This document shows, piece by piece, positions 1 to 64,000 of a stretch of 64,000 nt of DNA. Source of the DNA: Candidatus Hadarchaeota archaeon. Lineage in GTDB: Archaea; Hadarchaeota; Hadarchaeia; Hadarchaeales; JAWBSP01. The first letter of the stretch is position 1; each line of letters begins with the position of its first letter. The stretch is from assembly GCA_964474885.1 (NCBI GenBank), contig CAYYWO010000004.1, positions 12,923-76,922 on the forward strand, given 5' to 3'. The position numbers and the translations under genes were made by a program. The notes beneath the pieces were generated by a model. It was given only the letters and a program-made list of their open reading frames with translations, was not told the DNA's origin and did not search any database.

Positions 1-449
<449 letters not shown>

Positions 450-584
450 CTGGGTGGCCGCAAGGTGACGGGGAGTGCCGAACCTATCTCAGACCCGAAG
501 CCCAGTACTCGGGTCCACATCCTGTCGCCACACCCGGATGCCCGCTTCCTCACAGCTCGGAGCGGGAACGCGGTGTGGCCGGCT

Positions 585-597
585 ATAAAATATAGTT
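585..597. promoter_or_regulatory. A/T box CTATAAAATATAG between divergent 16S rRNA (minus) and kinase gene (plus); candidate shared TATA element
   Basis: Only AT-rich element in the GC-rich spacer. It lies about 140 nt upstream of the 16S mature 5' end on the minus strand and about 25 nt upstream of the plus-strand GTG/ATG at 619. Confidence 0.4.
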
Positions 598-618
598 GTT
601 GCCGGTTAAAACGTTTAC

Positions 619-1107
619 GTGAAGCTCCCAGTCATCATCATCTGCGGGCCACCCCGGACGGGAAAGAGCACGATCGCCAGGATCCTCTCCAGCAGGCTGG
701 GCGCAACCCTCATATCGACAGAGAAGTTCAAGAAAAAGGTCTACAAGAGGTTGATAAAAGAAGTTCAACAAAAAATAGGGACCAGCATACTGGTGCTGGA
801 TGGGACCTTCTACCGGGAGACTTGGAGGGAGAAGGTAAGGGCACTCGCCGCCAAAGCCGGCGCTCCCTTCCTGATCGTTCACCTGACCGCAAAACCCGAG
901 ATCCTGCTGGAGAGGGATAGGGCGAGCACCTCCCCCAGGGGGGAGAGAGCCATCAAGATAATTTGCGCCGAATTTGAGCCCGTGGAGGCAGACCTGACCT
1001 GCGATTCTGGCTCCGCCACACCGGAAGAGATCGCAGAGCTCGCCCTGGACCTTCTCAGGTCGAAGTTTCCCCAGTTCACAGTGAGAAAACAAGACGACAG
1101 CGCTTGA
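619..1107 (+). CDS. P-loop NTPase/kinase family protein
   Basis: Walker A motif GPPRTGKST near the N-terminus; 162 aa, small kinase-like size. The start may be GTG at 619. Confidence 0.65.
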   Translation: MKLPVIIICGPPRTGKSTIARILSSRLGATLISTEKFKKKVYKRLIKEVQQKIGTSILVLDGTFYRETWREKVRALAAKAGAPFLIVHLTAKPEILLERDRASTSPRGERAIKIICAEFEPVEADLTCDSGSATPEEIAELALDLLRSKFPQFTVRKQDDSA

Positions 1108-1372
1108 GAAGACTCTTTAAAGGTTTGCCTAGTACCTCAAAGTTCTCCCCCCCAACCGGTCTCCCCAGGCCGTCGCAAAAATACACCCTTGCATCCCTTC
1201 CCCTGATGGCGAGCAACAGATAGGAAATTAGTCTCTCTCGGACTTGCAGGTGCGGGAGCCATCCGCGTGTCATAACAGGTATCTGCCTCACTCTGTAGAC
1301 CTCAACTCTTCCGGCACCCTTCTGCTTCTCCTGCTCAGCCAACTGGCGCAGGGATCTCACAGCCTGCCTCAT
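1076..1372 (-). CDS. hypothetical protein (small ORF downstream of queC)
   Basis: Its start overlaps the queC stop by 4 nt (coupling-type overlap). No recognisable motif. It overlaps the kinase 3' end by 32 nt. Confidence 0.3.
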   Translation of the reverse strand: MRQAVRSLRQLAEQEKQKGAGRVEVYRVRQIPVMTRGWLPHLQVRERLISYLLLAIRGRDARVYFCDGLGRPVGGENFEVLGKPLKSLLKRCRLVFSL

Positions 1373-2115
1373 TCGGGTGGATGGGCATAAACCGACGGGT
1401 CCACAACTCCTGCCTGCTTGAACGCCAAGTACCTCCGGCGGCAGTTAGAACAAACGCCGCAGTGAACCGGGAGCCTCTCACCCTGGACCTCCCTCCACCC
1501 GGCCCCCGCGTAGCACGAGTAGGTGTACTTCCAAGGAACCCCTAGCCTCTCTCCCTCCCTCACCACAGCATCCTTGTCGTGCTTGATCAGGGGGGCGATG
1601 ATTCTGTATCCCCCGTGGTGCGTGGCCTGCTCAGCCAGCCTGTTCATCTCCTCGAGGAACTCCGGTGTGTTATCCTTCATCGGAACGGGCGTCTCCCTTC
1701 TTATCCCTATGTAAACATCGTACCTCTCTCCCGTGGAGATGTAGTAGGACTCGGCATGAGCGAGCCCGACTAAGAGCAGAATCGCATTCCTGCACGGATC
1801 CCACCACCTGAGTATCCTTTGTCTTGCCTTCTCAGGCACCCAAAGGTCCTCAGGCTTCGTCTCAGGGATGGGCGCATCTTTCTTTGTCAGTAGCGAGGTA
1901 CTGATCTCGCCCAGCCACCTCAGGTCTATCTTCTTCATCCTGACCCCCAGCATTTCCGCCACCTTCCTTATACAGAACTCCTCGTACTCGGCGGTGCGCT
2001 GCCCGTAATTGCAGAAGATCAACTCCATTTTTGGGGGCTGGAGGACTTTTTTGACATAATAAGCTGTGGTTACCGAGTCCACACCCCCCGAGATCATGCA
2101 AATTGCGTTTCGCAT
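1369..2115 (-). CDS. queC: 7-cyano-7-deazaguanine synthase QueC (archaeosine/queuosine precursor)
   Basis: N-terminal PP-loop SGGVDS; C-terminal Cys cluster CGVCSNC; about 248 aa. Confidence 0.9.
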   Translation of the reverse strand: MRNAICMISGGVDSVTTAYYVKKVLQPPKMELIFCNYGQRTAEYEEFCIRKVAEMLGVRMKKIDLRWLGEISTSLLTKKDAPIPETKPEDLWVPEKARQRILRWWDPCRNAILLLVGLAHAESYYISTGERYDVYIGIRRETPVPMKDNTPEFLEEMNRLAEQATHHGGYRIIAPLIKHDKDAVVREGERLGVPWKYTYSCYAGAGWREVQGERLPVHCGVCSNCRRRYLAFKQAGVVDPSVYAHPPE

Positions 2116-2167
2116 TCCTAACTCCTTGCAGTTTTATAACGGCTTTAATGGAGTCGAGCAAGGATGA

Positions 2168-3169
2168 ATGGCAAAGATATATTCGGACACTGATGCTGAC
2201 CTGGATCTCCTCAAGGGAAAAACGATTGCGGTCATGGGTTACGGAAACCAAGGAAGCGCTCAAGCCAACAACCTGAGAGACTCCGGCCTTAGGGTTGTGA
2301 TAGGAGCTAGAGAGGGACCCTCCGCCAAGAGGGCTCGGGAGGACGGGTTCGAGGTGCTCAGCTTCTCGAAGGCTACGGAGGTAGGGGACATCATCCACAT
2401 GCTGATACCCGATGAGTTCCAAGCGGACATCTACCATGCTCATATCGGGCCGAGACTCAAGGCTGGAAAGACCCTCTGCTTCAGTCACGCCTTTAACATT
2501 CACTTCAAGTGGATCGTCCCGCCCTCCGACGTGGACGTCATAATGGTAGCACCCAAGGCACCTGGAGCCCTTTTGAGGCGCATGTTTCAAGCGGGCTCGG
2601 GGGTCCCTGGCCTGATTGCCGTTTACCAAGATGTGAGCGGGAGAGCGAAAGATGTTGCCCTAGCTCTAGCCAAAGGGATCGGCCTGACACGCATAGGTGT
2701 TGTGGAGACGACCTTCAAAGAGGAGGTAGAGACGGACTTGTTCGGGGAACAGGTGGTGCTGGTTGGCGGGGTGTCAGAACTCATCAAAGCCGGCTTCGAG
2801 ACGCTAGTTGAGGCTGGGTACCAGCCGGAGATAGCCTATTTTGAGTGTTTGAATGAGCTCAAGCTGATAGTGGATCTGATATATGAGCGCGGACTCCAAG
2901 GCATGTTCTCTGCGGTTTCGAATACCGCTGAATTCGGAGGATATACGAGGGGACCTCGAATCATCGACAAAAGAGTCCGGGAAAGGATGAGGGAAATCCT
3001 AGCGGAGATCCAGAATGGGAAGTTTGCCGAGGAATGGAAGAGGGAAAAAGAGAACGGTTTTCCCACCCTGAAGCGGGAAAGAGAAAAGCTGGCCCAGCTT
3101 TTGATCGAAAGGGTAGGAAAAGAGCTCCGGAAGTGGGCGGGCATAGAGAAGACAACTGCCCCACCCTGA
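2168..3169 (+). CDS. ilvC: ketol-acid reductoisomerase
   Basis: N-terminus MAKIY...[24 protein letters not shown] Rossmann motif; 333 aa. Confidence 0.95.
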
Positions 3170-3756
3170 TGAATGGGTTGGGACAGTCATCACACCCAAA
3201 GACACACTCTAGTGAGTGATTGGCGGGCGGTTTCTTCCAGAGCATAAAATACTGTTAACACCTTGCCAGAAATATCCTGAACGTAGAGCCAAATTTTTTG
3301 CGAGTCACGGAATGATTTCGACAACGGTTCTCAAAAATCTGTAAGTACGGAAATGCTGAGCGAGAACTACTCAGTCCCCACCTGCCTAGCCAGACAAGAA
3401 ACCGAAACGCTTCTTGATCCTCAGATCGCTGAATTCATGATCTTGTACTACTCGTCAGTAGGCCTCACCGACCTAGAGATTTTTTTCATAGAAGATGACC
3501 TCGTTGACCTAGAAGTTCTAACAGACGGGTACTTCGGCTTAACGTGCTGGATCACCCTCATGATGAACTTTTTGAAGGGCTTGATAGCATTTGAGTACTC
3601 TGGACCCAGAGACATCTCCTCCCTCAACACATTTGCCATAGCTTCCGCTGCCGTTCTTGAAACCGCCCAAGCTATGAGGCAGACCCGACTCTTAGATCCT
3701 TTATTAACCTTTGCGCATTCCTCTCGGATTGGACACTCCTTGCAATTCACTCAAAA

Positions 3757-4278
3757 CTACATTTCTTCTTTTAAGGAGGGGCGTTCAACGCCGAAGAAGG
3801 GGGCGGCGGGATCGTCCTTCACAGTCTCACGTACGACCAGCGTACTCGTCTCTTTTACGCCCACTACCTTGTGAATGCGCTTGATCAACCTAGACAGCTC
3901 GGCATGATCCCGGGCCATCACTTCGAGTATCGCATCTTGGTGGCCCAGCAAATAGTGAAACTCCTGGACGTTGGGGATCTTTTTCACGAGTCTTTCGCAC
4001 TTCCGCCTGACATCCCCCTTTGGGCTGATCCTGAGGAGGATGTACGCCTTCAAGTTGAGGCCGAAGTCCTTGGGATCCGGTTTGATCGTGAACCACAGGC
4101 CACTCATCCTCATCCTAGCTATCCTTTTCGCCACGGTTTGTCTGGTTGTGGACGTCTTTCTAGCTAACTCTATCAAGGACTGCCGACTGTCCCTCATGAG
4201 CTCCAACATGATTTTTCTGTCCAGTTCGTCCATTAACTTTTTGTTAATCCAAGACATTTTTAAGTGGACAATTGCCAA
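3757..4278 (-). CDS. Lrp/AsnC family transcriptional regulator (likely true start at M16, about 4233)
   Basis: N-terminal HTH (LDELDRKIMLELMRDSRQSLIELARKTSTTRQTVAKRIARM) plus C-terminal RAM domain. The longest ORF start at 4278 would overlap the divergent PEPCK gene. Confidence 0.85.
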   Translation of the reverse strand: MAIVHLKMSWINKKLMDELDRKIMLELMRDSRQSLIELARKTSTTRQTVAKRIARMRMSGLWFTIKPDPKDFGLNLKAYILLRISPKGDVRRKCERLVKKIPNVQEFHYLLGHQDAILEVMARDHAELSRLIKRIHKVVGVKETSTLVVRETVKDDPAAPFFGVERPSLKEEM

Positions 4279-6167
4279 ATTTTAAGAAAATGTCCGATCA
4301 CTTGGAGATACTCCGGCAGAGACTGGCTAAGAACGAGCTGGAGAAGATACTTAAGATCTCCTCGACCGAGATCCACAAATTCGTGGCGGATGCCATCGAA
4401 CTCTGCAACCCAGACGACGTTTTTATTTGCAGCGACACTCCAGATGAGATAGCGCACATAAAGCACATGGCGATCGCAAGCGGGGAAGAGAGTGCCGCTC
4501 TGGAAACCCCTGGTCACACTTACCACTTCGATGGTTACTTCGATCAGGCGAGGGATAGAAAGGTCACGAGATTTCTCGTCCCCAAGGGTGAGTCGCTAGG
4601 GATCGCCCTCAACCAGATCGACAGGGATGAGGGGTTGAGGGAAATCAGGGAGTTACTGCGGAACTCCATGCAGGGAAAAACCATGATCGTCAGGTTTCTG
4701 TGTTTGGGCCCCCTCAATTCCATCTTCACCATTCCATGCATGGAGTGTACTGACTCATGGTACGTAGCACACTCGGTGAGCCTGCTCTATCGCCCGGGCT
4801 ACAGGTACTTCGTCAGTTCGAACATGAAGGAGGTGTTTAAGACCCTCCACTCGGCCGGTGAGCTGGATGAAAGGAAATGTAGCCGGAACTACCAGAAAAA
4901 GCGCATTTACATCGACTACATAACGAATACCGTCTATAGCGTGAACACCCAGTATGCTGGGAATTCGGTGGGATTCAAAAAGCTCGCCTTGAGGCTGGCC
5001 ATCAGGAAGGCACACCGCGAGGGATGGCTCGCGGAGCACTTCATGATAGTGGGAGTGAAGGGGCCGGGGGGCAGGAAAACGTACCTCGCCGGGGCGTTCC
5101 CGAGCGGGTGCGGGAAGACGTCCACCGCCATGCTACCGGGTGAGACCATACTTTCCGATGACCTAGCCTACGTCAGGAACATCGATGGGGTGTGCAGAGC
5201 TGTGAACGTGGAGGCGGGCATCCTAGGGATAATCCAGAACATAAACCCTGAGGATGATCCCCTGATCTACAAGGTGCTGACCAGTCCGGGGGAGATAATC
5301 TTTACGAACGTTCTGATCAAGGATGCAAAACCCTGGTGGACAGGAATGGGCAAGGAGCTGCCCAAATCAGGCATCAACTTCTCTGGGGAGTGGTTCGAGG
5401 GGAAGATAGGGCCGGATGGGAAGAAAGTGCCCCCATCTCATCCGAACGCAAGGTACACCGTGTCCCTCAAGATGCTACCAAACTGCGACCCCGAGCTGGA
5501 GAACCCCCAAGGGGTGGAGCTGAAGGGGATAATGTTCGGAGGGAGGGACTACAGGGCCAACGTCCCTGTCCAGCAGGCCTTTGACTGGGATCACGGGGTG
5601 GTCACCTTCGGGGCCTGCCTGGAGACCGAGACTACCTTCGCCATAACCGAGGCGCCCAAATTCGAGATAAACGTCATGAGCATCCAGGACTTCCTCTCCA
5701 TCCCACTCGGGCAGTACATCCAGAATTACCTGGACTTCGGGAGGAGGCTCAAGAAAAAGCCGTTGATCTTCGGTGTAAACTACTTCCTCAAGGATCTGAA
5801 GACGGGGGAGTTCCTAAACCACCGCATGGACAAACACGTGTGGGTGAAGTGGATGGAGCTCAGGATCCACGGCGAGGCTGGAGCCCGGCGGATACCCACC
5901 GGACTGATCCCCGAGTTTGAGGACCTGAGGAGGCTTTTCGGGGAGGTAAGGCACAGGAGTTACAGTGAAGAGGAGTACGAGAAACAGTTCACCGTGAGGG
6001 TACCCGAGCTGCTGAGCAAGGTTGAGCGCTGCCTAAGCTTCTGGAAGAAAGTCCCGGATGCTCCCCCTAGGGTCTTCGAGGTGCTCGAGGAACAGAGGAG
6101 CAGGCTCCTGCGGACGAGGGAGGAGTTCGGCGAGTACATATCTCCTAGCCGCTTCCCAAGCGCTTAG
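4272..6167 (+). CDS. pckG: phosphoenolpyruvate carboxykinase (GTP); ORF opens with TTG at 4272, first ATG at 4290
   Basis: GTP-PEPCK kinase-1a motif FPSGCGKTSTAM and overall length of about 625 aa. Confidence 0.9.
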   Translation: MPNFKKMSDHLEILRQRLAKNELEKILKISSTEIHKFVADAIELCNPDDVFICSDTPDEIAHIKHMAIASGEESAALETPGHTYHFDGYFDQARDRKVTRFLVPKGESLGIALNQIDRDEGLREIRELLRNSMQGKTMIVRFLCLGPLNSIFTIPCMECTDSWYVAHSVSLLYRPGYRYFVSSNMKEVFKTLHSAGELDERKCSRNYQKKRIYIDYITNTVYSVNTQYAGNSVGFKKLALRLAIRKAHREGWLAEHFMIVGVKGPGGRKTYLAGAFPSGCGKTSTAMLPGETILSDDLAYVRNIDGVCRAVNVEAGILGIIQNINPEDDPLIYKVLTSPGEIIFTNVLIKDAKPWWTGMGKELPKSGINFSGEWFEGKIGPDGKKVPPSHPNARYTVSLKMLPNCDPELENPQGVELKGIMFGGRDYRANVPVQQAFDWDHGVVTFGACLETETTFAITEAPKFEINVMSIQDFLSIPLGQYIQNYLDFGRRLKKKPLIFGVNYFLKDLKTGEFLNHRMDKHVWVKWMELRIHGEAGARRIPTGLIPEFEDLRRLFGEVRHRSYSEEEYEKQFTVRVPELLSKVERCLSFWKKVPDAPPRVFEVLEEQRSRLLRTREEFGEYISPSRFPSA

Positions 6168-7093
6168 GAGACTTTCAGGATCTCTTCAGCAATCCTGATC
6201 GCGTGAACGGTCTCCCTGACATCGTGAGTCCTGATGACGTGGGCACCGTTCGCAACCGCAAGCACTGTGGCGGCTATGGAGCCTGCCAGCCTATCGGCTG
6301 GATCCGGCAGGTTCAGAATCCGACCGATGAAGGACTTCCTAGAGACCCCCACGCAGATGGGTCTGCCCAGCTCCCTAAGGCAGCCAAGTTTCGCCAGGAT
6401 CACGACATCCCTCTCGTACCAGTCCCCCTTCAGTACGTCCTGCCCTGCAGAGGTAAGCGGCCCGACGCTGAAGCCTATCCCCGGGTCCACGACTATCCTA
6501 GACTCCTGAAGGCCCCCCCGCCTGGCTATCTCCAAGCTCTCGCGGAGGCACTCCAGCACCCCCTGGATGGATGCGATCCTCTCACCGCCCTTCTGCCTTG
6601 CCAAGAGCAACTCCCCAGGACGGACCCAGGAAGCCATGACAATGGCCGATGCACCGTGGCGGGATATCACGCGGGCCATCTCAGGGCTAGCCTTCAGCCC
6701 GCTCACATCGTTTACTATTTCGGCTCCCTGACCCAGTGCGGCTTCCGCCACCTCCGCCCGCTGGGTATCCACCGAAATGGGTACACCTATACTCTCCAGC
6801 TCCTTCAGGGCGGGCATCAAACGCTTCAGCTCCTGCTGGGCCGAGATCTGTCTGGCTCCGGGCCTTGTGGAAAAGGCCCCGACGTCTATTATGTCGGCAC
6901 CCTCCTCGATCATGCGTTCCGCCCTCTTTCTCACGTCCCCCGGCTTCCTCACGGAGCCCGGATAGAAGGAATCTGGACTCAGGTTTATCACACCCATCAC
7001 TGCAACAGGCCTTCCTTCCCCTACCTCCAGAGACCCCAAGCGAGCCCTGATCATGACAATTGTTTCGTTCTCTTCTCCCGATTGGATTCCCAT
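6164..7093 (-). CDS. dihydropteroate synthase family protein (pterin-binding)
   Basis: VMGVINLSPDSFYPGS and DIIDVGAFSTRPGA motifs typical of the DHPS/pterin-binding fold; 4-nt convergent overlap with pckG. Confidence 0.8.
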   Translation of the reverse strand: MGIQSGEENETIVMIRARLGSLEVGEGRPVAVMGVINLSPDSFYPGSVRKPGDVRKRAERMIEEGADIIDVGAFSTRPGARQISAQQELKRLMPALKELESIGVPISVDTQRAEVAEAALGQGAEIVNDVSGLKASPEMARVISRHGASAIVMASWVRPGELLLARQKGGERIASIQGVLECLRESLEIARRGGLQESRIVVDPGIGFSVGPLTSAGQDVLKGDWYERDVVILAKLGCLRELGRPICVGVSRKSFIGRILNLPDPADRLAGSIAATVLAVANGAHVIRTHDVRETVHAIRIAEEILKVS

Positions 7094-7221
7094 TCTCCTG
7101 CTTCCATGAGCAATTAGGTTTTCGGTTAAATGACTGTCACCCTAAGGAAGTGTTGATAAGTAAACTTCGTATAACTGTTGATAAAGATGCCGAGGTTTTG
7201 TAACAGATGAACACTTTGCCT

Positions 7222-8829
7222 TCACGCTTCCCCGAGCGTGAGCTCGAATGCGGCGACTGGATGCCTCAATTCAAAATTTTGGAGGACCAGGGGGTGCACC
7301 TCCCCATAAAGCCCGATCGTCCTTCCCTCGGATTGAACCTCCACCACCCTGCCCTCCATGAAGCTGGGGTGGCTGCCCTCCCTGTGCACCGCGTGAAAGC
7401 GTAGCTCTCTCAAAACCGCCTCCACCACTGCTTTGATCTGCGTGAAGTTCCCGCCCACCCACGCGGCGGCAAGCTTCCTGTACGTGGCTACAGTCTCTCC
7501 CTTAAGCTGGGGGATCACCACATCACCCACCTCGAAGAACTTTTGAGGCAACTCATAGATCCTGTTTCTCGCACAGGTCTGCATGAGGGAAGGTAGAAGC
7601 CAAGTTCTCAGGATGGTGAATTCCTCCGACACCGGGTTGGCCACCTCGACCGCTTCCCCCCGGACGAGCATTTGCTCGAAGTTCACCCTTGGATTCGTCA
7701 GGATGTAGTTCATCACCTGGGTAAAACCCAGGCCCAGCATAACCAGCCTAGCCTTCCTCGAGACTTCTTCCAAGGGGTGCGTGCCCCCGACGGTGGCCAC
7801 CCTCGGTTGGACGGGTTCAATCCTGTCGTAGCCGTAGCCTATCGCCAGCTCCTCTATGAGGTCCACCTCGTGCATCAGATCCACACGGTAGGGAGGAGCC
7901 AGCACTCGATCCCCGCGCGGCTCGAACCTCATTCGCCTTAGTATCTTCCGGGCTTCCTTAGGGGTCAGTCTGATACCCAAGTACTTGCAGGCCCTCCTCA
8001 GATCGAACTTCATCGGAGAGGGTGTCAAGCTCAAGCGCCTCACCCTGGGGACGATCTTGACCTCTTCTAAGGTGAAGCCCCGCTCCGCCAAAGCACACAT
8101 AAGTATCTTTAGGGTGTTCACGACCACCCTCTCATCCGTACCGGTTACGTCGATGAAGAGGTTCCTCGTTCGGACAGTGACCTTGGTGTCCTCGCTGTTG
8201 ACGATGGGGGGCATAGAAAGCACCGTGCCCCTCGAATCCACGAGGATGGGATACCTGTCCTTCCCCTCGAGCAGGTGCGCGAACTCTGCTCCCTTTGGAT
8301 GCTTCCTGAGGATCTCATCCAGGGACATCCTCTCTGACATGCCAAGGGGAACAAAGCTCACCTGATCGGGCTGGACTGCTCTGTAATAAATGGGGGGCGT
8401 GATAGTATCGAGGTCATAAACCCCTATCGATGCTTTCCTTCTCCGCCTGCAGTAGGTCTCGTGTAGCTTTTCTTGCGCCTGCATGAGGGAGATCAGACTC
8501 TCCTCGGTGAGGTTGACCCTCCTCACCACGCAGGCTCGGATGAAGGGCCTGACCTGCCTGACCGACTCCTCCACCTGCAGCTCGATCCTAGGCTTCCTCA
8601 CCCTGTACCTTCGCAGGCCTGTTTGGACACCCAGCATGCCCTTCACGAGCCTAGCCACTCCCTCGATGGTGAGCAGGTCTGGACGGTTGTGGGGCACCTC
8701 CACCCTCAGCTCCTGCCCGACGATTTCCGCCTCCATGCCTGCTTGGTCAAGTACCCGGATGACGCTTGTGACATCTCGCCTCCCGACCAGCTGCCCGAAG
8801 TCGCTCAAGTTTAGATTGACCACCGGCAT
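7222..8829 (-). CDS. pheT: phenylalanine--tRNA ligase beta subunit
   Basis: 535 aa, archaeal PheT size; N-terminal B3/B4-like region; directly downstream of and overlapping pheS by 1 nt. Confidence 0.88.
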   Translation of the reverse strand: MPVVNLNLSDFGQLVGRRDVTSVIRVLDQAGMEAEIVGQELRVEVPHNRPDLLTIEGVARLVKGMLGVQTGLRRYRVRKPRIELQVEESVRQVRPFIRACVVRRVNLTEESLISLMQAQEKLHETYCRRRRKASIGVYDLDTITPPIYYRAVQPDQVSFVPLGMSERMSLDEILRKHPKGAEFAHLLEGKDRYPILVDSRGTVLSMPPIVNSEDTKVTVRTRNLFIDVTGTDERVVVNTLKILMCALAERGFTLEEVKIVPRVRRLSLTPSPMKFDLRRACKYLGIRLTPKEARKILRRMRFEPRGDRVLAPPYRVDLMHEVDLIEELAIGYGYDRIEPVQPRVATVGGTHPLEEVSRKARLVMLGLGFTQVMNYILTNPRVNFEQMLVRGEAVEVANPVSEEFTILRTWLLPSLMQTCARNRIYELPQKFFEVGDVVIPQLKGETVATYRKLAAAWVGGNFTQIKAVVEAVLRELRFHAVHREGSHPSFMEGRVVEVQSEGRTIGLYGEVHPLVLQNFELRHPVAAFELTLGEA

Positions 8830-10292
8830 TATCCGCTCCTCAGCCAGTTTAGATCATTGGAGAAAAGCATGCGGATGTCGTCCACGCCCAGCCTTAGCAT
8901 TATGAGGCGGGAAAGACCTATCCCCCAAGCTAGGACGGGCTGCCTTATCCCTAGGGGGAGCAACAGTTCGGGTCTGAACATCCCCGCCCCCAGGACCTCA
9001 ACCCACTCTCCCCTTGCTTCATGATAAACGAGCGCCTCGGCTGAGGGCTCAGTGTAGGGGAAGTACGAGGGGCGGAACCTTACCCGCTCGAAACCCAGCT
9101 TCCGGAGAATCTCCTTCAGGTACCCGAACATGTCCCTAAGAGTCAGACCCTCTTGCATGACTATCCCCTCGCACTGGTAAAACTCAGCTAGGTGCTTGTA
9201 GTCTATTTTGTCGTGTCTGAAGACTCTGCCTATGCTGAAGATTTTGACGGGGGGTGCAGGCCTGCCCGAGAGATACCTAACCGTCGCGGCGGTCGTCTGG
9301 GAGCACAGGAGAAGCCTCCTGCTGATGTTGAAATCGAAACGATACCCCCAGCCTCTCGAGCCCCCCACTCCCCGCTCGTGAGCGACCGCCACCTTTCTCG
9401 CGAGCTCCTCAGGGATCTCTCCCAAGGATGGTTTCTTCAGGGTCAGACTGTCGTGGATCTCCCTAGCGGGGTGATCCTGGGCTTGGAAGAGGGCGTCGAA
9501 GTTCCAGAACTCTGTTTCCACGATGCGGCTCGGGATCTCTTGAAAACCCAAACTAATCAGTACTTCCCTCACCTCGTCTATAACCCTTTGCTGCGGATGC
9601 AGTCTAGCGGGATAAACTGGGGAAACAGGAGCGAGCACGTTGTAGCGCTTGAACTTCACTTCCCTCCACTTTCCGCTGACGAGCAATTCTGTCGTCAGCT
9701 CGGAGACCTCCTCCTCGGGTGGCGGGACCTCTGTTTTCTTCCCCAGCTCGGTGAGTGAGACGTGACGCGAGACTCTTTTTTCCAAGTGCACCAGGCCACG
9801 TCTGCACAAAACCTGTAACTCGGGATCCACTCGCTCAATCACCTGCCCCTTGCTCGCCCTCCTGAGCCAGGCCTCCTCGGGCCACGTCTCGTCCCTGAGC
9901 CTCAGGCCCTCCTCAGTTGGTCTCAAAAGGTTGTTCTCTATTTTGACGAGCTTCTTCCGCCTCAGCCAGCCTAAGGCTATCCGCATTTCCTGATCACTCA
10001 GCCGTGCCTTCCTCTTCGCTTCATCTAGGGGCATCTCCTTCTCGAGCACCCTGAGCAAGCACTTCTCGGGCAAGCCTTGCTGGAGGTATTTCAGACCTTC
10101 CTCCGACAGAGATAGGTGATACTTGGTCTCCTCGGAGACCCTCACAAGGCCTGCCTCCTTCAAGGCCAGAATCCCCCTCATGACGGCTGCCTGGTCCATT
10201 TGGGCGAGCTGCGCCAGCTGCTCAACCGTCCCCTCCCCGCACTCCTTCAGCTTGAGCAGGACCACCCGGGACTCCCTGTTCAGGTCAGACAT
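8829..10292 (-). CDS. pheS: phenylalanine--tRNA ligase alpha subunit
   Basis: 487 aa; class II core motifs (FRHDKIDYKHLAEFYQCEG, GAGMFRPE); N-terminal winged-helix repeats. Confidence 0.9.
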   Translation of the reverse strand: MSDLNRESRVVLLKLKECGEGTVEQLAQLAQMDQAAVMRGILALKEAGLVRVSEETKYHLSLSEEGLKYLQQGLPEKCLLRVLEKEMPLDEAKRKARLSDQEMRIALGWLRRKKLVKIENNLLRPTEEGLRLRDETWPEEAWLRRASKGQVIERVDPELQVLCRRGLVHLEKRVSRHVSLTELGKKTEVPPPEEEVSELTTELLVSGKWREVKFKRYNVLAPVSPVYPARLHPQQRVIDEVREVLISLGFQEIPSRIVETEFWNFDALFQAQDHPAREIHDSLTLKKPSLGEIPEELARKVAVAHERGVGGSRGWGYRFDFNISRRLLLCSQTTAATVRYLSGRPAPPVKIFSIGRVFRHDKIDYKHLAEFYQCEGIVMQEGLTLRDMFGYLKEILRKLGFERVRFRPSYFPYTEPSAEALVYHEARGEWVEVLGAGMFRPELLLPLGIRQPVLAWGIGLSRLIMLRLGVDDIRMLFSNDLNWLRSG

Positions 10293-11272
10293 TACCTCTT
10301 ATTTTCCCGCTTTTTGAAATGCTCGTAGCCGAGCTCTGGAAGTGGCTTGAGTCTGTCATCGACTTTCAAGAAGACCCCCTTCCCCTTCTCAATCTTGCCC
10401 ACTCTGATCATCGAACAACCTACCTCTCGTAGCGCGCGCTCGAGCTTCCGCTCAATCTTCCGCGGGTAAGTGAAGACTAGCTCGTAGTCATCGCCGCCGA
10501 AGAGGGCAAAGTCCATGGGGTCCTTCCCCACAGCCTCCGCGTACTCCCTGGCAAGTCCGTGGACAGGTACCCTCTCCAGCAGGATTCTCACCCCGCTTGC
10601 CCGGGCGAGCTGCCGGAGATCCGTCACCAATCCATCTGAGACATCGATAGCTGCGGAAGCCCCAGCCCGGGCGAGAACCTCACCTTCTCGCACCCTCGCC
10701 TTGGGCCTCAGGAAGGTGCGAACCAGCTTGGACCATCTCCCGGACTCTCCATGCCCAAGGGCGTGCAGACCGGCGGAGGCAGCCCCAACCGGACCCGTTA
10801 GCCCAATGTATTCCCCCGGTTTGGCACCGCTTCTGGTGAGCACCCTGTCTGCATAGCCCACAGCAAAACCCGATATGCAGAGGGTCCCGTGCTCAGCCAA
10901 GTCCCCGCCTACCACCGGGGCATCGAAGACCCTGCCCGCCTGCTGGATGCCTTTGAACAGCTTCCTGAAGAATTCTAGCTCCGTGCTGGCCGGCATGAGG
11001 ACGCAAAACAGCAGCGCTGAGGGATGTGCACCCATAGCCGCTAGATCGCTCAGGCTCGCCACCGCCGCCCTCCACCCGATGTCCTCAGGGGAGATGCCAG
11101 AGGGGAAGTGGACGCCCTCGACCAAGGAGTCTGAAGTAACCACAGTTAGCCTCCCCTGGTTCTTAACCGCGGCTGCATCATCCCCCACACCGACCTCGAC
11201 CCGGGGATGGCCCCAGCTTGCCCTTCTGATGATGTCTATCAGCTTCCTCTCCCCGATATCTCTCAGCCTCAT
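10292..11272 (-). CDS. thiL: thiamine-monophosphate kinase (AIR synthase-related)
   Basis: N-terminus MRLRDIGERKLIDIIRR...VGVGDDAAAV; PurM-like fold; 326 aa. Confidence 0.8.
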   Translation of the reverse strand: MRLRDIGERKLIDIIRRASWGHPRVEVGVGDDAAAVKNQGRLTVVTSDSLVEGVHFPSGISPEDIGWRAAVASLSDLAAMGAHPSALLFCVLMPASTELEFFRKLFKGIQQAGRVFDAPVVGGDLAEHGTLCISGFAVGYADRVLTRSGAKPGEYIGLTGPVGAASAGLHALGHGESGRWSKLVRTFLRPKARVREGEVLARAGASAAIDVSDGLVTDLRQLARASGVRILLERVPVHGLAREYAEAVGKDPMDFALFGGDDYELVFTYPRKIERKLERALREVGCSMIRVGKIEKGKGVFLKVDDRLKPLPELGYEHFKKRENKR

Positions 11273-11631
11273 TTATAGAGGGGGAGGTGACCCGTCACCC
11301 TATCTATCCGTTCCGAGTAGTCCGGCCCTATAGCCAGGACCGTCACCGTACCGGGCGGCAGCTCTGTCAGTCCGGCATCGACCACCAGGCTCGCCTCCAA
11401 ACCTTCCCGTTCAGCCCTCTCCTTCAGCCCCTTAAGTTCCTCCTCATCCTCCGCGAGTAGGACTACCTTCTTCTGTCCCTCCGCCAGCCAGCCCCTATAA
11501 ATCTCAGGTTTCCTCTTGCGGGTATTCTCCGCCGCTGTGACCGCTCCGTGCGCCACTTGGGCCGCCAGCTTTCCCGGGCTCATCTTTAAATCGCCCCTTA
11601 CTACCAAGACCTGCTTAAACTTGAACCTCAT
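11269..11631 (-). CDS. pth2: peptidyl-tRNA hydrolase, archaeal PTH2 type
   Basis: 120 aa; MRFKFKQVLVVRGDLKMSPGKLAAQVAHGAV matches the PTH2 family N-terminus. Confidence 0.85.
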   Translation of the reverse strand: MRFKFKQVLVVRGDLKMSPGKLAAQVAHGAVTAAENTRKRKPEIYRGWLAEGQKKVVLLAEDEEELKGLKERAEREGLEASLVVDAGLTELPPGTVTVLAIGPDYSERIDRVTGHLPLYK

Positions 11632-12094
11632 GGTCTAGCCACGAGCCACAACGCGTGCACTGCCTGGCATCGGGCGGATTCTCTTGTCCACAGTACGGGC
11701 ACCTGATCAATCGGGTCTCCGGCTGAGGAGAGGCTTTTTTGGATTTGGGAAGCTTTGCCTTTACGTACCCCAAGCACCTCGTGAGCTTGGGGAGTCCAGT
11801 CCTCACATACCCCCAATACCTGTAGACCACGAGCAGGCCTCCCCTCAGGAACGCTGCAAAACCCAAAACTCCAGACGAGATGAGGAGGAGCCCCAGGAAG
11901 GGCCGCCAGAGCAAGCCCAGGTATTTCGCCAGAAAGAAGCCCACGAATATCAGCGCGATCAGCCCCAGGCCAAAGCTGGCCCCCAGCCTCTCCCAAAAGT
12001 CCAAGTCCTCAGGCCTGGGGAACAGGACGAGCGAGAAGAGGAAACCAGGTGCTAAAATGATCAGCAGGCCTACGAGGAGCATCAGGACGTCCAT
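11615..12094 (-). CDS. membrane protein with C-terminal zinc ribbon
   Basis: Two to three hydrophobic helices, then CPYCGQEN...CTRCGSW (CxxC-x11-CxxC). Confidence 0.5.
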   Translation of the reverse strand: MDVLMLLVGLLIILAPGFLFSLVLFPRPEDLDFWERLGASFGLGLIALIFVGFFLAKYLGLLWRPFLGLLLISSGVLGFAAFLRGGLLVVYRYWGYVRTGLPKLTRCLGYVKAKLPKSKKASPQPETRLIRCPYCGQENPPDARQCTRCGSWLDHEVQV

Positions 12095-12407
12095 TGTAAA
12101 CGGGGAGCCAACTTATGAATAGTGAACGGTTTACAATCTTGGAACGGATGACACCAGGAGGTCAGGGTGCCACAGGACCTAGAGGATGCCAATTCAGGCT
12201 CACGTAACACTTCTCTTGGTTCCTCCGTTTCTCTCGCTCTGGTTCCTCGCTGTCAGCAACAGAGGTCAAACTGTTTATAACAGATAAACAGTTCGTGTGA
12301 AGTGTTGATAACGGATGAACACTTCGCGAAATTTGTCGTGTTGAAGAGTTCAAACGAACCGTATCTAATCTTCGGAACTCCTCTTCGGCCACGCAGGGGT
12401 ACTGCAC

Positions 12408-12977
12408 CTAGCGTAGCTTTGCGCCTTTGCGAGCCAGCGTGTGTTTCAACACTTCCCGAACGGTTCCAGCGGGGGCGAGTTTTTTAGCCAGAGCAAAGGC
12501 GAAGGCCATGGCGGTCCCCGGACCTTGACTGGTTATTATGTTCTTGTCCACCACGACTATTGCCTTCTTTGGCTTCCCCCCACCCCTCCGCAGCTCCTTC
12601 TCCAGCCCCGGGTAGATGGTGCAGCTCTTTCCCCTGAGCACACCTGCTTCCGACAGAGCGGCCGGACCCCCGCAGATCGCCCCGATCAGCTTTCCTTGCT
12701 GATTCGCTTCCTGCAGGAGCTTCAGGACTCTCTGATCCTTCTTCAGGTTCTCCCAGCCTGGGGAGCCGCCGGGGCATATGAACGCGTCGAATTCCTCCAC
12801 CCGGACCTCCTCTACTGGGACATCTGCCTCCACCTTGACACCGTGGGAGCTCTCGATCGGTCCGCGCTGCAGTCCGGCAGTTGTCACCTCAACCCCGCAC
12901 CTCCTCAAGATATCAATGACCGTCATCGTCTCTATCTCCTCGAAGCCTGGTGCCAGAAAGACCACCGCGCGAGCCAT
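12408..12977 (-). CDS. DJ-1/PfpI family protein
   Basis: 189 aa; nucleophile-elbow AICGGP; family-typical N-terminus VVFLAPGFEEIE. Confidence 0.85.
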   Translation of the reverse strand: MARAVVFLAPGFEEIETMTVIDILRRCGVEVTTAGLQRGPIESSHGVKVEADVPVEEVRVEEFDAFICPGGSPGWENLKKDQRVLKLLQEANQQGKLIGAICGGPAALSEAGVLRGKSCTIYPGLEKELRRGGGKPKKAIVVVDKNIITSQGPGTAMAFAFALAKKLAPAGTVREVLKHTLARKGAKLR

Positions 12978-13035
12978 CTAACTACTTGTTTGGTTTAAAT
13001 TTGTCATCGTTTTCAACTCGCTCTCCACAGCTCTG

Positions 13036-13608
13036 ATGATAACCGAGATCGGCAGGATCTTCCTGTCAATGCTCGTGATAATGGACCCCTTCGGAAGCAT
13101 ACCCATCTTCCTGAATGCCATCCGGCGGAGCCAAGAGACCGTACCCCGGGCCTCACGCTACTCCGTGGGCGTCGCGGCCGGGGTTCTTTACTTCTTCCTC
13201 TTCTTAGGTAAGCCCTTCATGGAGCTCTTCGACATCGAGTTCTACTCCTTCGCGATCGGAGGGGGCATGGTGCTTGCCATACTCGCCCTTGAGCTCATCC
13301 TGGGGAAGGAGTTCGGGAGGACCCAAACGGGTGCCCCCCTGGCCCTCGTCGGCAGCCCCATCCTCACGGGGCCTGGCACCATCTTCATGACTATTTACTT
13401 CGTGGAGATGTACGGCTACTTCGCCACCTTTGTCGGATCGGCACTTTCCCTGGCCTGCTGCTGGGTCATCCTCTCCCTCTCGGCCCAGATCAACGAGAAG
13501 CTTGGGCAGCAGGCGCTTGAGATAATTTCCAGGATCATGGGGCTGTGCCTGATCACCATCGCCACGAACATCGTGATAGGCGGGATCAGGCAGGCCTTCG
13601 CGGGCTGA
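13036..13608 (+). CDS. MarC family (UPF0056) integral membrane protein
   Basis: 190 aa, multi-pass hydrophobic; N-terminus MITEIGRIFLSMLVIMDPFGSIPIFL typical of MarC. Confidence 0.75.
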   Translation: MITEIGRIFLSMLVIMDPFGSIPIFLNAIRRSQETVPRASRYSVGVAAGVLYFFLFLGKPFMELFDIEFYSFAIGGGMVLAILALELILGKEFGRTQTGAPLALVGSPILTGPGTIFMTIYFVEMYGYFATFVGSALSLACCWVILSLSAQINEKLGQQALEIISRIMGLCLITIATNIVIGGIRQAFAG

Positions 13609-14630
13609 TGGGAGAGATAGACTTTCGCTTAGTGTGGTTCGACTCCTTAGGAGCCAAGTCCTCCTGTACCCTCGTCAAAACACCTGAGGTCAGTATCCTC
13701 ATCGACCCGGGAGTTGCCATCATGCACCCCAGCTTCCCGGCCCCTCTGGCCAAAAAGGTCTACTGGACCCTCAGAGCGAAGCGGGAGATAAAGAAGGCCG
13801 CGAGGGAGGCTAGCGTCGTAATAATCTCCCACTACCACTACGACCACTTCACGGATTTCGACGCTAGCATTTACCGGAAGAAACTCATTTTGGCGAAAAA
13901 CCCGAATGAATACATCAACGACTCGCAGAGGGAGAGAGCCGAGCACTTTTACGGGAACCTCTTCAGGTACTTCGGGAAGCCGGGAGAACTCCCTGAGACA
14001 AGGAGAGAATATCCCGACCCCATGTCCCAGCTACCAAAAGCCTCCCGGAAGGATTTTGGCAACTATTCCAAGAGGCGGAAGGAGTTGCTGAACCAGGGAC
14101 TCAAGTGGTTCCGGAAGAGAGTCGAGAAGTGGAGGGGCTACGAGCCTATCCCGGAGGGAAAGATGAAAACCGGCGAGCTCAGGTGGGCGGAAGGACGGGA
14201 GTTCAGGTTCGGTAAAACCAGAGTGAGACTGGTTGGGCCCCTCTTCCACGGGATAGAGTTCTCCAGGGTGGGGTGGGTCTTCGCGACGGTCATACAGAGG
14301 GGTAAGGAAAAGTTCATCCATTCATCCGACCTAAACGGCCCAATAATCGAGGATTACGCGGACTGGATAGCCTCCGAAAAGCCAGACGTCCTGATCCTGG
14401 ACGGCCCAATGACTTATATGCTGGGTTACACGCTAGCGCAGACCACGCTCAAGCGCTGTGTGGAGAATGCCCTGCGGATTCTCGACTCCGCCGGCCTTAT
14501 TATATATGACCACCACCTTCCCCGGGAGCCCAAGTTCAGGAAGAGAACAGAGGAGGTTTGGCAAAAGGGTGGGGATCGGGTGATGACAGCCGCCGAGTTC
14601 TTGGGTAAGAAGCCCGTGGTTCTAGGTTGA
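13607..14630 (+). CDS. UPF0282-type MBL-fold metallo-hydrolase family protein (paralog A)
   Basis: HYHYDH metal-binding motif; start ATG overlaps the MarC stop (TGATG). The ORF-track start at 13545 is an upstream extension. Paralog of 58040-59023. Confidence 0.75.
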
Positions 14631-14948
14631 AAAGTTAACTCGCTTAAAATAGCACACCCTGAGTTCGGGATTGTAAACTTTCGGCCCGGGAGTCTCTCAA
14701 CCTCCTCCGGCCCCCACGTCATCCAGCCTCTGCCCATCCACTGCTGGCGATGACGGGAATGGTTATGCTGCATACACGGCCGTGAGCAAGTCCATCAAAC
14801 TCCTCCACATCCCCCGCCTATTAGGCGGAGCTCCTCTTTAAGTGTAAACAAGATGATGCCAGATTTTTCTCCAGTAAATTAAAATTTTTCGAAGGCCATC
14901 GAAAATTTGAGGTATTTAAAAAGCCGATGGTATTGAAGTTACTCACTT

Positions 14949-17900
14949 TTGTCGGTGAGAGGGGGGATAGGTAGGTGGGCAACGATATTGATAGACCTAC
15001 TTATTGTTCTATCCTATATGCCCCCCGGAGTCCTCGCGGTTCTGAAGACCCCTCAACTCCTTTCACCTGAAAATGACTCTTGGGTGAACGACAACACGCC
15101 CCTGTTCGACTGGACTGATGTCACAGATGCTACAAGCTACCAGATACTCGTTGACAATGACCCTGACTTCACGTCCCCTGAGATCAATGATTTTCCGACC
15201 ACAAGCGAGTACGAACCCACGGTTGAGCTGGAGGAGGGCATCTTCTACTACTGGGAGGTCAGGGCTAGGAATGAGGACACGGGGGACTCCTCCAACTGGT
15301 CTGAGGTTTGGTGCTTCAGGGTGGACATAACTCCTCCCCTTGCCCCTTCCCTCATCTCCCCCGACAACTCCGTTACGCTCTGGGTGGATCAGCCCACTTT
15401 CAGCTGGTCGGAGGTCTCCGACCTGAGCGGGATAACTTACAGGCTTGAGATAGATAACGACCCCAACTTCTCCTCCCCCGCGTACTCCATCCTCCTCACA
15501 GTCACCACCCACCAGCTGGAGAACAAACTGGTCGAGAACTTCTCCCCCTACTACTGGAGGGTGACGGCTGTGGACGGTGCGGGAAACGAAAACTCCTCGG
15601 TCGTGTACAAGTTCAACCTGAAAGTTCCCCCTGCCTCCTCGGTGGATCCGATCTCCCCGTACTGGGAGAACTCCGCCTTCACCGTCACGATGAGCGCCTC
15701 CGACAACGACGGGACGGTGGAAAATGTGGAGCTCTGGTACCGGTACTCGAGCGATAACACGAATTGGGGGGACTGGATCCTTTACGACAACGACTCCACT
15801 CCCCCCCACTCCCTAGTTTTTTCACCGCCCTCCGGTGACGGCTACTACGAGTTCTACTCGAGGGCATGGGACGACAGGGGGAACTACGAGAATGCTCCAG
15901 CCCAAGCGGATGCTAGGTGCGGCTACGATACGGTGGCCCCTCCCGCTCCCGAAAACCTCCTACCGGAAAACAACGCCGACTTGGTGACCCCCACCCCGAC
16001 CCTGGAGTGGTCCAGGGTGAGCGATATGAGCGGTGTCAAGTATGAGGTCTTGGTAGACAACGACAACCTCTTCGAACCCCCTTGGTCCTACCAAGCGGAA
16101 AACCTGGCAGAGAACACGGTTACAACCTCCCCCCTCGCCCCGGGACTTTACTACTGGAAGGTTCGGGCCAGGGACGGAGCGGGCAACTACGGTGCCTGGT
16201 CAGAGGTATACCAGTTCTATGTCAGAGCCTGGAGGCTTTTAGAGGATTTCAATGCTTGCATCCAAACCCTTTCAGGCTGGAGGCCCACCGAGGCACTTTC
16301 CTGCGGTTTATCCTCTCCCGCGAGCTGGATCAGGATCGAGGCACTAGCGGGGGGCATCGCACCCACCTGGTGGAAGCTGGAAGAAAGCTGCTGCACCACC
16401 GAAACACTCGCTGGGTGGAAGTTCGTCGGATCCCTGCAGGCTGGCGTGCGGGCTCTCCTGCCTAGTTGGGTCCGCATCGAGCAGTGGAGCAACACAGTCA
16501 AATCTGTTGGACTCTGGAATCTCCTACACAGCATTAGCTCATCTGTCCACAGCATTCCGGTCGCCTGGAGGTATCTCGAGGGTTGCAGCTCGGTAACCAG
16601 AACCCTGCCCCAGCTTTGGTATTTCTTGGGCTGTTACCAAGGGGGCTGTCGGGCTCCAGCAGGGTGGTTCGGGGTAGAGGAGTGGCTGTGCCACTTGAAC
16701 TTCGCGGCACATTGGCTCACCCTCACCCAGCTGTCTGCAAGCCCGTCGGCTCCGGCCAGCTGGCGCCCCACCGACACCCTCACCTCCTCCACCCAGACCC
16801 GTGGTTACTGGCGGTTGCAAGGGGTATGGAGCGCCGGTCTCCCGGCGCCCGTTCCATCTCCCCGGCTCACCTCACCGGAGAATTCTGCCAACCTGAGCAC
16901 GAATTCACCGCTCCTGTGCTGGGAGAACCTGCTCCCCGCCGACAATTATCACCTCCAAGTCGACAACGAGCCCAACTTTGACCAGCCCGAGGTGGATGTC
17001 TGGCTCACCGAGAACTCCCACCAGCCAACCCTCCCGGACGGGGTCTACTACTGGAGGGTGATGCAGACGAGGAACTCCGCTGCGTCGGAATGGTCCTCAG
17101 TCTTTAGCTTCAGACTCGATACCGTGCCCCCGCCCAAGCCCACCCTCCTCTTCCCAGCGAACCAAAACATAAACGACAACACGCCCCTCTTCCGCTGGAC
17201 CTCAGTCCCGGAGAATTCCCTGCCCCTTAGCTACTGGATAGAGATCGACAACGAGCCGGCCTTCAATCCGCCAAAGCTCCTGTCAACTGGCTGGCTCTGG
17301 GACAACTACTACCAGCTCACCACCGAGCTGTCAGACGGCGAGTACTACTGGAGGGTAAAAGTGAGGGACAATGCGGGGAACTTGGGGGACTGGTCGAGCG
17401 AGAACTTCAGAGTGGACACCGTGAGGCCTTCCGCACCCGCCCCCATTTCACCCACTTCAAACGCCTGGGCATCCGTAACTCCCACCTTCACTTGGCAGAG
17501 GGTCAGTGAGAACTCGTTCCCGGTCAAATACCGCGTGTTCGTGTGCGAGGACTCCGGCTTCGATACAAGCGTCTACAAGGTTTACGTCTCGCCCTGGCTG
17601 ACGGAAAACGAGTGGACCTCCCCCGTGCTGGTGGAGGGGCTCGGGGTGGAAGGGAAGCTCTTCTACTGGAGGGTATGCGCCCTAGACAATGCGGGTAACC
17701 TCAGCGAGAATTCTCCCATTCAGGTCTTCCGGACCGACAACGTTCCACCCTCAGTTCCAGACATCCTAGCTCCCGAGAACTGCGCTTACGTCTCGGAGGT
17801 CTTCACTCTGGCATACACGGCATCGGACGGGGGCTCCGGTGTAGCTAGCTACTGGGTCCAGGTCATGGACGAGAACGGTGAAATAGTTTACGAGAACCAA

Positions 17901-20900
17901 GAGGCTGAGAACAGAGTAGTCTTGCGACTCAGTGAGGGCACCTACCAGTGGAGGGTCAGGGCGAGGGACGCGATCGGGAACCTGAGTGATTGGTCGGCCC
18001 TCTACACCTTCACGGTCAGCATCTGGAGATTCATCGAGAGCTGGAGCCTAGCGCTGGGTACCCCGAGGAGATGGCACCCCATCGAGAGTTTCTCCGCCTC
18101 CTCAGAAGGCCGGGTCTCCTGGAGGGAACTAGACACTTGGGTAGCATCCGCCCTCTGCCCGGCCGGATGGGTGCTTTCAGAGGGAGTTTCCTCGGCTGTG
18201 GGCACACGCGCCAGGTACCTCCAGCTGGCCTCATTGACCGCCACCGTTGCGCCGAAGGCGGGATGGGCCTCGGTTGCCACATTCTCGAGCTCTCTTTCAT
18301 CCCCCGGCTCCTGGGAGCTCCTCGATAGCAGGAGCGCGGAGTCCTCTGCACCGAGCTCTTGGGTGCGGGTGGAGCAAATGATTTCCTCCCTCGCGTACCC
18401 AACCGCCTGGCGGAAGCTGGAGACCTACTCCTGCATCCTGACAAACATGCCTGGCTGGAGATCAGTGGAGGACATCACGGTCCTCCTCTGGAGCCCCTCC
18501 TTCTTCCGCTTCTTGGACTCGTACTGCGGTAAGCTTGCAGGCCCCGTCCGCTGGTGGGTGCTCTCCGCTCAAACATCCGGAGCACGGACGGTTGTCGGAT
18601 GGGCACCCGTTGAGCTCGTGAGTGCGACGTGCAACACCAAGAGGGCATGGACGCTCGTCGGTAGCTATGCTGCACGGACCTCTGCTCCGGCTGTATGGAA
18701 AGGGCTTGCCAGCCTGAGCGCCGCAATCAGCGCCCCGATTCCCACCCCAACGCTGGTCTCCCCCGCGGACGGGACAAACATAAATCCCAATCTTTCCACC
18801 CTGACGCTCCGGTGGGAAAACTCCCTGTCGGCAGACAACTTCGATCTCCAGATCGACAACAATGCCGATTTCTCCTCTCCTGAGGTCTCCGTGACCGTCA
18901 CCGGCAACAAGTACTCGCCCGCGGATCTCCCGGATAATCTGTACTGGTGGAGGGTCAGGCAGAGGAGGACGGGGAGTGTCTCAGGCTGGTCCGGAGCCTG
19001 GAAATTCAGGGTAGACACCCTTGAGCCCTCGCCTCCCGAACCCCTCAGCCCGATCGAGGGCGAGAACCTGAATGATCCCATCCCCGTGCTTGAGTGGTCA
19101 GAACCGCCCGAAAACTCCCTCCCGCTCACCTACAAGGTGCAGGTCGCCACTTCCAGGTTCTTCGAGTCCGGCACCATCCTCAGGGAAACTTGGGTCTCGG
19201 AGCCGAGGTGGGAGGTCTCCCCCGCCCTGCCGGACAACGTCTACTACTGGAGGGTGCTCGCGAGGGACAACGCGGGGAACAACAGCCTGTATTCCGAAGT
19301 CAGGAGCTTCAGGGTGGACACCCTGAGCCCGCCCGCTCCAACACTGGTAGAACCGGAGAACGACAGCTGGGCACCCGGAGACTTCCGCTTCTCTTGGACC
19401 TCCATCCCCGAAAACTCCCTGCCCGTGGTCTACAACCTCGTCATCGCCTACGACTCGGACTTCAGCGAAATGGTAGAGAACGTGTTCCTCCTAGAAAACA
19501 CTTACTCAACCTCCCTAGCAGAGGGTTCCTACTGGTGGAAAGTCAGGGCGAGGGACAATGCTGGTAATTGGAGTGAGTGGTCGGATGCCTGGACCTTCAC
19601 CCTGGACAACACCCCACCCAGCCAGGTCGTCCTGACGAGACCCGAGAACTCCTCCTTCGTCCAGAGCGGACCTGTGACCTTCGGCTGGCAATCCGCCTCG
19701 GATGAGGGTTCGGGTGTGGGGAGGTACTGGATTCAGATCTGGCGCAACGGTTCCTTAGTGTACGAGAACTGCTCGGTGCCCGATAATTCGCTCACGGTGG
19801 AGGTGCCGACCGGGCTGTACTGGTGGAGGGTGAGGGCGGTGGATGTCGCCGGAAATGCGGGCGGGTGGTCGGAGCCATTTGTCTTCACTTCCTCCGACTG
19901 GCACCAGCTCGAATCTTGGCAGCTGCCGCTCGTTGCCCCGGCTAGCTGGAAGGGGGACGAGAGCTGGACCGTCTCCGCTCTCGGAGCTGCCCTCTGGAGA
20001 AAGCTCGAAATCTCGTCGGCTCGCACTAGCTCGCCCGGTCGCTGGGAGCTATCTGACAGTTGGGTCACGTCCATGTGCTCTCCATCGGCTTGGTACAGTC
20101 TGGATGGTAGGAGCATCTCCATCGTCTCCCCCGTTGCCTGGAAGAAGCTCGAAAACTGGATTGGCAGCTGCGCGCTCCCCGCCCTCTGGCACCTAACAGA
20201 AATCCTTCCGGCTTCTCTGAAGACAGTTGCCCACTGGCTGGAACTGGAAGCTCAAACTGGAACCTGCCACGGCTTGCTCGGGAAGTGGAGGCTGATTGAT
20301 CAACTGCAGGGCACGGTGCTCGCACCAGCGTTTTGGCTGCCTCTCATGTCCATTCAGAGCCAGGCAGGAGCCGTGTCCAACTGGCAAAAAGTGAGCACGT
20401 GGCCGGCAACGATCGGTGGCCCCATCCACCCACCGGTCCTGATCGCCCCTGAAAACACCAACACCAATGACAACACGCCCACCTTCCAATGGGACAACCT
20501 CCAGCCTGTCGACAACTTCGAGTTCATGCTCGACAACGATGCGGACTTCAGCTCGCCTGAGGTCCACCTGACAACCTCAGACAAGTCCTACACTTCGGGT
20601 GAGCTGCCCGACGGGGTTTACTGGTGGAGAGTCAGATGCTGGAGGACTGGTACCGCCGGTGGCTGGTCGGAGGTCAGATACTTGAGGGTGGACACCGTCA
20701 GTCCCTCCTCCCCCGACCTGCTGAGCCCGTCCGATGGTGAGGACGTCAGCGATTCAACTCCCGTCCTCAGCTGGAGTTCCCCACCTGAGAACTCCCTGCC
20801 CCTCACCTACAACCTCAAGATCTCAACCTCACCTTACTTCGAGCCCGAGAACATCGTGATTGATGTCTGGGTGGAGGAGAACTCCTACGAGGTATCTGGT

Positions 20901-23465
20901 CTCGACGAAAATGGGGTTTACTACTGGAAGGTATGTGCCAGGGACAATGCGGGAAACACCGGGCCCTTCACACCCTATGCCTGGAGATTCCACATAGATA
21001 CTACGCCGCCCGCCTCACCCTCCCTGCTATCACCGGAAAACCGGGGGTGGGCAAAACCCGAGGCTGAGCTATCCTGGCAGGAGGTACCCGAGAACTCCCC
21101 ACCCGTGCTCTACCTGGTCCAGATCTCCGACTTCCCGGACTTCCTGAACACGGTTAGGGAGGTAAAGACTTATGATAATTCGTGGACGGTCTCCCCACCG
21201 CTGCCCGTCAGCTCCTACTACTGGAGAGTAAAGGCGAGGGACAACGCGGGGAACTGGAGCGAGTGGTCGGAGGTTTGGTGGTTCAAAGTAGATAACGAAG
21301 CACCCTCCAAGCCCAGTTTGATCACACCAGAGAACGGGAGTCATGTCCAGGCGAACGCCCCTTTCACCCTCACCTTCACGGCCTCCGACGGAACGGGTTC
21401 GGGCGTGGCCTACTATCAAGTGCAGATCGACAATGACCCAGCCTTCCCCGCCCCCCTCATCGATGTCACAGTGTCCGATAACAGCTGTCAGGTGTCAGGG
21501 CTGGCTTGGGGGACTTACTACTGGCGCGTGAGAGCCATAGACAACGTGAGTAACGTGGGGCCTTGGTCGGATCCATACATCCTTTATTCGAGTGACTGGA
21601 AACTCTGTGATCGGTTCTCAGTGACTGCCCGAGGAAGGGTGTCTTGGGTGCTCAACGAGCGACTGGCTGGTAGGGTGGGTTCCCCCGCCAACTGGTTCTT
21701 CTGCGAATCGAGATCTGGAGGCATAGAGAACGTCGCTAGAGGATGGTTCTTCTTGGAAAGCTGGGCGAATGAGAACGCAGTTGGGGTGCACTACTGGGCA
21801 TTGGTCGAGAGATGGACTAATGCCCTTCGGGCCTATTCCACGTGGAAACACATCGATGTCCGCTCCTCGCGGCTGTTATCACCTCCAACCTACTGGCTCT
21901 TCCTTGAGCGGGTCACGGGAGAACTCGAGGCGACGTTGGGATGGTGGCTGCTTGAGGATTATGCAGGTGCCCTCACCCTTCCGGCGGGCTGGGAGTACTT
22001 GGAGAACTGGAATTCATCCCTTACAGGAGTGCACTACTGGGTACTGCTGGACGAGTGGCGGAGTCTCGCCTATCACCCCCTCTGGAGAACCCTCGACGTT
22101 ACTCCTTGCAGGCTTAACACACGTGCCGAGCACTACCGGCTGGAGGACAGAAGCGGGTACCTGGGTGTGCCTTCCTCCGCGTGGAGGCACGTAGAAACTG
22201 AGGCAGGCGGGTGTAGGTGGAAACCAGCTCACTGGACCCAAGTCGAGAGAATCCGATCCAGGTCGGTACCTGCCTTCTGGAGGCTACTGGAACGCTTCAG
22301 ATGCGGATTCGGCCCGAAAACAGGCTGGCTGTTCATTGAGAAGAAAATCCTCGGGATACGCACTCCCGCCACGAGATTCCACACTCTAGAGAGTCTCCGA
22401 TCCTCTCTATTCGCCCCACATATCTGGTCCTTGGTCGACAGAGGCAGAGGAGAGGTCTACACGTTCATCCACTGGAAGGCTTACATCAGAAGTGCGTACA
22501 TTCCTAGGAAGGGCTGGTTCGTACTCGAACTCAAAAGTTGCTCTGTCTTCGCTCCGAGATATCTAGAGGAGAGAAAAGAGCGGGAGGTATCGGTAACCCA
22601 AGTGGGGGTGCAGCAGTTCAGTCATTTGAGTGCCAGTGCAGAGAGAGCCTGGTGCAGGGTGCATCCGCCTCACTCGTCTATCTCGGTTGGGGAGTCTAAG
22701 TACCTACCCCCTTGGCTCCCGTCGCTGCCGGGTGAGCTCTGCAGGTACATTGATGTCAAGCTGAAGAACTGCCAGCTACTGAAACTGAGGATCAGGGTAA
22801 GCAAGGCCTGGCTCAAAAAGATGGACAGGAACACCTTGAGGGTTTGGGGGTACAAGGGTGAGTGGGTCTCCCTGCCCTTCGAACTCGCAGCGGAGGACGA
22901 GCTTTACCTGTACCTGGAGTTCGAGTCCCAAGGTTTCAGCTGCTTCGCGGTTACTGCGAGAAGAAAACCCTTCTTCCCGTGGTGGGCTGTTCTGTGGGTA
23001 TGGCTGGGGATCGTGGGAACCCTGGGATATCTGATGCTCCAGCCCTTCATCGGGGAGATACGTCTGCGCAGGCTACAGCAAAAATACGAGGAGTCCCTGA
23101 AAGGTGCTACCTATCGGAAGATAGCGAGCAGGCTCAGATCGATCGGCAGGAAGCTCAGCAAGGAGGATCGAATAGCTCTAAGAGAAATCGCTGAGGAGCT
23201 CAGGCTCCTCCCGCCTCCCACACTGGTCCCCGTGGAAGAAAAGCTCACCAAACCGGAGCTCATTGCCGTTGAGACTCTAGAGAAGTTCATCAGGGAGAGG
23301 AGAAAAAGAATACCCCTCCGCCGCGAGAAGCTGGAGGAACTGAAGAAACTTCAGAGAGAGATGCTGAGACGGCCAAAAGAAAGGCGCCGATCCAAGCGGA
23401 AACGGACCACTAGGAAATATGCCAGGAGCGAGCAGAAGAAGCCCGCTAAGAGATCTAAGAAATAA
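14949..23465 (+). CDS. giant (2838 aa) surface protein: signal/anchor, 4 x [about 4 FN3-like domains + Trp-periodic repeat block], pre-anchor module, TM helix, long basic cytoplasmic tail
   Basis: Uninterrupted 8517-nt ORF. TTG start preceded by TATTTAAAAA about 30 nt upstream. About 16 repeats of the FN3-like consensus tPtF.W...Y.l.vDnd.dFssP....t.y....L.dG.YYWRVRARDNAGN.S.WS. Four W-periodic blocks and a C-terminal TM helix FFPWWAVLWVWLGIVGTLGYLML. Confidence 0.85.
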   Translation: MSVRGGIGRWATILIDLLIVLSYMPPGVLAVLKTPQLLSPENDSWVNDNTPLFDWTDVTDATSYQILVDNDPDFTSPEINDFPTTSEYEPTVELEEGIFYYWEVRARNEDTGDSSNWSEVWCFRVDITPPLAPSLISPDNSVTLWVDQPTFSWSEVSDLSGITYRLEIDNDPNFSSPAYSILLTVTTHQLENKLVENFSPYYWRVTAVDGAGNENSSVVYKFNLKVPPASSVDPISPYWENSAFTVTMSASDNDGTVENVELWYRYSSDNTNWGDWILYDNDSTPPHSLVFSPPSGDGYYEFYSRAWDDRGNYENAPAQADARCGYDTVAPPAPENLLPENNADLVTPTPTLEWSRVSDMSGVKYEVLVDNDNLFEPPWSYQAENLAENTVTTSPLAPGLYYWKVRARDGAGNYGAWSEVYQFYVRAWRLLEDFNACIQTLSGWRPTEALSCGLSSPASWIRIEALAGGIAPTWWKLEESCCTTETLAGWKFVGSLQAGVRALLPSWVRIEQWSNTVKSVGLWNLLHSISSSVHSIPVAWRYLEGCSSVTRTLPQLWYFLGCYQGGCRAPAGWFGVEEWLCHLNFAAHWLTLTQLSASPSAPASWRPTDTLTSSTQTRGYWRLQGVWSAGLPAPVPSPRLTSPENSANLSTNSPLLCWENLLPADNYHLQVDNEPNFDQPEVDVWLTENSHQPTLPDGVYYWRVMQTRNSAASEWSSVFSFRLDTVPPPKPTLLFPANQNINDNTPLFRWTSVPENSLPLSYWIEIDNEPAFNPPKLLSTGWLWDNYYQLTTELSDGEYYWRVKVRDNAGNLGDWSSENFRVDTVRPSAPAPISPTSNAWASVTPTFTWQRVSENSFPVKYRVFVCEDSGFDTSVYKVYVSPWLTENEWTSPVLVEGLGVEGKLFYWRVCALDNAGNLSENSPIQVFRTDNVPPSVPDILAPENCAYVSEVFTLAYTASDGGSGVASYWVQVMDENGEIVYENQEAENRVVLRLSEGTYQWRVRARDAIGNLSDWSALYTFTVSIWRFIESWSLALGTPRRWHPIESFSASSEGRVSWRELDTWVASALCPAGWVLSEGVSSAVGTRARYLQLASLTATVAPKAGWASVATFSSSLSSPGSWELLDSRSAESSAPSSWVRVEQMISSLAYPTAWRKLETYSCILTNMPGWRSVEDITVLLWSPSFFRFLDSYCGKLAGPVRWWVLSAQTSGARTVVGWAPVELVSATCNTKRAWTLVGSYAARTSAPAVWKGLASLSAAISAPIPTPTLVSPADGTNINPNLSTLTLRWENSLSADNFDLQIDNNADFSSPEVSVTVTGNKYSPADLPDNLYWWRVRQRRTGSVSGWSGAWKFRVDTLEPSPPEPLSPIEGENLNDPIPVLEWSEPPENSLPLTYKVQVATSRFFESGTILRETWVSEPRWEVSPALPDNVYYWRVLARDNAGNNSLYSEVRSFRVDTLSPPAPTLVEPENDSWAPGDFRFSWTSIPENSLPVVYNLVIAYDSDFSEMVENVFLLENTYSTSLAEGSYWWKVRARDNAGNWSEWSDAWTFTLDNTPPSQVVLTRPENSSFVQSGPVTFGWQSASDEGSGVGRYWIQIWRNGSLVYENCSVPDNSLTVEVPTGLYWWRVRAVDVAGNAGGWSEPFVFTSSDWHQLESWQLPLVAPASWKGDESWTVSALGAALWRKLEISSARTSSPGRWELSDSWVTSMCSPSAWYSLDGRSISIVSPVAWKKLENWIGSCALPALWHLTEILPASLKTVAHWLELEAQTGTCHGLLGKWRLIDQLQGTVLAPAFWLPLMSIQSQAGAVSNWQKVSTWPATIGGPIHPPVLIAPENTNTNDNTPTFQWDNLQPVDNFEFMLDNDADFSSPEVHLTTSDKSYTSGELPDGVYWWRVRCWRTGTAGGWSEVRYLRVDTVSPSSPDLLSPSDGEDVSDSTPVLSWSSPPENSLPLTYNLKISTSPYFEPENIVIDVWVEENSYEVSGLDENGVYYWKVCARDNAGNTGPFTPYAWRFHIDTTPPASPSLLSPENRGWAKPEAELSWQEVPENSPPVLYLVQISDFPDFLNTVREVKTYDNSWTVSPPLPVSSYYWRVKARDNAGNWSEWSEVWWFKVDNEAPSKPSLITPENGSHVQANAPFTLTFTASDGTGSGVAYYQVQIDNDPAFPAPLIDVTVSDNSCQVSGLAWGTYYWRVRAIDNVSNVGPWSDPYILYSSDWKLCDRFSVTARGRVSWVLNERLAGRVGSPANWFFCESRSGGIENVARGWFFLESWANENAVGVHYWALVERWTNALRAYSTWKHIDVRSSRLLSPPTYWLFLERVTGELEATLGWWLLEDYAGALTLPAGWEYLENWNSSLTGVHYWVLLDEWRSLAYHPLWRTLDVTPCRLNTRAEHYRLEDRSGYLGVPSSAWRHVETEAGGCRWKPAHWTQVERIRSRSVPAFWRLLERFRCGFGPKTGWLFIEKKILGIRTPATRFHTLESLRSSLFAPHIWSLVDRGRGEVYTFIHWKAYIRSAYIPRKGWFVLELKSCSVFAPRYLEERKEREVSVTQVGVQQFSHLSASAERAWCRVHPPHSSISVGESKYLPPWLPSLPGELCRYIDVKLKNCQLLKLRIRVSKAWLKKMDRNTLRVWGYKGEWVSLPFELAAEDELYLYLEFESQGFSCFAVTARRKPFFPWWAVLWVWLGIVGTLGYLMLQPFIGEIRLRRLQQKYEESLKGATYRKIASRLRSIGRKLSKEDRIALREIAEELRLLPPPTLVPVEEKLTKPELIAVETLEKFIRERRKRIPLRREKLEELKKLQREMLRRPKERRRSKRKRTTRKYARSEQKKPAKRSKK
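16224..16862 (+). repeat. Trp-periodic repeat block 1 inside giant gene (approximate)
   Basis: About 10 units of about 21 aa, each with W-[RK]-x-[LV]-[ED] (WRLLED, WIRIEAL, WWKLEE, WVRIEQW). Confidence 0.6.
18016..18745 (+). repeat. Trp-periodic repeat block 2 (approximate)
   Basis: SIWRFIESW, SWRELDTW, SWELLDSR, SWVRVEQM, AWRKLETY, GWRSVEDI at about 21-aa spacing. Confidence 0.6.
19891..20420 (+). repeat. Trp-periodic repeat block 3 (approximate)
   Basis: DWHQLESW, SWKGDESW, LWRKLEIS, RWELSDSW, AWKKLENW, KWRLIDQL etc. Confidence 0.6.
21589..22560 (+). repeat. Trp-periodic repeat block 4 (longest; approximate)
   Basis: DWKLCDRF, NWFFCESR, GWFFLESW, HYWALVERW, TYWLFLERV, GWWLLEDY, HYWVLLDEW, FWRLLERF, GWLFIEKK, GWFVLELK. 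Confidence 0.6.
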
Positions 23466-24016
23466 TGCTCCCCAAGGTACAGGGTCGAGACCACCATTAG
23501 GGACAGGATGCACGCCCAGCCTAGCGTCCACCCCGTGCCCAGAGTGCGGATGAAGAGCAAACAGGACAGGCCGTTCCCCGCGTGCATGGACGGAAAGGAG
23601 CCCCAAGGATAGGGATTGAAGTTCTCCGTGAAGCCTGCCAGCTCGTTTCTGACAGACCTGACGCCTTCTACCGCAAGTCTGGGGGGGCTCACGGGGTAGA
23701 GGAGCCAGGTCACCTGAGCCGCTATCTGGCTTATAATGAAGACCAGCAGGTACTGCCTGAACGCCTCAGCTTTCCTGAAAGAGAGAAGGCATGCTGTCCC
23801 GTAAATCAGAATTGGATATCCTAAGAGATATACAGCCAGATTGAGGAGATCCATCAATTTCGATGACATCCTCTCCTGGATCTCCACGACTAGCTCACCG
23901 TCGAAGGAGTTGGGATTCTGAGGGACTGGGTAAAATCTGGGGAGGAAGTCGAAGATCATCACAGCAAGGGCGAAAATCATTATCCTGCTCAGATGCTTTT
24001 TAAGGTGTCTGTCCAT
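23351..24016 (-). CDS. PAP2 (type 2 phosphatidic acid phosphatase) family membrane protein
   Basis: PAP2 signature pieces SFPSMHA and GEHYFLD; multi-pass. Its last 115 nt overlap the 3' end of the giant gene on the opposite strand. Confidence 0.7.
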   Translation of the reverse strand: MDRHLKKHLSRIMIFALAVMIFDFLPRFYPVPQNPNSFDGELVVEIQERMSSKLMDLLNLAVYLLGYPILIYGTACLLSFRKAEAFRQYLLVFIISQIAAQVTWLLYPVSPPRLAVEGVRSVRNELAGFTENFNPYPWGSFPSMHAGNGLSCLLFIRTLGTGWTLGWACILSLMVVSTLYLGEHYFLDLLAGFFCSLLAYFLVVRFRLDRRLSFGRLSISL

Positions 24017-24031
24017 CCAACCTTTGAAGGG

Positions 24032-25132
24032 CTATTTAAAGAGGATGCGCAGCAGGGCGTGAGGGAGGCATTTGACGGACCTAACGTGGTGATCGAAGTC
24101 CGCCCCCAAAACTATCGCCCGCCTAAGGCTGTCGGAACGAAGCAGGTAGTACAGCACCTTCAATCGCCTAGGCCCCAGCGAAAAGAGAGTGGAGGAAATC
24201 ACCCTCCCCCACCTGAACTCCGACCCGAAGCGCCTCCGGACCTCCTCTTGGTAGGAGTCCAAGGGGGAGCCCCGCTCTAGGAAGTCGTTGATCGAGCTTG
24301 CCGCCAGCTGCGAGCAGGACAATCCAATGTAAAGCCCCCCCTTCGTTATGGGCTTGACCTGCGCTGCCGCATCCCCCACCAAGAGGATCCCATTTCTCAC
24401 CAAGTGGGGCGAATCGAGGGGGATGATATCCGCGCACGGCTTCCCGCAAGATCCCCTGATCCTACCCATCCGGTGCAGCTTGGAGAGGAAGCGTTCCAGG
24501 TGAGAGAACGGGTTGTCGTAGCTACCCAGACCCACCCTCGCCCGGTCGCCCGCGGGTACCAGCCAGCTGAAGAAACCCGGAGGCGAGCCGAGGAAGACCT
24601 CCGCTACCCCCTCCGTTACTTCCGCCCTGACCTCCACCTGGGCGAAATTCATGAACCTCCTCCCCTTCACTAGACCTGAGCGCCTCCCGACTAGGCTGTT
24701 CGGCCCGTCCGCCCCCACTATCACCCTAGCCCGCCTGCAGCTGCCGTTGACCTCGATCTCCCCGCGCCTGACCTTCCTGCACCTGGACCTCAGGTTCAGC
24801 TGGGCCCCCGCATTCACCGCTAGATCCGCGATTTGCTGGTCGAACCTGGGCCTGTCCAGCACCCACGCCTGGGGCTCCGGGGCCCAGAGCTCGGCCCTCT
24901 CACCGGTTGGGAAGTGGAGCACCGCCCCCCTCAGCTCCTCCAGAATCAGGCTACGCTTGGGCCGGATGCCTATCTCCTCCATACCCCTTATCCCCACGAT
25001 GCCCGCGCAGCACCAGGGGTAACCGATCCTGGGATGCTCCTCAAAAATTGCCACCTCCCAGCCTGCGCTCGCCAGCCTGCAGGCCAAAAAGCATCCAGTG
25101 GGGCCACCACCTATTACCGCAACGTCAAGCAT
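24032..25132 (-). CDS. geranylgeranyl reductase family FAD-dependent oxidoreductase (archaeal lipid saturation)
   Basis: N-terminal FAD motif DVAVIGGGPTGCFLACRLA; 366 aa. Confidence 0.85.
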   Translation of the reverse strand: MLDVAVIGGGPTGCFLACRLASAGWEVAIFEEHPRIGYPWCCAGIVGIRGMEEIGIRPKRSLILEELRGAVLHFPTGERAELWAPEPQAWVLDRPRFDQQIADLAVNAGAQLNLRSRCRKVRRGEIEVNGSCRRARVIVGADGPNSLVGRRSGLVKGRRFMNFAQVEVRAEVTEGVAEVFLGSPPGFFSWLVPAGDRARVGLGSYDNPFSHLERFLSKLHRMGRIRGSCGKPCADIIPLDSPHLVRNGILLVGDAAAQVKPITKGGLYIGLSCSQLAASSINDFLERGSPLDSYQEEVRRRFGSEFRWGRVISSTLFSLGPRRLKVLYYLLRSDSLRRAIVLGADFDHHVRSVKCLPHALLRILFK

Positions 25133-25136
25133 CCGG

Positions 25137-25451
25137 TCACTTCACCGTGTCCGAGATCCACCTCAAGAACCCCTCGAAGCCCGCCTCCACACGGAAGCAG
25201 CAAATGCAAGGAACCTCATAGCTGTGGAGCTCCCTCACCGCCCGCTCGACCTCCTCGAACTTCTCGAACTTCGTTTTGCATATTAGGGCATGCTCGCTCT
25301 CCCGCTGGATCTCGTTCTGCCACCAGAAGAGGGATCTAATAGGGAAGATGTTGGCGCAAGCTATCAGCCTTCTCCTCAGCAACTCTTCTGCGATCTTTTG
25401 AGCCTCGGCTTCATCCCTACAAGTGATGTAGATGAAGACGCAGTCTGCCAT
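25137..25451 (-). CDS. cutA: divalent-cation tolerance protein CutA
   Basis: 104 aa; IYITCRDEAEAQKIAEELLRRRLIACANI matches the CutA1 family. Confidence 0.85.
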   Translation of the reverse strand: MADCVFIYITCRDEAEAQKIAEELLRRRLIACANIFPIRSLFWWQNEIQRESEHALICKTKFEKFEEVERAVRELHSYEVPCICCFRVEAGFEGFLRWISDTVK

Positions 25452-25504
25452 CCATAAATCGGGTGGTAAAACAAAACAACTTTCCAGTTGTTCCCTTCGA
25501 AGGA

Positions 25505-25579
25505 TGCCGGGGGCGGGATTTGAACCCGCGGCCTCGGGATTATGAGTCCCGCGCTATAACCAGGCTTAGCTACCCCGGC
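25505..25579 (-). tRNA. tRNA with CAU anticodon (Met or Ile2); G1-C72, so not an initiator
   Basis: Minus-strand read GCCGGGGTAGCTAAGCCTGGTTATAGCGCGGGACTCATAATCCCGAGGCCGCGGGTTCAAATCCCGCCCCCGGCA. 7-bp acceptor stem, T-loop TTCAAAT, anticodon loop CTCATAA. CCA not encoded. Confidence 0.85.
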
Positions 25580-25582
25580 GGC

Positions 25583-26281
25583 TCATCCGATATTAGCCAA
25601 AAAACGCAAAAATTCATCTTCAGTCGAGATCAGCTTGGCCCCCTCCTCATAGCCCACCACCAGCTGGTCCGCCATGCCTGGAAAGATGCCGTTCTCCACC
25701 ACTCCCGGGATCTGATTGATCCGCCTCTCCATGTCCGCGGGATCTCCCAGGCTCTCAAACCTCGTGTCGAAGATGTAGTTCCCGTTGTCCGTGACGAAGG
25801 GCTCCCCATGGACGAGCCTCAGCTCGGGCTTGCCTCCCAGTCCCTCTAGGCCCCGCCTGGCCACCCCGGCTGCGAAGGGGATCACCTCCACCGGGACCGG
25901 GGCACTCAGCTCCCTGACCAGCTTGGTCCGGTCCACCACGAAGACCACGCGCCTGGCGGACTTGCACAGGATCTTCTCCCGTGTCAGAGCCCCACCTCTA
26001 CCTTTAACCGCGTTCAGCCGGGGATCCACCTCATCCGCCCCATCCAGGACCAGATCCAAGACAGGACATTTCTCCAAATCTGCCAGAGCAAGACCCAGTT
26101 CTCTCGCCTTCCTCTCGGTCAGCTTTGAGGCTGGGACTATCTCCACCCTAGGCTTCCTCCTTCCCAGCTCCTCTAGGATCTTCTGGACTGTAGTCCCGTG
26201 ACCTATGCCTATTTTCATCCCATCCTCGACGAAGCTAGCCGCAAGGGCCGCTGCCCTCTCTTTCCACTCCCCAATTGACAA
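25583..26281 (-). CDS. rpiA: ribose-5-phosphate isomerase A
   Basis: DGADEVD...KGRGGALTREK motif; 232 aa. Confidence 0.85.
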   Translation of the reverse strand: MSIGEWKERAAALAASFVEDGMKIGIGHGTTVQKILEELGRRKPRVEIVPASKLTERKARELGLALADLEKCPVLDLVLDGADEVDPRLNAVKGRGGALTREKILCKSARRVVFVVDRTKLVRELSAPVPVEVIPFAAGVARRGLEGLGGKPELRLVHGEPFVTDNGNYIFDTRFESLGDPADMERRINQIPGVVENGIFPGMADQLVVGYEEGAKLISTEDEFLRFLANIG

Positions 26282-26342
26282 ATAAATTAACTCTTTAGTG
26301 CATTTATCTTAGTCGCGGGAGCAACACAACTATAAGAGAAAT

Positions 26343-26882
26343 GTGCCATTCTTGAAGATGAGAAGAACCATTCCAGTGCACGAGGTGATGACGAGAGAGG
26401 TCGTGACGATTTCTCCTAAAGATACCATCGCCAAGGCAGCCAAGCTCATGAGCGCCAAGCGGGTAGGGTGCCTGGTGGTGGTGCAGAGCCAAAAACCGAT
26501 AGGGATCCTGACGGAGAGGGACATCCTTACGAAGGTCGTGGGTCTGGACCTGAAGGCAAGCAAGGTTCTGGTCGGGGAAATAATGTCCACACCTCCCATC
26601 ACCATAACACCCGAGGTAGACGTGACTGAGGCAGCAAAGCTAATGAGCAAGCACAACATAAGGCGCCTGCCCGTTGTCAACGAAGGAAAGCTGGTGGGAA
26701 TAGTTACCTCGAGCGATATCGCCTCCGTCCTTCCAGAGGTGAAGGAGCTCAACCTGATGGAGGTCCCACCGGCGGAGGAAATGGGAACCAGTGTTTGCGA
26801 GGTCTGCGGGCAGTTCACCAACGACCTGTACGAGGTAAACGGAAAGTGGGTCTGCGAGAGCTGTAGGGACAGCATGCAATGA
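26343..26882 (+). CDS. CBS-domain pair protein with C-terminal zinc ribbon (likely start ATG 26358)
   Basis: Two CBS motifs (MTREVVTISP..., GEIMSTPPITITPEV...), then CEVCGQ...CESC. CTATAAGAG box about 25 nt upstream of 26358. Confidence 0.8.
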   Translation: MPFLKMRRTIPVHEVMTREVVTISPKDTIAKAAKLMSAKRVGCLVVVQSQKPIGILTERDILTKVVGLDLKASKVLVGEIMSTPPITITPEVDVTEAAKLMSKHNIRRLPVVNEGKLVGIVTSSDIASVLPEVKELNLMEVPPAEEMGTSVCEVCGQFTNDLYEVNGKWVCESCRDSMQ

Positions 26883-27298
26883 TTACAGTGAGGCAGGGGC
26901 AAACCTTAGTGTTAGAGGTATTATTAACTAGAATCCCCGATGGTAACGCCGCTCCTCATCTACCTAGCGGGTAAAGGGCAAGGTGTATTAATTCCGCGAC
27001 CTAAACCTAGAAAAACTCGTACCAGATATCGAGAAAAGTTGGTGAGAGCTTCGCGACGGCTATCCAATCGGTGAACCTGATGATGTCTGAGAATCTCGTC
27101 CGAGCCGCCCGCAGGTGTGGCTGCTCCTGCAGACGGGCGGGTGGAACACGGTCGTCGATGAGAGAGGTGTGACGAGTCCCGAGTGCGATTTGTGAGGCTA
27201 ATCCTTTGGGACAATGAATCTCCTCGGCTACATAACCTAATGAACAAGGGGTCATCGGGTTGGTGAGAAGACGTAGATTACGGCTGCTGAAACTCTGG

Positions 27299-27571
27299 TC
27301 AGTACTGGATCTCGAAATCGTCAAACTCTCCTTTTGGTCTCTCCCATTTGATCTCTACGCGCTCGACCTCCGCCCCTGGTGGGCCCTCGCGGCAGAACTC
27401 GAGCATCTTCTTAAGCGCTTCCTCCTCTCCCTCCATCACTGCCTCCACTCGGCCATCAGGCAAGTTCCTGACCCATCCTCGGACACCTAATTTCTTAGCC
27501 AGCTTCCTGGTGTGGTAACGGAAAAACACGCCTTGGACCAGGCCCGAGATCCACACATGGACACGTTTCAT
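27299..27571 (-). CDS. acyP: acylphosphatase
   Basis: 90 aa; [38 protein letters not shown] is the acylphosphatase signature. Confidence 0.85.
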
Positions 27572-27760
27572 TCATTTGTACCTTGCCAGCTCGTCCGTGA
27601 CGTCAATCGAGGTAAGAAGCGTTATCCTACAGCAGTATCTGGTCAGGCCTAGATCGTCCAGTATTTTCTTCGGATCCTCTCCTGCCTTTCTCCTCCTCTC
27701 AAACTCCTCGTACTTGTCCGCGAGAAGCTTCCCGCACGTGATGCATCTTATGGGTCGCAT
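27572..27760 (-). CDS. rpoN: DNA-directed RNA polymerase subunit N (Rpb10 homolog)
   Basis: 62 aa; PIRCITCGK...YCCRITLL zinc-bundle motifs. Confidence 0.85.
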
Positions 27761-28159
27761 CTAACGATAGCTTAGCTGGTATTTTGCTCTTGCGCCCCTG
27801 CGCTCGAACTTCTTCGGCTCCTTCTTCCTAGGATCGCTCTTCAAAAGGTACTCATCGAAGTTCCTGAACACCTCCTTCACGGAAGGATCATACTCCGCCA
27901 GAGCCCTCGCGATGGAAGTCCTGACGGCGTCGGCCTGGCCGGACCACCCTCCTCCCCTAACCTTCACCTCTATGTCCACCTGCTGCGCGAGATCTGGCAC
28001 CAGCATCAGGGGCTCGGAGATGCGGAGCCTAGCCAGTTCAGGCTCCCAACAACGCAGGGGAATCCCGTTTATGTAAACCCTTCCCTTGCCTTTCCGGACA
28101 ACAGCTCTAGCCACAGCGGTCTTCCTTTTGCCCACACCCATGACGACTTTCGCTTTCAA
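27761..28159 (-). CDS. rps9: ribosomal protein uS9
   Basis: GGGWSGQADAVRTSIARAL motif; 132 aa. Confidence 0.9.
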   Translation of the reverse strand: MKAKVVMGVGKRKTAVARAVVRKGKGRVYINGIPLRCWEPELARLRISEPLMLVPDLAQQVDIEVKVRGGGWSGQADAVRTSIARALAEYDPSVKEVFRNFDEYLLKSDPRKKEPKKFERRGARAKYQLSYR

Positions 28160-28590
28160 AATTTCGCCCCCAGGTGCTTACTTACTTCCCCAACCGTCAC
28201 AAACTTGCAGGCAAGCTTGTCAGCCATGGCATCCGGGAAGCGCACTTTTTCAACCTGCTTGAACTCGGCCGGGATACCAATATACACTCTCAATCTTCTC
28301 AGAGCAGCTCTCCCTTTGTACTTCTTCTTGGGGAGCATGCCCGCTATCGTCTGCCTCACAAGATCGTCCGGTCGCCTGTAGTGCTTCGGGCCCTTTCGCG
28401 GGTTTGCCCTGCCCCTTATCTCCATCCACTTATCAAACTCTTCAAAAACCATGTGTTTTTTTCCCGAGATCACAACCTTCTCGGCGTTCAGCACCACCAC
28501 TCTTTTCCCGCTGAGCAGGAGCTTAGCCACATAACTCCCCAGCCTGCCCAAGATGTGGTTCTCCCCGTCGACCACCACAAGCTCGGTCAT
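28156..28590 (-). CDS. rpl13: ribosomal protein uL13
   Basis: N-terminus VVDGENHILGRLGSYVAK; 144 aa. Confidence 0.9.
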   Translation of the reverse strand: MTELVVVDGENHILGRLGSYVAKLLLSGKRVVVLNAEKVVISGKKHMVFEEFDKWMEIRGRANPRKGPKHYRRPDDLVRQTIAGMLPKKKYKGRAALRRLRVYIGIPAEFKQVEKVRFPDAMADKLACKFVTVGEVSKHLGAKF

Positions 28591-28955
28591 GTTACGATGA
28601 GAATTCTCTTCCCGTTGGGATTTTCTTCCAAGAGTTCCTGCAATCCTATCGCTCTGCCCCCTGAACCCTCGATCTTCTCCCTAGCATTTCTTGAGAAGCG
28701 AAAAGCCGAGACGGTCACCGCTTTAGTTAGATTCCCACAGCCCAGGACCACCCCGGGTACCAAGATTGTTTCTCCTTCCCGGGCGAGTCTGTTTATCTTA
28801 CTCAAGTTAACCTCCACCCTCTTTCTCCTAGGCCTCGAGAGGAGTTCAGCCGCTTTAAGCCAGACCCTGACCTTCCGCTTCTTGCCCTCCTTCTCCAGCC
28901 TCTTGATGACCGCTTGCAGCCTGGGATTCGTTGGTCCGGTTGGCCTAGGCATCAT
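28587..28955 (-). CDS. rpl18e: ribosomal protein eL18 (L18e)
   Basis: 122 aa; PTNPRLQAVIKRLEK...GCGNLTKAVTVSA pattern. Confidence 0.85.
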   Translation of the reverse strand: MMPRPTGPTNPRLQAVIKRLEKEGKKRKVRVWLKAAELLSRPRRKRVEVNLSKINRLAREGETILVPGVVLGCGNLTKAVTVSAFRFSRNAREKIEGSGGRAIGLQELLEENPNGKRILIVT

Positions 28956-29145
28956 GCTTCTCTTCCGTCTCGCTTATATGTTCCCGCATCGCATCCAACT
29001 TGCGCACGATGTCATACAGGGAGATGCCTATCAGCAGGTAGCCCGCCCCGAGAACAAAGCCCCTCAAGATCATCGGGTGAGTAGGGGCCAACAGCGCGAT
29101 CACTAACCCTGCTACCAAGCAAACCACTAGGAGTTCCCCTTTCAA
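28945..29145 (-). CDS. small membrane protein (hypothetical)
   Basis: 66 aa, two hydrophobic helices; start and stop overlap flanking genes by 4 and 11 nt (operon-coupled). Confidence 0.4.
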   Translation of the reverse strand: MKGELLVVCLVAGLVIALLAPTHPMILRGFVLGAGYLLIGISLYDIVRKLDAMREHISETEEKHDA

Positions 29146-30545
29146 CCCTTTCCCTCCTCTCGTAGGATGCCACGGGCTGCCAGGATACCTGTGGCGGCTG
29201 CGGTAACTATACCCCTGGACAGGCCCGCCCCATCTCCGGCTGCGAAGATACCAGGGACCGAGGTCTGCATCCCTTCGTCCACATCCAGCTTCACGGCATA
29301 AAGCTTGATCTCAGGGGCGTAAAGCAGAGTAGAGTCGGATGCCAGGCCTGGCATCACTCGGTCTAGACTCTCTATCGCCTCCAACAGATCTGTGACGATC
29401 CTTCCAGGCAGAGCCATAGATATGTCCCCGGGTGTGACGCTCCTGAGGGTGGGTTTCACCTCCATTATCCTATCCCATGTGGACCTTCTCCCCCTTCTCA
29501 GGTCCCCGAGCGTCTGAAGGAGGGGGTACCCTCCCCCTATGGTCGTAGCAAGCCTAGCGATAGAGATCCCGTAGGCCAGAGTGTTGGTCACGGGCTGGGT
29601 GAGGGCGACCTTGACCAACAAGGCGAAGTTGACGTTCTCCGACTTCCTTCCCCTCAGACTCTGCCCGTTTACGCCCGCGAAATCTCCGTACCTCTCCTCC
29701 ATAACGAACCCTTGGTAGTTAGTGCAAAAAGTCCGGATGAAGTCCCTGAAGGTTCGAGTCAGGATGTGAAACTTGGGGTCCCAGGTCACCTCGATGACCT
29801 CCCTCATCACTTCCGCCTTCGTCTCGATCCTAGCCCCGACATCAATCGGCCCGTAGTTGAAGCGCATACCCAGACGCTTGGCCTCCTCCAGCAGCCACTC
29901 CGCACCAAAGCGTCCCGGTGCTAGCAGGATGTACTTGGCCCTCAGCCTCCTCCCGTCCGCCTTTACAAAACCAGGACCTACACGCCTCGCCCTTACCCCA
30001 GTCAGGATTCGCACCCCCTCGGATCTCAGCTCCTGTACGAGGGAACCGAATATCTTGGGCAAAAGCTCGCTGCCGATGTGCCTTTGCCTTACAGGGATAA
30101 AAGTAATGCCAGCCGATTTAGCTCTCCTCACCAGCCACTCCACTTTGGCCTCGACACCTTTCACCTCTCGGGGGGCCCCATGTTCCAGCAATATTTCATC
30201 CACCTCTCGTACGAGCTCCCACGCCCTCTTCTCACCCCCTGCTATCCTGCTTAGATCCCCGCCTACGAAGGGGCTCAGGTTCAGCGTCCCACTGGACATC
30301 CCTCCTGCCCCTCCAACGCCGCACATGACATTGCAGGGCTGGCATCGGATGCACTTTCCTCTTTCAGTTGCCGGACAATGTCGCTCCTCTATGTCCTTCC
30401 CCATGTCCAAGACCAGAACAGACAGTCCTGCTTTGGACAGAGTTCTGGCGGCGAAAAGTCCAGCTGGGCCTGCTCCAACAATTATAACGTCCCTCATCCT
30501 CCCCGCACCGTCCCCTCTAGAACTCTTATCCTTATCACTATCCAC
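29142..30545 (-). CDS. FAD-dependent oxidoreductase (COG2509-like)
   Basis: DVIIVGAGPAGLFAA dinucleotide motif, then CIRCQPCNVMCGVGGAG; 467 aa. Confidence 0.75.
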   Translation of the reverse strand: MDSDKDKSSRGDGAGRMRDVIIVGAGPAGLFAARTLSKAGLSVLVLDMGKDIEERHCPATERGKCIRCQPCNVMCGVGGAGGMSSGTLNLSPFVGGDLSRIAGGEKRAWELVREVDEILLEHGAPREVKGVEAKVEWLVRRAKSAGITFIPVRQRHIGSELLPKIFGSLVQELRSEGVRILTGVRARRVGPGFVKADGRRLRAKYILLAPGRFGAEWLLEEAKRLGMRFNYGPIDVGARIETKAEVMREVIEVTWDPKFHILTRTFRDFIRTFCTNYQGFVMEERYGDFAGVNGQSLRGRKSENVNFALLVKVALTQPVTNTLAYGISIARLATTIGGGYPLLQTLGDLRRGRRSTWDRIMEVKPTLRSVTPGDISMALPGRIVTDLLEAIESLDRVMPGLASDSTLLYAPEIKLYAVKLDVDEGMQTSVPGIFAAGDGAGLSRGIVTAAATGILAARGILREEGKG

Positions 30546-30693
30546 TCTTCAAGTGTGAACTTATCCCGTCAATAAATGTTAATGATATTGTGGCTAGGTA
30601 ACAGCAAACAGGAATCACCGTGTTTCTTTATAGCGGCCTTCTGGCTTAAGAAAATCTCGATATTCTTCGGGAACGCACGAACTAGGGGTGCAT

Positions 30694-31503
30694 CTACCAG
30701 CTAGTTAGGGGGCGACCACCACTAGAATCTCTACTTAACAGCTGCCCGATTCTGCCTAGGTAAGTTCCGTCGAGTAGGTAGGCCTCGAGCTCTTCCCAGT
30801 TTAGGGCACCGCTCCTGATCAGAGGGCCTATGAGCTCGTCGGGAGGTTGCAGGTTGACGGCCGACCCTCTGACGACCCGACTGAAGGAAGGAAGGATTAT
30901 CACCTCAGGGCACCCAGAAAAACGCAGGTCGGGAGGCAACCGCTGCGGGTGCAGAGACCCCTTCAGCCAGGCAGGCTCGATCTTCCTCCCTCCCTGGGCA
31001 TCTTTGAACTCGAATGCCGGATGCATGTGTCCCATCACGAGCACTTTGCAGTTCAGCACCTCCGAGGAGGGCCATGCATGCCCGTGGATAAAGCCTACCT
31101 CCCCTACTTTGATGCCCGAAGCAGAATGCAGTCTGACACCCCTCGGTACCATCCCCTCTAAGTCCCCGTCGTGGTTCCCGAGGATCACCTCGACTTCAGC
31201 CTTCCTAAGCAACTCCTCGAAAAACTCGGGTAGTTCTTGCCACTCCAGCCATGCGGTCCGGGGCACATTGTGCTTGACGTCACCCAAGAGCAGGACTCGC
31301 TCGAGCCTATACCTATCTAAGAGCTGATTTATCCTGCGCTTGATGTCCGGGAGCTGGCTGGGCAGGCTAACACCTGCCTCCGCGAGTTCGCTCTCAATCC
31401 CCAGATGCAAATCCGCGATGACAAGCATTTTAAAGTCTCGGTAAATCATCGCCGGGTGATTGGGTACGAGCTGTAGTCTCAACTTATCCCTTCCAAACTC
31501 CAA
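30694..31503 (-). CDS. metallophosphoesterase (calcineurin-like)
   Basis: Motifs IADLHLG, LGDVKHN, GNHDGD, GHMHP. Confidence 0.75.
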   Translation of the reverse strand: MEFGRDKLRLQLVPNHPAMIYRDFKMLVIADLHLGIESELAEAGVSLPSQLPDIKRRINQLLDRYRLERVLLLGDVKHNVPRTAWLEWQELPEFFEELLRKAEVEVILGNHDGDLEGMVPRGVRLHSASGIKVGEVGFIHGHAWPSSEVLNCKVLVMGHMHPAFEFKDAQGGRKIEPAWLKGSLHPQRLPPDLRFSGCPEVIILPSFSRVVRGSAVNLQPPDELIGPLIRSGALNWEELEAYLLDGTYLGRIGQLLSRDSSGGRPLTSW

Positions 31504-31765
31504 TCGCCAGACCTATCGCGAAAGCAACAAAGCCATAAGAGGCGTTACCTATCACCCCTTGCGTCCAGGAGGCAAGTGTGGGGAGAGCCTGGGCAGCCTT
31601 CTCCCACAGATCAGGGATCTTCACCGTTGCCACGCCAGCCACCGTAAGCAACGACAACAGGGCTATGACGAGGGTCACGAGCTTAATCGCCTGCTTGACA
31701 AAAAGACCCACCAGCAGGCCGAAAATGAAGGGCAGAACCAGCGGGAATAGCCACTCATAACTCAT
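31484..31765 (-). CDS. small membrane protein (hypothetical)
   Basis: 93 aa, three hydrophobic segments; overlaps both neighbours by 4 and 20 nt. Confidence 0.4.
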   Translation of the reverse strand: MSYEWLFPLVLPFIFGLLVGLFVKQAIKLVTLVIALLSLLTVAGVATVKIPDLWEKAAQALPTLASWTQGVIGNASYGFVAFAIGLAIGVWKG

Positions 31766-32685
31766 GCCAGTTCAAGCCATCCCCTGTAGCGCGGAACCTT
31801 CCCCCTGACGGTTTCAAAGAAGATGTTCTGAATCTTCCTCGTCACAGGCCAGTTTCCCCTCCCTATTGTCTTCCCCTCTATCTCCCTCACAGGTGTGACC
31901 TCTGCCGCGGTCCCCGTGAAGAAAACCTCATCCGCCTCCAGGAGCTCCTCGACCGTTAAATCCTTCTCTTGAAAAGGTATCCCCTCATCCCGAGCTATCT
32001 GGATGACGGAGTCCCGAGTTATCCCAGGCAGTATGCCTGCCTCGATGGGTGGAGTAAGGAGCTTCCCCTCCCTGACAATGAAGAGGTTCTCACCTGGGCC
32101 CTCCGCCACTTTGTTGTCCAGATTAAGGAGAATTGCTTCATCATAGCCCGCCTGCAGTGCATCCAGCTTCGCCAAAATAGAATTCGCGTAGTTTGCCACT
32201 AGCTTCGATTGAGGAGGGAGGATGCGTTTGTCTATTCTCCGCCATCGGGAGATCTTGACTCTGACCCCTCTTCTCAGGCCTTCCTCGCCCAAGTACGTCC
32301 CCCAAGGCCAGGTAGCTATGGCCACATGGACGGGAGCCCCTGAAGGGTTTAGGCCCATGACACCGTAGCCGTGGAAGGCTATGGGCCTGATGTAGCACTC
32401 CTCCAGCCCATTCACTCTGATCAGGCGCTTGGTTGCTTGAACCAATTCCTCAACGGAGTAGGGGATTCTCATCCCTATGAGCGAAGCCGAAGCGTGCAAC
32501 CTCTTCATATGATCCGTTAAGCGGAAAACTGCGGGCCCCTCCTCAGTCTTGTAACAACGTATCCCCTCGAAGACGCCGAATCCGTAGTGCAGAGTATGTG
32601 TCAGGACGTGGATTTTCGCTTCTTCCCAAGGTACAAGGTTTCCATCCATCCATATGTACTTGGTCGGAGTAATGCCGGATTTCAT
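31762..32685 (-). CDS. ilvE: branched-chain amino acid aminotransferase
   Basis: N-terminus YIWMDGNLVPWEEAKIHVLTHTLHYGFGVFEGIRCY; 307 aa. Confidence 0.9.
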   Translation of the reverse strand: MKSGITPTKYIWMDGNLVPWEEAKIHVLTHTLHYGFGVFEGIRCYKTEEGPAVFRLTDHMKRLHASASLIGMRIPYSVEELVQATKRLIRVNGLEECYIRPIAFHGYGVMGLNPSGAPVHVAIATWPWGTYLGEEGLRRGVRVKISRWRRIDKRILPPQSKLVANYANSILAKLDALQAGYDEAILLNLDNKVAEGPGENLFIVREGKLLTPPIEAGILPGITRDSVIQIARDEGIPFQEKDLTVEELLEADEVFFTGTAAEVTPVREIEGKTIGRGNWPVTRKIQNIFFETVRGKVPRYRGWLELA

Positions 32686-32862
32686 CCCATCCTCACACTC
32701 TTTGTTTTAAGTCCCTATACACAAGTCCCAGATGTTGCAAAATCCCGGTGATTCCGGACAGATGTCAGAGTAATCTACCATGAAAACATTGAGCACTATC
32801 ATCTATTTGAAATGGGAGGCAAGACTCATCACACAATTGCCTGCTTGAGCGAAACTGCAGGA

Positions 32863-32869
32863 AAAAAAT
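32863..32869 (-). terminator. oligo-T tract (T7 on minus strand) about 20 nt downstream of rpl18 stop
   Basis: Plus strand AAAAAAA = minus TTTTTTT immediately after the last gene of the r-protein operon. Oligo-T is the archaeal termination signal. Confidence 0.4.
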
Positions 32870-32888
32870 CGAAACTCTGACAATGGGT

Positions 32889-33482
32889 TTATTCTGAGAA
32901 AACCGAATCGATTCTCGATTTGACCTCCTCGAAATGCTGTACTATATTTTCAGGCAACAGCCCGCGCTGGAGGTACTCTGAGAATCTCTTGTTCCTCTCC
33001 TCCTCAGTCAGCATCTTCGCGTAACTTGCTATGTGCTCCCCTCGAATTCTCTCCTTGGGAGGCAGGACGGATGGATCATGGGGAATTGCCATGCCGGCAT
33101 CCACAGCGCCCTTCAAAGCCGCAAAAACCCTCGCACCCGGAGTGGGCTGATGGAGGCCAATGTCTAGGATGCCCTCAGTTATCCCCCTCTTCAGGCTTCG
33201 CTTGGCGCAGAGGTACCCGGCAAGGTATGCGGCAGGTGTATTGCTACCCCCTTTCCAGCCGAATTTTCTCAGCTCCTTCAAATCTGCCCAGCACAAAGTG
33301 ACATCACCCCGCGAATCGTACTTGACCAGGTGGACTATCACTCTCCTGTTGCTGAGTCTCACAACCAACCTAGGCTTGCCGGACAACAATAACTTGAGCC
33401 TGCGCTTGTAATCAGTCTTGCCCTCTCTCCTCCTTCTGAAGGGAACCCTATACCTAGGACCTGACTTCACCAAGCTCCACAC
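32889..33482 (-). CDS. rpl18: ribosomal protein uL18
   Basis: [18 protein letters not shown]; 197 aa. Confidence 0.9.
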
Positions 33483-33888
33483 CCCTCTCGCGTAGGTATG
33501 CCAGCAGGTGAGAGCGATCCCTGAAGAATCCCCCCTTTACCATCCGGTAGAGTTCCCGGTAAAAGGAGCGTTCTATCGCTCCCTTCTCCCTCAACTCGGA
33601 CAAAGTTTTCCTCAGGGCGCGCACCCTCCTCATCCACTTCTCTTTTTCCGATTCGATCGCTCCTTTTCTGCTACCCGGACCCCTTCGCTTGCCCTTTCTC
33701 GCCCTCTTCCTTCCTCTCGAGACGGATGCTTCGGGCTTCTTCCTGATGATTCCCCTCTTTATCAGCTTGCGCACATCATCCTTTGTTATGGCCGTCTGGA
33801 CCTCATCCTTCCTGTCAGGGTCTATCCAGACTCGACTCTCCCCCACGCCCAAGATCTGAGCTGCCATCCGCCTCTGGAGCCTCGTCAT
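33454..33888 (-). CDS. rpl19e: ribosomal protein eL19
   Basis: [24 protein letters not shown]; 144 aa. Confidence 0.9.
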
Positions 33889-34229
33889 GGATTAAGCACC
33901 CTTATTCCTCTTTCTCTGGCGAGTTCAAGAATCATACGTCTCTTGCGCTCTCCAACCGAGGAAGCTATCCTTATTGCTTCCGCAGCTGGGTTCACCTTTT
34001 CCACTTGTCTGGGGTTTTCGATCAGGACTTCCCTCAGGCCGCAAGGGTGGAGGCCCCTCACCTTCTTGGGTTGCCGGTATCCTATCTTGACTATTGGAGG
34101 TTTACCTTTTTTCTGAAGTCTCATCTTGCTGTCTTTCCCCTTGGGCTTCCTCCATTCCTCTCCCAGCCTGCCGTATCTCCACCACTCCTGCCTCCTAAAT
34201 TCCGGAACCTCACGCTTCTTCAGCCTCAT
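33885..34229 (-). CDS. rpl32e: ribosomal protein eL32
   Basis: EFRRQEWWRYGRLGEEWRKPKG; 114 aa. Confidence 0.9.
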   Translation of the reverse strand: MRLKKREVPEFRRQEWWRYGRLGEEWRKPKGKDSKMRLQKKGKPPIVKIGYRQPKKVRGLHPCGLREVLIENPRQVEKVNPAAEAIRIASSVGERKRRMILELARERGIRVLNP

Positions 34230-34756
34230 GAAATTCTATAGATTCCGTCTTGGAATACTCTCGGGTCCCTGCGCTTAATTTTGGTGGCATTCTCGATGTT
34301 CAGAGCCGTCTGACCAACCTCGTACTTGTCTATCCCTTCAACGATTACCTCATCCCCCTCCACCCTGACCTTGGCATCCCCAACTATCTCAGCCACCCTG
34401 GGGGCCTTTTCGCCCAGGAAGTTGGAAATTATCACTTTTCTCCCTTCCACCTTGACACTTATCGGGAAGTGCGCGTAGACTATTTTCATCTTGACCGTCC
34501 AGCCCTCCGTGACACCCTTTATCGCGTTCCTTATCAGTGCCTTGACTGTTCCCACCATGGCCTTGTGCTTCCTCTTCTCAAACTTACTCTTTATCACAAT
34601 CGTCCTGTCCTCAGCAGAGATGGACAGCCAGTTGAGCCAGGGCTGGTCGAAGGATCTTTTGAGCTGTCCTTTCGGGCCGGAGATGATAATCGTCCTATCC
34701 TTAATGGAAAAATCTATTCCCTCGGGTATCCGAATTCTCTCCTCCAACATTACCAC
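34226..34756 (-). CDS. rpl6: ribosomal protein uL6
   Basis: [24 protein letters not shown]; 176 aa. Confidence 0.9.
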
Positions 34757-35139
34757 ACGTAGGCGAGAAGTTTTCCCCCGAGCCCGCGTTCCTTAGCTTC
34801 TTTATTGGTCATCACGCCTTGAGGGGTCGAAACGATCAGGATACCGAGGTTCGCTGCAGGCAGATATCTCTTCTCCCACTTTTCGAATTCATCCTTCTTC
34901 ACGGAGAAACGCGGTTTGATCACATTGCAGTCGTTTATCTTCCCTACGAGCTTTATCTTGAACTTTCCACCCCTCCCATCCTCCTCACGCTCGAAGTCAC
35001 CGATGTACCCTTCCCGCTTCATCAGCTCCAAGATCCTACCTATGAGTTTTGAAGCCGGTCTGGTCACCACTTCCTTCTTCCTCGCCCTCTCGTAGTTCTT
35101 TATCATAGAGAGTGTATCAGCGAGCGGATCGTGTTGCAT
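34750..35139 (-). CDS. rps8: ribosomal protein uS8
   Basis: [21 protein letters not shown]; 129 aa. Confidence 0.9.
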
Positions 35140-35144
35140 GGTTC

Positions 35145-35291
35145 TCAGTTGTACTTTTTGAATCCCATCTTAGGTGCCATCTCCCTGAAGCACCTTCTAC
35201 AAAGGAAGAGGTTATACCTAGTTATGACTGGGCCTATCCTCCCGCACCTCCTGCAAGGATGAGCTCCCTTTCCCCAGCGCTTTGGTGGCAT
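35145..35291 (-). CDS. rps14: ribosomal protein uS14 (type Z, zinc-binding); below the size cutoff of the supplied ORF track
   Basis: Manual translation of the minus strand gives [48 protein letters not shown] (48 aa), with CRRCG...CRRC. The start overlaps the L5 stop (TGATG) and the gene sits in the canonical L5-S14-S8 position. Confidence 0.8.
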
Positions 35292-35815
35292 CAGACTATT
35301 TGAACCCCAAAGTTATTTTTTACCCACTCCATCGCCTCTTCCTTGGAGACCCTGAAGCTTCTTGGTAACTTCTTTCTACACCTCTTCCGCCTGGCTATCC
35401 GGTAACCCCTCCTCCTCAGCGACACGCACACATCCATGCCAAAAATACCGATATTGGGGTCGTACTTCATGCCCGGTATCTCTATGTACTCCTTGATGCC
35501 GAAGGCGAAGTTGCCCTGACCGTCGAAACATGATGCCTTCAGTTTATTGTCGACCGCCTTCAGGAGAAGTCCTAAGATCTCCATCCCCTTCTCTCCCCTG
35601 AGTGTGACCATACAGCCGATGGGCTCGCGTTTTTTCACCCCCCACTCGCGTATCGTTTTCCTCGCAATGGTGCGCTTTGGTTTTCTCCCGGTCAGCCTTA
35701 TCAGAACCTGTTCCGCCCTATCTAGTTTCTCTCCACTCTCCCCAACGCCTATGTTGATAACGACTTTGTCCAGCAAAACTTCTTGCATAGGATTCCGAAT
35801 CAACGGTCTCTTCAT
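35291..35815 (-). CDS. rpl5: ribosomal protein uL5
   Basis: [14 protein letters not shown]...[13 protein letters not shown]; 174 aa. Confidence 0.9.
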
Positions 35816-36534
35816 TGTTCTGGCAATGAGATAAGGGGAGTTTCCCTGCCGATTGGAAAGACATACTGCTGGATGGTTTCGAATTCTTCACTGTCGCTTC
35901 TCAATACCACACTGGTTCTCCCCATGCCTAACCTTCTCACCTCAACCACCCTCCCCACCCTGGACACATTCTTCCCTCCGGATACATAAACAAGTGCTCC
36001 TCTCTCGAGTTTGATCACATCCAGCACTTTCTGCTCCGGCAGGGAGATCTTCAGAGAATCCCCGATCTTGTGATCTACCTGACCATCGAAGATGAAGGTC
36101 CTTCCGTCGTGAGTGCAAAGTTGGATCTTTCCTCCCTTAATCATTTTCTTCCTTTCGATCCTACACAGCTTGAAAGAAGACTCCTCCTCCGGGATCTGTT
36201 TAGGGAAGGGCCTCTCGTGATTGTCCAGAAGAATCCTGTAGTATAGCCCAGCGGAGGGGAAGGAAACAACGTCCATTAGGCCGGTTGGAAACTTGTGCTC
36301 TCTCACAACTCTCCCATCCACCAGGACCCTCCCTTCCTTCAGCACCTTCTTGGCCTCCCTGAGGTTTCCCACCAGCTTCAGATAATCCCTCAATAAAACC
36401 CCTAGAGGTACGGAACGTACAGCTGAGTGTGGGCCCGGCTGGGGTTTGACCAGCCAAGTCGCAAGCTTCCTAGGTACCTTTAGCGGAGGTGCAGCATGCC
36501 TCTTCAAATGTTTGCTTTCACCCATCCGCGCCAT
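35812..36534 (-). CDS. rps4e: ribosomal protein eS4
   Basis: HLKRHAAPPLKVPRK...FPTGLMDVV; 240 aa. Confidence 0.9.
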   Translation of the reverse strand: MARMGESKHLKRHAAPPLKVPRKLATWLVKPQPGPHSAVRSVPLGVLLRDYLKLVGNLREAKKVLKEGRVLVDGRVVREHKFPTGLMDVVSFPSAGLYYRILLDNHERPFPKQIPEEESSFKLCRIERKKMIKGGKIQLCTHDGRTFIFDGQVDHKIGDSLKISLPEQKVLDVIKLERGALVYVSGGKNVSRVGRVVEVRRLGMGRTSVVLRSDSEEFETIQQYVFPIGRETPLISLPEQ

Positions 36535-36540
36535 CTCGCT

Positions 36541-37080
36541 CTACGGAGTACCACAAATATGCTTTTTCAATCTCTCGATTTGCTCCCTCAGCGCGATCAG
36601 TCTCCCGATGGCCGGGTGATCTTCCCCCAGCTTCCGTCTGAAATTCGCCAGCGTCTTCTCGAAAGGAACCTCCCTGTCACCTTCCACCAGCTTGTCAGCG
36701 TACGCAACTATCTTCTCCTCAAGAGTCTGAGGAAAAAAATTCCTTGCTGGTAAACCTAAGCTTCTCGCCTCGCTAGCAGGCAATCCTCCCCCAATGTGAT
36801 TCTCCGCGAAGCCAGCATACTCATCGAGCCCCATCTCCCTCAGTATTCTTCCACCCTCCACGCCGTGGGATATCCCGTGGGTTCTGGCCCTCCCGATGTC
36901 ATGCAGAATTGCCCCCACCTTCACTTTCTCCACATCTACTTGAAGATGACGCGAGAACTCCTCGGCTATTCTTGCAGCAACCCGGGCAACGGCCCGGCAA
37001 TGCTTAATTACCTCTTCAGAGCACCCGGCCCTTCTTAGAACCTCAAGCGCCTCCTCAGTGCTCAACGCCTTCTTTCGCAA
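36541..37080 (-). CDS. HD-domain phosphohydrolase (HDIG-type)
   Basis: ILHDIGRARTHGISHGVEGGRIL (H..HD..) motif; 179 aa. Confidence 0.75.
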   Translation of the reverse strand: MRKKALSTEEALEVLRRAGCSEEVIKHCRAVARVAARIAEEFSRHLQVDVEKVKVGAILHDIGRARTHGISHGVEGGRILREMGLDEYAGFAENHIGGGLPASEARSLGLPARNFFPQTLEEKIVAYADKLVEGDREVPFEKTLANFRRKLGEDHPAIGRLIALREQIERLKKHICGTP

Positions 37081-37636
37081 GCTCCTGCTCCAAAAGCTTT
37101 ATCTTGCTTTCCAGACTCTTCACCACGGGGGTGTTGTCGTAGTAGTCTAACTTTTCCCCACAAGTTGGACAAAGAAAATTGAGTTCCATAGCTACATCCA
37201 TGGGTATCTTGGGACAGTTATTGGGACACCTAAAGAAAACCGTCCCCCGCTCATACTCAAGCCTCTCCTTCAGCCTATCGAGCATCCTCTTCTTGTGTAT
37301 CCGCAAGTACTCCTTGGCCCTCTGGGGCTCTATATACCAGTGGTAAACATACCAGCCCGTGCCATCGTCTCTCGTACGCCTGTAGTTCACCAAGCGCATG
37401 TCATACAGGTCGTACAGGATCCTCCTGACGACATGGGCTTTGAGCCCTGTAGCCTTCGCCAGTCCGTCGTCCGTTAGCTCCTTTCTCATCAGGGCGGAGA
37501 TCACCTTAAAACCCGGATCCCCAGCAACGGTTTCGATCACCTCCTTTATCTCCTTGTCCGGCAGGTCCTCCTTTCCCACCCCTTCCCTTGTCTTCCTCGG
37601 TCGCTTCACGGCTTTTTTCTGCTTCATGGCGTCCAT
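37055..37636 (-). CDS. tfe: transcription factor E (TFIIE-alpha homolog)
   Basis: Winged helix (LAKATGLKAHVVRRILYDLYDMRLVNYRRTRDDGTGWYVYHWY) plus zinc ribbon (CPNNCPK...CPTCGEKL). Confidence 0.8.
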   Translation of the reverse strand: MDAMKQKKAVKRPRKTREGVGKEDLPDKEIKEVIETVAGDPGFKVISALMRKELTDDGLAKATGLKAHVVRRILYDLYDMRLVNYRRTRDDGTGWYVYHWYIEPQRAKEYLRIHKKRMLDRLKERLEYERGTVFFRCPNNCPKIPMDVAMELNFLCPTCGEKLDYYDNTPVVKSLESKIKLLEQELAKEGVEH

Positions 37637-37680
37637 GTCCCATATCCCCTTTTTTTAATCTCGATTTGTATGGAAGACAC

Positions 37681-38547
37681 TTAAATAAAGGCTTTTGGCT
37701 TCCTAACCAGCACCCATCCCTTACCCACCGCGCACCGCTCAAAACCAACTTCCCTGAGCCTTCTGATGACGCCTGAGAGCACTCGCTTCCTCCGGGACCT
37801 GCCCGGCTCGCCCACGTAGTGGTATAACCGTCCCCTCGGTTTCAGCAGCCTAAAAAGTTGCCTATAAAAACCTAAAGAATACAGCTCGCCTGCCAGCGCG
37901 AACCTAGGAGGATCGTTCAGGATGACATCAAAAGCTTCCTCATCCAGCTGGTAAACGACCTCCGCCGCATCCCCCAGCACTATCGAAATGTTAGCCGAGC
38001 ACAGCTCACGAGACCAAGGGTTCTCCTCAGCCATCTCCAGCACATTCCTATCTACCTCGATCGTCAAGACCTCCCCGCCGCGCTTCATGGACCAGATGGC
38101 GGTGTAACCCAGACCCGTACCCACATCGAGAACCCGCGTACCATCCCTGACCCCGGCTTTGCCCACCTTGTCCGCCGCATCCCTCCAGGGATCCACATCC
38201 TTCACGCGATGCATGTGGATCCCTGAGATCTCGAGTGTGGGGGCTCCTTGACCCACATCCACTAGCTTGTAGAACTTGCCATTAGCAAAGCAACAAGCTT
38301 TCCTCAGTAGGTTCCCCTCAAGGATCCACACCTCTCCTGGTTTTATCTCAGGTAGGGCATGAAAGTTCAAAGCCCCGGCAGGTAGCTTGACCGTGCTCCC
38401 CTCGAGCTTCACCCTGATCGTTGACAACTCAAGGTCAAAACTGACTTCGGCCTCCCCTTTCCCCTCGGTTATCGCACGCTTTAACTTCTCCCAGGTTCTC
38501 CTCGTGAAGAGCAGGTGCCCCTTCGGGTTGAAGCTGTAGAATCTCAC
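37681..38547 (-). CDS. class I SAM-dependent methyltransferase
   Basis: VLDVGTGLGYTAIW motif I and NDPPRF (DPPY-like); 288 aa. Confidence 0.7.
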   Translation of the reverse strand: MRFYSFNPKGHLLFTRRTWEKLKRAITEGKGEAEVSFDLELSTIRVKLEGSTVKLPAGALNFHALPEIKPGEVWILEGNLLRKACCFANGKFYKLVDVGQGAPTLEISGIHMHRVKDVDPWRDAADKVGKAGVRDGTRVLDVGTGLGYTAIWSMKRGGEVLTIEVDRNVLEMAEENPWSRELCSANISIVLGDAAEVVYQLDEEAFDVILNDPPRFALAGELYSLGFYRQLFRLLKPRGRLYHYVGEPGRSRRKRVLSGVIRRLREVGFERCAVGKGWVLVRKPKAFI

Positions 38548-39608
38548 TGCAGCTTTTGCCTCAGGGCTTCTAGGAGTGCCTCCAGGTTGGCCCCGTACTT
38601 GGCGGAAATTGGGACTACACTGTAGGGGCTGTGATTGAGGAACACGATCCTCCGCTGGAGGTCCGCGGGACTGAGGAGGTCTGTCTTGTTCAGGGCTATT
38701 AGCATCCGCTCATGCCCCTCGAGTATCTCTAAGGCGCTTTTCATCTTCCGGCAGAGCTCGTGGATGGGGTCCGACCCGTCCAGTACCAGGACGACCAGGT
38801 CTGAGAGCTCGATCTCCTCCAGGGTGGCCTTGAAGGCTTCAATCATCCAGGGGGGCAGGTCCTCGATGAATCCAACGGTGTCGGTCAGCAGAACGTTCGG
38901 GAGCCCCCTGACCCTTCTTGTCCGCGTGGTGAGGGTCGTGAACATCATGTCGTCCACTTCTGCTTCCCCTTCCGTCAGGGCATTCAGGAGGGTTGACTTC
39001 CCGGCGTTGGTGTAACCCGCTAGGGTAACGAGCTTGAAGCCCCTCCGCTTCCGGAGCTTTCGCTTGAGGCCCCTGCTCTCGGCTATCTTGACCAGTTTTC
39101 TGCGGAGATGCTGCAGCCTGTGCTTTATGGTGTCATAGTGAACCTGCACCTCATACTCGCCCCCACCCCTCCACCCGGGCTGCTCGGCCGAGAGCTGGCG
39201 CCTAACCCTCTCCCGAACCCTAGGAAGCTCGTACTTCAACCTCGCGTACTCAACCTGCACCTTCGCCTCAGGCGTCCCGGCACGCATGGCGAAGATGTCT
39301 AGAATCAACTGGAACCTATCCAGCACCTCAACACCGAACAATTTGGAAAGTCTGAAGGCCTGCGAGGGGGAGAGCGGGTTCCCGAAGATGACCCTCTCAG
39401 CTCCAAGTTCCTTTACCTTTCTGGAGATCTCCTCGGCTTTACCCCTCCCGATACAGTAGGCTGGATCGGGGTGTCTGACCTGGGAGAAGGTGCCCACTAT
39501 CTCATAACCCAGGGTCCGTGCCAAAGAAATCATCTCATCCATGCGGGAGGGCTCGCCCGCGGAGCGCCTCTCGACTATGATCGCCCTCACAAAAAAGATT
39601 AAGGGCAC
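38544..39608 (-). CDS. hflX: GTPase HflX
   Basis: HflX N-domain plus G1 GYTNAGKSTLLNALT and G3 DTVGF; 354 aa. Confidence 0.85.
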   Translation of the reverse strand: MPLIFFVRAIIVERRSAGEPSRMDEMISLARTLGYEIVGTFSQVRHPDPAYCIGRGKAEEISRKVKELGAERVIFGNPLSPSQAFRLSKLFGVEVLDRFQLILDIFAMRAGTPEAKVQVEYARLKYELPRVRERVRRQLSAEQPGWRGGGEYEVQVHYDTIKHRLQHLRRKLVKIAESRGLKRKLRKRRGFKLVTLAGYTNAGKSTLLNALTEGEAEVDDMMFTTLTTRTRRVRGLPNVLLTDTVGFIEDLPPWMIEAFKATLEEIELSDLVVLVLDGSDPIHELCRKMKSALEILEGHERMLIALNKTDLLSPADLQRRIVFLNHSPYSVVPISAKYGANLEALLEALRQKLQ

Positions 39609-39623
39609 GCGGCAAATAATCTC

Positions 39624-41351
39624 GTGAGGGTGGCGATCCCTGCAGGACTGCTTGTAGGTCTCTTCCTCGTCCTGTGTGCATCCGGGACGATCCTAGCGAG
39701 AAGCGATTTCTACTACAGGTCCATCGTGGGGCACTTCGAGATAAACGCAGACAAAACGATTTCCACAACCATCCAGTTTGAGCTCGTAAATCCTAGTTAC
39801 ACCCAGTGGCTGACTGGCATAACATGGACGGTGCCCTGTGGGATCTCCGATGTCAGAGCCTGGGACTCTCAAGGAGATTTGCGCGTCTCGACGGAAAACC
39901 TAGGCACGAGCACCAAGATCTCGGTGAAGTTCAGATCAGCGGTCTACGGGAACATGTCCCTCCGTTTCTGGCTGTCCTACAAGATGATGGGAGTGGTGAA
40001 GGGAGGGAAGTTCGAGTACAGGTGCAACCTTGGTGCCATTAGTGCGCAAAGGGAGATCCAAGATTACGAGGTTTGGGTGAAGGGGCCCTCCAGTACTGAG
40101 CTGTTCCTAGCGAGCCCAGAGGCCGAACTCGAGGATGGCTGGCTAAAGCTCCGGACTTCACTTCAGCAGGGGGAGGCATGCGAGGGGCTGACCGCAGTCT
40201 ACTTCTCGACTCCTGCCTTCTACACCGTAACCCTAACCGAAAAGATCCAGAACCAGAGTTCAAAGGAAACAACTGTGATGTTCCACTTTCTCCTCTTCAA
40301 CAACTCCCAAGGACAATTCGCCGCTCTCTACAATTGCTCGCACCCTATCAGGTCACTCTGGATCGACGAGGAGAACAACTGGTACGCCGACGTGAAGCTG
40401 GACCTACCACCCTACAGCCAGACGGTGGTACAGCTCAAGTGCTTCTGGTTCACAGATATATACAAGCCAGAGGTCGATACGAGCAATGCTGGATCCATCA
40501 CTCAAATAAGCGATGAGCTCGCACCCTACCTGAAGGAGCAGGAGTGGTGGGAGGTTAGCTCCCCCCAGATCCAAAGCAAGGCCTGGGAGGTCTCGGCCGG
40601 GGAGACCAACGTATACAGGCTGGCGAAGCGGATCGTTCGGGCTGTCGGGGATTTGTTGACCTACCAGCAGACCCCCGAGAGACAGGGGGCACTCCAAACC
40701 CTGCTCCGGGGGTATGGAGACTGCGATGGATACAGTGACCTCACCATCGCCCTAGCCCGTGCGTCTGGGCTCCCCGCCAGGCTCTGCTTCGGCTGGGCCT
40801 GTCAGGAAAGCGAGTACAAGGGGCACGCCTGGGTGGAGTTTTACTCCCCTACCCTAGGCTGGCTGCCCTCCGACCCCACCTGGGCCGAGGAATGGGGGAA
40901 CTACTTGTTCTGTTCCGACCCCTCCCACCTGCTGAGGGGAATAAGAGGGCTGAGCTCCTCGGACTCTTCCGTCAGAATGGAGTACTTCGGCTCGGCGCCT
41001 ACAATTCAGGAGGAAGTGGAAATAACGCCCACAGACAATTCTACCATCTTCGGCCTCGCCCTCCAAGCTTGCTCCCTGTACCTCGGCGTCTGCGAAAACC
41101 TGGTAGGTAGCCAGGATCCCGTCCTACAGGCGGCCAGGAGCCACTACCAGAATGCGCTGGCCCTGGGCTCTCTGCCCGAGGCACTCGACTGCATCCAATG
41201 CTGCGGCACGATCATCTCGCTGCACGGTGAGGAATCCGAGCTCAGCCCAAGATTCCTTCTCCAACTCCCCATTGAGATCAGCCTAGAGCAGCTACTGGTA
41301 ATCCTCCTGATCATTCTTGTGATCGTCACGGTCGTCGCGGTAAGCAGATAA
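39624..41351 (+). CDS. transglutaminase-like cysteine protease family protein, secreted/membrane-anchored
   Basis: N-terminal signal peptide; core YGDCDGYSDLTIALARASGLPARLCFGWA...GHAWVEF (Cys-His); C-terminal hydrophobic anchor LLVILLIILVIVTVVAV. Confidence 0.75.
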   Translation: MRVAIPAGLLVGLFLVLCASGTILARSDFYYRSIVGHFEINADKTISTTIQFELVNPSYTQWLTGITWTVPCGISDVRAWDSQGDLRVSTENLGTSTKISVKFRSAVYGNMSLRFWLSYKMMGVVKGGKFEYRCNLGAISAQREIQDYEVWVKGPSSTELFLASPEAELEDGWLKLRTSLQQGEACEGLTAVYFSTPAFYTVTLTEKIQNQSSKETTVMFHFLLFNNSQGQFAALYNCSHPIRSLWIDEENNWYADVKLDLPPYSQTVVQLKCFWFTDIYKPEVDTSNAGSITQISDELAPYLKEQEWWEVSSPQIQSKAWEVSAGETNVYRLAKRIVRAVGDLLTYQQTPERQGALQTLLRGYGDCDGYSDLTIALARASGLPARLCFGWACQESEYKGHAWVEFYSPTLGWLPSDPTWAEEWGNYLFCSDPSHLLRGIRGLSSSDSSVRMEYFGSAPTIQEEVEITPTDNSTIFGLALQACSLYLGVCENLVGSQDPVLQAARSHYQNALALGSLPEALDCIQCCGTIISLHGEESELSPRFLLQLPIEISLEQLLVILLIILVIVTVVAVSR

Positions 41352-41401
41352 AAGATGTGACCAAAGTAATTAGGCACGGATGATGAACGCCTCAAGAGGA
41401 T

Positions 41402-42049
41402 TCATGACTCTTGATGGGCGACCTGACGTGCCCAACCCATTTCTAGCAGGAATTTTTCCGTCCTGCGGCCCGAGCCCAAAACCCGAAGTAGGTCTGCCGG
41501 CTCATCCATGTCCCACAGGTTCGCCGACTCGTATATCGCAGGTTTCACGCCCGCACGCAGGGCCTCCTCAACGTGCCTAGCGAAGCTCCGCCCTCCGTAG
41601 TGGAGCGGAATTACGCACGGCGGCTGGAGTAGCATGGCTGCCGTCCCCCTCCCTTGAGTCGGTGATATCACTACCGCTCTGTCTCCCGCCCTCCTCCTCA
41701 TCATCTCCTGCAGGTCCCAGGCGGTGAGAAGGGGTATATCCCCCACCAGCAGTAGCACGGACTCAAAGCCCAGCCGGACGGCTTCTCGCCTCCCCAACTC
41801 AAAAGCTTGGCTCACTCCCTTCCCTTCATCTCTTACCCCCATCGCTTCTCTGGATCTCGCCAGGCGCAGAACCGCCTCATCGGGGGAGATCACCATGCAG
41901 GGCAGTGGCGCACTTTCAACCGCCCTCAGCACGTCTTCCAACATACAGAGAACCAGCTTCTTCCTTTCCTCCTCAGGAAAGATGCCAGACATCTTCGATT
42001 TGGCCAGCTTCAAATCCTTCACGGCCACTATCGCCAGCGTCCTACTCAT
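41402..42049 (-). CDS. cofC: 2-phospho-L-lactate guanylyltransferase-like (CofC/MobA-like NTP transferase); start at M25 of the long ORF
   Basis: LAIVAVKDLKLAKSKM...EERKKLVLCMLEDVL N-terminal pattern; about 215 aa; context of cofG/cofH/cofD. Confidence 0.6.
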   Translation of the reverse strand: MSRTLAIVAVKDLKLAKSKMSGIFPEEERKKLVLCMLEDVLRAVESAPLPCMVISPDEAVLRLARSREAMGVRDEGKGVSQAFELGRREAVRLGFESVLLLVGDIPLLTAWDLQEMMRRRAGDRAVVISPTQGRGTAAMLLQPPCVIPLHYGGRSFARHVEEALRAGVKPAIYESANLWDMDEPADLLRVLGSGRRTEKFLLEMGWARQVAHQES

Positions 42050-42075
42050 TGAAAAGCTCAATACACCCGTTGAAA

Positions 42076-43065
42076 ATGATGATGACCGTCGTGACTTTTT
42101 CCCGCAACGTCTTTCTTCCAATCACAAACATGTGCAGGAACAGGTGCGCTTACTGTGGGTTCAGACAGGAACCTCCCTCAGCCTGGTTCATGATACCCGA
42201 GGAGGTGATGCGACTGGCTCAGAGGGGAGTACAGCTCGGGTGCTCGGAGGCTCTCCTCACGCTGGGAGAGAGACCTGAGGTTTACCCGCAGGTTAGACTT
42301 GCACTGAGGAAACTCGGGTTCAGCTCGACTGTCGACTATCTGGAATCCCTGTGTAAGCAGATCCTGAGGCTGGGCCTCCTCCCTCATACCAATGCAGGCT
42401 TGCTGGAGGAAGAAGAACTACGCAGGTTGCGGAGATACAATGCCAGCATGGGGCTGATGCTCGAGTGTGCCTCCCCTCTCTGGGTCCACTCCCAGAGCCC
42501 CGGGAAAGATCCCCAGCTCAGGTTGAAAGTCATCGAAACAGCGGGGAAGCTCAAAATACCCTTCACTACTGGGATCTTAGTGGGAATCGGGGAAACGAGG
42601 AAGGACATTAAGAAGTCCTTAGAGGTTCTCAAGGAGGTCCAGGATACGTATGGGCACATTCAGGAGATAATAATCCAGCCTTTCCAGCCCAAACCTGGAA
42701 CCCCCATGCAAAGTTGTCCTCCCCCGGAACCTGAGAGAGTCCTGTACGCGGTCAAAACCGCTGCCAGGATCTTCCCCAATACCGGCATACAGATCCCACC
42801 AAACCTAGTCCCCGATGTAGTACCTTTTCTCAGAGCGGGTGCGAATGACTTGGGCGGGATCTCTCCCCTCACCCCCGATTTTATAAACCCTGAGCATCCA
42901 TGGCCGAACATCGACCAGCTGAGGATGGAGCTGGAATCGAGAGGTTTCCGCCTGAGGGAGAGGTTGCCGATCTACCCGAAATTTGCCAAGCTAACCGAAT
43001 ACATGTCCCCCGAAGTAAGGCGCGTGGTGGAGGATCTTCGCGATGAGGAGGGGTTCAGGCGTTAG
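42076..43065 (+). CDS. cofG: FO synthase subunit 1 (radical SAM)
   Basis: Radical SAM cluster CRNRCAYCGF. The long ORF from 41905 would overlap cofC, so the probable start is MMMTVV at about 42076. Confidence 0.85.
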   Translation: MMMTVVTFSRNVFLPITNMCRNRCAYCGFRQEPPSAWFMIPEEVMRLAQRGVQLGCSEALLTLGERPEVYPQVRLALRKLGFSSTVDYLESLCKQILRLGLLPHTNAGLLEEEELRRLRRYNASMGLMLECASPLWVHSQSPGKDPQLRLKVIETAGKLKIPFTTGILVGIGETRKDIKKSLEVLKEVQDTYGHIQEIIIQPFQPKPGTPMQSCPPPEPERVLYAVKTAARIFPNTGIQIPPNLVPDVVPFLRAGANDLGGISPLTPDFINPEHPWPNIDQLRMELESRGFRLRERLPIYPKFAKLTEYMSPEVRRVVEDLRDEEGFRR

Positions 43066-44167
43066 GGAGGAGTTCACTTGGGCAGTGGAGAAAGCCCTAG
43101 CATTGGAGAAGTTGGACTTAGAGGAGGCATGGTGCCTCCTCTCGGCCCGGGGAGATGAAATCGAGATTCTCGTCAGGGCTGCGGATGAGCTTAGGAGAGA
43201 GCTAGTGGGTGATTACGTCACCTTTGTCGTGAACAGGAACATAAACTTCACAAATGTCTGCGTAACCGGATGTCACTTCTGTGCATTCGGTGTTCCTCCC
43301 GGTCATAGGTCTGCCTACACTCTCACTCCACAGGAAATCAGAGAGAAGACTAGGGAAGCTGTAGAAAGAGGGGCTACTGAGATCTGCCTGCAGGGAGGGA
43401 TAAATCCGCACCTCACACTCAAGGACTATTTACGGTTCTTAACCTGCATCAAGGAGGTGAACGACCGGATACACATCCACGCGTTCTCTCCCCACGAGGT
43501 GTTCTGCCTAGCCAAGAGGGAGAACCTAAGCGTCAGGAAGCTCCTCCTCGAGCTGAAAGAGCACGGACTGGACTCCATGCCGGGAACCGCTGCTGAGATC
43601 TTGGTCCAGAGGGTCAGGAAGCAGATATGCCCCTCCAAGATATCGGTTGCACAGTGGGTGGAGGTCATCGAAACCGCACATTCCTTGGGCATCCCCACAA
43701 CCTGCACCATGATGTATGGCACCGTTGAAAGCCTCAAAGAGAGAGCACAGCATTTGCTCCTCTTGAGGGACCTCCAGAAGAAAACGGGTGGTTTCACGGA
43801 GCTCGTTCTGCTTCCCTTCGTCTCTGAGAACACTAGGCTGGGCAAGGGGGGGGTCAGGGGCCCCTCTCTCCTGGACAGCCTCCGCACCCACGCCGCAGCG
43901 AGGCTCATCCTCGGCTCTGCGATAAAAAACCTCCAAGCCTCTTGGGTGAAACTCGGGCCTAAAGGCGTAGCCCTCATGCTTCAAGCAGGTGTAAACGATC
44001 TAGGCGGGACCCTGATGGAGGAGAACATAACCAGATCGGCGGGGGGAAAGTGGGGTCAGGAAATGACACCAGAGCAGTTCAAGAAGCTCATCCAGTCCGT
44101 AGGAAGGATACCCGTCCAGAGGACTACCCTGTACGAGCCTGTCGACAGTAGTCCAATATCACCCTAG
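43043..44167 (+). CDS. cofH: FO synthase subunit 2 (radical SAM)
   Basis: CVTGCHFCAF radical SAM motif; 374 aa; overlaps the cofG end. Confidence 0.85.
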   Translation: MRRGSGVREEFTWAVEKALALEKLDLEEAWCLLSARGDEIEILVRAADELRRELVGDYVTFVVNRNINFTNVCVTGCHFCAFGVPPGHRSAYTLTPQEIREKTREAVERGATEICLQGGINPHLTLKDYLRFLTCIKEVNDRIHIHAFSPHEVFCLAKRENLSVRKLLLELKEHGLDSMPGTAAEILVQRVRKQICPSKISVAQWVEVIETAHSLGIPTTCTMMYGTVESLKERAQHLLLLRDLQKKTGGFTELVLLPFVSENTRLGKGGVRGPSLLDSLRTHAAARLILGSAIKNLQASWVKLGPKGVALMLQAGVNDLGGTLMEENITRSAGGKWGQEMTPEQFKKLIQSVGRIPVQRTTLYEPVDSSPISP

Positions 44168-45065
44168 CCAAGCGGATCCTCGACTGAAGATCCGGCATCA
44201 GCAGAGAGGTGAGGTATGCCCTAATGCCCAGCTCTGTTATCCTCCGCACCATTCCCGCGTCAGCCTGATCTACAAAGAGGAGGTGTGCCACATCCCTGTA
44301 TACCTGCGCCACCCCCACAGGGCTCACCTCGAGACCTAGTCCTCGCATCAGAACGCCGGCCGGACCGCTGACCGGTGCATGATCTATTATGGGACTTACC
44401 GCCATCACCCGATGTCTCCTCAGCTTGAGCTCCTCCCTGATCTGGGGGACGGATAAAATGGGACCTATGCTGGTGATGGGATTGCTAGGACCTATCAGAA
44501 TCCAGTCCGCCTCCCTGATGGCCTCCAAGACTCCAGGTGCCGGTCTCGCGTGCTCGCTTCCAATGAACTTCACGCCCTTCACCTCAACTCTCCCTCCCCT
44601 CAGCACCCAGAACTCGTGGAAGCTCAGCTCACCCTCATCAGTCAGGATTCTAGTGGTGACACGATCGTTACTCATAGGCAGGATCTTTACCTTGACACCA
44701 TACTTCTCTCGGAGTTTGTCGGTCGCCTGAGAAAGAGTCATGCCCCTGCGGAGGCAATCTGCCCTGAACCTCTTGTTCGCCCTGTCCTCATCACCTATCT
44801 TGAGGATCTCGCGGTGACCGAGTGCTCTCAATCTATCGTACTCGTGAAAGGTATCACCCCTTATCCCATACCAAGTTTCCTCGTTGATCACTCCAGCGCA
44901 GGTGTAGAGGATGGTATCCAAGTCGGGCGAGACCCACATACCGCCCACCTCGAGATCCTCCCCCGTGTTTCCCACTATTGTCAAATCCGATGGATCAAGC
45001 AGGCGCAGTAACCCTTGGATTAGCTTGGGGGTCCCCGTACCCCCTGACAACACGACCAGCTTCAT
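44124..45065 (-). CDS. cofD: 2-phospho-L-lactate transferase (LPPG:FO transferase)
   Basis: MKLVVLSGGTGTPKLIQGL N-terminus; 313 aa. Confidence 0.85.
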   Translation of the reverse strand: MKLVVLSGGTGTPKLIQGLLRLLDPSDLTIVGNTGEDLEVGGMWVSPDLDTILYTCAGVINEETWYGIRGDTFHEYDRLRALGHREILKIGDEDRANKRFRADCLRRGMTLSQATDKLREKYGVKVKILPMSNDRVTTRILTDEGELSFHEFWVLRGGRVEVKGVKFIGSEHARPAPGVLEAIREADWILIGPSNPITSIGPILSVPQIREELKLRRHRVMAVSPIIDHAPVSGPAGVLMRGLGLEVSPVGVAQVYRDVAHLLFVDQADAGMVRRITELGIRAYLTSLLMPDLQSRIRLARVILDYCRQARTG

Positions 45066-47416
45066 CTAACGATAAAATGATAGCTATTCTCGGATATCAC
45101 ATGTTCGCCCCTTCTCAATTCCAGTTCCAACCTGAGATCGACCGGCTCGGTACAGCTGAAGGAGACCTCATTCGTCTTCACAGCGCAGTCGGGCAGGACC
45201 TCCACCTTGAACGAGCCCTCCCGCAACACTTCCCCCTCGGATTCACCCGGACAGACTGTGACCGGCTTGGAAAAAGTGGGGAAGTTCAGCCAGGGGACAT
45301 ACAACTCCCCGATGATCCAGATCCGGCTCCCTCGGATCACCCTGTTTCTCGTCTTCAGGAGCCTCCAGCGAATCTCACAGTCTCCCAAGGACGTGTGGTA
45401 ATCGTTTATGACCCAGACAGGTAACTTCACCTCCTCTCCCTTTCTGAACACGCTGCGCTCCCAATCTACACAAACGAGAATTGGTGAGAAGGCTTTCCTC
45501 AGTGCATAGTAACCCAACATGGGTTGCCTCTCGTGATCAATCACCCCCCACGCTATAGACGGCCACCAGTTGACGAACTGAAAACTCAAAAGTCCGCCCG
45601 TGGGCTTATACCGCTTGATCCTAAACTGTTCAACATAGTACTTCAGCAGCTCGGCTTGGTAGAGCTGGCTCGCCATCGCAAAATCCTCAAAGGACTTGTA
45701 CTTTTTCCAGCTACCCAAGTACGTGCATAGGATTGAGAGTTGCCCGTCGTGGTACCTCCATTTCTTCCAGTTCGGGGGCCAAGCGTCCTCTACCCATCTC
45801 TTGAAACCGAGGGGAACCGCCTGTGAACCGAACTCGGTCGGAAACGGGTCTTTTCTCTTCCTGACCTTTGTGAAGACATTACCATACCAGCCCAGATAGA
45901 TGTGGGAGTCTCCTTTTCCGCTCGCCTTGTGGACGGGACGCGACCGGTCGATGAAGGTAGCAGTTTTGAACAGTTCGTCATCAAGGCGCTTGTTGCCTAC
46001 TCTGAACCAGATCCAAAGCGGCTCGTTATGACAGCACCAAAGGACGACCGAGGGATGATTGTAGTGCAGGTATATCATCTCGGCTAACATCCGCCTGCAC
46101 TTGTCGATGAATCCTGGATCCGAACGATAGCCCCATTGGAGAGTGAAGTCTTGCCACACCATTATACCTTGTTCATCTAGGACGTCGTAGAGGAGAGGTG
46201 GCTCCACGTGAGCATGTACCCTGATCATGTTCATGTTGGCCTTCTTGAGGAGTTTCACATCTCTCTCGTAGAATTCTCTCGTCACCCTCGACATCCACTC
46301 CGTTGAGATATAGTTCGTGCCCCGGATGAAGATGCGCCTCCCGTTTATGTACCAGTGATATGCGTCTGGACCCCTCCGCTCATCCCCTTTTTCGTCGAGT
46401 TCTCCGCCAAGCCTGACCGTTCGTATCCCAAATCTGTCGGTTCTCTCGTCCCAGCACTCCCCTCTACAAAGTATCTGGCTATGAAGGGTGTAAAGTGCAG
46501 GAGTGCCCAGCTCTGGATGGTCCCAAGGAAACCAGAGCTTTGGGTTTTTCAACTCGAGCTCGACAGAGGTGTGATTCGGCCCCGGGAGCGCCGTTAGCCG
46601 GTAGGTCCAGTTCTTTTCAGCTTCCTTTACCTCGAACATGAGCGACACATCGACCGGGCTTGATCTCCTGTTCGTCAGAAAAACGTCCAAGTTTATTTTC
46701 GCCCTGTCTCCCCTCAGCTCTGGTGTGATGAATACCCAGTCAAAGCGAACAGGACCCGTGACGAGGAGACGCACAGGTCTGTAGATGCCTCCGCTCCCAA
46801 GCGATTGGGAGGTCTTAGCGTCCAGCAAATCTCCCGGTCTACAGTCATGGAAATTCAAGATGCCCTTAACCAGATGCTTGGACGAAAGGAAGTTCATTAG
46901 AAGTCCTCTGCCCCTTATCCCTCTATCATAGGGATCTTGGACTTTTACCGCCAATAAGTTTTCTTCCCTCAGTTTGTCCGTGACGTCAAAATAGAAGGGG
47001 CAAAAATATCCCTCGTGCTCGCCCAGCTTTTCACCGTTGAGCCACACTTCTGCCAAGTAATCCACCCCTTCGAAGAGCAATCTGGCTTCCCCTCTGCCCC
47101 GCCATCTGAATCCCCTTCTGAACCAAACCGGTTCGTGAAAGTTCTGAAGCCCCGGGATATCCACGAAGTTGCTGGGGATCTCCACTTCCTTCCATCCTTC
47201 GTCCGACAATTCTGGCGAGAACCAACCCTCTTTCTCCCCTCGCCCGCTCGGATCTGGCTGGTACTTCCAAATGCCAATCAAATCGATTGACCTGTGGACG
47301 TGCCTACGCACCCTCTGCTTCTTCCCGGGTTTGCACTCCACTTCCTCCGCCTCTGAGAGGGAACTAAAGATAGAATGACGCATGACTGGCACAAATCGGG
47401 GAGTAAGCTCCTTCAC
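45062..47416 (-). CDS. glycoside hydrolase family 2 (beta-galactosidase/beta-mannosidase-like)
   Basis: GH2 sugar-binding N-domain (WLNGEKLGEHEGYFCPFYFDVT) and TIM barrel (IRGTNYI, NMIRVHAH); 784 aa. Confidence 0.8.
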   Translation of the reverse strand: MKELTPRFVPVMRHSIFSSLSEAEEVECKPGKKQRVRRHVHRSIDLIGIWKYQPDPSGRGEKEGWFSPELSDEGWKEVEIPSNFVDIPGLQNFHEPVWFRRGFRWRGRGEARLLFEGVDYLAEVWLNGEKLGEHEGYFCPFYFDVTDKLREENLLAVKVQDPYDRGIRGRGLLMNFLSSKHLVKGILNFHDCRPGDLLDAKTSQSLGSGGIYRPVRLLVTGPVRFDWVFITPELRGDRAKINLDVFLTNRRSSPVDVSLMFEVKEAEKNWTYRLTALPGPNHTSVELELKNPKLWFPWDHPELGTPALYTLHSQILCRGECWDERTDRFGIRTVRLGGELDEKGDERRGPDAYHWYINGRRIFIRGTNYISTEWMSRVTREFYERDVKLLKKANMNMIRVHAHVEPPLLYDVLDEQGIMVWQDFTLQWGYRSDPGFIDKCRRMLAEMIYLHYNHPSVVLWCCHNEPLWIWFRVGNKRLDDELFKTATFIDRSRPVHKASGKGDSHIYLGWYGNVFTKVRKRKDPFPTEFGSQAVPLGFKRWVEDAWPPNWKKWRYHDGQLSILCTYLGSWKKYKSFEDFAMASQLYQAELLKYYVEQFRIKRYKPTGGLLSFQFVNWWPSIAWGVIDHERQPMLGYYALRKAFSPILVCVDWERSVFRKGEEVKLPVWVINDYHTSLGDCEIRWRLLKTRNRVIRGSRIWIIGELYVPWLNFPTFSKPVTVCPGESEGEVLREGSFKVEVLPDCAVKTNEVSFSCTEPVDLRLELELRRGEHVISENSYHFIVR

Positions 47417-47444
47417 AAAATAAAAGAGTCCCTATTATTTTTCA

Positions 47445-47825
47445 CTATCCCAGTGCAGTACCTAAGCAGGCACCGAGGACAAAGTAGCCCGTCACATTGT
47501 ATGCCTCAAGTAGGAAAACCCGTATCACGGCCGCTCGAGGAACGCTTCTAAAGAAATTCCAAGGTCTGCACCCTTTCATCATCAGGAACAGTTCTAGAGA
47601 TCCTCCTAGCGAGAAAGCTATCAGCCAAATCACCAATGTCAGCTTTAACCCAAGAAAGTAACCGCTCGCCGTGCCGATCGGAAAGTACCCCACCCACCTT
47701 TCCAGAAGACCCAATTCCGCATGCCTCATGGGGATCTGGATCCCCCATCTGGAGCGGTAATAGCCTAAAATGCCATCTAAGCGTAAAACATCGACGAGGG
47801 GGAGGAGCCAGAATAGAATTTTCAC
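47445..47825 (-). CDS. hypothetical membrane protein
   Basis: 126 aa, hydrophobic; 4-nt overlap with the next ORF. Confidence 0.4.
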   Translation of the reverse strand: MKILFWLLPLVDVLRLDGILGYYRSRWGIQIPMRHAELGLLERWVGYFPIGTASGYFLGLKLTLVIWLIAFSLGGSLELFLMMKGCRPWNFFRSVPRAAVIRVFLLEAYNVTGYFVLGACLGTALG

Positions 47826-48106
47826 TCTAAGAGTGCTAGGATCAGCAGACCAGTCGGAATAAGAATTCCCACCAGCGCTCCTATCAAGGCTTTGATGTCC
47901 TCAACTACAGCAGTGATACCCCACTTGGAAACCAGTGAAAACATCCCCCAAGTCCCGTCGATGAACAGCAGAATACCGATGACCCCTATGATGAGAGCTA
48001 CCACTCCAATACCTCTCGCCTTTCCTCTTGCCTGCCAAATTATGAAGCCCCCGTCGAATAAGCCAATCAGCCCCAGCAACAGCGTGAACATGGGGAGGAA
48101 CGCCAT
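47822..48106 (-). CDS. hypothetical membrane protein
   Basis: 94 aa, three hydrophobic helices. Confidence 0.4.
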   Translation of the reverse strand: MAFLPMFTLLLGLIGLFDGGFIIWQARGKARGIGVVALIIGVIGILLFIDGTWGMFSLVSKWGITAVVEDIKALIGALVGILIPTGLLILALLE

Positions 48107-48124
48107 CTTTTATCAGCAACCCCT

Positions 48125-49270
48125 TTATAAATGTTTCACCATCTTGGGTAGCCACCCCTGCTCTTGGTACCACTCGACCGTTTTCTTCAGGCCTTCTCGG
48201 AAGTCCGGCCACATGCACTCGAAACCTGTCGCCTTCAAGGCAGAAGTGTCGTAGGCCTTGTGTCCCGCGGGTATCCACTTCCAAGTGGAAAGCTTCACTG
48301 CACCGTACGAAAATAACCAATCCAAGTCTATTCTGGGACGCAGAACGTTCTTTATCCCGTACTTCTTCACAATGTTATCCCACTTTTGCTGGACAATCTT
48401 GTTTATCAAACGAATTCCAAAGATGATGGAATTCTCGAGGACAGGTGCTAGAGGTGCTGTCATAGGTATCAGAATTCGCACAAGCTTTTGATAAAGCGGG
48501 AGAGGCACTCCCTTCTCTACCCCCAATACATCAGCAAGTGCATCAAACATCTCCGTCAAGGTCACCGGCCGATCGTCTGCAACGTTGAAAGCTCTCCCAA
48601 CGGTGTCCGGTCTCTTGGCGAGGTGAATAGCTGCCCTTGCTACATCGTCCGCATGCACATGATGAGTCAGCATGTCCCCCACCACCCTAAAGGGAGCCTT
48701 CTTAGTCTCCCAGTAGCCAGCAACAATCGCAGAGAGAAAGAGACCAACACCATACTTGCTTCCGGGACCGTACACGAGTGTTGGTCTGATGGCCCTAACC
48801 GAGAGCCCTTTTTTGGCATAGCTCATTGCCACCTGCTCCCCCATCCACTTGGTTTTCTCGTAGTTGTTGGTGGGATTCTTAGGGTGATTCTCATCCATAG
48901 GGATGTATACAGTCCTGCCGTAGACACCAACCGTGCTCCAGTGAACGAACGATTCGACTTCCGCCTGAAGTGCGGCCTCGCACACGTTGCGAGTGGCCAC
49001 AACATTCGCGTTGTACAGAACATCATAGGGCAGGCTGAAATCAAAGAGACCTGCTACGTGAAACACCCAATCGATGTCTTTGAATAGGTTCGGCACCTCT
49101 TTCCTGTCCAGCAGATCCACTTTCATTACCTCGGCTCCTTCTTTTTCTGCCCACTCCAAGTTTGCACGCGGGAGATCAGTAGCCCTCACCTGATATCCTT
49201 CCTTGAGCAACCAACGAACTACATGCGAACCTATGAATCCTCCGGCACCCGTGACCAAACAGCGCTTCAT
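48125..49270 (-). CDS. NAD-dependent epimerase/dehydratase (extended SDR), paralog 1
   Basis: CLVTGAGGFIGSHVV Rossmann motif. ATG at 49270 overlaps the AOR stop (ATGA). Confidence 0.8.
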   Translation of the reverse strand: MKRCLVTGAGGFIGSHVVRWLLKEGYQVRATDLPRANLEWAEKEGAEVMKVDLLDRKEVPNLFKDIDWVFHVAGLFDFSLPYDVLYNANVVATRNVCEAALQAEVESFVHWSTVGVYGRTVYIPMDENHPKNPTNNYEKTKWMGEQVAMSYAKKGLSVRAIRPTLVYGPGSKYGVGLFLSAIVAGYWETKKAPFRVVGDMLTHHVHADDVARAAIHLAKRPDTVGRAFNVADDRPVTLTEMFDALADVLGVEKGVPLPLYQKLVRILIPMTAPLAPVLENSIIFGIRLINKIVQQKWDNIVKKYGIKNVLRPRIDLDWLFSYGAVKLSTWKWIPAGHKAYDTSALKATGFECMWPDFREGLKKTVEWYQEQGWLPKMVKHL

Positions 49271-51225
49271 TTCCGATAAAGCTGCTTCCTCACCTCTTCC
49301 AGATCGAGCTCTCTTAGCTTCTCCTCCATAGGAATCCCACAGACGGGATCCCAACCCAGCTCCTCATAAAACGCATACTGTGCCTCTACTAAGTTGCACC
49401 CCTGGGCCGCCCTCTTGCTCACCCTGAAGTCTTCCGGTCTTATGCCCTCCCTGTAATTGAAGGCCTGCATGAGAGTTAAAATACGCTGTCCTACGCGGTG
49501 GAAGTCTACTATCCCGAGGTCCCAACCGGTCGCCGCATTAATGTAATCAAGAACCTTCAGCCTCGCCCCAGCCGTGAGCGGGCCAAAAAGACAGAAGCCC
49601 GCGGCAGACATGGCATGGAAGTAGACGGATGCATGAGCCGCCCTCTTGCCGTGGAACTCCCAGTTGCTGAACCTCCAAGATTTCGGGTAAAACGGAGGCG
49701 CTGGTTCGACGCCGAAGATCTTGTGCAACTCCTCTAGGTCGATGAAGGTCATTGAGTGCAAATGCTTGCCTGGCACGGGTTCTGATTGATAGGAGATGCC
49801 ATATCCTGGATCTTGTCGTGGATCGTGCATGGCGAGTTCCACCCCTCCCGCATGAACTGCGAATTCTTTGGAGCCAGGTATTTTCTCCGAGGCCCTTTTC
49901 ACACCGTCTGCCAACAGATCACCGATACCTTCTCTCTTTATTATTTTGTCCAGTAGCATCAAGTGAGCCTCACCATCTCCCCAGTTCAGGGGGAAACCGA
50001 TGTCCTCTGCCTTGAGCAGACCTTTTTCATAGCACTCACATGCAAAAGCCACGACAGATCCTGCCGAAATCCCGTCCAAACCTGCCCGGTTACACATGTC
50101 TATGGCTTTCAGAACTGTATCAAGATCTGAGTTCAAACAGTTAGAACCAAAAGAGGCCAAGCATTCGTACTCAACCTTCACCTCCTCCAGCTGGAATCTG
50201 CCACCTTTTGCCACCAAGCTGGTACAACCCAAGGGGCATGACTCGCAAGCGTGCCTTTTCGTCCTTAATTCGAGGATTTTTTCATCCGACAGTTCCATCG
50301 CTTGTTTGGTTGAAAAGTCCGCTTGGCTCCCTGCCCAGTTCTTGATGGCCGAATCCTGAGAGGTCATCGACCAGCCGGCAAAACCGGGTGTACCATATCT
50401 CATCATAATAAGCTGGAAAAAGATAGGCTGCAAACGTACCATAAACTTACTTTGCAGGGTCAGTCTTCCAAGTATACTGGTCATTCTCCCCCACCTGCTT
50501 TTAAGCCTGTCCTCGGCCGCGAGTTTTGCGAAGGGGGACCTGTACCACTCCAAGAACTCCTTGTTCAGCTGCATGATCTTTTCCCTGGACGCAACCTCTA
50601 TTTTTCCTGTTCCAAGGACCGCTACCGCTTTTAGCTTCTTGCTCCCCATCACTGCTCCCATCCCTGTACGAGCAGCTATCCTGTGACGCTCGCTAACTAT
50701 GCCCGAGATCATGGACAAATTTTCCCCTGCCTGTCCTATGCAAGCCACCTTGACCCTCGGGTTGTTTGTTTCGGTCTTTATGATCTGGTCCGTCTCGTAT
50801 GTATCCTTCCCCCACAGGTGCGATGCATCACGCAGCTCTGCCTTGCCATCCTCTACGTAAAGGTAAACGGGCTTCTCCGACTTGCCCACGAAGAATATCG
50901 CATCGTAACCTGCCCTTTTAAGTTCCGGGCCGAAACTTCCCCCAGCGTTTGCCATCCCAAACCCGCCGGTAACCGGAGATTTGGCAGCAACCATGTACCT
51001 CCCGCTGAACCAGGCCCCAGTTCCATTTAGCAAGCCAGAAGCAAAGCACAGTATATTCCTCTCGCCGAGCGGATCAATCTTTGGCTTAAGGTTCTCAAAG
51101 AGAAACTTGGCGGCAAGCCCGTACCCACCAAAAACCTGCTGGTATACTTTTTCCTCTACCTCCCGCTCTTTAATCTTTCCGGTGCTCAGATCCACCCAAA
51201 GTACCTTACCTCTAAAGGGTGGCAT
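49267..51225 (-). CDS. aldehyde:ferredoxin oxidoreductase family (tungstopterin) enzyme
   Basis: AOR N-terminal domain (KVLWVDLSTGKI...GGYGLAAKFLF...GTGAWFSGRYMVAAKSPVTGG); 652 aa. Confidence 0.85.
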   Translation of the reverse strand: MPPFRGKVLWVDLSTGKIKEREVEEKVYQQVFGGYGLAAKFLFENLKPKIDPLGERNILCFASGLLNGTGAWFSGRYMVAAKSPVTGGFGMANAGGSFGPELKRAGYDAIFFVGKSEKPVYLYVEDGKAELRDASHLWGKDTYETDQIIKTETNNPRVKVACIGQAGENLSMISGIVSERHRIAARTGMGAVMGSKKLKAVAVLGTGKIEVASREKIMQLNKEFLEWYRSPFAKLAAEDRLKSRWGRMTSILGRLTLQSKFMVRLQPIFFQLIMMRYGTPGFAGWSMTSQDSAIKNWAGSQADFSTKQAMELSDEKILELRTKRHACESCPLGCTSLVAKGGRFQLEEVKVEYECLASFGSNCLNSDLDTVLKAIDMCNRAGLDGISAGSVVAFACECYEKGLLKAEDIGFPLNWGDGEAHLMLLDKIIKREGIGDLLADGVKRASEKIPGSKEFAVHAGGVELAMHDPRQDPGYGISYQSEPVPGKHLHSMTFIDLEELHKIFGVEPAPPFYPKSWRFSNWEFHGKRAAHASVYFHAMSAAGFCLFGPLTAGARLKVLDYINAATGWDLGIVDFHRVGQRILTLMQAFNYREGIRPEDFRVSKRAAQGCNLVEAQYAFYEELGWDPVCGIPMEEKLRELDLEEVRKQLYRK

Positions 51226-51924
51226 CTATACTACTTTGTAGGGTTTTGTGTCTTTATAGTATTCCCATTTGTCCCAGCGCTCCTTGGCTTCCCTTATCTT
51301 CGTCTCCATGTCCTGGACTATTCTGACCTCACCCTTTCTGAGCTTTTCAGCGAATCTCTCAGCTTCTTCCTTCCTCTTGCAGAAGTACAAAATTTTCCCA
51401 TCCTTAACAACTTTGAAGTTCAGCGGCTGAGCAAACCACTCCTGATATTTCTCCCTTTCCTCAGGCGTGACCTTCTCGATCTTCACCCTCGCTGCCTCCT
51501 CTGGCGAAAGGGGATCGGCTATTTTTAGTGGTTCCTCCTCCTGCCAGCCTGCAAAAGGCTCTGTCTTGTCATCGATCGTGAGGGCCCATACTAGTCCCCC
51601 ATGTCTAGGTGTCCGCCCAAAAAGGACAAAATACCAGCTTCCACCGTACCAGAACCAGAAAGGATAGGAAAGAACATAGAGAAGACCCAGCCAGAAGGGT
51701 ACAGAGGCACAAGGGAGCTTCCACCAGAAAGAAAACCCTGCAAGATTCGCTAGGAGCACATTGATCCATGCCAAGGCTGTCACAATTTCCAAGATGATAA
51801 TAAAGGTATCTGGATTCTTTTTGTGGAGTCTCTTGGAAGGTGCTGCTAAAAGAAGGCCAAGAACCCACAACAACAAGGCGTCCAAAGAACCGACTATCAT
51901 AGTTTCCCCTGCCTCTTGCACCAA
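51226..51924 (-). CDS. hypothetical protein (N-terminal membrane helices, charged C-terminal domain)
   Basis: 232 aa; abuts the AOR start. Confidence 0.5.
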   Translation of the reverse strand: MVQEAGETMIVGSLDALLLWVLGLLLAAPSKRLHKKNPDTFIIILEIVTALAWINVLLANLAGFSFWWKLPCASVPFWLGLLYVLSYPFWFWYGGSWYFVLFGRTPRHGGLVWALTIDDKTEPFAGWQEEEPLKIADPLSPEEAARVKIEKVTPEEREKYQEWFAQPLNFKVVKDGKILYFCKRKEEAERFAEKLRKGEVRIVQDMETKIREAKERWDKWEYYKDTKPYKVV

Positions 51925-52976
51925 ACGTAGTAATCCAACAACCCCTCCCTTGGATCCTCAAATTTGAACTTGTAACCTATGCTCTTCAGTTTCTCATTCG
52001 AAAACCAATATTGGTGAGTTATGTACTGGAGCTCTGGGACATCAAATTTTGGTCTTTTGCCCTTTTTTCTAGCACGATTGTCGAGAAATCTCCCTACCCT
52101 GATCACGAATGAAGAAGCAAGCTTATACAGAGAAAAGGGCACAGGTATTCTATATATCGGGCTGCAGTAGGCGAGATGCGAAATAAATTCAGAGAACTCC
52201 GATTGGGTGATACAGTTTGAAAGCACGTTGAACACCTCGCCTATGGTATCATCCCGTTCAGCCACATATATAGCCGCTTCACACAGATCCCTGACATGAA
52301 CACATGGATACATGAGCTGCTTGGAGCGGGGATAAATTCTAACCACTCCTCCGACACCAAATTTTCTGGGAGCCAACAGTGTCTTGTATACGCCATACGT
52401 GTGTCGGGGCCCGTAAATAGGGGCTGGACGCAGAACCGTGAGAGGAAGCCCCTTCTCCCTGTAATACTTCCAGAGCAACCTTTCCTGCTCGACTTTTGAG
52501 CGTGAATAATTGTTCGGTGGATCATAAGGTGCGTTTTCGTCCCCAGGTAGATAAGGTGTTTCACCGTACACACCATCGGTTGACCAGTGCACCCAATGCC
52601 TTACTTTCACACCGGACTCCAGCCAGGCCTCTACCAGATTCTTATGTCCCTCTACGTTGACCTTGTAGAGCAGTTCCCAAGGAGCAAAATAGTCGTAAAG
52701 AGAAGCTATGCTAAAAACGGCATCGTAGTCTCTCGTGAATAGGGATTTCAAAGTTTCCCGCTTGGTTAAGTCAGCGGGTATGAACTCTGCCTTCGTTTGC
52801 TTTATGATGTCTGAGAAGTAGACGGGATGAAAGGCACCCTTCTCAACATAGAACACCTTCCTGTCCGCCTGAGGCAGATCCGTGGCAACAATCTCCCAGC
52901 CTTTCTCATGTAAGATTTCTAACATGTTACTACCTGTAAAACCGCATGCTCCCGTTACTAAGGCTATCTTCCCCAT
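51897..52976 (-). CDS. NAD-dependent epimerase/dehydratase (extended SDR), paralog 2
   Basis: MGKIALVTGACGFTGSNML; conserved HWSTDGVYG, matching paralog 1's HWSTVGVYG. Confidence 0.8.
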   Translation of the reverse strand: MGKIALVTGACGFTGSNMLEILHEKGWEIVATDLPQADRKVFYVEKGAFHPVYFSDIIKQTKAEFIPADLTKRETLKSLFTRDYDAVFSIASLYDYFAPWELLYKVNVEGHKNLVEAWLESGVKVRHWVHWSTDGVYGETPYLPGDENAPYDPPNNYSRSKVEQERLLWKYYREKGLPLTVLRPAPIYGPRHTYGVYKTLLAPRKFGVGGVVRIYPRSKQLMYPCVHVRDLCEAAIYVAERDDTIGEVFNVLSNCITQSEFSEFISHLAYCSPIYRIPVPFSLYKLASSFVIRVGRFLDNRARKKGKRPKFDVPELQYITHQYWFSNEKLKSIGYKFKFEDPREGLLDYYVWCKRQGKL

Positions 52977-53004
52977 TCGTTGTAAAACATGGTTAAATAT
53001 AACC

Positions 53005-54261
53005 TTACCTACCGACTGCAGCCCGATAAATCCCGAGGGTTTCGCGAGCAGCCCGGTCGATCGTGAATCTCTCGAGAACCCTCTCCCTAGCATTCTCCCC
53101 AAGCTTCTTCCTCAAACTCTCGTCCTTCAGCAGCTCGATGACAAAAGTCGCGATGTCCACCGGGTTGTCAGGATCGATGTGGGAGCCGCACCTCTTGGCG
53201 TGGGGGAAATCTGTGGGGACGACCTGCTCCCTCAGCCCCGACACGCCCTTCGCCCCCACCACCACGGGCTTGCCCATCGCCATCGCCTCGGTGCACACGA
53301 TCCCGAAGGGCTCATACCTAGATGGGAACACGGCGACATCACAGGCCGCGTAGTGCAGGATTCGCTCCTCCTCGGGGACGTATTTGAACTCGAAGATCAC
53401 ACTTTTGTCCACTCCCAGCCTCCTTGCCATATCCGGCAGGCTGGCCTCCTGCTCGCCTTTCCCCAATATCACGAGCTTCGCGTCGGGGACCTCCTTCAGG
53501 ATATACGGCATCGCTCTAACAAGCGAATCCGCCCCCTTCACCCAGCTTAGCCTGCCCACGAAGAGGATCATGGGAGATCCGTTCACCCCTATCTTCCTTC
53601 TGAACTCCTCTACCTCTGCCTTGCCAATTCTCTTCGGGTCGTACTTCTTCTCATCTACACCGTTGTAAACCACTCGTATCTTTCCCTCCTCAAAACCCAA
53701 GCTCACAAGCTCGTCCCTCATGGCATAGCTGACTGTTACGATGATGTCCGCCGCCTTCCCCGCTAGCTTCTCGATCTCTCTTATTGTGGGGGACCCTCTG
53801 CCGCCCGATCTTCCATGTTCAGTTGAGTGGAAGTGGACGACCAGAGGCAGCTTCAGGTGCTTCTTGAGCACAATCCCCGCCATCGAGGCAAGCCAGTCAT
53901 GGGCCACGATCAGGTCGAACTTCCTCCCCTCCCGTGCGACCAGCTGGTTCACTACCTTCGTGCTCGTCAGGATGTTGTACATGAGGGTCTCGGCGAAGAA
54001 CTCCTGCGCGGCTGGGGGCCACATCTTGACGTCCTGCGGTATCATGGCGGGCAGGACCTCAGTCGCATCGACCGTCTGCGGTCTGTGAACCTCCACCCCT
54101 TGGTACAGGTCCCTCGTAACCGCCTGATTGTTGGGGTTTCTCGAGAAAACCACTACATTCTCACCTTCCCTGACGAACCTGCGGGTCATCTCAATCGCAT
54201 ACGTACCGAGGCCACCTCTGAAATAAGGGGGGAACTCGTCGCACAGGTACAGAATGTTCAT
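53005..54261 (-). CDS. glycosyltransferase family 4 (GT-B)
   Basis: MNILYLCDEFPPYFRGGLGTY N-terminus and C-terminal EPFGIVCTEAMAMGKPVV motif. Confidence 0.85.
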   Translation of the reverse strand: MNILYLCDEFPPYFRGGLGTYAIEMTRRFVREGENVVVFSRNPNNQAVTRDLYQGVEVHRPQTVDATEVLPAMIPQDVKMWPPAAQEFFAETLMYNILTSTKVVNQLVAREGRKFDLIVAHDWLASMAGIVLKKHLKLPLVVHFHSTEHGRSGGRGSPTIREIEKLAGKAADIIVTVSYAMRDELVSLGFEEGKIRVVYNGVDEKKYDPKRIGKAEVEEFRRKIGVNGSPMILFVGRLSWVKGADSLVRAMPYILKEVPDAKLVILGKGEQEASLPDMARRLGVDKSVIFEFKYVPEEERILHYAACDVAVFPSRYEPFGIVCTEAMAMGKPVVVGAKGVSGLREQVVPTDFPHAKRCGSHIDPDNPVDIATFVIELLKDESLRKKLGENARERVLERFTIDRAARETLGIYRAAVGR

Positions 54262-54306
54262 TTCTTCTTAATCTACCACAAATTTAGAGGTAACAAAAGG
54301 GAGAGG

Positions 54307-55572
54307 ATGGAGGAAAAAACGATTCACGATCCCGTTCATGGAAGCATCAGGCTGGACTCGCTCGCCTCCGATCTCCTCGAGACGGCTGAGATCCAGAGGC
54401 TGAGGGGGATAAGACAGCTGGGGCTCGCCAATCTCGTTTTCCCTGGGGCTAACCACACGAGGTTTGAACATTCTCTGGGGGTCATGCACCTGGCCAATCA
54501 ATTTGCATCTGATCTGGGACTGACCGAGCACCAGGCCAGGCTCCTCCGAGCTGCTGCCCTCTTGCATGATGTGGGACATCCCCCTTTCTCCCACACGCTA
54601 GAACTGCAGATGGTAGAGTACACAGGCATGAATCACGAACAGATGGCAGCAAAGATCATCAGAAAAGGTGTGGAAGGAAATTCTGCATGTGCCCGAGTTC
54701 TCCAAAAGCATGGGCTTGACCCTAGCGAGATCTGTGAACTTATCCAAGGGAAGCACAAGGACCCAGTCCTCAACCAGCTCCTCCATGGGGAAATCGACGT
54801 TGACCAAATGGACTACTTGCTGAGGGATGCCCACTTCACAGGCGTCGCCCTTGGGATGATCGATTTGCCACGCCTCAGGAGAATAATGCAAATCAGACGG
54901 GGGAAGTTGGTCATCAAGGAGAGTGGTATAGAGGCTGTCGAGGGATTCCTAACCGCCAGGAGTCTGATGTTCTCCTCCGTTTATTTCCACCGGACAGTCA
55001 GGATAGCGGAGCTGATGCTCGCCAGGGCTGTTGAAATGCTCTTGGAAAAAGGTCTGGAGCCCTTCCTGCTCTCGGACTGGCAGCTGTTATCAACCCTAGA
55101 GGCTATGGGAGGGTTCCCAGCAGAGATCGTCAGAAGGCTCTCATGTCGGAGGCTCTATATCCCTGTTTACTTCGTGGGGAGAAAGCTCGTAAAAGAGAAA
55201 GATGTTATAAGGCTGAAAAGGAAGCTCGGTAGCTGGAGGAAGCTCCGCACTTTGGAGGATGAGATTTGCGATAGGGCGCGAGTACCTAGGGGAAGAGTCA
55301 TAATCGACATACCTCTGCTCGAACTTGAGGTTTCAGAGTCCAGAATAAAGAGAACCGGTATAATGGTCGCTGTGGGTTCCTCCTCCGTCCCCCTCCACCG
55401 CTTTTCTCCCCTAGCTTCCATTATCCAAGAAAAACTCCCCTCGAGGTACTTACTGCAGGTGGCCACCCTCCCAGAATACAGGAGAAAAGTGAGAAAAGTC
55501 GTGGAGGAAGAGTTAGGCTGGGTGAGCGAGAACTCTTCTGCCGCTGGCCGTAAGGCGCAGGGTACCGTCTAG
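54307..55572 (+). CDS. HD superfamily phosphohydrolase (COG1078-like)
   Basis: MEEKTIHDPVHGSIRL...RFEHSLGVMHLA...LLHDVGHPPFSH. The ORF-track start at 53827 is an antisense extension across the GT4 gene. Confidence 0.75.
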   Translation: MEEKTIHDPVHGSIRLDSLASDLLETAEIQRLRGIRQLGLANLVFPGANHTRFEHSLGVMHLANQFASDLGLTEHQARLLRAAALLHDVGHPPFSHTLELQMVEYTGMNHEQMAAKIIRKGVEGNSACARVLQKHGLDPSEICELIQGKHKDPVLNQLLHGEIDVDQMDYLLRDAHFTGVALGMIDLPRLRRIMQIRRGKLVIKESGIEAVEGFLTARSLMFSSVYFHRTVRIAELMLARAVEMLLEKGLEPFLLSDWQLLSTLEAMGGFPAEIVRRLSCRRLYIPVYFVGRKLVKEKDVIRLKRKLGSWRKLRTLEDEICDRARVPRGRVIIDIPLLELEVSESRIKRTGIMVAVGSSSVPLHRFSPLASIIQEKLPSRYLLQVATLPEYRRKVRKVVEEELGWVSENSSAAGRKAQGTV

Positions 55573-56079
55573 GTACCCCATGAGCTGGAGCCTCCTGATC
55601 TGAGTCTTAATGACTCCCAGGGGGGCATCCGTGCTGATGGGTAGATCCTCTATCTTCGCGCCCGCGTCGAGCTCCTTCAGGATCATCCTACCGAGCTCAC
55701 CCACGAGGATGGCATCTGCAAGCCCCTGCTTGGTCAGCATGCTGATCGAGGGATATGCTCCAAAAATCTTGCGGAGCATGACGGGACCCAAGTCGCACTT
55801 ATATTTCTTCTTCAGCATGGCCTCGCAAATCCCGGAGCCGGCTATTGCCGTCCGGAGGATCTCCAGCTCCCTGACGAATTCTGAGACCTGCCTCTCGCTC
55901 ATCCTTCCCTTTCTGGCTAGGTTCTCGGTCAGCATCTCGTTCATCTCGCTGAGGGCCCTCACCTCCTCCTCCAGCTCCTTCTCCCGCCTACCCGAGTTCC
56001 TCGCCTTCAGGCTCCTCTCAGCCGCTAGGAAGGCGAAGAACAGCATGCCCGCCGCTAGGCCAAGGGATAAAACGTCCAT
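55513..56079 (-). CDS. hypothetical protein (N-terminal TM + coiled coil)
   Basis: 188 aa. The alternative plus-strand ORF 55610-56095 is Ser-rich junk. Confidence 0.5.
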   Translation of the reverse strand: MDVLSLGLAAGMLFFAFLAAERSLKARNSGRREKELEEEVRALSEMNEMLTENLARKGRMSERQVSEFVRELEILRTAIAGSGICEAMLKKKYKCDLGPVMLRKIFGAYPSISMLTKQGLADAILVGELGRMILKELDAGAKIEDLPISTDAPLGVIKTQIRRLQLMGYLDGTLRLTASGRRVLAHPA

Positions 56080-56113
56080 CCTTTTTTCAGAGTAAAATAA
56101 AAAGAGATAGAGG

Positions 56114-56191
56114 GCGGCAGTAGTCTAGCCTGGTCTAGGACACAGGCTTGCCGAGCCTGTAGCGCGGGTTCAAATCCCGCCTGCCGCACCA
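56114..56191 (+). tRNA. tRNA-Gly (GCC), CCA encoded
   Basis: GCGGCAGTAGTCTAGCCTGGTCTAGGACACAGGCTTGCCGAGCCTGTAGCGCGGGTTCAAATCCCGCCTGCCGCACCA. Anticodon loop TTGCCGA, T-loop TTCAAAT. Confidence 0.85.
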
Positions 56192-56262
56192 TTTCAAATC
56201 AATTTTCACCTTTTCCTTAGCAGTCCATGCCTCTTATGTGAAAAGTCAATTCCGAAAGTTTC

Positions 56263-57102
56263 CTACTCCCAGCGTACCAGAATTTCCTCCCGCCCGAACC
56301 GCGCCCTACCGAGCGCTAAAAGCCCCGCACTCAAGCACAGCAGGGACGCACCGAAAGCCACCATCGAGAGCCAGTTCAATCTAACGATGCCTGTAGCGAA
56401 GAGGAAATAAAAGACCATTATGGGCACGATGCTAAGCGCCCCCAGTTGCATGGCAGCACGCACATCACTCACCCTGGCCGAGATCACGACGCAGAAGGAG
56501 GCCGCCGCCAGAGCCACCAGCGGACAGAAAACCAGCAGGATTACAAGCGAGATCAGGTCGGGGAGGAGCAGGTACCCGAAGAGGGGAAACGTGAGTATAT
56601 CGATGATCGCCACAAAGCCTGCAAAGGAAACAAGGGTTGCAAGCATCGCTGGAACAAAGGCCCCCATGAGTTTGCCCACAAGCAGTTCGGTATCGGTGGT
56701 GGGTGTCGCAAGCAGAGGTTCGAGTTGCCGGCTAACTTTCTCCCCGACGAACGTGTAAGAGGAGATGACCGTGGGAATAGCGGCCGGCAGAATCATGAAT
56801 GTGATCAGCAACATTTGAACCGTGCCTAACACCACGGCCTGCTTGGGCTCCAGTCCTGACACAGCAAAGGGGGGCAAATTGTTCTCGGTTGTCTGTCCAC
56901 CAGCAAGCGTTGGGTAGAGGGCGCAAAGGGGAATCAAAACTGCAAAGATGAGGGGGGCTCCCATCAGACTGCCCAGCACGTAACGGTGTTTAAACGCACT
57001 CTCCATGTCCTTGCGCGCGATGATCCAAATCCGGTCTCCCCTCATTTCGACCCCACCACCCTGAGATATGCTTCCTCCAAGGAACTCGCTTGCTTCATCC
57101 AC
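56263..57102 (-). CDS. ABC-2 type transporter permease
   Basis: 279 aa, 6 predicted TM; overlaps the upstream ATPase gene (coupled). Confidence 0.7.
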   Translation of the reverse strand: MDEASEFLGGSISQGGGVEMRGDRIWIIARKDMESAFKHRYVLGSLMGAPLIFAVLIPLCALYPTLAGGQTTENNLPPFAVSGLEPKQAVVLGTVQMLLITFMILPAAIPTVISSYTFVGEKVSRQLEPLLATPTTDTELLVGKLMGAFVPAMLATLVSFAGFVAIIDILTFPLFGYLLLPDLISLVILLVFCPLVALAAASFCVVISARVSDVRAAMQLGALSIVPIMVFYFLFATGIVRLNWLSMVAFGASLLCLSAGLLALGRARFGREEILVRWE

Positions 57103-57968
57103 ACGATTTCTCCACCAGCCCTCACAATAGCACTCGCTATCCGAGGATTCACCTCATCCCAGTTGTCAACCTCTACCATGAGCGTCTTCCCCTTCCGCTG
57201 TACACCTTGCACCCCGCTGATTCGTCTCACGGCCCGCAAAATACTTTCAGTTATGCTTCTCAACTGGATTTCCACTCTCTGAGCACCGAACTTCTGTCCG
57301 AGTTCGGCGGGAGAACCGACCGCGAGAAGGGCCGTCTTCAAGATCGCGACGCGATCGCAGAGCTGCTCGGCCTCGTGCAGGTTGTGAGTGCATAGAAAAA
57401 TAGTCCGCCCCCTTCTCCTCAGCTTTCTGATGAACTCACGCACCACCTTGGCGGACTCGGGGGCGAGAGAAGCCGTTGGTTCGTCCAAGAACAGAATTTC
57501 CGGATCGTGCACGAGCGCCCTCGCAATAGCCACCTTCTGTTGCATTCCCTTGGAGAACCTGCCCACGGGCTGGTTCCGCTGCTCCCATATGCCCAAGAGT
57601 TCGAGCAACTCCCGGATTCTTTTCTTTCGCTCGCTGACCGGTACACCATAAAGCCTGGCGTAAAAGTCGAGCGTGTAATATGTGCTGAGTTCTGGGTAGA
57701 GTCCCGGATTCTCAGACAAAAGCCCGACCACTTCGCGGATCCTAAGTGCGTCTTGGACGATGTCATAACCAGCAACAAGTGCGGTTCCGGATGATGGACG
57801 TATCAGGCAACTCAGCATGCGAACGGTGGTGGTCTTTCCAGCACCGTTGGGACCGAGGAGAGCGAAGACTTCCCCTCGCCGGATTTTAAGCGAGAGATCA
57901 CGAACGGCCACCGTGCTGCCAAATTTCCTAGTGAGAGCACATGTCTCGATCGCGGGCTGTGCCATCAT
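57042..57968 (-). CDS. ABC transporter ATP-binding protein
   Basis: Walker A GPNGAGKTT; signature/Walker B region FSKGMQQKVAIARALVHDPEILFLDEPT. Confidence 0.85.
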   Translation of the reverse strand: MMAQPAIETCALTRKFGSTVAVRDLSLKIRRGEVFALLGPNGAGKTTTVRMLSCLIRPSSGTALVAGYDIVQDALRIREVVGLLSENPGLYPELSTYYTLDFYARLYGVPVSERKKRIRELLELLGIWEQRNQPVGRFSKGMQQKVAIARALVHDPEILFLDEPTASLAPESAKVVREFIRKLRRRGRTIFLCTHNLHEAEQLCDRVAILKTALLAVGSPAELGQKFGAQRVEIQLRSITESILRAVRRISGVQGVQRKGKTLMVEVDNWDEVNPRIASAIVRAGGEIVWMKQASSLEEAYLRVVGSK

Positions 57969-58039
57969 ATATGGGTCGTAAGAATGCAGAACATTCTGGT
58001 AATGAATTGCCCCATTTTTTGTAGAAGCTCGACCATAGG

Positions 58040-59023
58040 TTGATGCAGATCCTCCCGCTCGCTTACGACTCCTTCGGTGTCAGGAGCATGGCAACCCTGG
58101 TGCGCCTGAAGAACTTCACAATCGTCATAGACCCAGGGGTGGCGCTCGGGCCCACCCGCTACGGTCTGAGCCCGACGGATGCGGAGTTCGAGGCGCTCGA
58201 GTACTCCAGGCAGATGATAATGGAGGCCTGCCGGGATGCGGAGCTTGTCGTGGTCACGCACTACCACTACGATCACCACCCATTCCCGGATGACCTCGAG
58301 ATGTACGAGCGCTGCTTCAGGGACAAGATAGCATTCGCGAAGGACCGAAAGCACAACATCAACCTCTCGGGGAAGAAGAGGGGGGCGATCTTCGAGGAGA
58401 GGGCTTCCCCGCTCGCCAAGCGGATCGAGTGGGCCGACGGGAAGACGGTGGAGCACAAAAAAGCCCGCATCCACTTCTCGCCCGCCGTCTGGCACGGAGA
58501 TGTCGGGTCCAAAGTCGGGAGGGTTATAATGGTTTATATCGAAGAGGACAAGAACTCCTTCCTTTTCGGGAGCGATGCCCAAGGGCTGGCGGATCCCCAG
58601 GCCCTGGACTGGGTGCTCGAGAGGGACCCCAAGTTCATGATCTTGGACGGCTACCCCACGCTCTTCCTGGGCTGGAGGATGAGCCAGAAGGCCTTTGAGG
58701 CCTCGAAGGAGAACCTGAAGCGTGCCCTCCGGGAAACTCAGGCCGAGACCGTGATCCTGGAGCATCACCTGCTCAGGGACATAGCTTACAAGGAGAAGAT
58801 GAGGGACGTCCTCCAGCTGGCAGAGAGGACCGGGAAGAGGCTGCTGAGCTGGGCGGAGTACCTGGGGCTCGAGAACTTCTTCCTGGAAGCCTGGCGCAAG
58901 GAGATCCACGAGGGTAAGAGGGAGGTTGACGTCAGGGGGTACTACACGGCTCTCTGCAAGAGGATCGGGATCCCTCCCTCCGTGCTGCAGGTTGAGGTCA
59001 GGCGGCGCGGGATAGAGGAATAA
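58040..59023 (+). CDS. UPF0282-type MBL-fold metallo-hydrolase family protein (paralog B)
   Basis: HYHYDH motif; collinear similarity to 13607-14630 (DSFGVRSMATLV/DSLGAKSSCTLV, VIDPGVA/LIDPGVA, ILDGYPT/ILDGPMT, EHHLLRD/DHHLPRE). Confidence 0.75.
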   Translation: MMQILPLAYDSFGVRSMATLVRLKNFTIVIDPGVALGPTRYGLSPTDAEFEALEYSRQMIMEACRDAELVVVTHYHYDHHPFPDDLEMYERCFRDKIAFAKDRKHNINLSGKKRGAIFEERASPLAKRIEWADGKTVEHKKARIHFSPAVWHGDVGSKVGRVIMVYIEEDKNSFLFGSDAQGLADPQALDWVLERDPKFMILDGYPTLFLGWRMSQKAFEASKENLKRALRETQAETVILEHHLLRDIAYKEKMRDVLQLAERTGKRLLSWAEYLGLENFFLEAWRKEIHEGKREVDVRGYYTALCKRIGIPPSVLQVEVRRRGIEE

Positions 59024-59043
59024 AAGGGGCAGGGGGAGATGGG

Positions 59044-59352
59044 ATGAGACCCGGGTGGGCAGCCTTCGGTTTCCTGCTCATCGTTGTCGGGATCATCCTC
59101 ATGGCGAGCGGCACGGCCACCTTCGGCAGTTTCAATATCCTAGGCCAAACCTTCGACGTGAGCGCCTTTGCCCTAGCCATAGGCGGGCTCGCGGTGTTCA
59201 TCGTGGGGCTTGCCCTGCCCGGTGGGAAGACTGTGCTCGTGATACCCGGGAAGACGAGAGTCAGGACCGTCGTGACGTGCCCCGGTTGCGGGAGGTTCGT
59301 CTCCAGGCGCGCCAAGTACTGCCCCAACTGCGGGAGGAGGCTCAAGCCTTAG
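59044..59352 (+). CDS. membrane-anchored zinc-ribbon protein
   Basis: Two TM helices, then CPGCGRF...CPNCGRR. Confidence 0.5.
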   Translation: MRPGWAAFGFLLIVVGIILMASGTATFGSFNILGQTFDVSAFALAIGGLAVFIVGLALPGGKTVLVIPGKTRVRTVVTCPGCGRFVSRRAKYCPNCGRRLKP

Positions 59353-59581
59353 CCCAGATCTTTCGCCCCGAGAGCTCGATCCGGATGACCCGGTGGAAAG
59401 GTATGGCAGTCACCTGATCCCCCCTCCTGACGTACATGAAGCTCCGGTCCATGTCCACAATGTCGGAGCCCTGTATCGCGAGCTCATCGTTGGGGGCGCC
59501 CCTGTGCAGGATCCAAATGGTGGCGAGACCCAGCTTCCCCTCCCCCCACTTTAGCCGGTTCAAAACTTCCCTCGCTTTCAC
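59342..59581 (-). CDS. small conserved archaeal protein (DUF504/UPF0248-like)
   Basis: 79 aa; family-like pattern MKAREVLNRLKW...IPFHRVIRI. Confidence 0.45.
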   Translation of the reverse strand: MKAREVLNRLKWGEGKLGLATIWILHRGAPNDELAIQGSDIVDMDRSFMYVRRGDQVTAIPFHRVIRIELSGRKIWAKA

Positions 59582-60792
59582 GTGCGCAGCCTCGCGTTTA
59601 TCCTCACATACTCGTAGGTGAGGTCACAGCCCCAAGCCCGGGCACTCCCCTTCCCACTCTTCAGATCCAGCCCGATCTTGAACTCCTTCTCGGAGAGGAT
59701 TCCCTTCATCTCCTGGGGGCTAGATACGAGCTTTCCCCTCTCGAGAACCTGCACTCTCCTGCCCCTCGCCTCCAGCCAGAGCGAGGTCTCCCCCGGATCG
59801 AACCTAGCCCCGGAGCTCCCTAGGGCCGCCACTACCCTGCCCCAGTTCGGATCCTCACCAAAAATTGCCGCCTTCACCAGATTGGAAGAGGTGATGGCCC
59901 TTGCCGCCCTCCTCGCCTCCTCCAGCGTCCTAGCTCCCCGCACCTCCACCTCGAACATGTGCTCCGCGCCCTCACCATCCCTGACTATTAGCTTGGCCAG
60001 CTCCTCGCACGCGGGGACTAGCAGGTCCAAGAACTCCCCTTCCGTCACCCTCCCCGCCAGGCCGTTTGCCATGAGGATCACCGAGTCGTTCGTGCTCGTA
60101 TCCCCGTCCACCGTTATCATGTTGAAGGTCTGGTCCACTGCCTTCTTCAGCGTCCGCCTCAGCCCATCCGCTGGGAGCTTGGCATCGGTCAGGAGAATAC
60201 AGAGCATGGTGCCCATTCTGGGGTGGATCATTCCCGAGCCCTTGGCAACACCCGCAACGTGGATCTTCCTCCCCCTCAGGTGGGCCTGGTAAGCTACCTC
60301 CTTCGGGAAGGTATCCGTGGTCATCATCGCCTCGGCAACCCTCCTGCTCTGCTCCGGTGTGCTGGAGAGGCTGGCCACGAGCTCGGGTATGGCACGCCTT
60401 ATCCCCTCCATAGGGAGGTACGTTCCGATCAGCCCCGTGGACAGGATCCCAATGTGACCCGGTCTCAGCCCCAAAGACTGGGCGACGAGCCTCGTGATCT
60501 CCAGCGCATCACGGGCCCCCCTCTCCCCCGTCATGCAGTTCGCGCAGCCGCTGTTCACGAACACCGCCGCAAGCTTTCCGGCGCACAGGTTCCTCATGGT
60601 CAGCTTGAGGGATTCCGCCTTGACGACGTTGGTCGTGAAAACTCCCGCCGCCGGGACCGGCCCCAGGTCACTCCTGATCAGGGCAACATCCAGGCCCTTC
60701 CGCTTGATTCCCGCAGCCGCAGCCGAGAAGGAGAAGGCAGGCACCTGGCTGAGGCCCCCTTGGAGGCGTATCATGGCCACAGAGGCGTGCAC
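59578..60792 (-). CDS. argJ: bifunctional ornithine acetyltransferase / N-acetylglutamate synthase
   Basis: Catalytic self-cleavage site region ...GTMLCILLTD (ATML motif). Possible start at M7 (60774), which would avoid overlap with argC. Confidence 0.85.
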   Translation of the reverse strand: MHASVAMIRLQGGLSQVPAFSFSAAAAGIKRKGLDVALIRSDLGPVPAAGVFTTNVVKAESLKLTMRNLCAGKLAAVFVNSGCANCMTGERGARDALEITRLVAQSLGLRPGHIGILSTGLIGTYLPMEGIRRAIPELVASLSSTPEQSRRVAEAMMTTDTFPKEVAYQAHLRGRKIHVAGVAKGSGMIHPRMGTMLCILLTDAKLPADGLRRTLKKAVDQTFNMITVDGDTSTNDSVILMANGLAGRVTEGEFLDLLVPACEELAKLIVRDGEGAEHMFEVEVRGARTLEEARRAARAITSSNLVKAAIFGEDPNWGRVVAALGSSGARFDPGETSLWLEARGRRVQVLERGKLVSSPQEMKGILSEKEFKIGLDLKSGKGSARAWGCDLTYEYVRINARLRT

Positions 60793-61775
60793 TTCAGGCC
60801 CTCGTCCTCAGGCAGGCCGAACATGAGATTCATGTTCTGAACTGCCTGCCCCGCCGCCCCCTTGATCAGGTTGTCCACCACCGCGACGAGGACGACGCAG
60901 TTCCCGCACGCCTCCAAGCCTATGTCGCAGTAGTTCGATCCTATCACCTCCTTGAGCTGAGGGGGCCCCTCCTTCAGCCTGACGAATTTCTTTCCCCTGT
61001 AGAACTCGCGGTAGAGGTGCAACAACTCCTTCCTGTCCGCCTCGGATTTCAGGAAGACGTGGATGGTCTGGAGTATCCCCCTTACGATGGGCAGGAGGTG
61101 CGCGGTGAAGTGCACCCTAACACCCTGCCCCGATAGCTTCTCGAGCTCCTGCTCGATCTCCGGCTTATGCCTGTGGAAGGTTGTCGCGTAAACTTGGACG
61201 TTCGATCCGCAGACGGGATGGTGGGTGCGCTCGGAGGGTGTGTGCCCGGCTCCCGAGCTCCCGCTCATGGCGTCTATGACCACCGGGCCCTGGATCATCC
61301 TCTCCCTGGCTAGGGGCGCCAGCGCGAGCACGGCCGGTGTTGGGTAACAGCCCGGGTTCGCCACGAGCCTCGCCTTCTTTATTTCCGCCTCGTGGAGCTC
61401 CGGCAGTCCATATACTCCCCTCAGCTCGGGGCACTCGTGCCTGACACCATAGACCCTTTCGAAGATCTCGGGTGGGAGCCGGAAGTCCGCACTCAGATCC
61501 ACCACCTTGCAGCCTCCCGCAAGCAGCTGGGGGACGTACCTCATGGAGGTAGCGTGGGGGAGTGCGGTGAAGACCACATCCGCTCTGGAGCCGACGCTCG
61601 CATCCAAGGGATCTACCTTGAGATGGAGGTCCAAGTTGGGAAAGATCGATCCCAGTTGCTTCCCAACGGAAGTCCTCCCCTGAACCTCCACGAGCTCAAC
61701 TCTAGGGTGCTGAGAGAGAATGCGGATCAGCTCCCCGCCCACGTAACCCGTCCCCAGAACTGCCGCGCGTATCAT
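60771..61775 (-). CDS. argC: N-acetyl-gamma-glutamyl-phosphate reductase
   Basis: MIRAAVLGTGYVGGELIRIL N-terminus; active-site region SGSSGAG; 334 aa. Confidence 0.85.
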   Translation of the reverse strand: MIRAAVLGTGYVGGELIRILSQHPRVELVEVQGRTSVGKQLGSIFPNLDLHLKVDPLDASVGSRADVVFTALPHATSMRYVPQLLAGGCKVVDLSADFRLPPEIFERVYGVRHECPELRGVYGLPELHEAEIKKARLVANPGCYPTPAVLALAPLARERMIQGPVVIDAMSGSSGAGHTPSERTHHPVCGSNVQVYATTFHRHKPEIEQELEKLSGQGVRVHFTAHLLPIVRGILQTIHVFLKSEADRKELLHLYREFYRGKKFVRLKEGPPQLKEVIGSNYCDIGLEACGNCVVLVAVVDNLIKGAAGQAVQNMNLMFGLPEDEGLKCTPLWP

Positions 61776-62920
61776 CCCCGGTGGAGTTTGGCGAGTATGC
61801 TGTACAGCTTAGTCAGGCTGATCGAGACCCGCTGGTCGAAGTCGGATGTCTCAAAGGAAACTATGCGCCGGTCGTACAGAGAGTAAGGCGATTTCCTCCC
61901 CACCGTCCTGAACCACCCGTTGCCCAGCTCGATCCGCACCTCACCCGTCACCTTCTTTTGAGTGGAGTCTATGAAAGCATCCAGGTTCGACTTCAAGGGA
62001 TCGAACCAGAATCCCCTGTACACGAGCTCCGCCCACTCCCTCTCCAGCACGGACTTCAAGTCGAGCTGCCCTTTGGTCAAGGTTAGTTGCTCGAGTGCGC
62101 GGTGTGCTGCAATCAGGATGGTTGCGGCCGGTGCCTCGTAAATCTCCCTCGCCTTCAACCCGAGGATCCTGTCCTCGACTATGTCTATCCTTCCAACTCC
62201 GTGAGCACCTCCGATCTGATTAAGTCTGGTTATGAGTTCCACCCCGCCCAGCCGCTCCCCGTTGAGCTCCCTAGGCACCCCCTCCTGGAAGTAGATGGAC
62301 AGCTCCTCCTTAGAGGGGCGGGAGATCTTGGTCCAGGCAAAAACATCCTCCGGTGGGGAAGCGGAGGGGTCCTCCAGCACCCCTCCCTCGATGGTCCTCC
62401 CCCAGAGGTTCTCGTCGATGCTGTATGTGGACTCGGCCGGGAGGGGGATGCCCTTCTTCCTCGCGTATTCCGCCTCGGCCTTCCTATCCAAGTTCAGCTC
62501 CCTTATCGGCGCAAAGATCTTCAGCTCTGGGGCGAGCATGGAGAAAGTTATGTCGAACCTGAACTGGTCGTTCCCCTTCCCCGTGCAGCCGTGCGCCACG
62601 CCATCAGCACCCTTCTTTTTGGCGACCTCCACGACTTTACTCGCGATGAGATACCTTGCCAGCGCAGCCGAAAGATGGTAACCTTCGTAAGTACCGTTTG
62701 CCTTTATGCATGGGTGAATGTACTTCTCGACAAATTCTTCCCTAGCGTCGAATTCGACATGCTCTGTAGCTCCCAGTTTTTCTGGTAACTCTGGATCGAA
62801 TTTCCTTGGCTGGCCTAAACTGACCGTTACCGTGATCACCTCCGCTTGGTACCTTTCCTGGAGTAACTTAAGGGAAACCAGAGTGTCCAAGCCACCGCTG
62901 AAGGCTAGCGCGATTCTCAA
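61772..62920 (-). CDS. argG: argininosuccinate synthase
   Basis: PP-loop AFSGGLDT; 382 aa; 4-nt overlap with argC. Confidence 0.9.
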   Translation of the reverse strand: MRIALAFSGGLDTLVSLKLLQERYQAEVITVTVSLGQPRKFDPELPEKLGATEHVEFDAREEFVEKYIHPCIKANGTYEGYHLSAALARYLIASKVVEVAKKKGADGVAHGCTGKGNDQFRFDITFSMLAPELKIFAPIRELNLDRKAEAEYARKKGIPLPAESTYSIDENLWGRTIEGGVLEDPSASPPEDVFAWTKISRPSKEELSIYFQEGVPRELNGERLGGVELITRLNQIGGAHGVGRIDIVEDRILGLKAREIYEAPAATILIAAHRALEQLTLTKGQLDLKSVLEREWAELVYRGFWFDPLKSNLDAFIDSTQKKVTGEVRIELGNGWFRTVGRKSPYSLYDRRIVSFETSDFDQRVSISLTKLYSILAKLHRG

Positions 62921-63313
62921 TTAAAAATCAAGCTCGTGTGTCTTTATCTACCTGTTTTGGGGCCGTCCAAGGCGGAGCTCAGTTCTTGTTGCTTCATACC
63001 CGATAGATCGTAGCATTGGATAGTACGGTAGGGAGAATTCTGAACCACCTGGGACTCTTGCTTCAAGACATGGCATGTCTGCAACCACGGCTTCCGCTGA
63101 GCCCATCTCTAAGTGTTCCGCCCCTCTTAGTCCTACCCCCGACAGGTGCCTTAATCCCCCTATCCCCTTTGAAATCCCAGGGGTGCCTTTGGGTCCACTT
63201 CACGACTGGTATCTCAGCTCTGCAAGATTCACGACCGCCTGCGTCCAGAATCACCTCCCTACTCAACGAAGAATTCTTGCGCAGGGGAGTTAAATAGAGG
63301 CTCCCCTTATAGG

Positions 63314-63547
63314 ATGGTAAAGGCGTATTGCTTGATCTCGACCGACCCGGGACATACCCGGAAGGTCTTCGAGAAGCTCAAGAGTGTGGAAGGCATCCAA
63401 AATGTAGAGGCGGTTGCTGGGCCTTTCGACATCATTGCCACCATCCATGTGGACTCCTTAGAGAAATTGACTAAAATAATCTTCGGGGAAATTAGGACGC
63501 TAGAAGGTGTGACCAACACTGCAACGCTGATTGTCTTCGAACTTTAA
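63314..63547 (+). CDS. stand-alone RAM (AsnC-type ligand-binding) domain protein
   Basis: 77 aa; matches the C-terminal half of Lrp/AsnC regulators (VKAYCLISTDPG...IQNVEAVAGPFDIIATI); TAATG overlap with the next gene. Confidence 0.6.
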   Translation: MVKAYCLISTDPGHTRKVFEKLKSVEGIQNVEAVAGPFDIIATIHVDSLEKLTKIIFGEIRTLEGVTNTATLIVFEL

Positions 63548-64000
63548 TGCACAAAAAAGTTGTCGGAATAACGGGACCACCAGGGGCGGGCAAGACAGAA
63601 GTTGCGAGGGTGGCACAGCAGCTTGGATTTGGCTACATTAGAATGGGTGACGTCGTCATAGAAGAGGTTAGGAGGAGAGGGTTGGCGGTGACCGAGGAAA
63701 ACGTTGGAAAAGTGGCGAACGAACTCAGAAAGAGCGGGGCCGATGCCATAGCCCGACTCTGTTTGCCCAAAGCTCGGCGGATGGAGAAAGTGGTCATCGA
63801 CGGGATAAGGGGGGTTTCCGAGGTGGAACTCTTCAGGCGGGAATTCGGGAACTCCTTCAAGCTCATCGCCGTCTGGGCACGTCAGGGCACCAGGTTCCGG
63901 AGGGTGTGCGGTAGGGGTAGGGAGGACGATGCTCGGGACTGGGAGCGTTTCCTGCAGAAGGACATGAGGGAGCTGGGCTGGGGTTTGGGAGGGGCCATGC
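63547..64000 (+). CDS. P-loop kinase family protein (UPF0200 / dephospho-CoA-kinase-like), 3'-truncated by window end
   Basis: MHKKVVGITGPPGAGKTEVARVAQQLGFGYIRMGDVV; Walker A GPPGAGKT. No stop before the window end. Confidence 0.6.
   Translation, partial: MHKKVVGITGPPGAGKTEVARVAQQLGFGYIRMGDVVIEEVRRRGLAVTEENVGKVANELRKSGADAIARLCLPKARRMEKVVIDGIRGVSEVELFRREFGNSFKLIAVWARQGTRFRRVCGRGREDDARDWERFLQKDMRELGWGLGGAM

Follow-up and report, generated by a model that had tools for sequence, protein, structure and literature searches.

PGF-CTERM glycoproteins, the substrates of archaeosortase A that include the S-layer glycoprotein of Haloferax volcanii, are exported proteins with Ig-like beta-sandwich domains and a PGF-pre-PGF-type domain placed just before a C-terminal hydrophobic helix. 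The giant protein of Hadarchaeota described here, encoded in a 64-kb stretch of DNA that was analysed as a whole (hereafter the window), has the same arrangement and would likewise be exported. In contrast to these glycoproteins, it has no PGF tripeptide and no reported TIGR04126 match, it carries a conserved, presumably cytoplasmic tail of 110-138 aa where theirs is a few basic residues, it is several times larger, and it contains blocks of a 16-residue tryptophan repeat, which we call W16.

Ig-like arrays are combined with a beta-solenoid in bacterial fibre adhesins, such as the ice-binding adhesin MpIBP of Marinomonas primoryensis, the autotransporter passengers pertactin, Ag43 and Hap, and the two-partner-secreted adhesin EtpA. 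The giant protein has no sequence relationship to any of these. Their coils measure 19-25 aa and they depend on T1SS, T5SS or the outer membrane, whereas the predicted coil here is Trp-based and 16 aa long, the anchor is an archaeal type-I transmembrane (TM) helix, and each of four bead arrays is followed by a rod. Among archaea, Staphylothermus tetrabrachion and the SlaB proteins of Sulfolobales show the topology proposed here, with the N-terminus outside, a long rigid stalk and one C-terminal TM helix. Nevertheless, the stalks of those proteins are built from coiled coils or from a few beta-sandwich domains, without an alternation of FN3 domains and W16, and no homology of the giant protein to tetrabrachion or SlaB was detected. 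The SPEARE proteins of Nanohaloarchaeota and the halomucin of Haloquadratum are also multi-thousand-residue, repeat-rich and lineage-specific envelope proteins, thought to serve contact or protection. Their domain content is unlike that of the giant protein, and none of them is found among the 207 matches to W16.

Ice nucleation proteins resemble the W16 blocks in having a 16-residue repeat in long unbroken tandem arrays on a cell-surface protein, and give a precedent for a 16-residue coil, as their repeats have been modelled as a beta-solenoid (PMC9418140). However, the ice nucleation consensus consists of Thr/Ser/Tyr water-organising motifs, unrelated to the W..[LIV]E.W.GT[VI]..P of W16; taxon and anchoring differ as well, and the W16 solenoid is a predicted fold. 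The Pfam Ice_nucleation profile (AGYGST-type) gave no match at E <= 10 with either the W blocks or the idealised paralogue repeats.

A conserved giant gene with a GTG start

The positions 14949..23465 (+) form a single unbroken ORF of 8.5 kb, with 2838 codons if the TTG at 14949 is counted, as reported in the first-pass annotation of the window. According to that annotation, a hydrophobic leader was available only with the TTG start. However, the GTG at 14955 supplies a leader too and is the conserved start: the "TCGGTG" start context is identical at five orthologous loci, orthologues show equivalent leaders when read from the GTG, and at one orthologous locus (L001) the codon equivalent to TTG 14949 is a TAG stop. 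Therefore, the product has 2836 aa, which is also the length of a database entry (P0001) 100% identical to it.

The protein consists of a signal peptide-like leader, four supermodules, each composed of four FN3/Ig-like domains of ~91-108 aa followed by a Trp-repeat block, a PGF-pre-PGF domain, a TM helix and a tail (Table 1). This four-fold organisation had been recognised from the first reading, in contrast to features that had been missed: the phylum-restricted W16 family, the PGF-pre-PGF domain and the tail motif. The upstream palindrome is also new. A Kyte-Doolittle scan recovered two hydrophobic segments and no others, at aa 11-33 and at aa 2679-2699, which fits a signal peptide and one C-terminal TM helix in a type-I topology, in agreement with the topology initially predicted. 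Within the leader, a Tat signal was ruled out because the RR pair varies among orthologues, as was a lipobox because Cys is absent; a class III pilin-type signal was also considered and ruled out on the leader sequences. Pfam and NCBIfam profile searches found no enzymatic domain in the giant protein, in line with the lack of enzymatic motifs noted before.

Table 1. Features of the giant gene and its upstream region (positions in the window).
Feature	Position	Strand	Details
Putative promoter region	14874..14923	+	two A/T-rich TATA-like boxes, ~14874-14888 and 14913-14923, flanking the palindrome; presumed function
Perfect palindrome TTTCGA-N6-TCGAAA, candidate operator	14887..14904	+	~50 nt upstream of the GTG
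Giant-protein CDS	14955..23465	+	conserved GTG start; 2836 aa plus stop; maximal ORF from TTG 14949
Signal-peptide-like leader, N-terminal	14955..15047	+	aa ~3-33, hydrophobic core aa 11-33; Kyte-Doolittle scan
FN3/Ig-like array 1	15039..16229	+	domains aa 31-127, 128-227, 228-329, 330-427
W16 block 1	16230..16847	+	~13 units, aa 428-633 (206 aa); 24-25% identity to orthologues
FN3/Ig-like array 2	16848..18023	+	aa 634-1025; fourth domain aa 935-1025, "TASDGGSGV" variant
W16 block 2	18024..18734	+	~15 units, aa 1026-1262 (237 aa)
FN3/Ig-like array 3	18735..19898	+	aa 1263-1650; variant is the fourth domain, aa 1558-1650
W16 block 3	19899..20420	+	~11 units, aa 1651-1824 (174 aa)
FN3/Ig-like array 4	20421..21596	+	aa 1825-2216; variant is the fourth domain, aa 2118-2216
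W16 block 4	21597..22568	+	~20 units, aa 2217-2540 (324 aa); membrane side
Membrane-proximal beta domain	22569..22976	+	~135 aa, aa ~2541-2676; C-terminal half matches PGF-pre-PGF (TIGR04213)
TM helix, single	22977..23048	+	aa ~2677-2700; preceded by conserved P.[FY]FP.W motif
Cytoplasmic K/R/E-rich tail	23049..23462	+	138 aa; R27, K21, E19; location presumed from topology
Tail motif LVPVEEKLTKPELIAVETLEKFIRERRKR	23223..23309	+	aa 2759-2787; invariant P...P.......PE..A...L..FI..RR

Full-length orthologues with a like architecture and 39-47% identity were found in at least six independent assemblies of Hadarchaeales/Hadarchaeota. Four of the database proteins (P0002-P0005) are 40-47% identical to the query across 98-99% of its length, and two further relatives (P0006 and P0007) share the C-terminal region. 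A genome scan with a narrow C-terminal alignment gave three loci, and one conserved orthologue, full-length and of fixed architecture, is present on each of the ortholog-bearing contigs examined. The sequence comparisons thus indicate that the giant ORF is a real, conserved gene under selection. The alternatives to one real protein, namely a pseudogene, a fused ORF or an artefact of assembly, would draw on nothing beyond the metagenome-assembled source genome and the non-ATG start, and their probability is close to nil: the 2300-2940-aa architecture is shared by independent NCBI, JGI, ENA and Logan assemblies, the orthologues keep module order and start context, and there are no near-identical DNA repeats able to mislead an assembler. 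Indeed, the longest DNA-level repeat family in the gene is 111 nt with 72% identity and most families are 60-79% identical, consistent with the old duplications already proposed, and TRF found no relevant tandem array, just a 25-nt microrepeat with a 12-nt period.

FN3/Ig-like arrays

The FN3-like nature of the beta-sandwich repeats, first deduced from the letters, was borne out by profile and structure searches. Three Pfam families matched above their curated whole-protein thresholds, individual domains scoring 19-34 bits each: PF25788 Ig_Rha78A_N (131 bits against a threshold of 27.4, across 10 stretches), PF19077 Big_13 (99.7 bits against 27) and PF00041 fn3 (35.1 bits against 25). The fourth domain of array 4 was modelled by AlphaFold with a pLDDT of ~90, and the model, a seven-stranded beta-sandwich, superposes on solved FN3 folds. 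A variant domain had been assigned to the fourth place of each set. This holds for supermodules 2-4; in supermodule 1, in contrast, the variant is the third domain (aa 228-329), which belongs to a separate, weakly Big_7-like subtype. In array 2, the NCBIfam profile search matched an OmpL47-type domain at aa 953-1017.

The FN3 domains mostly show 55-78% identity to orthologues and carry 19 N-glycosylation sequons. Array 1 is the best-kept region of the protein, its domains 1-3 being 64-78% and its domain 4 45-67% identical to those of orthologues.

A 16-residue tryptophan repeat

The Trp-periodic blocks had been described as 8-15 repeats with a Trp every 20-22 aa. Our counts disagree on both points. 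The Trp residues recur every 16 aa (sub-spacing 6+10): 37 W-W pairs lie at spacing 16, against 5.2 +/- 2.1 (maximum 12) in 2000 shuffles, while spacings 20 and 21 yield just one and two pairs, and the blocks hold from ~11 to ~20 units (Table 1). Block 3 contains a run of eight units that are each exactly 16 aa apart, and block 4 also shows a ~81-aa higher-order repeat ("GVHYW"). In cleaner paralogues the unit reads a.W.[LIV][LIV]E.W.GT[VI]..P, and one of them, P0030, has "QWNLIESWTATVRAPA" ~40 times, as near-perfect W16 units, those at aa ~951-1206 among them. The Trp at position 3 is present in all register-selected units, an aliphatic residue at 6, E/D at 7 and an aromatic residue at 9 in most; Pro at 16 is also a scaffold position, and Gly is conserved at 11. 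These scaffold residues have been kept while the DNA and the other positions diverged.

An exhaustive profile search retrieved W16 in 207 of 1.84 billion representative proteins, the named ones being nearly all from Hadarchaeota, and the unit is retained across ~200 protein clusters. No Pfam, NCBIfam or PDB entry matches it. Therefore, W16 appears to be an undescribed, phylum-restricted repeat, so far found almost only in Hadarchaeota. Many W16 proteins are labelled "PGF-pre-PGF domain-containing protein" by the source databases, and one W16 paralogue is fused to a HerA/DUF87 ATPase. W16 repeats also occur on two contigs assigned outside Hadarchaeota, one from a Thorarchaeota and one from a "Deltaproteobacteria" MAG. 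Pfam matches of idealised repeats to DUF3499 and to the galactokinase signature were dismissed as short, repeated partial matches, and a 16-aa-spaced Trp triplet on the minus strand (45415-45463), which sits in a GH2 glycosidase, was attributed to chance.

The W blocks share 22-35% identity with orthologues, and their length differences among orthologues are whole multiples of ~16 aa (+1, +4, +3 and -1 units). Block 2 is ~64 aa (4 units) longer in three orthologues, block 3 of orthologues is either 48 aa (3 units) longer or 17 aa (~1 unit) shorter, and block 4 is constant at 323-324 aa. The low identity, together with the low AlphaFold confidence described below, would suit flexible, poorly structured spacers whose periodicity is a relic of tandem duplication. 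Nevertheless, such spacers are a very improbable explanation: the scaffold positions persist despite the divergence around them, insertions and deletions comprise whole units with the length of block 4 kept exactly, the unit is preserved in those ~200 clusters, and the blocks are Trp-rich and hydrophobic, unlike usual disordered linkers.

Fold of the W16 blocks

From a low-confidence AlphaFold model, each 16-aa unit is most likely one coil of a thin beta-solenoid, and as beta-solenoid coils the W blocks would serve as stiff spacer rods. DSSP assigns one ~10-residue strand and one isolated bridge to each unit of the model, the Foldseek matches include pectate lyases, and the W block superposes on monomeric beta-helices. 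The pLDDT of the W-repeat region is 45-60 in the context of the protein, and AlphaFold on eight repeat units alone, with 54 in-register paralogous rows, gave a pLDDT of 33 and no secondary structure. The hydrophobic positions 3, 6, 9, 13 and 16 follow a 3.2-residue period (dominant harmonic 112.5 degrees), and thus there is no clean strand alternation; moreover, a simple two-sheet coil would turn the conserved Glu inward. Mutual information with APC over 1316 three-unit windows, aimed at telling parallel stacking from hairpins, gave couplings only at the same position, +16 and +32, and the absence of an anti-diagonal signal in these windows comes from an analysis confounded by protein-specific repeat flavours.

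Some of these properties would also be compatible with obligate-oligomer fibrous beta structures. The adenovirus fibre shaft, a triple beta-spiral, has a 15-residue repeat, near the W16 period. In a triple beta-spiral or triple beta-helix, the surface fibre would be a homotrimer or another oligomer whose rods are inter-chain structures, possibly kept in register with help from the charged helical tail. The poor single-chain predictions are what we would expect of an obligate oligomer, Gly 11 and Pro 16 are conserved in each unit, and the hydrophobic pattern departs from simple in/out alternation. However, in the sole model obtained the W block is a single-chain solenoid and superposes on beta-helices that are themselves monomeric, and none of the solved fibres resembles W16 in sequence; we consider intertwined chains unlikely.

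Membrane-proximal domain, TM helix and tail

What had been seen as a ~90-aa pre-anchor module is a larger unit, as AlphaFold models the whole ~135-aa membrane-proximal region as one beta domain with a pLDDT of ~90. The NCBIfam profile TIGR04213 matches aa 2607-2670 marginally and partially (29.2 bits, the cutoff being 28; positions 87-153 of the 153-position profile). The domain is 51-55% identical to that of orthologues, and its end at aa ~2676 directly abuts the start of the TM helix at aa ~2677. No PGF tripeptide is present at this start, where the sequence is RRKPFFPWWAVLW, containing PFFPWW (P.[FY]FP.W in orthologues), and TIGR04126 (PGF-CTERM) gave no match at E <= 1 in the NCBIfam search. 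Instead of ending in the short basic cluster of the PGF-CTERM type, the helix leads into a conserved tail of 138 aa, and no archaeosortase was found among the scanned ORFs of the window.

The tail, whose K/R/E-rich composition and length agree with the ~140 aa first noted, is 51-58% identical to that of orthologues and is better kept than the W blocks. The residues of its motif are invariant in an alignment of paralogous families that are just 28-34% identical overall, and a strict regular expression finds the motif in 16 of 109 W16 proteins. This conservation suggests a docking site for a cytoplasmic partner.

Upstream region and gene neighbourhood

The palindrome upstream of the GTG occurs once in the window, against 0.08 matches expected. 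It is perfect, unique and equally far from the start at two orthologous loci (L001 and L002), and carries a single mismatch, located in its second half-site, at two others (L006 and L007). An A/T-rich box lies directly 5' of the palindrome at all five orthologous loci. Together, these sequence features suggest control by a dedicated regulator. The giant gene stands alone among housekeeping genes, and an operon with its neighbours was ruled out, since other orthologous loci have different neighbours; the downstream PAP2 and FAD oxidoreductase genes are common to just one of them.

A proposed membrane-anchored surface fibre

We propose, with a probability of roughly 55%, that the gene product is an extracellular fibre of a Hadarchaeota archaeon with type-I topology and a C-terminal membrane anchor, acting as an adhesin or a scaffold. 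A Sec-type leader would direct export of the chain, which would be anchored by its one TM helix, leaving the charged tail inside the cytoplasm. From the membrane outward, the PGF-pre-PGF beta domain would be followed by the constant-length, 20-unit Trp-repeat rod and, further out, by three more rounds of four FN3-like domains plus a Trp-repeat rod, up to a distal tip formed by the N-terminal FN3 array, the most conserved one. The molecule would thus be a beads-and-rods fibre of ~85-95 nm, a length obtained from 16 FN3 domains of ~3.5-4 nm and ~59 coils of 0.48 nm. Such a fibre could scaffold the envelope or attach the cell to surfaces or to partner cells.

The observations are equally consistent with an adhesin, an S-layer protein or a cell-cell contact protein. 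As the main S-layer protein, the giant protein would form a canopy or lattice with its FN3 arrays, and its stalk across the pseudo-periplasm would consist of the PGF-pre-PGF domain together with the W16 rods. It would then resemble tetrabrachion or SlaB, which are anchored at the C-terminus, or the S-layer glycoprotein of Haloferax with its Ig domains. This role is supported by the type-I anchor, the Ig-like arrays, the PGF-pre-PGF domain typical of archaeal surface glycoproteins, the sequons of the FN3 parts and the single fixed-architecture orthologue on every ortholog-bearing contig examined. In contrast, a conserved GTG start would be odd for a very abundant protein, a ~90 nm fibre is a long stalk, the W blocks are fast-evolving, and the many giant paralogues with shared modules and anchor are more like an adhesin repertoire. 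No S-layer family was matched at E <= 1 in Pfam or NCBIfam, which speaks to described families and not to the role. We regard a main S-layer protein as rather doubtful; the use of GTG as start codon and the large number of paralogues weakly favour an adhesin.

Implications for Hadarchaeota

Our searches of the literature on the envelope, surface proteins, S-layers and giant proteins of Hadarchaeota, and on PGF-pre-PGF, found nothing relevant, and we know of no cultured Hadarchaeota. W16 is compact, highly regular, absent from Pfam, NCBIfam and PDB, and beyond current structure prediction. These properties make it a clearly delimited target for structural biology, and it may provide a new rod-like scaffold. 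Tentatively, it may represent a new structural repeat class, either a thin Trp/Glu-ladder beta-solenoid or an obligate-oligomer fold, that builds a family of envelope-spanning fibres in Hadarchaeota. If this were true, fibres combining W16, FN3 domains, the PGF-pre-PGF/TM anchor and the PE..A...L..FI..RR motif would couple the outside to a cytoplasmic partner, mechanically or by signalling. The tail motif offers a handle on that putative partner, and the upstream palindrome one on a candidate regulator. Among candidates for cell-surface display in Hadarchaeota, the giant gene and its paralogues stand out most clearly, and so they are also candidates for attachment to minerals or partner cells.

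Domain architecture

In the layout built from a single-module self-scan together with Pfam and NCBIfam, the giant protein runs through four supermodules, a beta domain of about 135 aa and one transmembrane helix into a tail, each supermodule consisting of four beta-sandwich domains (91-108 aa) and, after them, a Trp-periodic block. The FN3-like character that the first-pass annotation had given to the arrays is borne out by Pfam, where the whole protein scores 131 bits with Ig_Rha78A_N, matched over 10 stretches, 99.7 with Big_13 and 35 with fn3. The same annotation had placed the [ST]ASD..SGV variant domain always fourth in its set, which holds for supermodules 2-4 but not for supermodule 1, where the odd domain is third, of another subtype and weakly Big_7-like in Pfam. 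N-glycosylation sequons are very unevenly distributed, the FN3 domains having 19 in 1569 aa and the Trp-repeat blocks 1 in 941 aa.

Coordinates of the giant gene, its product and flanking features (the window unless a locus is named)
Feature	Nucleotides	Strand	Residues	Remarks
Maximal ORF	14949..23465	+		2838 codons from TTG, uninterrupted
Beta-sandwich array 1			31-427	
W16 block 1 (W1)			428-633	~13 units
Beta-sandwich array 2			634-1025	
W16 block 2 (W2)			1026-1262	~15 units
Beta-sandwich array 3			1263-1650	
W16 block 3 (W3)			1651-1824	~11 units
Beta-sandwich array 4			1825-2216	
W16 block 4 (W4)			2217-2540	~20 units
'GVHYW' marks in W4	21783-21808; 22026-22051		~2279-2287; ~2360-2368	
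Membrane-proximal beta domain			2541-2676	~135 aa; C-terminal half matches PGF-pre-PGF
Tail motif LVPVEEKLTKPELIAVETLEKFIRERRKR	23223-23309		2759-2787	invariant P...P.......PE..A...L..FI..RR
PAP2 phosphatase and FAD-dependent oxidoreductase genes	23351-25132	-		convergent on the giant gene 3' end
Palindrome TTTCGA-N6-TCGAAA	14887-14904			perfect; ~50 nt upstream of GTG
Palindrome, locus L001	7876-7893			perfect, unique, same spacing to start
Palindrome, locus L002	7905-7922			perfect, unique, same spacing to start
Palindrome, locus L006	~2933-2950			one mismatch
Palindrome, locus L007	~2933-2950			one mismatch

Gene integrity, start codon and upstream region

The claim of a single uninterrupted frame stands, and GC content and skew are unremarkable across it. 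TRF retrieved no relevant tandem repeat from the DNA, only a 25-nt microrepeat, and the dispersed repeats within the ORF are just 60-79% identical (the longest, 111 nt, at 72%). Therefore, as first proposed, the modules arose by old duplications rather than as an artefact of assembly, and we regard an artefactual ORF as barely credible.

The hydrophobic leader had been thought available only with the TTG start; GTG 14955, the third codon, supplies it too. The context TTG-TCG-GTG (14949-14957) is conserved. Since the hexamer 'TCGGTG' is the same across the five orthologous loci examined, and the TTG-equivalent codon of L001 is a TAG stop, this GTG is, from the sequence comparison, the likely conserved start, so that the product has 2836 aa and not 2838; database protein P0001, identical in sequence, has the same length. 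Read from the GTG, the orthologues too begin with a basic n-region, which leads into a hydrophobic core, and a Kyte-Doolittle scan of the product found two hydrophobic segments only, at aa 11-33 and 2679-2699.

The palindrome upstream of the gene occurs once in the window (0.08 matches expected) and is kept in all five loci, three times perfectly and twice with one mismatch, each time with an A/T-rich TATA-like box on its 5' side. It is a candidate operator for some regulator. The giant gene is solitary among housekeeping genes, and the remaining window is ordinary archaeal chromosome (PEPCK, PheRS, AFOR, ArgJ, tRNAs). The PAP2 ORF overlaps the final ~115 nt of the giant gene; together with the FAD-dependent oxidoreductase gene it forms a downstream pair that is shared with L001 only and is absent from L002, L006 and L007, whose neighbours differ from those of the window.

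The Trp repeat, its distribution and its conservation

The period is not the 20-22 aa first reported but 16 aa: 37 W-W pairs lie 16 apart, compared with 5.2 +/- 2.1 in shuffles (maximum 12; n=2000), and spacings of 20 and 21 account for one and two pairs. Laid out in register, the units of this repeat (W16) follow the consensus [AS][SG]W.[L][LVI][ED].[WLFY]...[LAV]..P in the window. They are far cleaner in paralogues, where 'QWNLIESWTATVRAPA' recurs about 40 times in P0030 and the consensus for the family reads a.W.[LIV][LIV]E.W.GT[VI]..P. W4, the block nearest the membrane, also displays a higher-order repeat of five units (~81 aa), with 'GVHYW' as a mark that the orthologues keep. No Pfam or NCBIfam model covers W16 even at E <= 10, and a four-unit profile found no match among PDB sequences.

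When 1.84 billion representative proteins were searched exhaustively with a profile, just 207 carried the unit at E <= 1e-3 (131 at E <= 1e-10, 72 at E <= 1e-30). About ten bear the organism name Hadesarchaea, Hadarchaeales or Hadarchaeota, and several others are labelled 'PGF-pre-PGF domain-containing protein' alone. Two named exceptions (P0025, P0133) lie on contigs <10 kb of MAGs labelled Thorarchaeota and Deltaproteobacteria, and may reflect mis-binning or horizontal transfer. Genomes scanned with the conserved C-terminal region yielded three loci, all Hadarchaeota. The full-length search returned P0001 first, then P0002-P0005 (40-47% identity, 98-99% query coverage), and below them other relatives, those named being Candidatus Hadarchaeales or Hadarchaeota. 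The protein is already in public databases, its named relatives bearing only the labels 'hypothetical', 'Ig-like domain-containing' or 'PGF-pre-PGF domain-containing'. Some members of the W16/PGF-pre-PGF family are 5100-7800 aa long (P0262, P0139, P0181, P0203), which makes the window protein one of medium size. A 3523-aa Hadarchaeales protein (P0060, P0193, P0264) carries DUF87/HerA-type ATPase domains in addition to W16 repeats and Ig-like domains, which suggests that these extracellular modules are also joined to a cytoplasmic motor.

Region by region, identity to four full-length orthologues is mostly 55-78% in the FN3 domains (highest, 64-78%, in the first three N-terminal ones), 51-55% in the PGF-pre-PGF domain and 51-58% in the tail, and merely 22-35% in the W blocks. 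These blocks differ in length by whole units (+16, +64, +48, -17 aa), and W4, which adjoins the membrane, has 323-324 aa in each of the four orthologues. Therefore, at the level of sequence, the W16 unit behaves as a structural module constrained on its scaffold positions only, and we find it improbable that the blocks are unstructured spacers.

The best-supported reading of the W16 fold is a predicted beta-solenoid. AlphaFold was run on aa 2118-2676 (18 alignment rows); in the resulting model, whose W4 pLDDT is just 45-60, DSSP assigned to each W4 unit one strand of ~10 residues over 'sW..lE.w..' and an isolated bridge at position 13. Pectate lyases were among the Foldseek matches, and ice nucleation proteins offer a precedent for 16-residue coils (PMC9418140). 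Against a solenoid, the repeats modelled alone (54 in-register rows) reached a pLDDT of 33 without any secondary structure, positions 3, 6, 9, 13 and 16, the hydrophobic ones, follow a 3.2-residue period without strict alternation, and covariation analysis was uninformative. For these reasons an obligate-oligomer fibrous fold of the rods, within the same surface fibre, stays a live if doubtful alternative.

Membrane anchor and tail

The FN3/Ig-like and PGF-pre-PGF domain families both include this protein, which scores 29.2 bits with the PGF-pre-PGF model TIGR04213 (NCBIfam; cutoff 28). It nevertheless lacks the features that define an archaeosortase A substrate and is not a PGF-CTERM protein: the motif before the transmembrane helix is P.[FY]FP.W and not PGF, a long conserved tail comes after the helix (the last 138 residues of the protein are R/K/E-rich), and no PGF-CTERM match was reported among the NCBIfam matches. 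The motif of the predicted cytoplasmic tail is invariant among paralogous families only 28-34% identical overall, with the pattern [VI]P[VI]..+[LM]T.PE[LR].A[VI]..L.+FI..RR, and is doubled in some of them (P0010, P0012, P0013); a strict regular expression recovers it in 16 of 109 W16 proteins. A cytoplasmic partner, or a step in sorting, may lie behind this motif.

A putative surface fibre of Hadarchaeota

Apparently undescribed are the W16 repeat family and the fact that it is nearly confined to Hadarchaeota, the alternation of FN3 arrays and W16 blocks four times over, the motif conserved in the tail, and the palindrome upstream of the gene. By analogy, the way of working would be like that of bacterial giant Ig-repeat/beta-helix adhesins and of C-terminally anchored archaeal stalk proteins, with no sequence membership in either, and an S-layer lattice or stalk protein seems unlikely to us. 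We favour, at a probability of about 0.55, a type-I anchored extracellular fibre in which FN3 'bead' arrays alternate with stiff W16 rods. Provided that the rods are solenoids, this fibre would be ~85-95 nm long (16 x 3.5-4 nm plus 59 x 0.48 nm), and its role would be in attachment or in scaffolding of the envelope.

Follow-up and report, generated by a model that had tools for sequence, protein, structure and literature searches.

The central repeat of the ice-nucleation proteins (INPs; InaZ/PbINP) consists of tandem 16-residue units. Each unit is predicted to account for a single coil of a flat β-solenoid, which bears an aromatic ladder and arrays of Thr (PMC9418140). The INPs, located in the outer membrane of bacteria, contain a single long array. 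Among other β-helices, the self-associating autotransporter passengers of Gram-negative bacteria (Ag43, TibA, pertactin, Vag8 and Hap) have three-sided coils of about 19–25 residues and a C-terminal β-barrel translocator, pectate-lyase-like PbH1 helices are likewise three-sided, with about 22 residues per coil, and region IV of MpAFP (PDB 3p4g), part of the giant bacterial, T1SS-secreted ice-binding Marinomonas adhesin MpIBP, is a Ca2+-dependent β-helix with 19 residues per coil and an xGTGND turn that binds Ca2+. To our knowledge, 16-residue coils are unusual and occur mainly in bacterial INPs, which form the only 16-residue-per-coil solenoid family described. In archaea, PGF-pre-PGF and PGF-CTERM proteins end in a pre-PGF domain (TIGR04213) and, after it, a hydrophobic helix, a class of anchoring module shared by many surface glycoproteins of euryarchaea. 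Hadarchaeota occur widely in hot springs and the deep subsurface, and the lineage includes thermophiles. They have been enriched in culture only recently, for example in alkane-degrading cultures (PMC11297162, PMC10811742), and we know of essentially no description of their cell envelope. Here, we describe a family of 16-residue Trp repeats, near-exclusive to Hadarchaeota, which occupies four blocks of a giant surface protein.

The protein is encoded among housekeeping genes in a window of 64,000 nucleotides, the whole stretch of hadarchaeal DNA that was analysed (Table 1). The GTG start at 14955 is that of public record P0001, an identical protein on an 84,228 bp NCBI contig; the mechanical ORF begins at a TTG at 14949 (14949–23465). 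A whole-protein search returned full-length orthologues (P0002–P0005) with 40–47% identity across 98–99% of the query, of which P0002, the named orthologue, is from a Candidatus Hadarchaeales MAG. A signal peptide is followed by four modules, each comprising four Ig/FN3-like domains and one W-repeat block, and then by a PGF-pre-PGF domain, a transmembrane helix and a basic tail. The strict alternation of repeat blocks with FN3-like arrays proposed in a preliminary description of this DNA is thus borne out, with four Ig domains before each block. The N-terminal hydrophobic segment exceeds 1.6 in a 19-residue Kyte–Doolittle window and has Arg residues just before it; it is probably a signal peptide. 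Across the whole protein, Pfam recognizes Ig_Rha78A_N (131 bits, ten stretches), Big_13 and fn3. Individual matches include, in array 2, Big_13 (best stretch aa 738–824) and an NCBIfam OmpL47-type domain (aa 953–1017); in array 3, traces of Y_Y_Y/Big_3_3 (aa 1521–1561); and in array 4, fn3 (aa 1932–2006), Ig_Rha78A_N (aa 2073–2113) and Big_7 (aa 2123–2164). The curated cut-off of 28 bits for TIGR04213 is reached near the C-terminus with 29.2 bits, in a partial match that covers only profile positions 87–153 of 153. The arrangement of this domain and the following helix is that of PGF-pre-PGF/PGF-CTERM proteins; however, the latter end in a short sorting-signal tail, whereas the helix here is followed by a basic tail of 140 residues with no family match in Pfam or NCBIfam. 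The W repeat itself does not fall within the PGF-pre-PGF family definition.

Table 1. Positions of the gene and its encoded features in the window.
Feature	Position	Strand	Remarks
Giant surface protein gene	14955–23465	+	Single ORF, 2836 aa from GTG start
N-terminal hydrophobic segment, probably signal peptide	14979–15047	+	aa 11–33
Ig/FN3-like array 1, four domains	15051–16217	+	YYW[RK]V...D.AGN motif at aa 100, 201, 401
W-repeat block 1	16218–16856	+	aa 424–636, ~13 units of 16 aa
Ig/FN3-like array 2, four domains	16866–18011	+	YYW[RK]V...D.AGN motif at aa 700, 799, 905
W-repeat block 2	18012–18743	+	aa 1022–1265, 15 units, exact 16-aa register; block modelled by AlphaFold2
Ig/FN3-like array 3, four domains	18756–19886	+	YYW[RK]V...D.AGN motif at aa 1332, 1432, 1528, 1624
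W-repeat block 3	19887–20429	+	aa 1647–1827, 11 units
Ig/FN3-like array 4, four domains	20445–21584	+	YYW[RK]V...D.AGN motif at aa 1891, 1991, 2090, 2190
W-repeat block 4, membrane-proximal	21585–22562	+	aa 2213–2538, ~20 units of 14–17 aa
PGF-pre-PGF domain	22767–22958	+	aa 2607–2670, NCBIfam TIGR04213
Predicted transmembrane helix	22983–23042	+	aa 2679–2698, hydrophobic window WAVLWVWLGIVGTLGYLML scoring 1.78
K/R/E-rich C-terminal tail, 140 aa	23043–23462	+	From translation

The four blocks had been placed at 16224–16862, 18016–18745, 19891–20420 and 21589–22560 in the preliminary description; they exist, with limits that differ by a few nucleotides. The hexamers quoted from them (WRLLED, WIRIEA, WWKLEE, SWRELD, SWELLD, AWRKLE, GWRSVE, LWRKLE, RWELSD, GWFFLE, FWRLLE, GWLFIE and GWFVLE) are all present, and the more elaborate H-Y-W-x-L-[LV]-[ED]-x-W occurs twice in block 4 (GVHYWALVERW and GVHYWVLLDEW). 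The period assigned to the units, about 21–22 residues, was wrong, and with it falls the argument that this length is typical of one solenoid rung, since the rung comprises 16 residues. Lags of 16, 32 and 48 dominate the W–W spacing, and lag 21 accounts for 0–1 pairs per block. Blocks 1–4 contain 8, 10, 10 and 9 lag-16 W–W pairs versus shuffle means of 1.0–1.6 (1.2 for block 1), and the observed count was matched in none of 5000 shuffles for any block. The blocks consist of 16-residue units with a few of 14–17 residues. A repeat HMM derived from the repeats of the relative P0115 alone matches the window protein with E = 1.6e-63 over 883 residues, or about 55 units, including block 1. A single ORF encodes all four blocks, in frame 1; a frame artefact was considered, as alternative-frame ORFs overlap the blocks, and was rejected since this frame runs on into the adjoining Ig domains and is preserved among the orthologues. 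No 48-nucleotide DNA repeat was detected by Tandem Repeats Finder, which rules out recent amplification at the DNA level and indicates that the pattern is kept at the protein level.

The family consensus is A-P-A-x-W-x-L-[ILV]-E-S-W-T-G-T-V-x. The units of the window protein are far more degenerate copies, with the motif x-P-a-x-W-x-x-[LVI]-[ED]-x-[W/aromatic]-x-[small]-x-[LIV]-x, in which the second Trp is retained in 23% and Gly13 in 19% of units, and Thr12 and Thr14 are not conserved. The motif W-[RK]-x-[LV]-[ED] of the preliminary description is too narrow, and its basic residue, present at position 6 in 36% of the window units, is a feature of this protein and not of the family. Conservation reaches 100% for Trp5, 81–93% for an acidic residue at position 9 and 84–94% for an aliphatic residue at position 8. 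The spacing between Trp5 and Trp11 is fixed at +6 (1963 cases versus 28), and units of 16 residues (n = 994) prevail over those of 17 (n = 199), 18 (n = 56) and 15 (n = 44); in the commonest 17–18-residue units listed, the additions fall after T-G-T-V and before the Trp that follows. The fixed spacing holds across thousands of units from about 200 protein clusters, the DNA of which has fully diverged. Positions 5, 8, 11, 13, 15, 1 and 3 are hydrophobic or small and the entropy is highest at positions 4, 6, 7 and 16, a pattern compatible with a solenoid.

The blocks match no family in Pfam, NCBIfam or the PDB sequences, in agreement with the earlier failure to recognize a named repeat; Pfam yields no match for WD40, Kelch, NHL, PQQ, YVTN or LVIVD. 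With the INPs the repeat shares its tandem 16-residue period, as seen in the lag-16/32/48 autocorrelation and unit parsing. The sequences are unrelated: INP units follow the consensus AGYGSTQTAGEESSLT and those of this family APAxWxL[ILV]ESWTGTVx, the ice-nucleation model PF00818 gives no match in the window protein even at E ≤ 10, and hhalign assigns a probability of 0.02% when the repeat profile is aligned with four units of the INP consensus. Unlike the single long array of the outer-membrane INPs, the archaeal protein is transmembrane-anchored and has four shorter arrays among Ig domains. The MpAFP coil and turn are both absent, as are Gly/Asp-rich Ca2+-binding turns in general (GGxGxD or xGTGND) from the unit profile, and no such family is matched by the blocks in Pfam or NCBIfam. 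The models of the pectate-lyase-like helix (PbH1, Beta_helix PF13229 and TIGR03804) do not match the window protein. Neither a β-barrel translocator nor a pertactin/AIDA-type repeat was found among Pfam and NCBIfam domains, and no sequence similarity to autotransporters was detected. The choline-binding/clostridial CROP repeat is an aromatic β-hairpin of about 20 residues; this candidate (CW_binding_1) was rejected, with no Pfam match and PDB-sequence matches only to TcdA at the noise level (E = 0.5–1.7). Canonical repeats of the family draw spurious DUF3499 and galactokinase signature matches.

The search for this repeat elsewhere covered 1.84 billion protein representatives, of which only 196 proved to contain it. 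A degenerate two-unit DNA pattern matched 63 loci in 185,579 species genomes, 61 of them in archaeal MAGs, nearly all named Hadarchaeota. Compared with these 63 loci by blastn, the window gave a single weak match, which places its source genome outside this set. The repeat is not described in the literature searched. Block 2 alone as the query of a word-seeded search gave no homologues, the relatives being recovered only by the whole protein. Extracellular modules of the repeat-bearing relatives include PGF_pre_PGF (74.6 bits in P0030), choice-of-anchor T, PbH1/NosD β-helices and, in one relative, a galactose-binding F5/8 type C domain. In P0124, the PbH1/Beta_helix models match aa 1290–1481, separate from the best W-repeat stretch (aa 823–885). 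Among orthologues, the number of units varies in blocks 2 and 3 (block 3 ranges from 188 to 347 residues) and is fixed in block 4, which aligns nearly gap-free with P0002–P0005 at 31–36% identity and is conserved unit for unit, including the idiosyncratic units IENVAxGWF, GVHYW (twice) and APHIW.

Two AlphaFold2 models, of window block 2 and of P0030, are all-β with one coil per repeat and lend the β-solenoid of the preliminary description support at moderate model confidence. Block 2, modelled singly, is predicted to be all-β (pLDDT 70.1; one of five models collapsed, pLDDT 23.8) and P0030 reaches pLDDT 79.5 and pTM 0.73, the input alignments in these runs being register-shifted paralogous repeat segments. 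In DSSP, the P0030 model has 13-residue strand runs separated by three non-strand residues exactly at A-P-A. Taken alone, such runs are hairpin-like, as though each unit were one long strand of a single- or double-layer antiparallel β-meander with A-P-A as a tight turn; the correlations between neighbouring units at 11–9′ (the strongest, z = 11.8) and 9–11′ (z = 8.1) also both lie on the i + j = 20 antidiagonal expected of this arrangement. We nevertheless regard the meander as very unlikely. The P0030 model superposes on parallel β-helices over 191 of 192 residues at 2.1 Å, so that the long DSSP runs are ladders continuing through β-arcs; the pairs 9–3′, 9–8′ and 15–3′ are equally high, and clustering of degenerate units dominates the correlation matrix and the mutual information between neighbouring units; and the sheet face formed by W, L, W and V would stay exposed. 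It is similarly improbable that the blocks are degenerate linkers or spacers that are not stably folded alone, with the solenoid an artefact of their repetitiveness. AlphaFold2 tends towards solenoids on repetitive input, the pLDDT of block 2 is only 70, Foldseek against the PDB gave nothing better than E = 0.5 for its model and the window units share only about 20–30% identity with the orthologous blocks. However, conservation is position-specific and spacing fixed despite the diverged DNA, block 4 retains every unit in the orthologues, and the hydrophobic and aromatic composition of the blocks is not linker-like.

We therefore favour the view that the blocks are probably narrow, right-handed parallel β-solenoids that act as rigid spacer or contact modules in a giant adhesin-like, membrane-anchored fibre. 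One 16-residue repeat would form one coil. Judged from conservation, which positions face inwards and which outwards may be assigned as follows. Trp5, the aliphatic residue at 8, the aromatic or hydrophobic residue at 11 and the aliphatic residue at 15 would stack as internal ladders, the small residues at 13, 1 and 3 would leave space for them, and x-A-P-A-x would form a single corner tolerant of insertions. The near-invariant Glu/Asp9 would line one edge as an acidic ladder, which may be neutralized by Arg/Lys6 in the window protein or possibly by cations in its relatives. Unless it is compensated, such stacking of Glu residues is energetically unfavourable.

That the solenoid is chiefly a specific ligand-binding surface and not a rod appears rather unlikely. 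Its ligands might be cations bound along the Glu/Asp ladder (Ca2+ or Mg2+, in the manner of MpAFP and RTX β-rolls), glycans that contact a Thr/Ser or aromatic face, or a mineral or crystalline lattice. The closest structural match of the P0030 model is a Ca2+-dependent β-helix, a likeness of fold only, and MpAFP and the W repeat have 5–8% sequence identity in structural alignment. The acidic residue is near-invariant in each coil, with two per coil in some paralogues (for example ...IETWTGTVE), T-G-T recurs in each coil of canonical relatives and, in our reading, resembles a TxT array, and a galactose-binding domain accompanies the repeat in the relative mentioned above. Against this stand the missing GGxGxD and xGTGND turns and Pfam match, the loss of Thr12 and Thr14 in the window protein and the capacity of Arg/Lys6 to balance the acidic ladder.

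In the favoured spacer or contact rod, the four solenoids would total about 28 nm (59 coils × 0.48 nm), would be joined without linkers between the four arrays of four Ig/FN3-like domains and could give a fibre that reaches roughly 90 nm from the Hadarchaeota cell. The N-terminal hydrophobic segment, TIGR04213 domain and transmembrane helix point to a surface location, and the position of the signal peptide at one end and of the pre-PGF domain, helix and basic tail at the other to a membrane-anchored fibre, the protein being largely extracellular in this topology and its C-terminal tail presumably cytoplasmic. The most likely role would be that of a rigid rod at the surface, which may be adhesive or associate with itself, with the flat solenoid faces most plausibly mediating attachment or self-association by analogy with Ag43/TibA-type β-helices. 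A more far-reaching and tentative possibility is that the repeat is a second, independently evolved class of 16-residue-per-coil solenoid, with double tryptophan ladders and an acidic edge and apparently limited to one archaeal phylum, and that it is the working adhesive surface of Hadarchaeota cells and not a passive spacer. Its targets might then be other cells, syntrophic partners or mineral or hydrophobic substrates in the hot deep subsurface, with reach or avidity tuned by the blocks of variable copy number.

The repeat marks giant surface proteins, several per genome, that are now annotated as 'hypothetical'; a family model would name them and remove the spurious signature matches. Being nearly confined to a single phylum, the repeat is also a candidate lineage marker. 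If the solenoid is correct, the repeat would provide a natural, very regular, Trp-rich 16-residue solenoid, a potential rigid scaffold and a reference for the ice-nucleation solenoid, which is still unsolved.

The interval carrying the Trp-periodic (W) blocks lies inside a single open reading frame encoding a giant predicted surface protein, and its translation is the same sequence as the public record P0001 (2836 aa, 84-kb NCBI contig), in which the start codon is GTG at 14955. The window is archaeal: it starts with an archaeal SSU rRNA fragment, which could serve for exact placement of the organism, and for both the giant protein and the neighbouring PheRS alpha every named best relative comes from a MAG labelled Candidatus Hadarchaeales, Hadarchaeota or Hadarchaeum. 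The genes flanking the giant gene are housekeeping (PheRS alpha and beta, an AIRS-like protein, DJ-1/PfpI, MarC, a metallo-beta-lactamase fold protein, PAP2, an FAD oxidoreductase and RpiA) and offered no functional clue; the PheRS genes and the tRNAs, being ordinary housekeeping content, fit a chromosomal rather than a mobile-element setting. Each W block starts right at the end of the last Ig-domain strand (...YQFYVRA-WRLLED, ...YTFTVSI-WRFIES) and closes with a short connector rich in Pro (P-x-P-x-L-x-SPEN). The K/R/E-rich tail stands where a PGF-CTERM sorting signal would have a short tail; it is strongly basic, has a coiled-coil-like look and matched no family; contact with the cytoskeleton or with nucleic acid is a possible role. 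The open reading frames of 110-150 aa stacked exactly on the W blocks in other frames are regarded as by-products of the GC-rich, stop-poor codon composition.

Features of the window and of the giant protein
Feature	Window position	Strand	Residues (aa)	Remarks
SSU rRNA gene, archaeal, 5' part	1-450	-		Rfam RF01959, 367 bits, model positions 1-405; cut by window start
PheRS beta and alpha subunit genes	7222-10292	-		adjacent; coordinates overlap at base 8829
Giant-protein open reading frame	14949-23465	+		
N-terminal hydrophobic segment		+	11-33	
Four modules		+		each four Ig/FN3-like domains (Pfam Ig_Rha78A_N, Big_13, fn3), then directly one W block
W block 1	16218-16856	+		about 13 units
W block 2	18012-18743	+		about 15 units
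W block 3	19887-20429	+		about 11 units
W block 4	21585-22562	+		about 20 units; adjoins membrane anchor
PGF-pre-PGF domain		+	2607-2670	TIGR04213, 29.2 bits (cut-off 28)
Predicted TM helix (one)		+	2679-2698	
Basic K/R/E-rich tail	23043-23462	+	2699-2838	140 residues, C-terminal to pre-PGF domain and TM helix
Other-frame ORFs over W blocks	16082-16981, 17990-18444, 19733-20567, 21769-22194	both		
tRNA-Met (CAT)	25505-25579	-		
tRNA-Gly (GCC)	56114-56191	+		

The preliminary description delimited the blocks to within a few codons, and every hexamer that it quoted is found in them; its period of about 21 residues is incorrect, W-W pairs at lag 21 numbering 0-1 per block, and the true period is 16. 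Successive Trp residues are spaced by 16, or by 6 + 10, and both the W-W and the all-residue autocorrelation have maxima at lags 16, 32 and 48. At lag 16, the W-W pair counts of blocks 1-4 are 8, 10, 10 and 9, where shuffled sequences averaged 1.0-1.6, and the observed count was attained in none of 5000 shuffles. All 15 units of block 2 are in exact 16-residue register. No tandem repeat exists in the W blocks at the DNA level, so the periodicity is maintained by selection on the protein.

A word-seeded search with block 2 alone found no relatives. The whole protein as query retrieved full-length orthologues at 33-47% identity, and about 25 of its best 120 matches show lag-16 Trp periodicity, often far more regular than that of the window protein. 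The unit of P0115, one of the other proteins carrying the repeat, is [ST]-P-A-x-W-x-Q-L-D-S-W-T-G-T-x-x in dozens of copies, and a profile from these units alone matches the window protein with E = 1.6e-63 across 883 residues. Frequencies computed over about 2000 unique units give the family pattern A1 (37%), P2 (39%), A3 (42%), W5 (100%, being the anchor that defines a unit), L7 (28%), I/V/L8 (84%), E/D9 (93%), S/T10 (58%), W11 (79%), T/S12 (57%), G13 (61%), T14 (46%) and V/I/L15 (73%), with any residue at positions 4, 6 and 16. The window-protein units are a degenerate form retaining this pattern (W5 100%, L/V/I at position 8 94%, E/D at position 9 81%, P2 48%), with W, L, F or Y at position 11, A, G, S or C at position 13 and L, I, C or A at position 15. 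The W-[RK] motif noted earlier reflects R/K at position 6 in 36% of these units and is peculiar to this protein. Compared with the Ig arrays, the W blocks (16218-22562) are richer in Cys (2.1% vs 0.6%), His (2.0% vs 0.4%), Ala, Leu and Arg and strongly poorer in Asp (1.9% vs 7.0%) and Asn (1.7% vs 7.6%). Cys is frequent at positions 13 and 15, both predicted to face inward, and disulfides or metal sites are possible.

The W5-W11 distance is nearly invariant (+6 in 1963 cases, 28 otherwise), and unit lengths are 16 (994 cases), 17 (199), 18 (56) and 15 (44). The commonest units of 17-18 residues that were listed carry their additional residues between T-G-T-V and the following Trp, as expected of a single tolerant corner. 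In some members (P0014, P0136, P0012, P0013, P0262 and P0025) most units are 17 or 18 residues long, and the surplus is in the A-P-A corner.

As had been proposed, the repeat belongs to no named family: no Pfam or NCBIfam model matched any block even at E <= 10, the repeat profile gave only noise against PDB sequences (TcdA, E = 0.5), and a literature search found no published description. On the canonical repeats of P0030 and P0124, Pfam DUF3499 (PF12005) and the galactokinase galactose-binding signature (PF10509) score above gathering thresholds, and PF12005 is also P0030's precomputed Pfam label. Many short coincidental matches, all to the same handful of profile positions, add up to these scores, and the labels look like repeat-caused false-positive annotations.

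The W repeat is restricted almost entirely to Hadarchaeota. When a profile of four units was run with HMMER against the full set of 1.84 billion cluster representatives, 196 proteins matched at E <= 1e-3 (128 at E <= 1e-10; 69 at E <= 1e-30), and of the members that carry an organism name nearly all are Hadesarchaea or Hadarchaeales. Among members looked up, the sole other name is that of P0025, from a Thorarchaeota MAG, whose units are mostly spaced by 17 residues; the label could result from lateral transfer or from a binning error. A scan of 185,579 genomes, one per species, with a DNA pattern coding for a pair of adjacent canonical units matched 63 loci. Archaeal MAGs hold 61 of these, mostly with several matches each and with at most seven loci per genome; all but a few are named Hadesarchaea, Hadarchaeota or Hadarchaeum, and the remainder bear the labels 'Methanobacteriota archaeon', 'archaeon' or 'uncultured archaeon'. 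Bacteria account for the last two loci, with one match each, about the chance expectation. Within the 64-kb window, the profile matches the giant-protein ORF only. In other members the repeat is joined to PGF_pre_PGF (74.6 bits), F5/8 type C galactose-binding, PbH1/NosD beta-helix, choice-of-anchor T, Ig or FN3 domains, a variety which indicates that it acts as a mobile extracellular module.

The beta-solenoid proposed in the preliminary description is predicted with moderate confidence by two AlphaFold2 models, with a coil of 16 rather than about 21 residues. Block 2, modelled from a 29-row alignment of repeat segments (pLDDT 70.1, pTM 0.53), is all-beta with a pattern recurring every 16 residues, and twelve canonical P0030 units gave pLDDT 79.5 and pTM 0.73; both are predicted right-handed parallel beta-solenoids in which each repeat forms one coil. 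The alignments were composed of register-shifted paralogous segments, and AlphaFold2 tends toward solenoids for repeat input. Foldseek of the block 2 model against the PDB returned nothing significant, its weak matches being nearly all parallel beta-solenoids. An alternating set of positions (11, 13, 15, 1, 3 and 5), plus position 8, is occupied by hydrophobic or small residues, and variability is highest at positions 4, 6, 7 and 16; together with the fixed W5-W11 spacing and the length pattern, this agrees with the predicted solenoid, within which we infer the inward or outward orientation of unit residues.

To our knowledge, no solenoid other than the ice-nucleation protein repeat has been described as having coils of 16 residues. 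That repeat (PMC9418140) shares its period with the W repeat but not its sequence (hhalign probability 0.02%; no Pfam match), and the W repeat is therefore not a member of that family. RTX/MpAFP, PbH1 helices and autotransporter helices have its predicted fold class in common with it, but neither motif nor period.

Blocks 2 and 3 range from 188 to 347 residues among P0001 and its full-length orthologues P0002-P0005, which indicates gain and loss of units, whereas block 4 aligns nearly gap-free at a fixed length. Its odd units (IENVAxGWF, GVHYW twice and APHIW) are kept among the orthologues, so that the H-Y-W elaboration remarked on earlier is a position-specific, conserved feature and not noise. 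This suggests a specialised membrane-proximal solenoid beside length-tunable distal ones.

The best-supported reading is that the giant protein would be a fibre on the cell surface, anchored in the membrane, with Ig arrays alternating with four rigid beta-solenoid rods whose combined length would be about 28 nm. The predicted fold resembles the beta-helices of adhesins and self-associating autotransporters, as well as the giant MpIBP adhesin's solenoid; this likeness and the domain company of the repeat in paralogues suggest that the W blocks may serve attachment or self-association. An acidic residue recurs almost without exception from coil to coil, which implies a functional edge; this edge could pair with the Arg/Lys of position 6 as a salt-bridge ladder in the window protein, or bind cations in the more acidic paralogues. 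We file the W repeat as a new, unannotated family whose architecture is of a familiar kind, namely a predicted beta-solenoid module within a giant surface protein.
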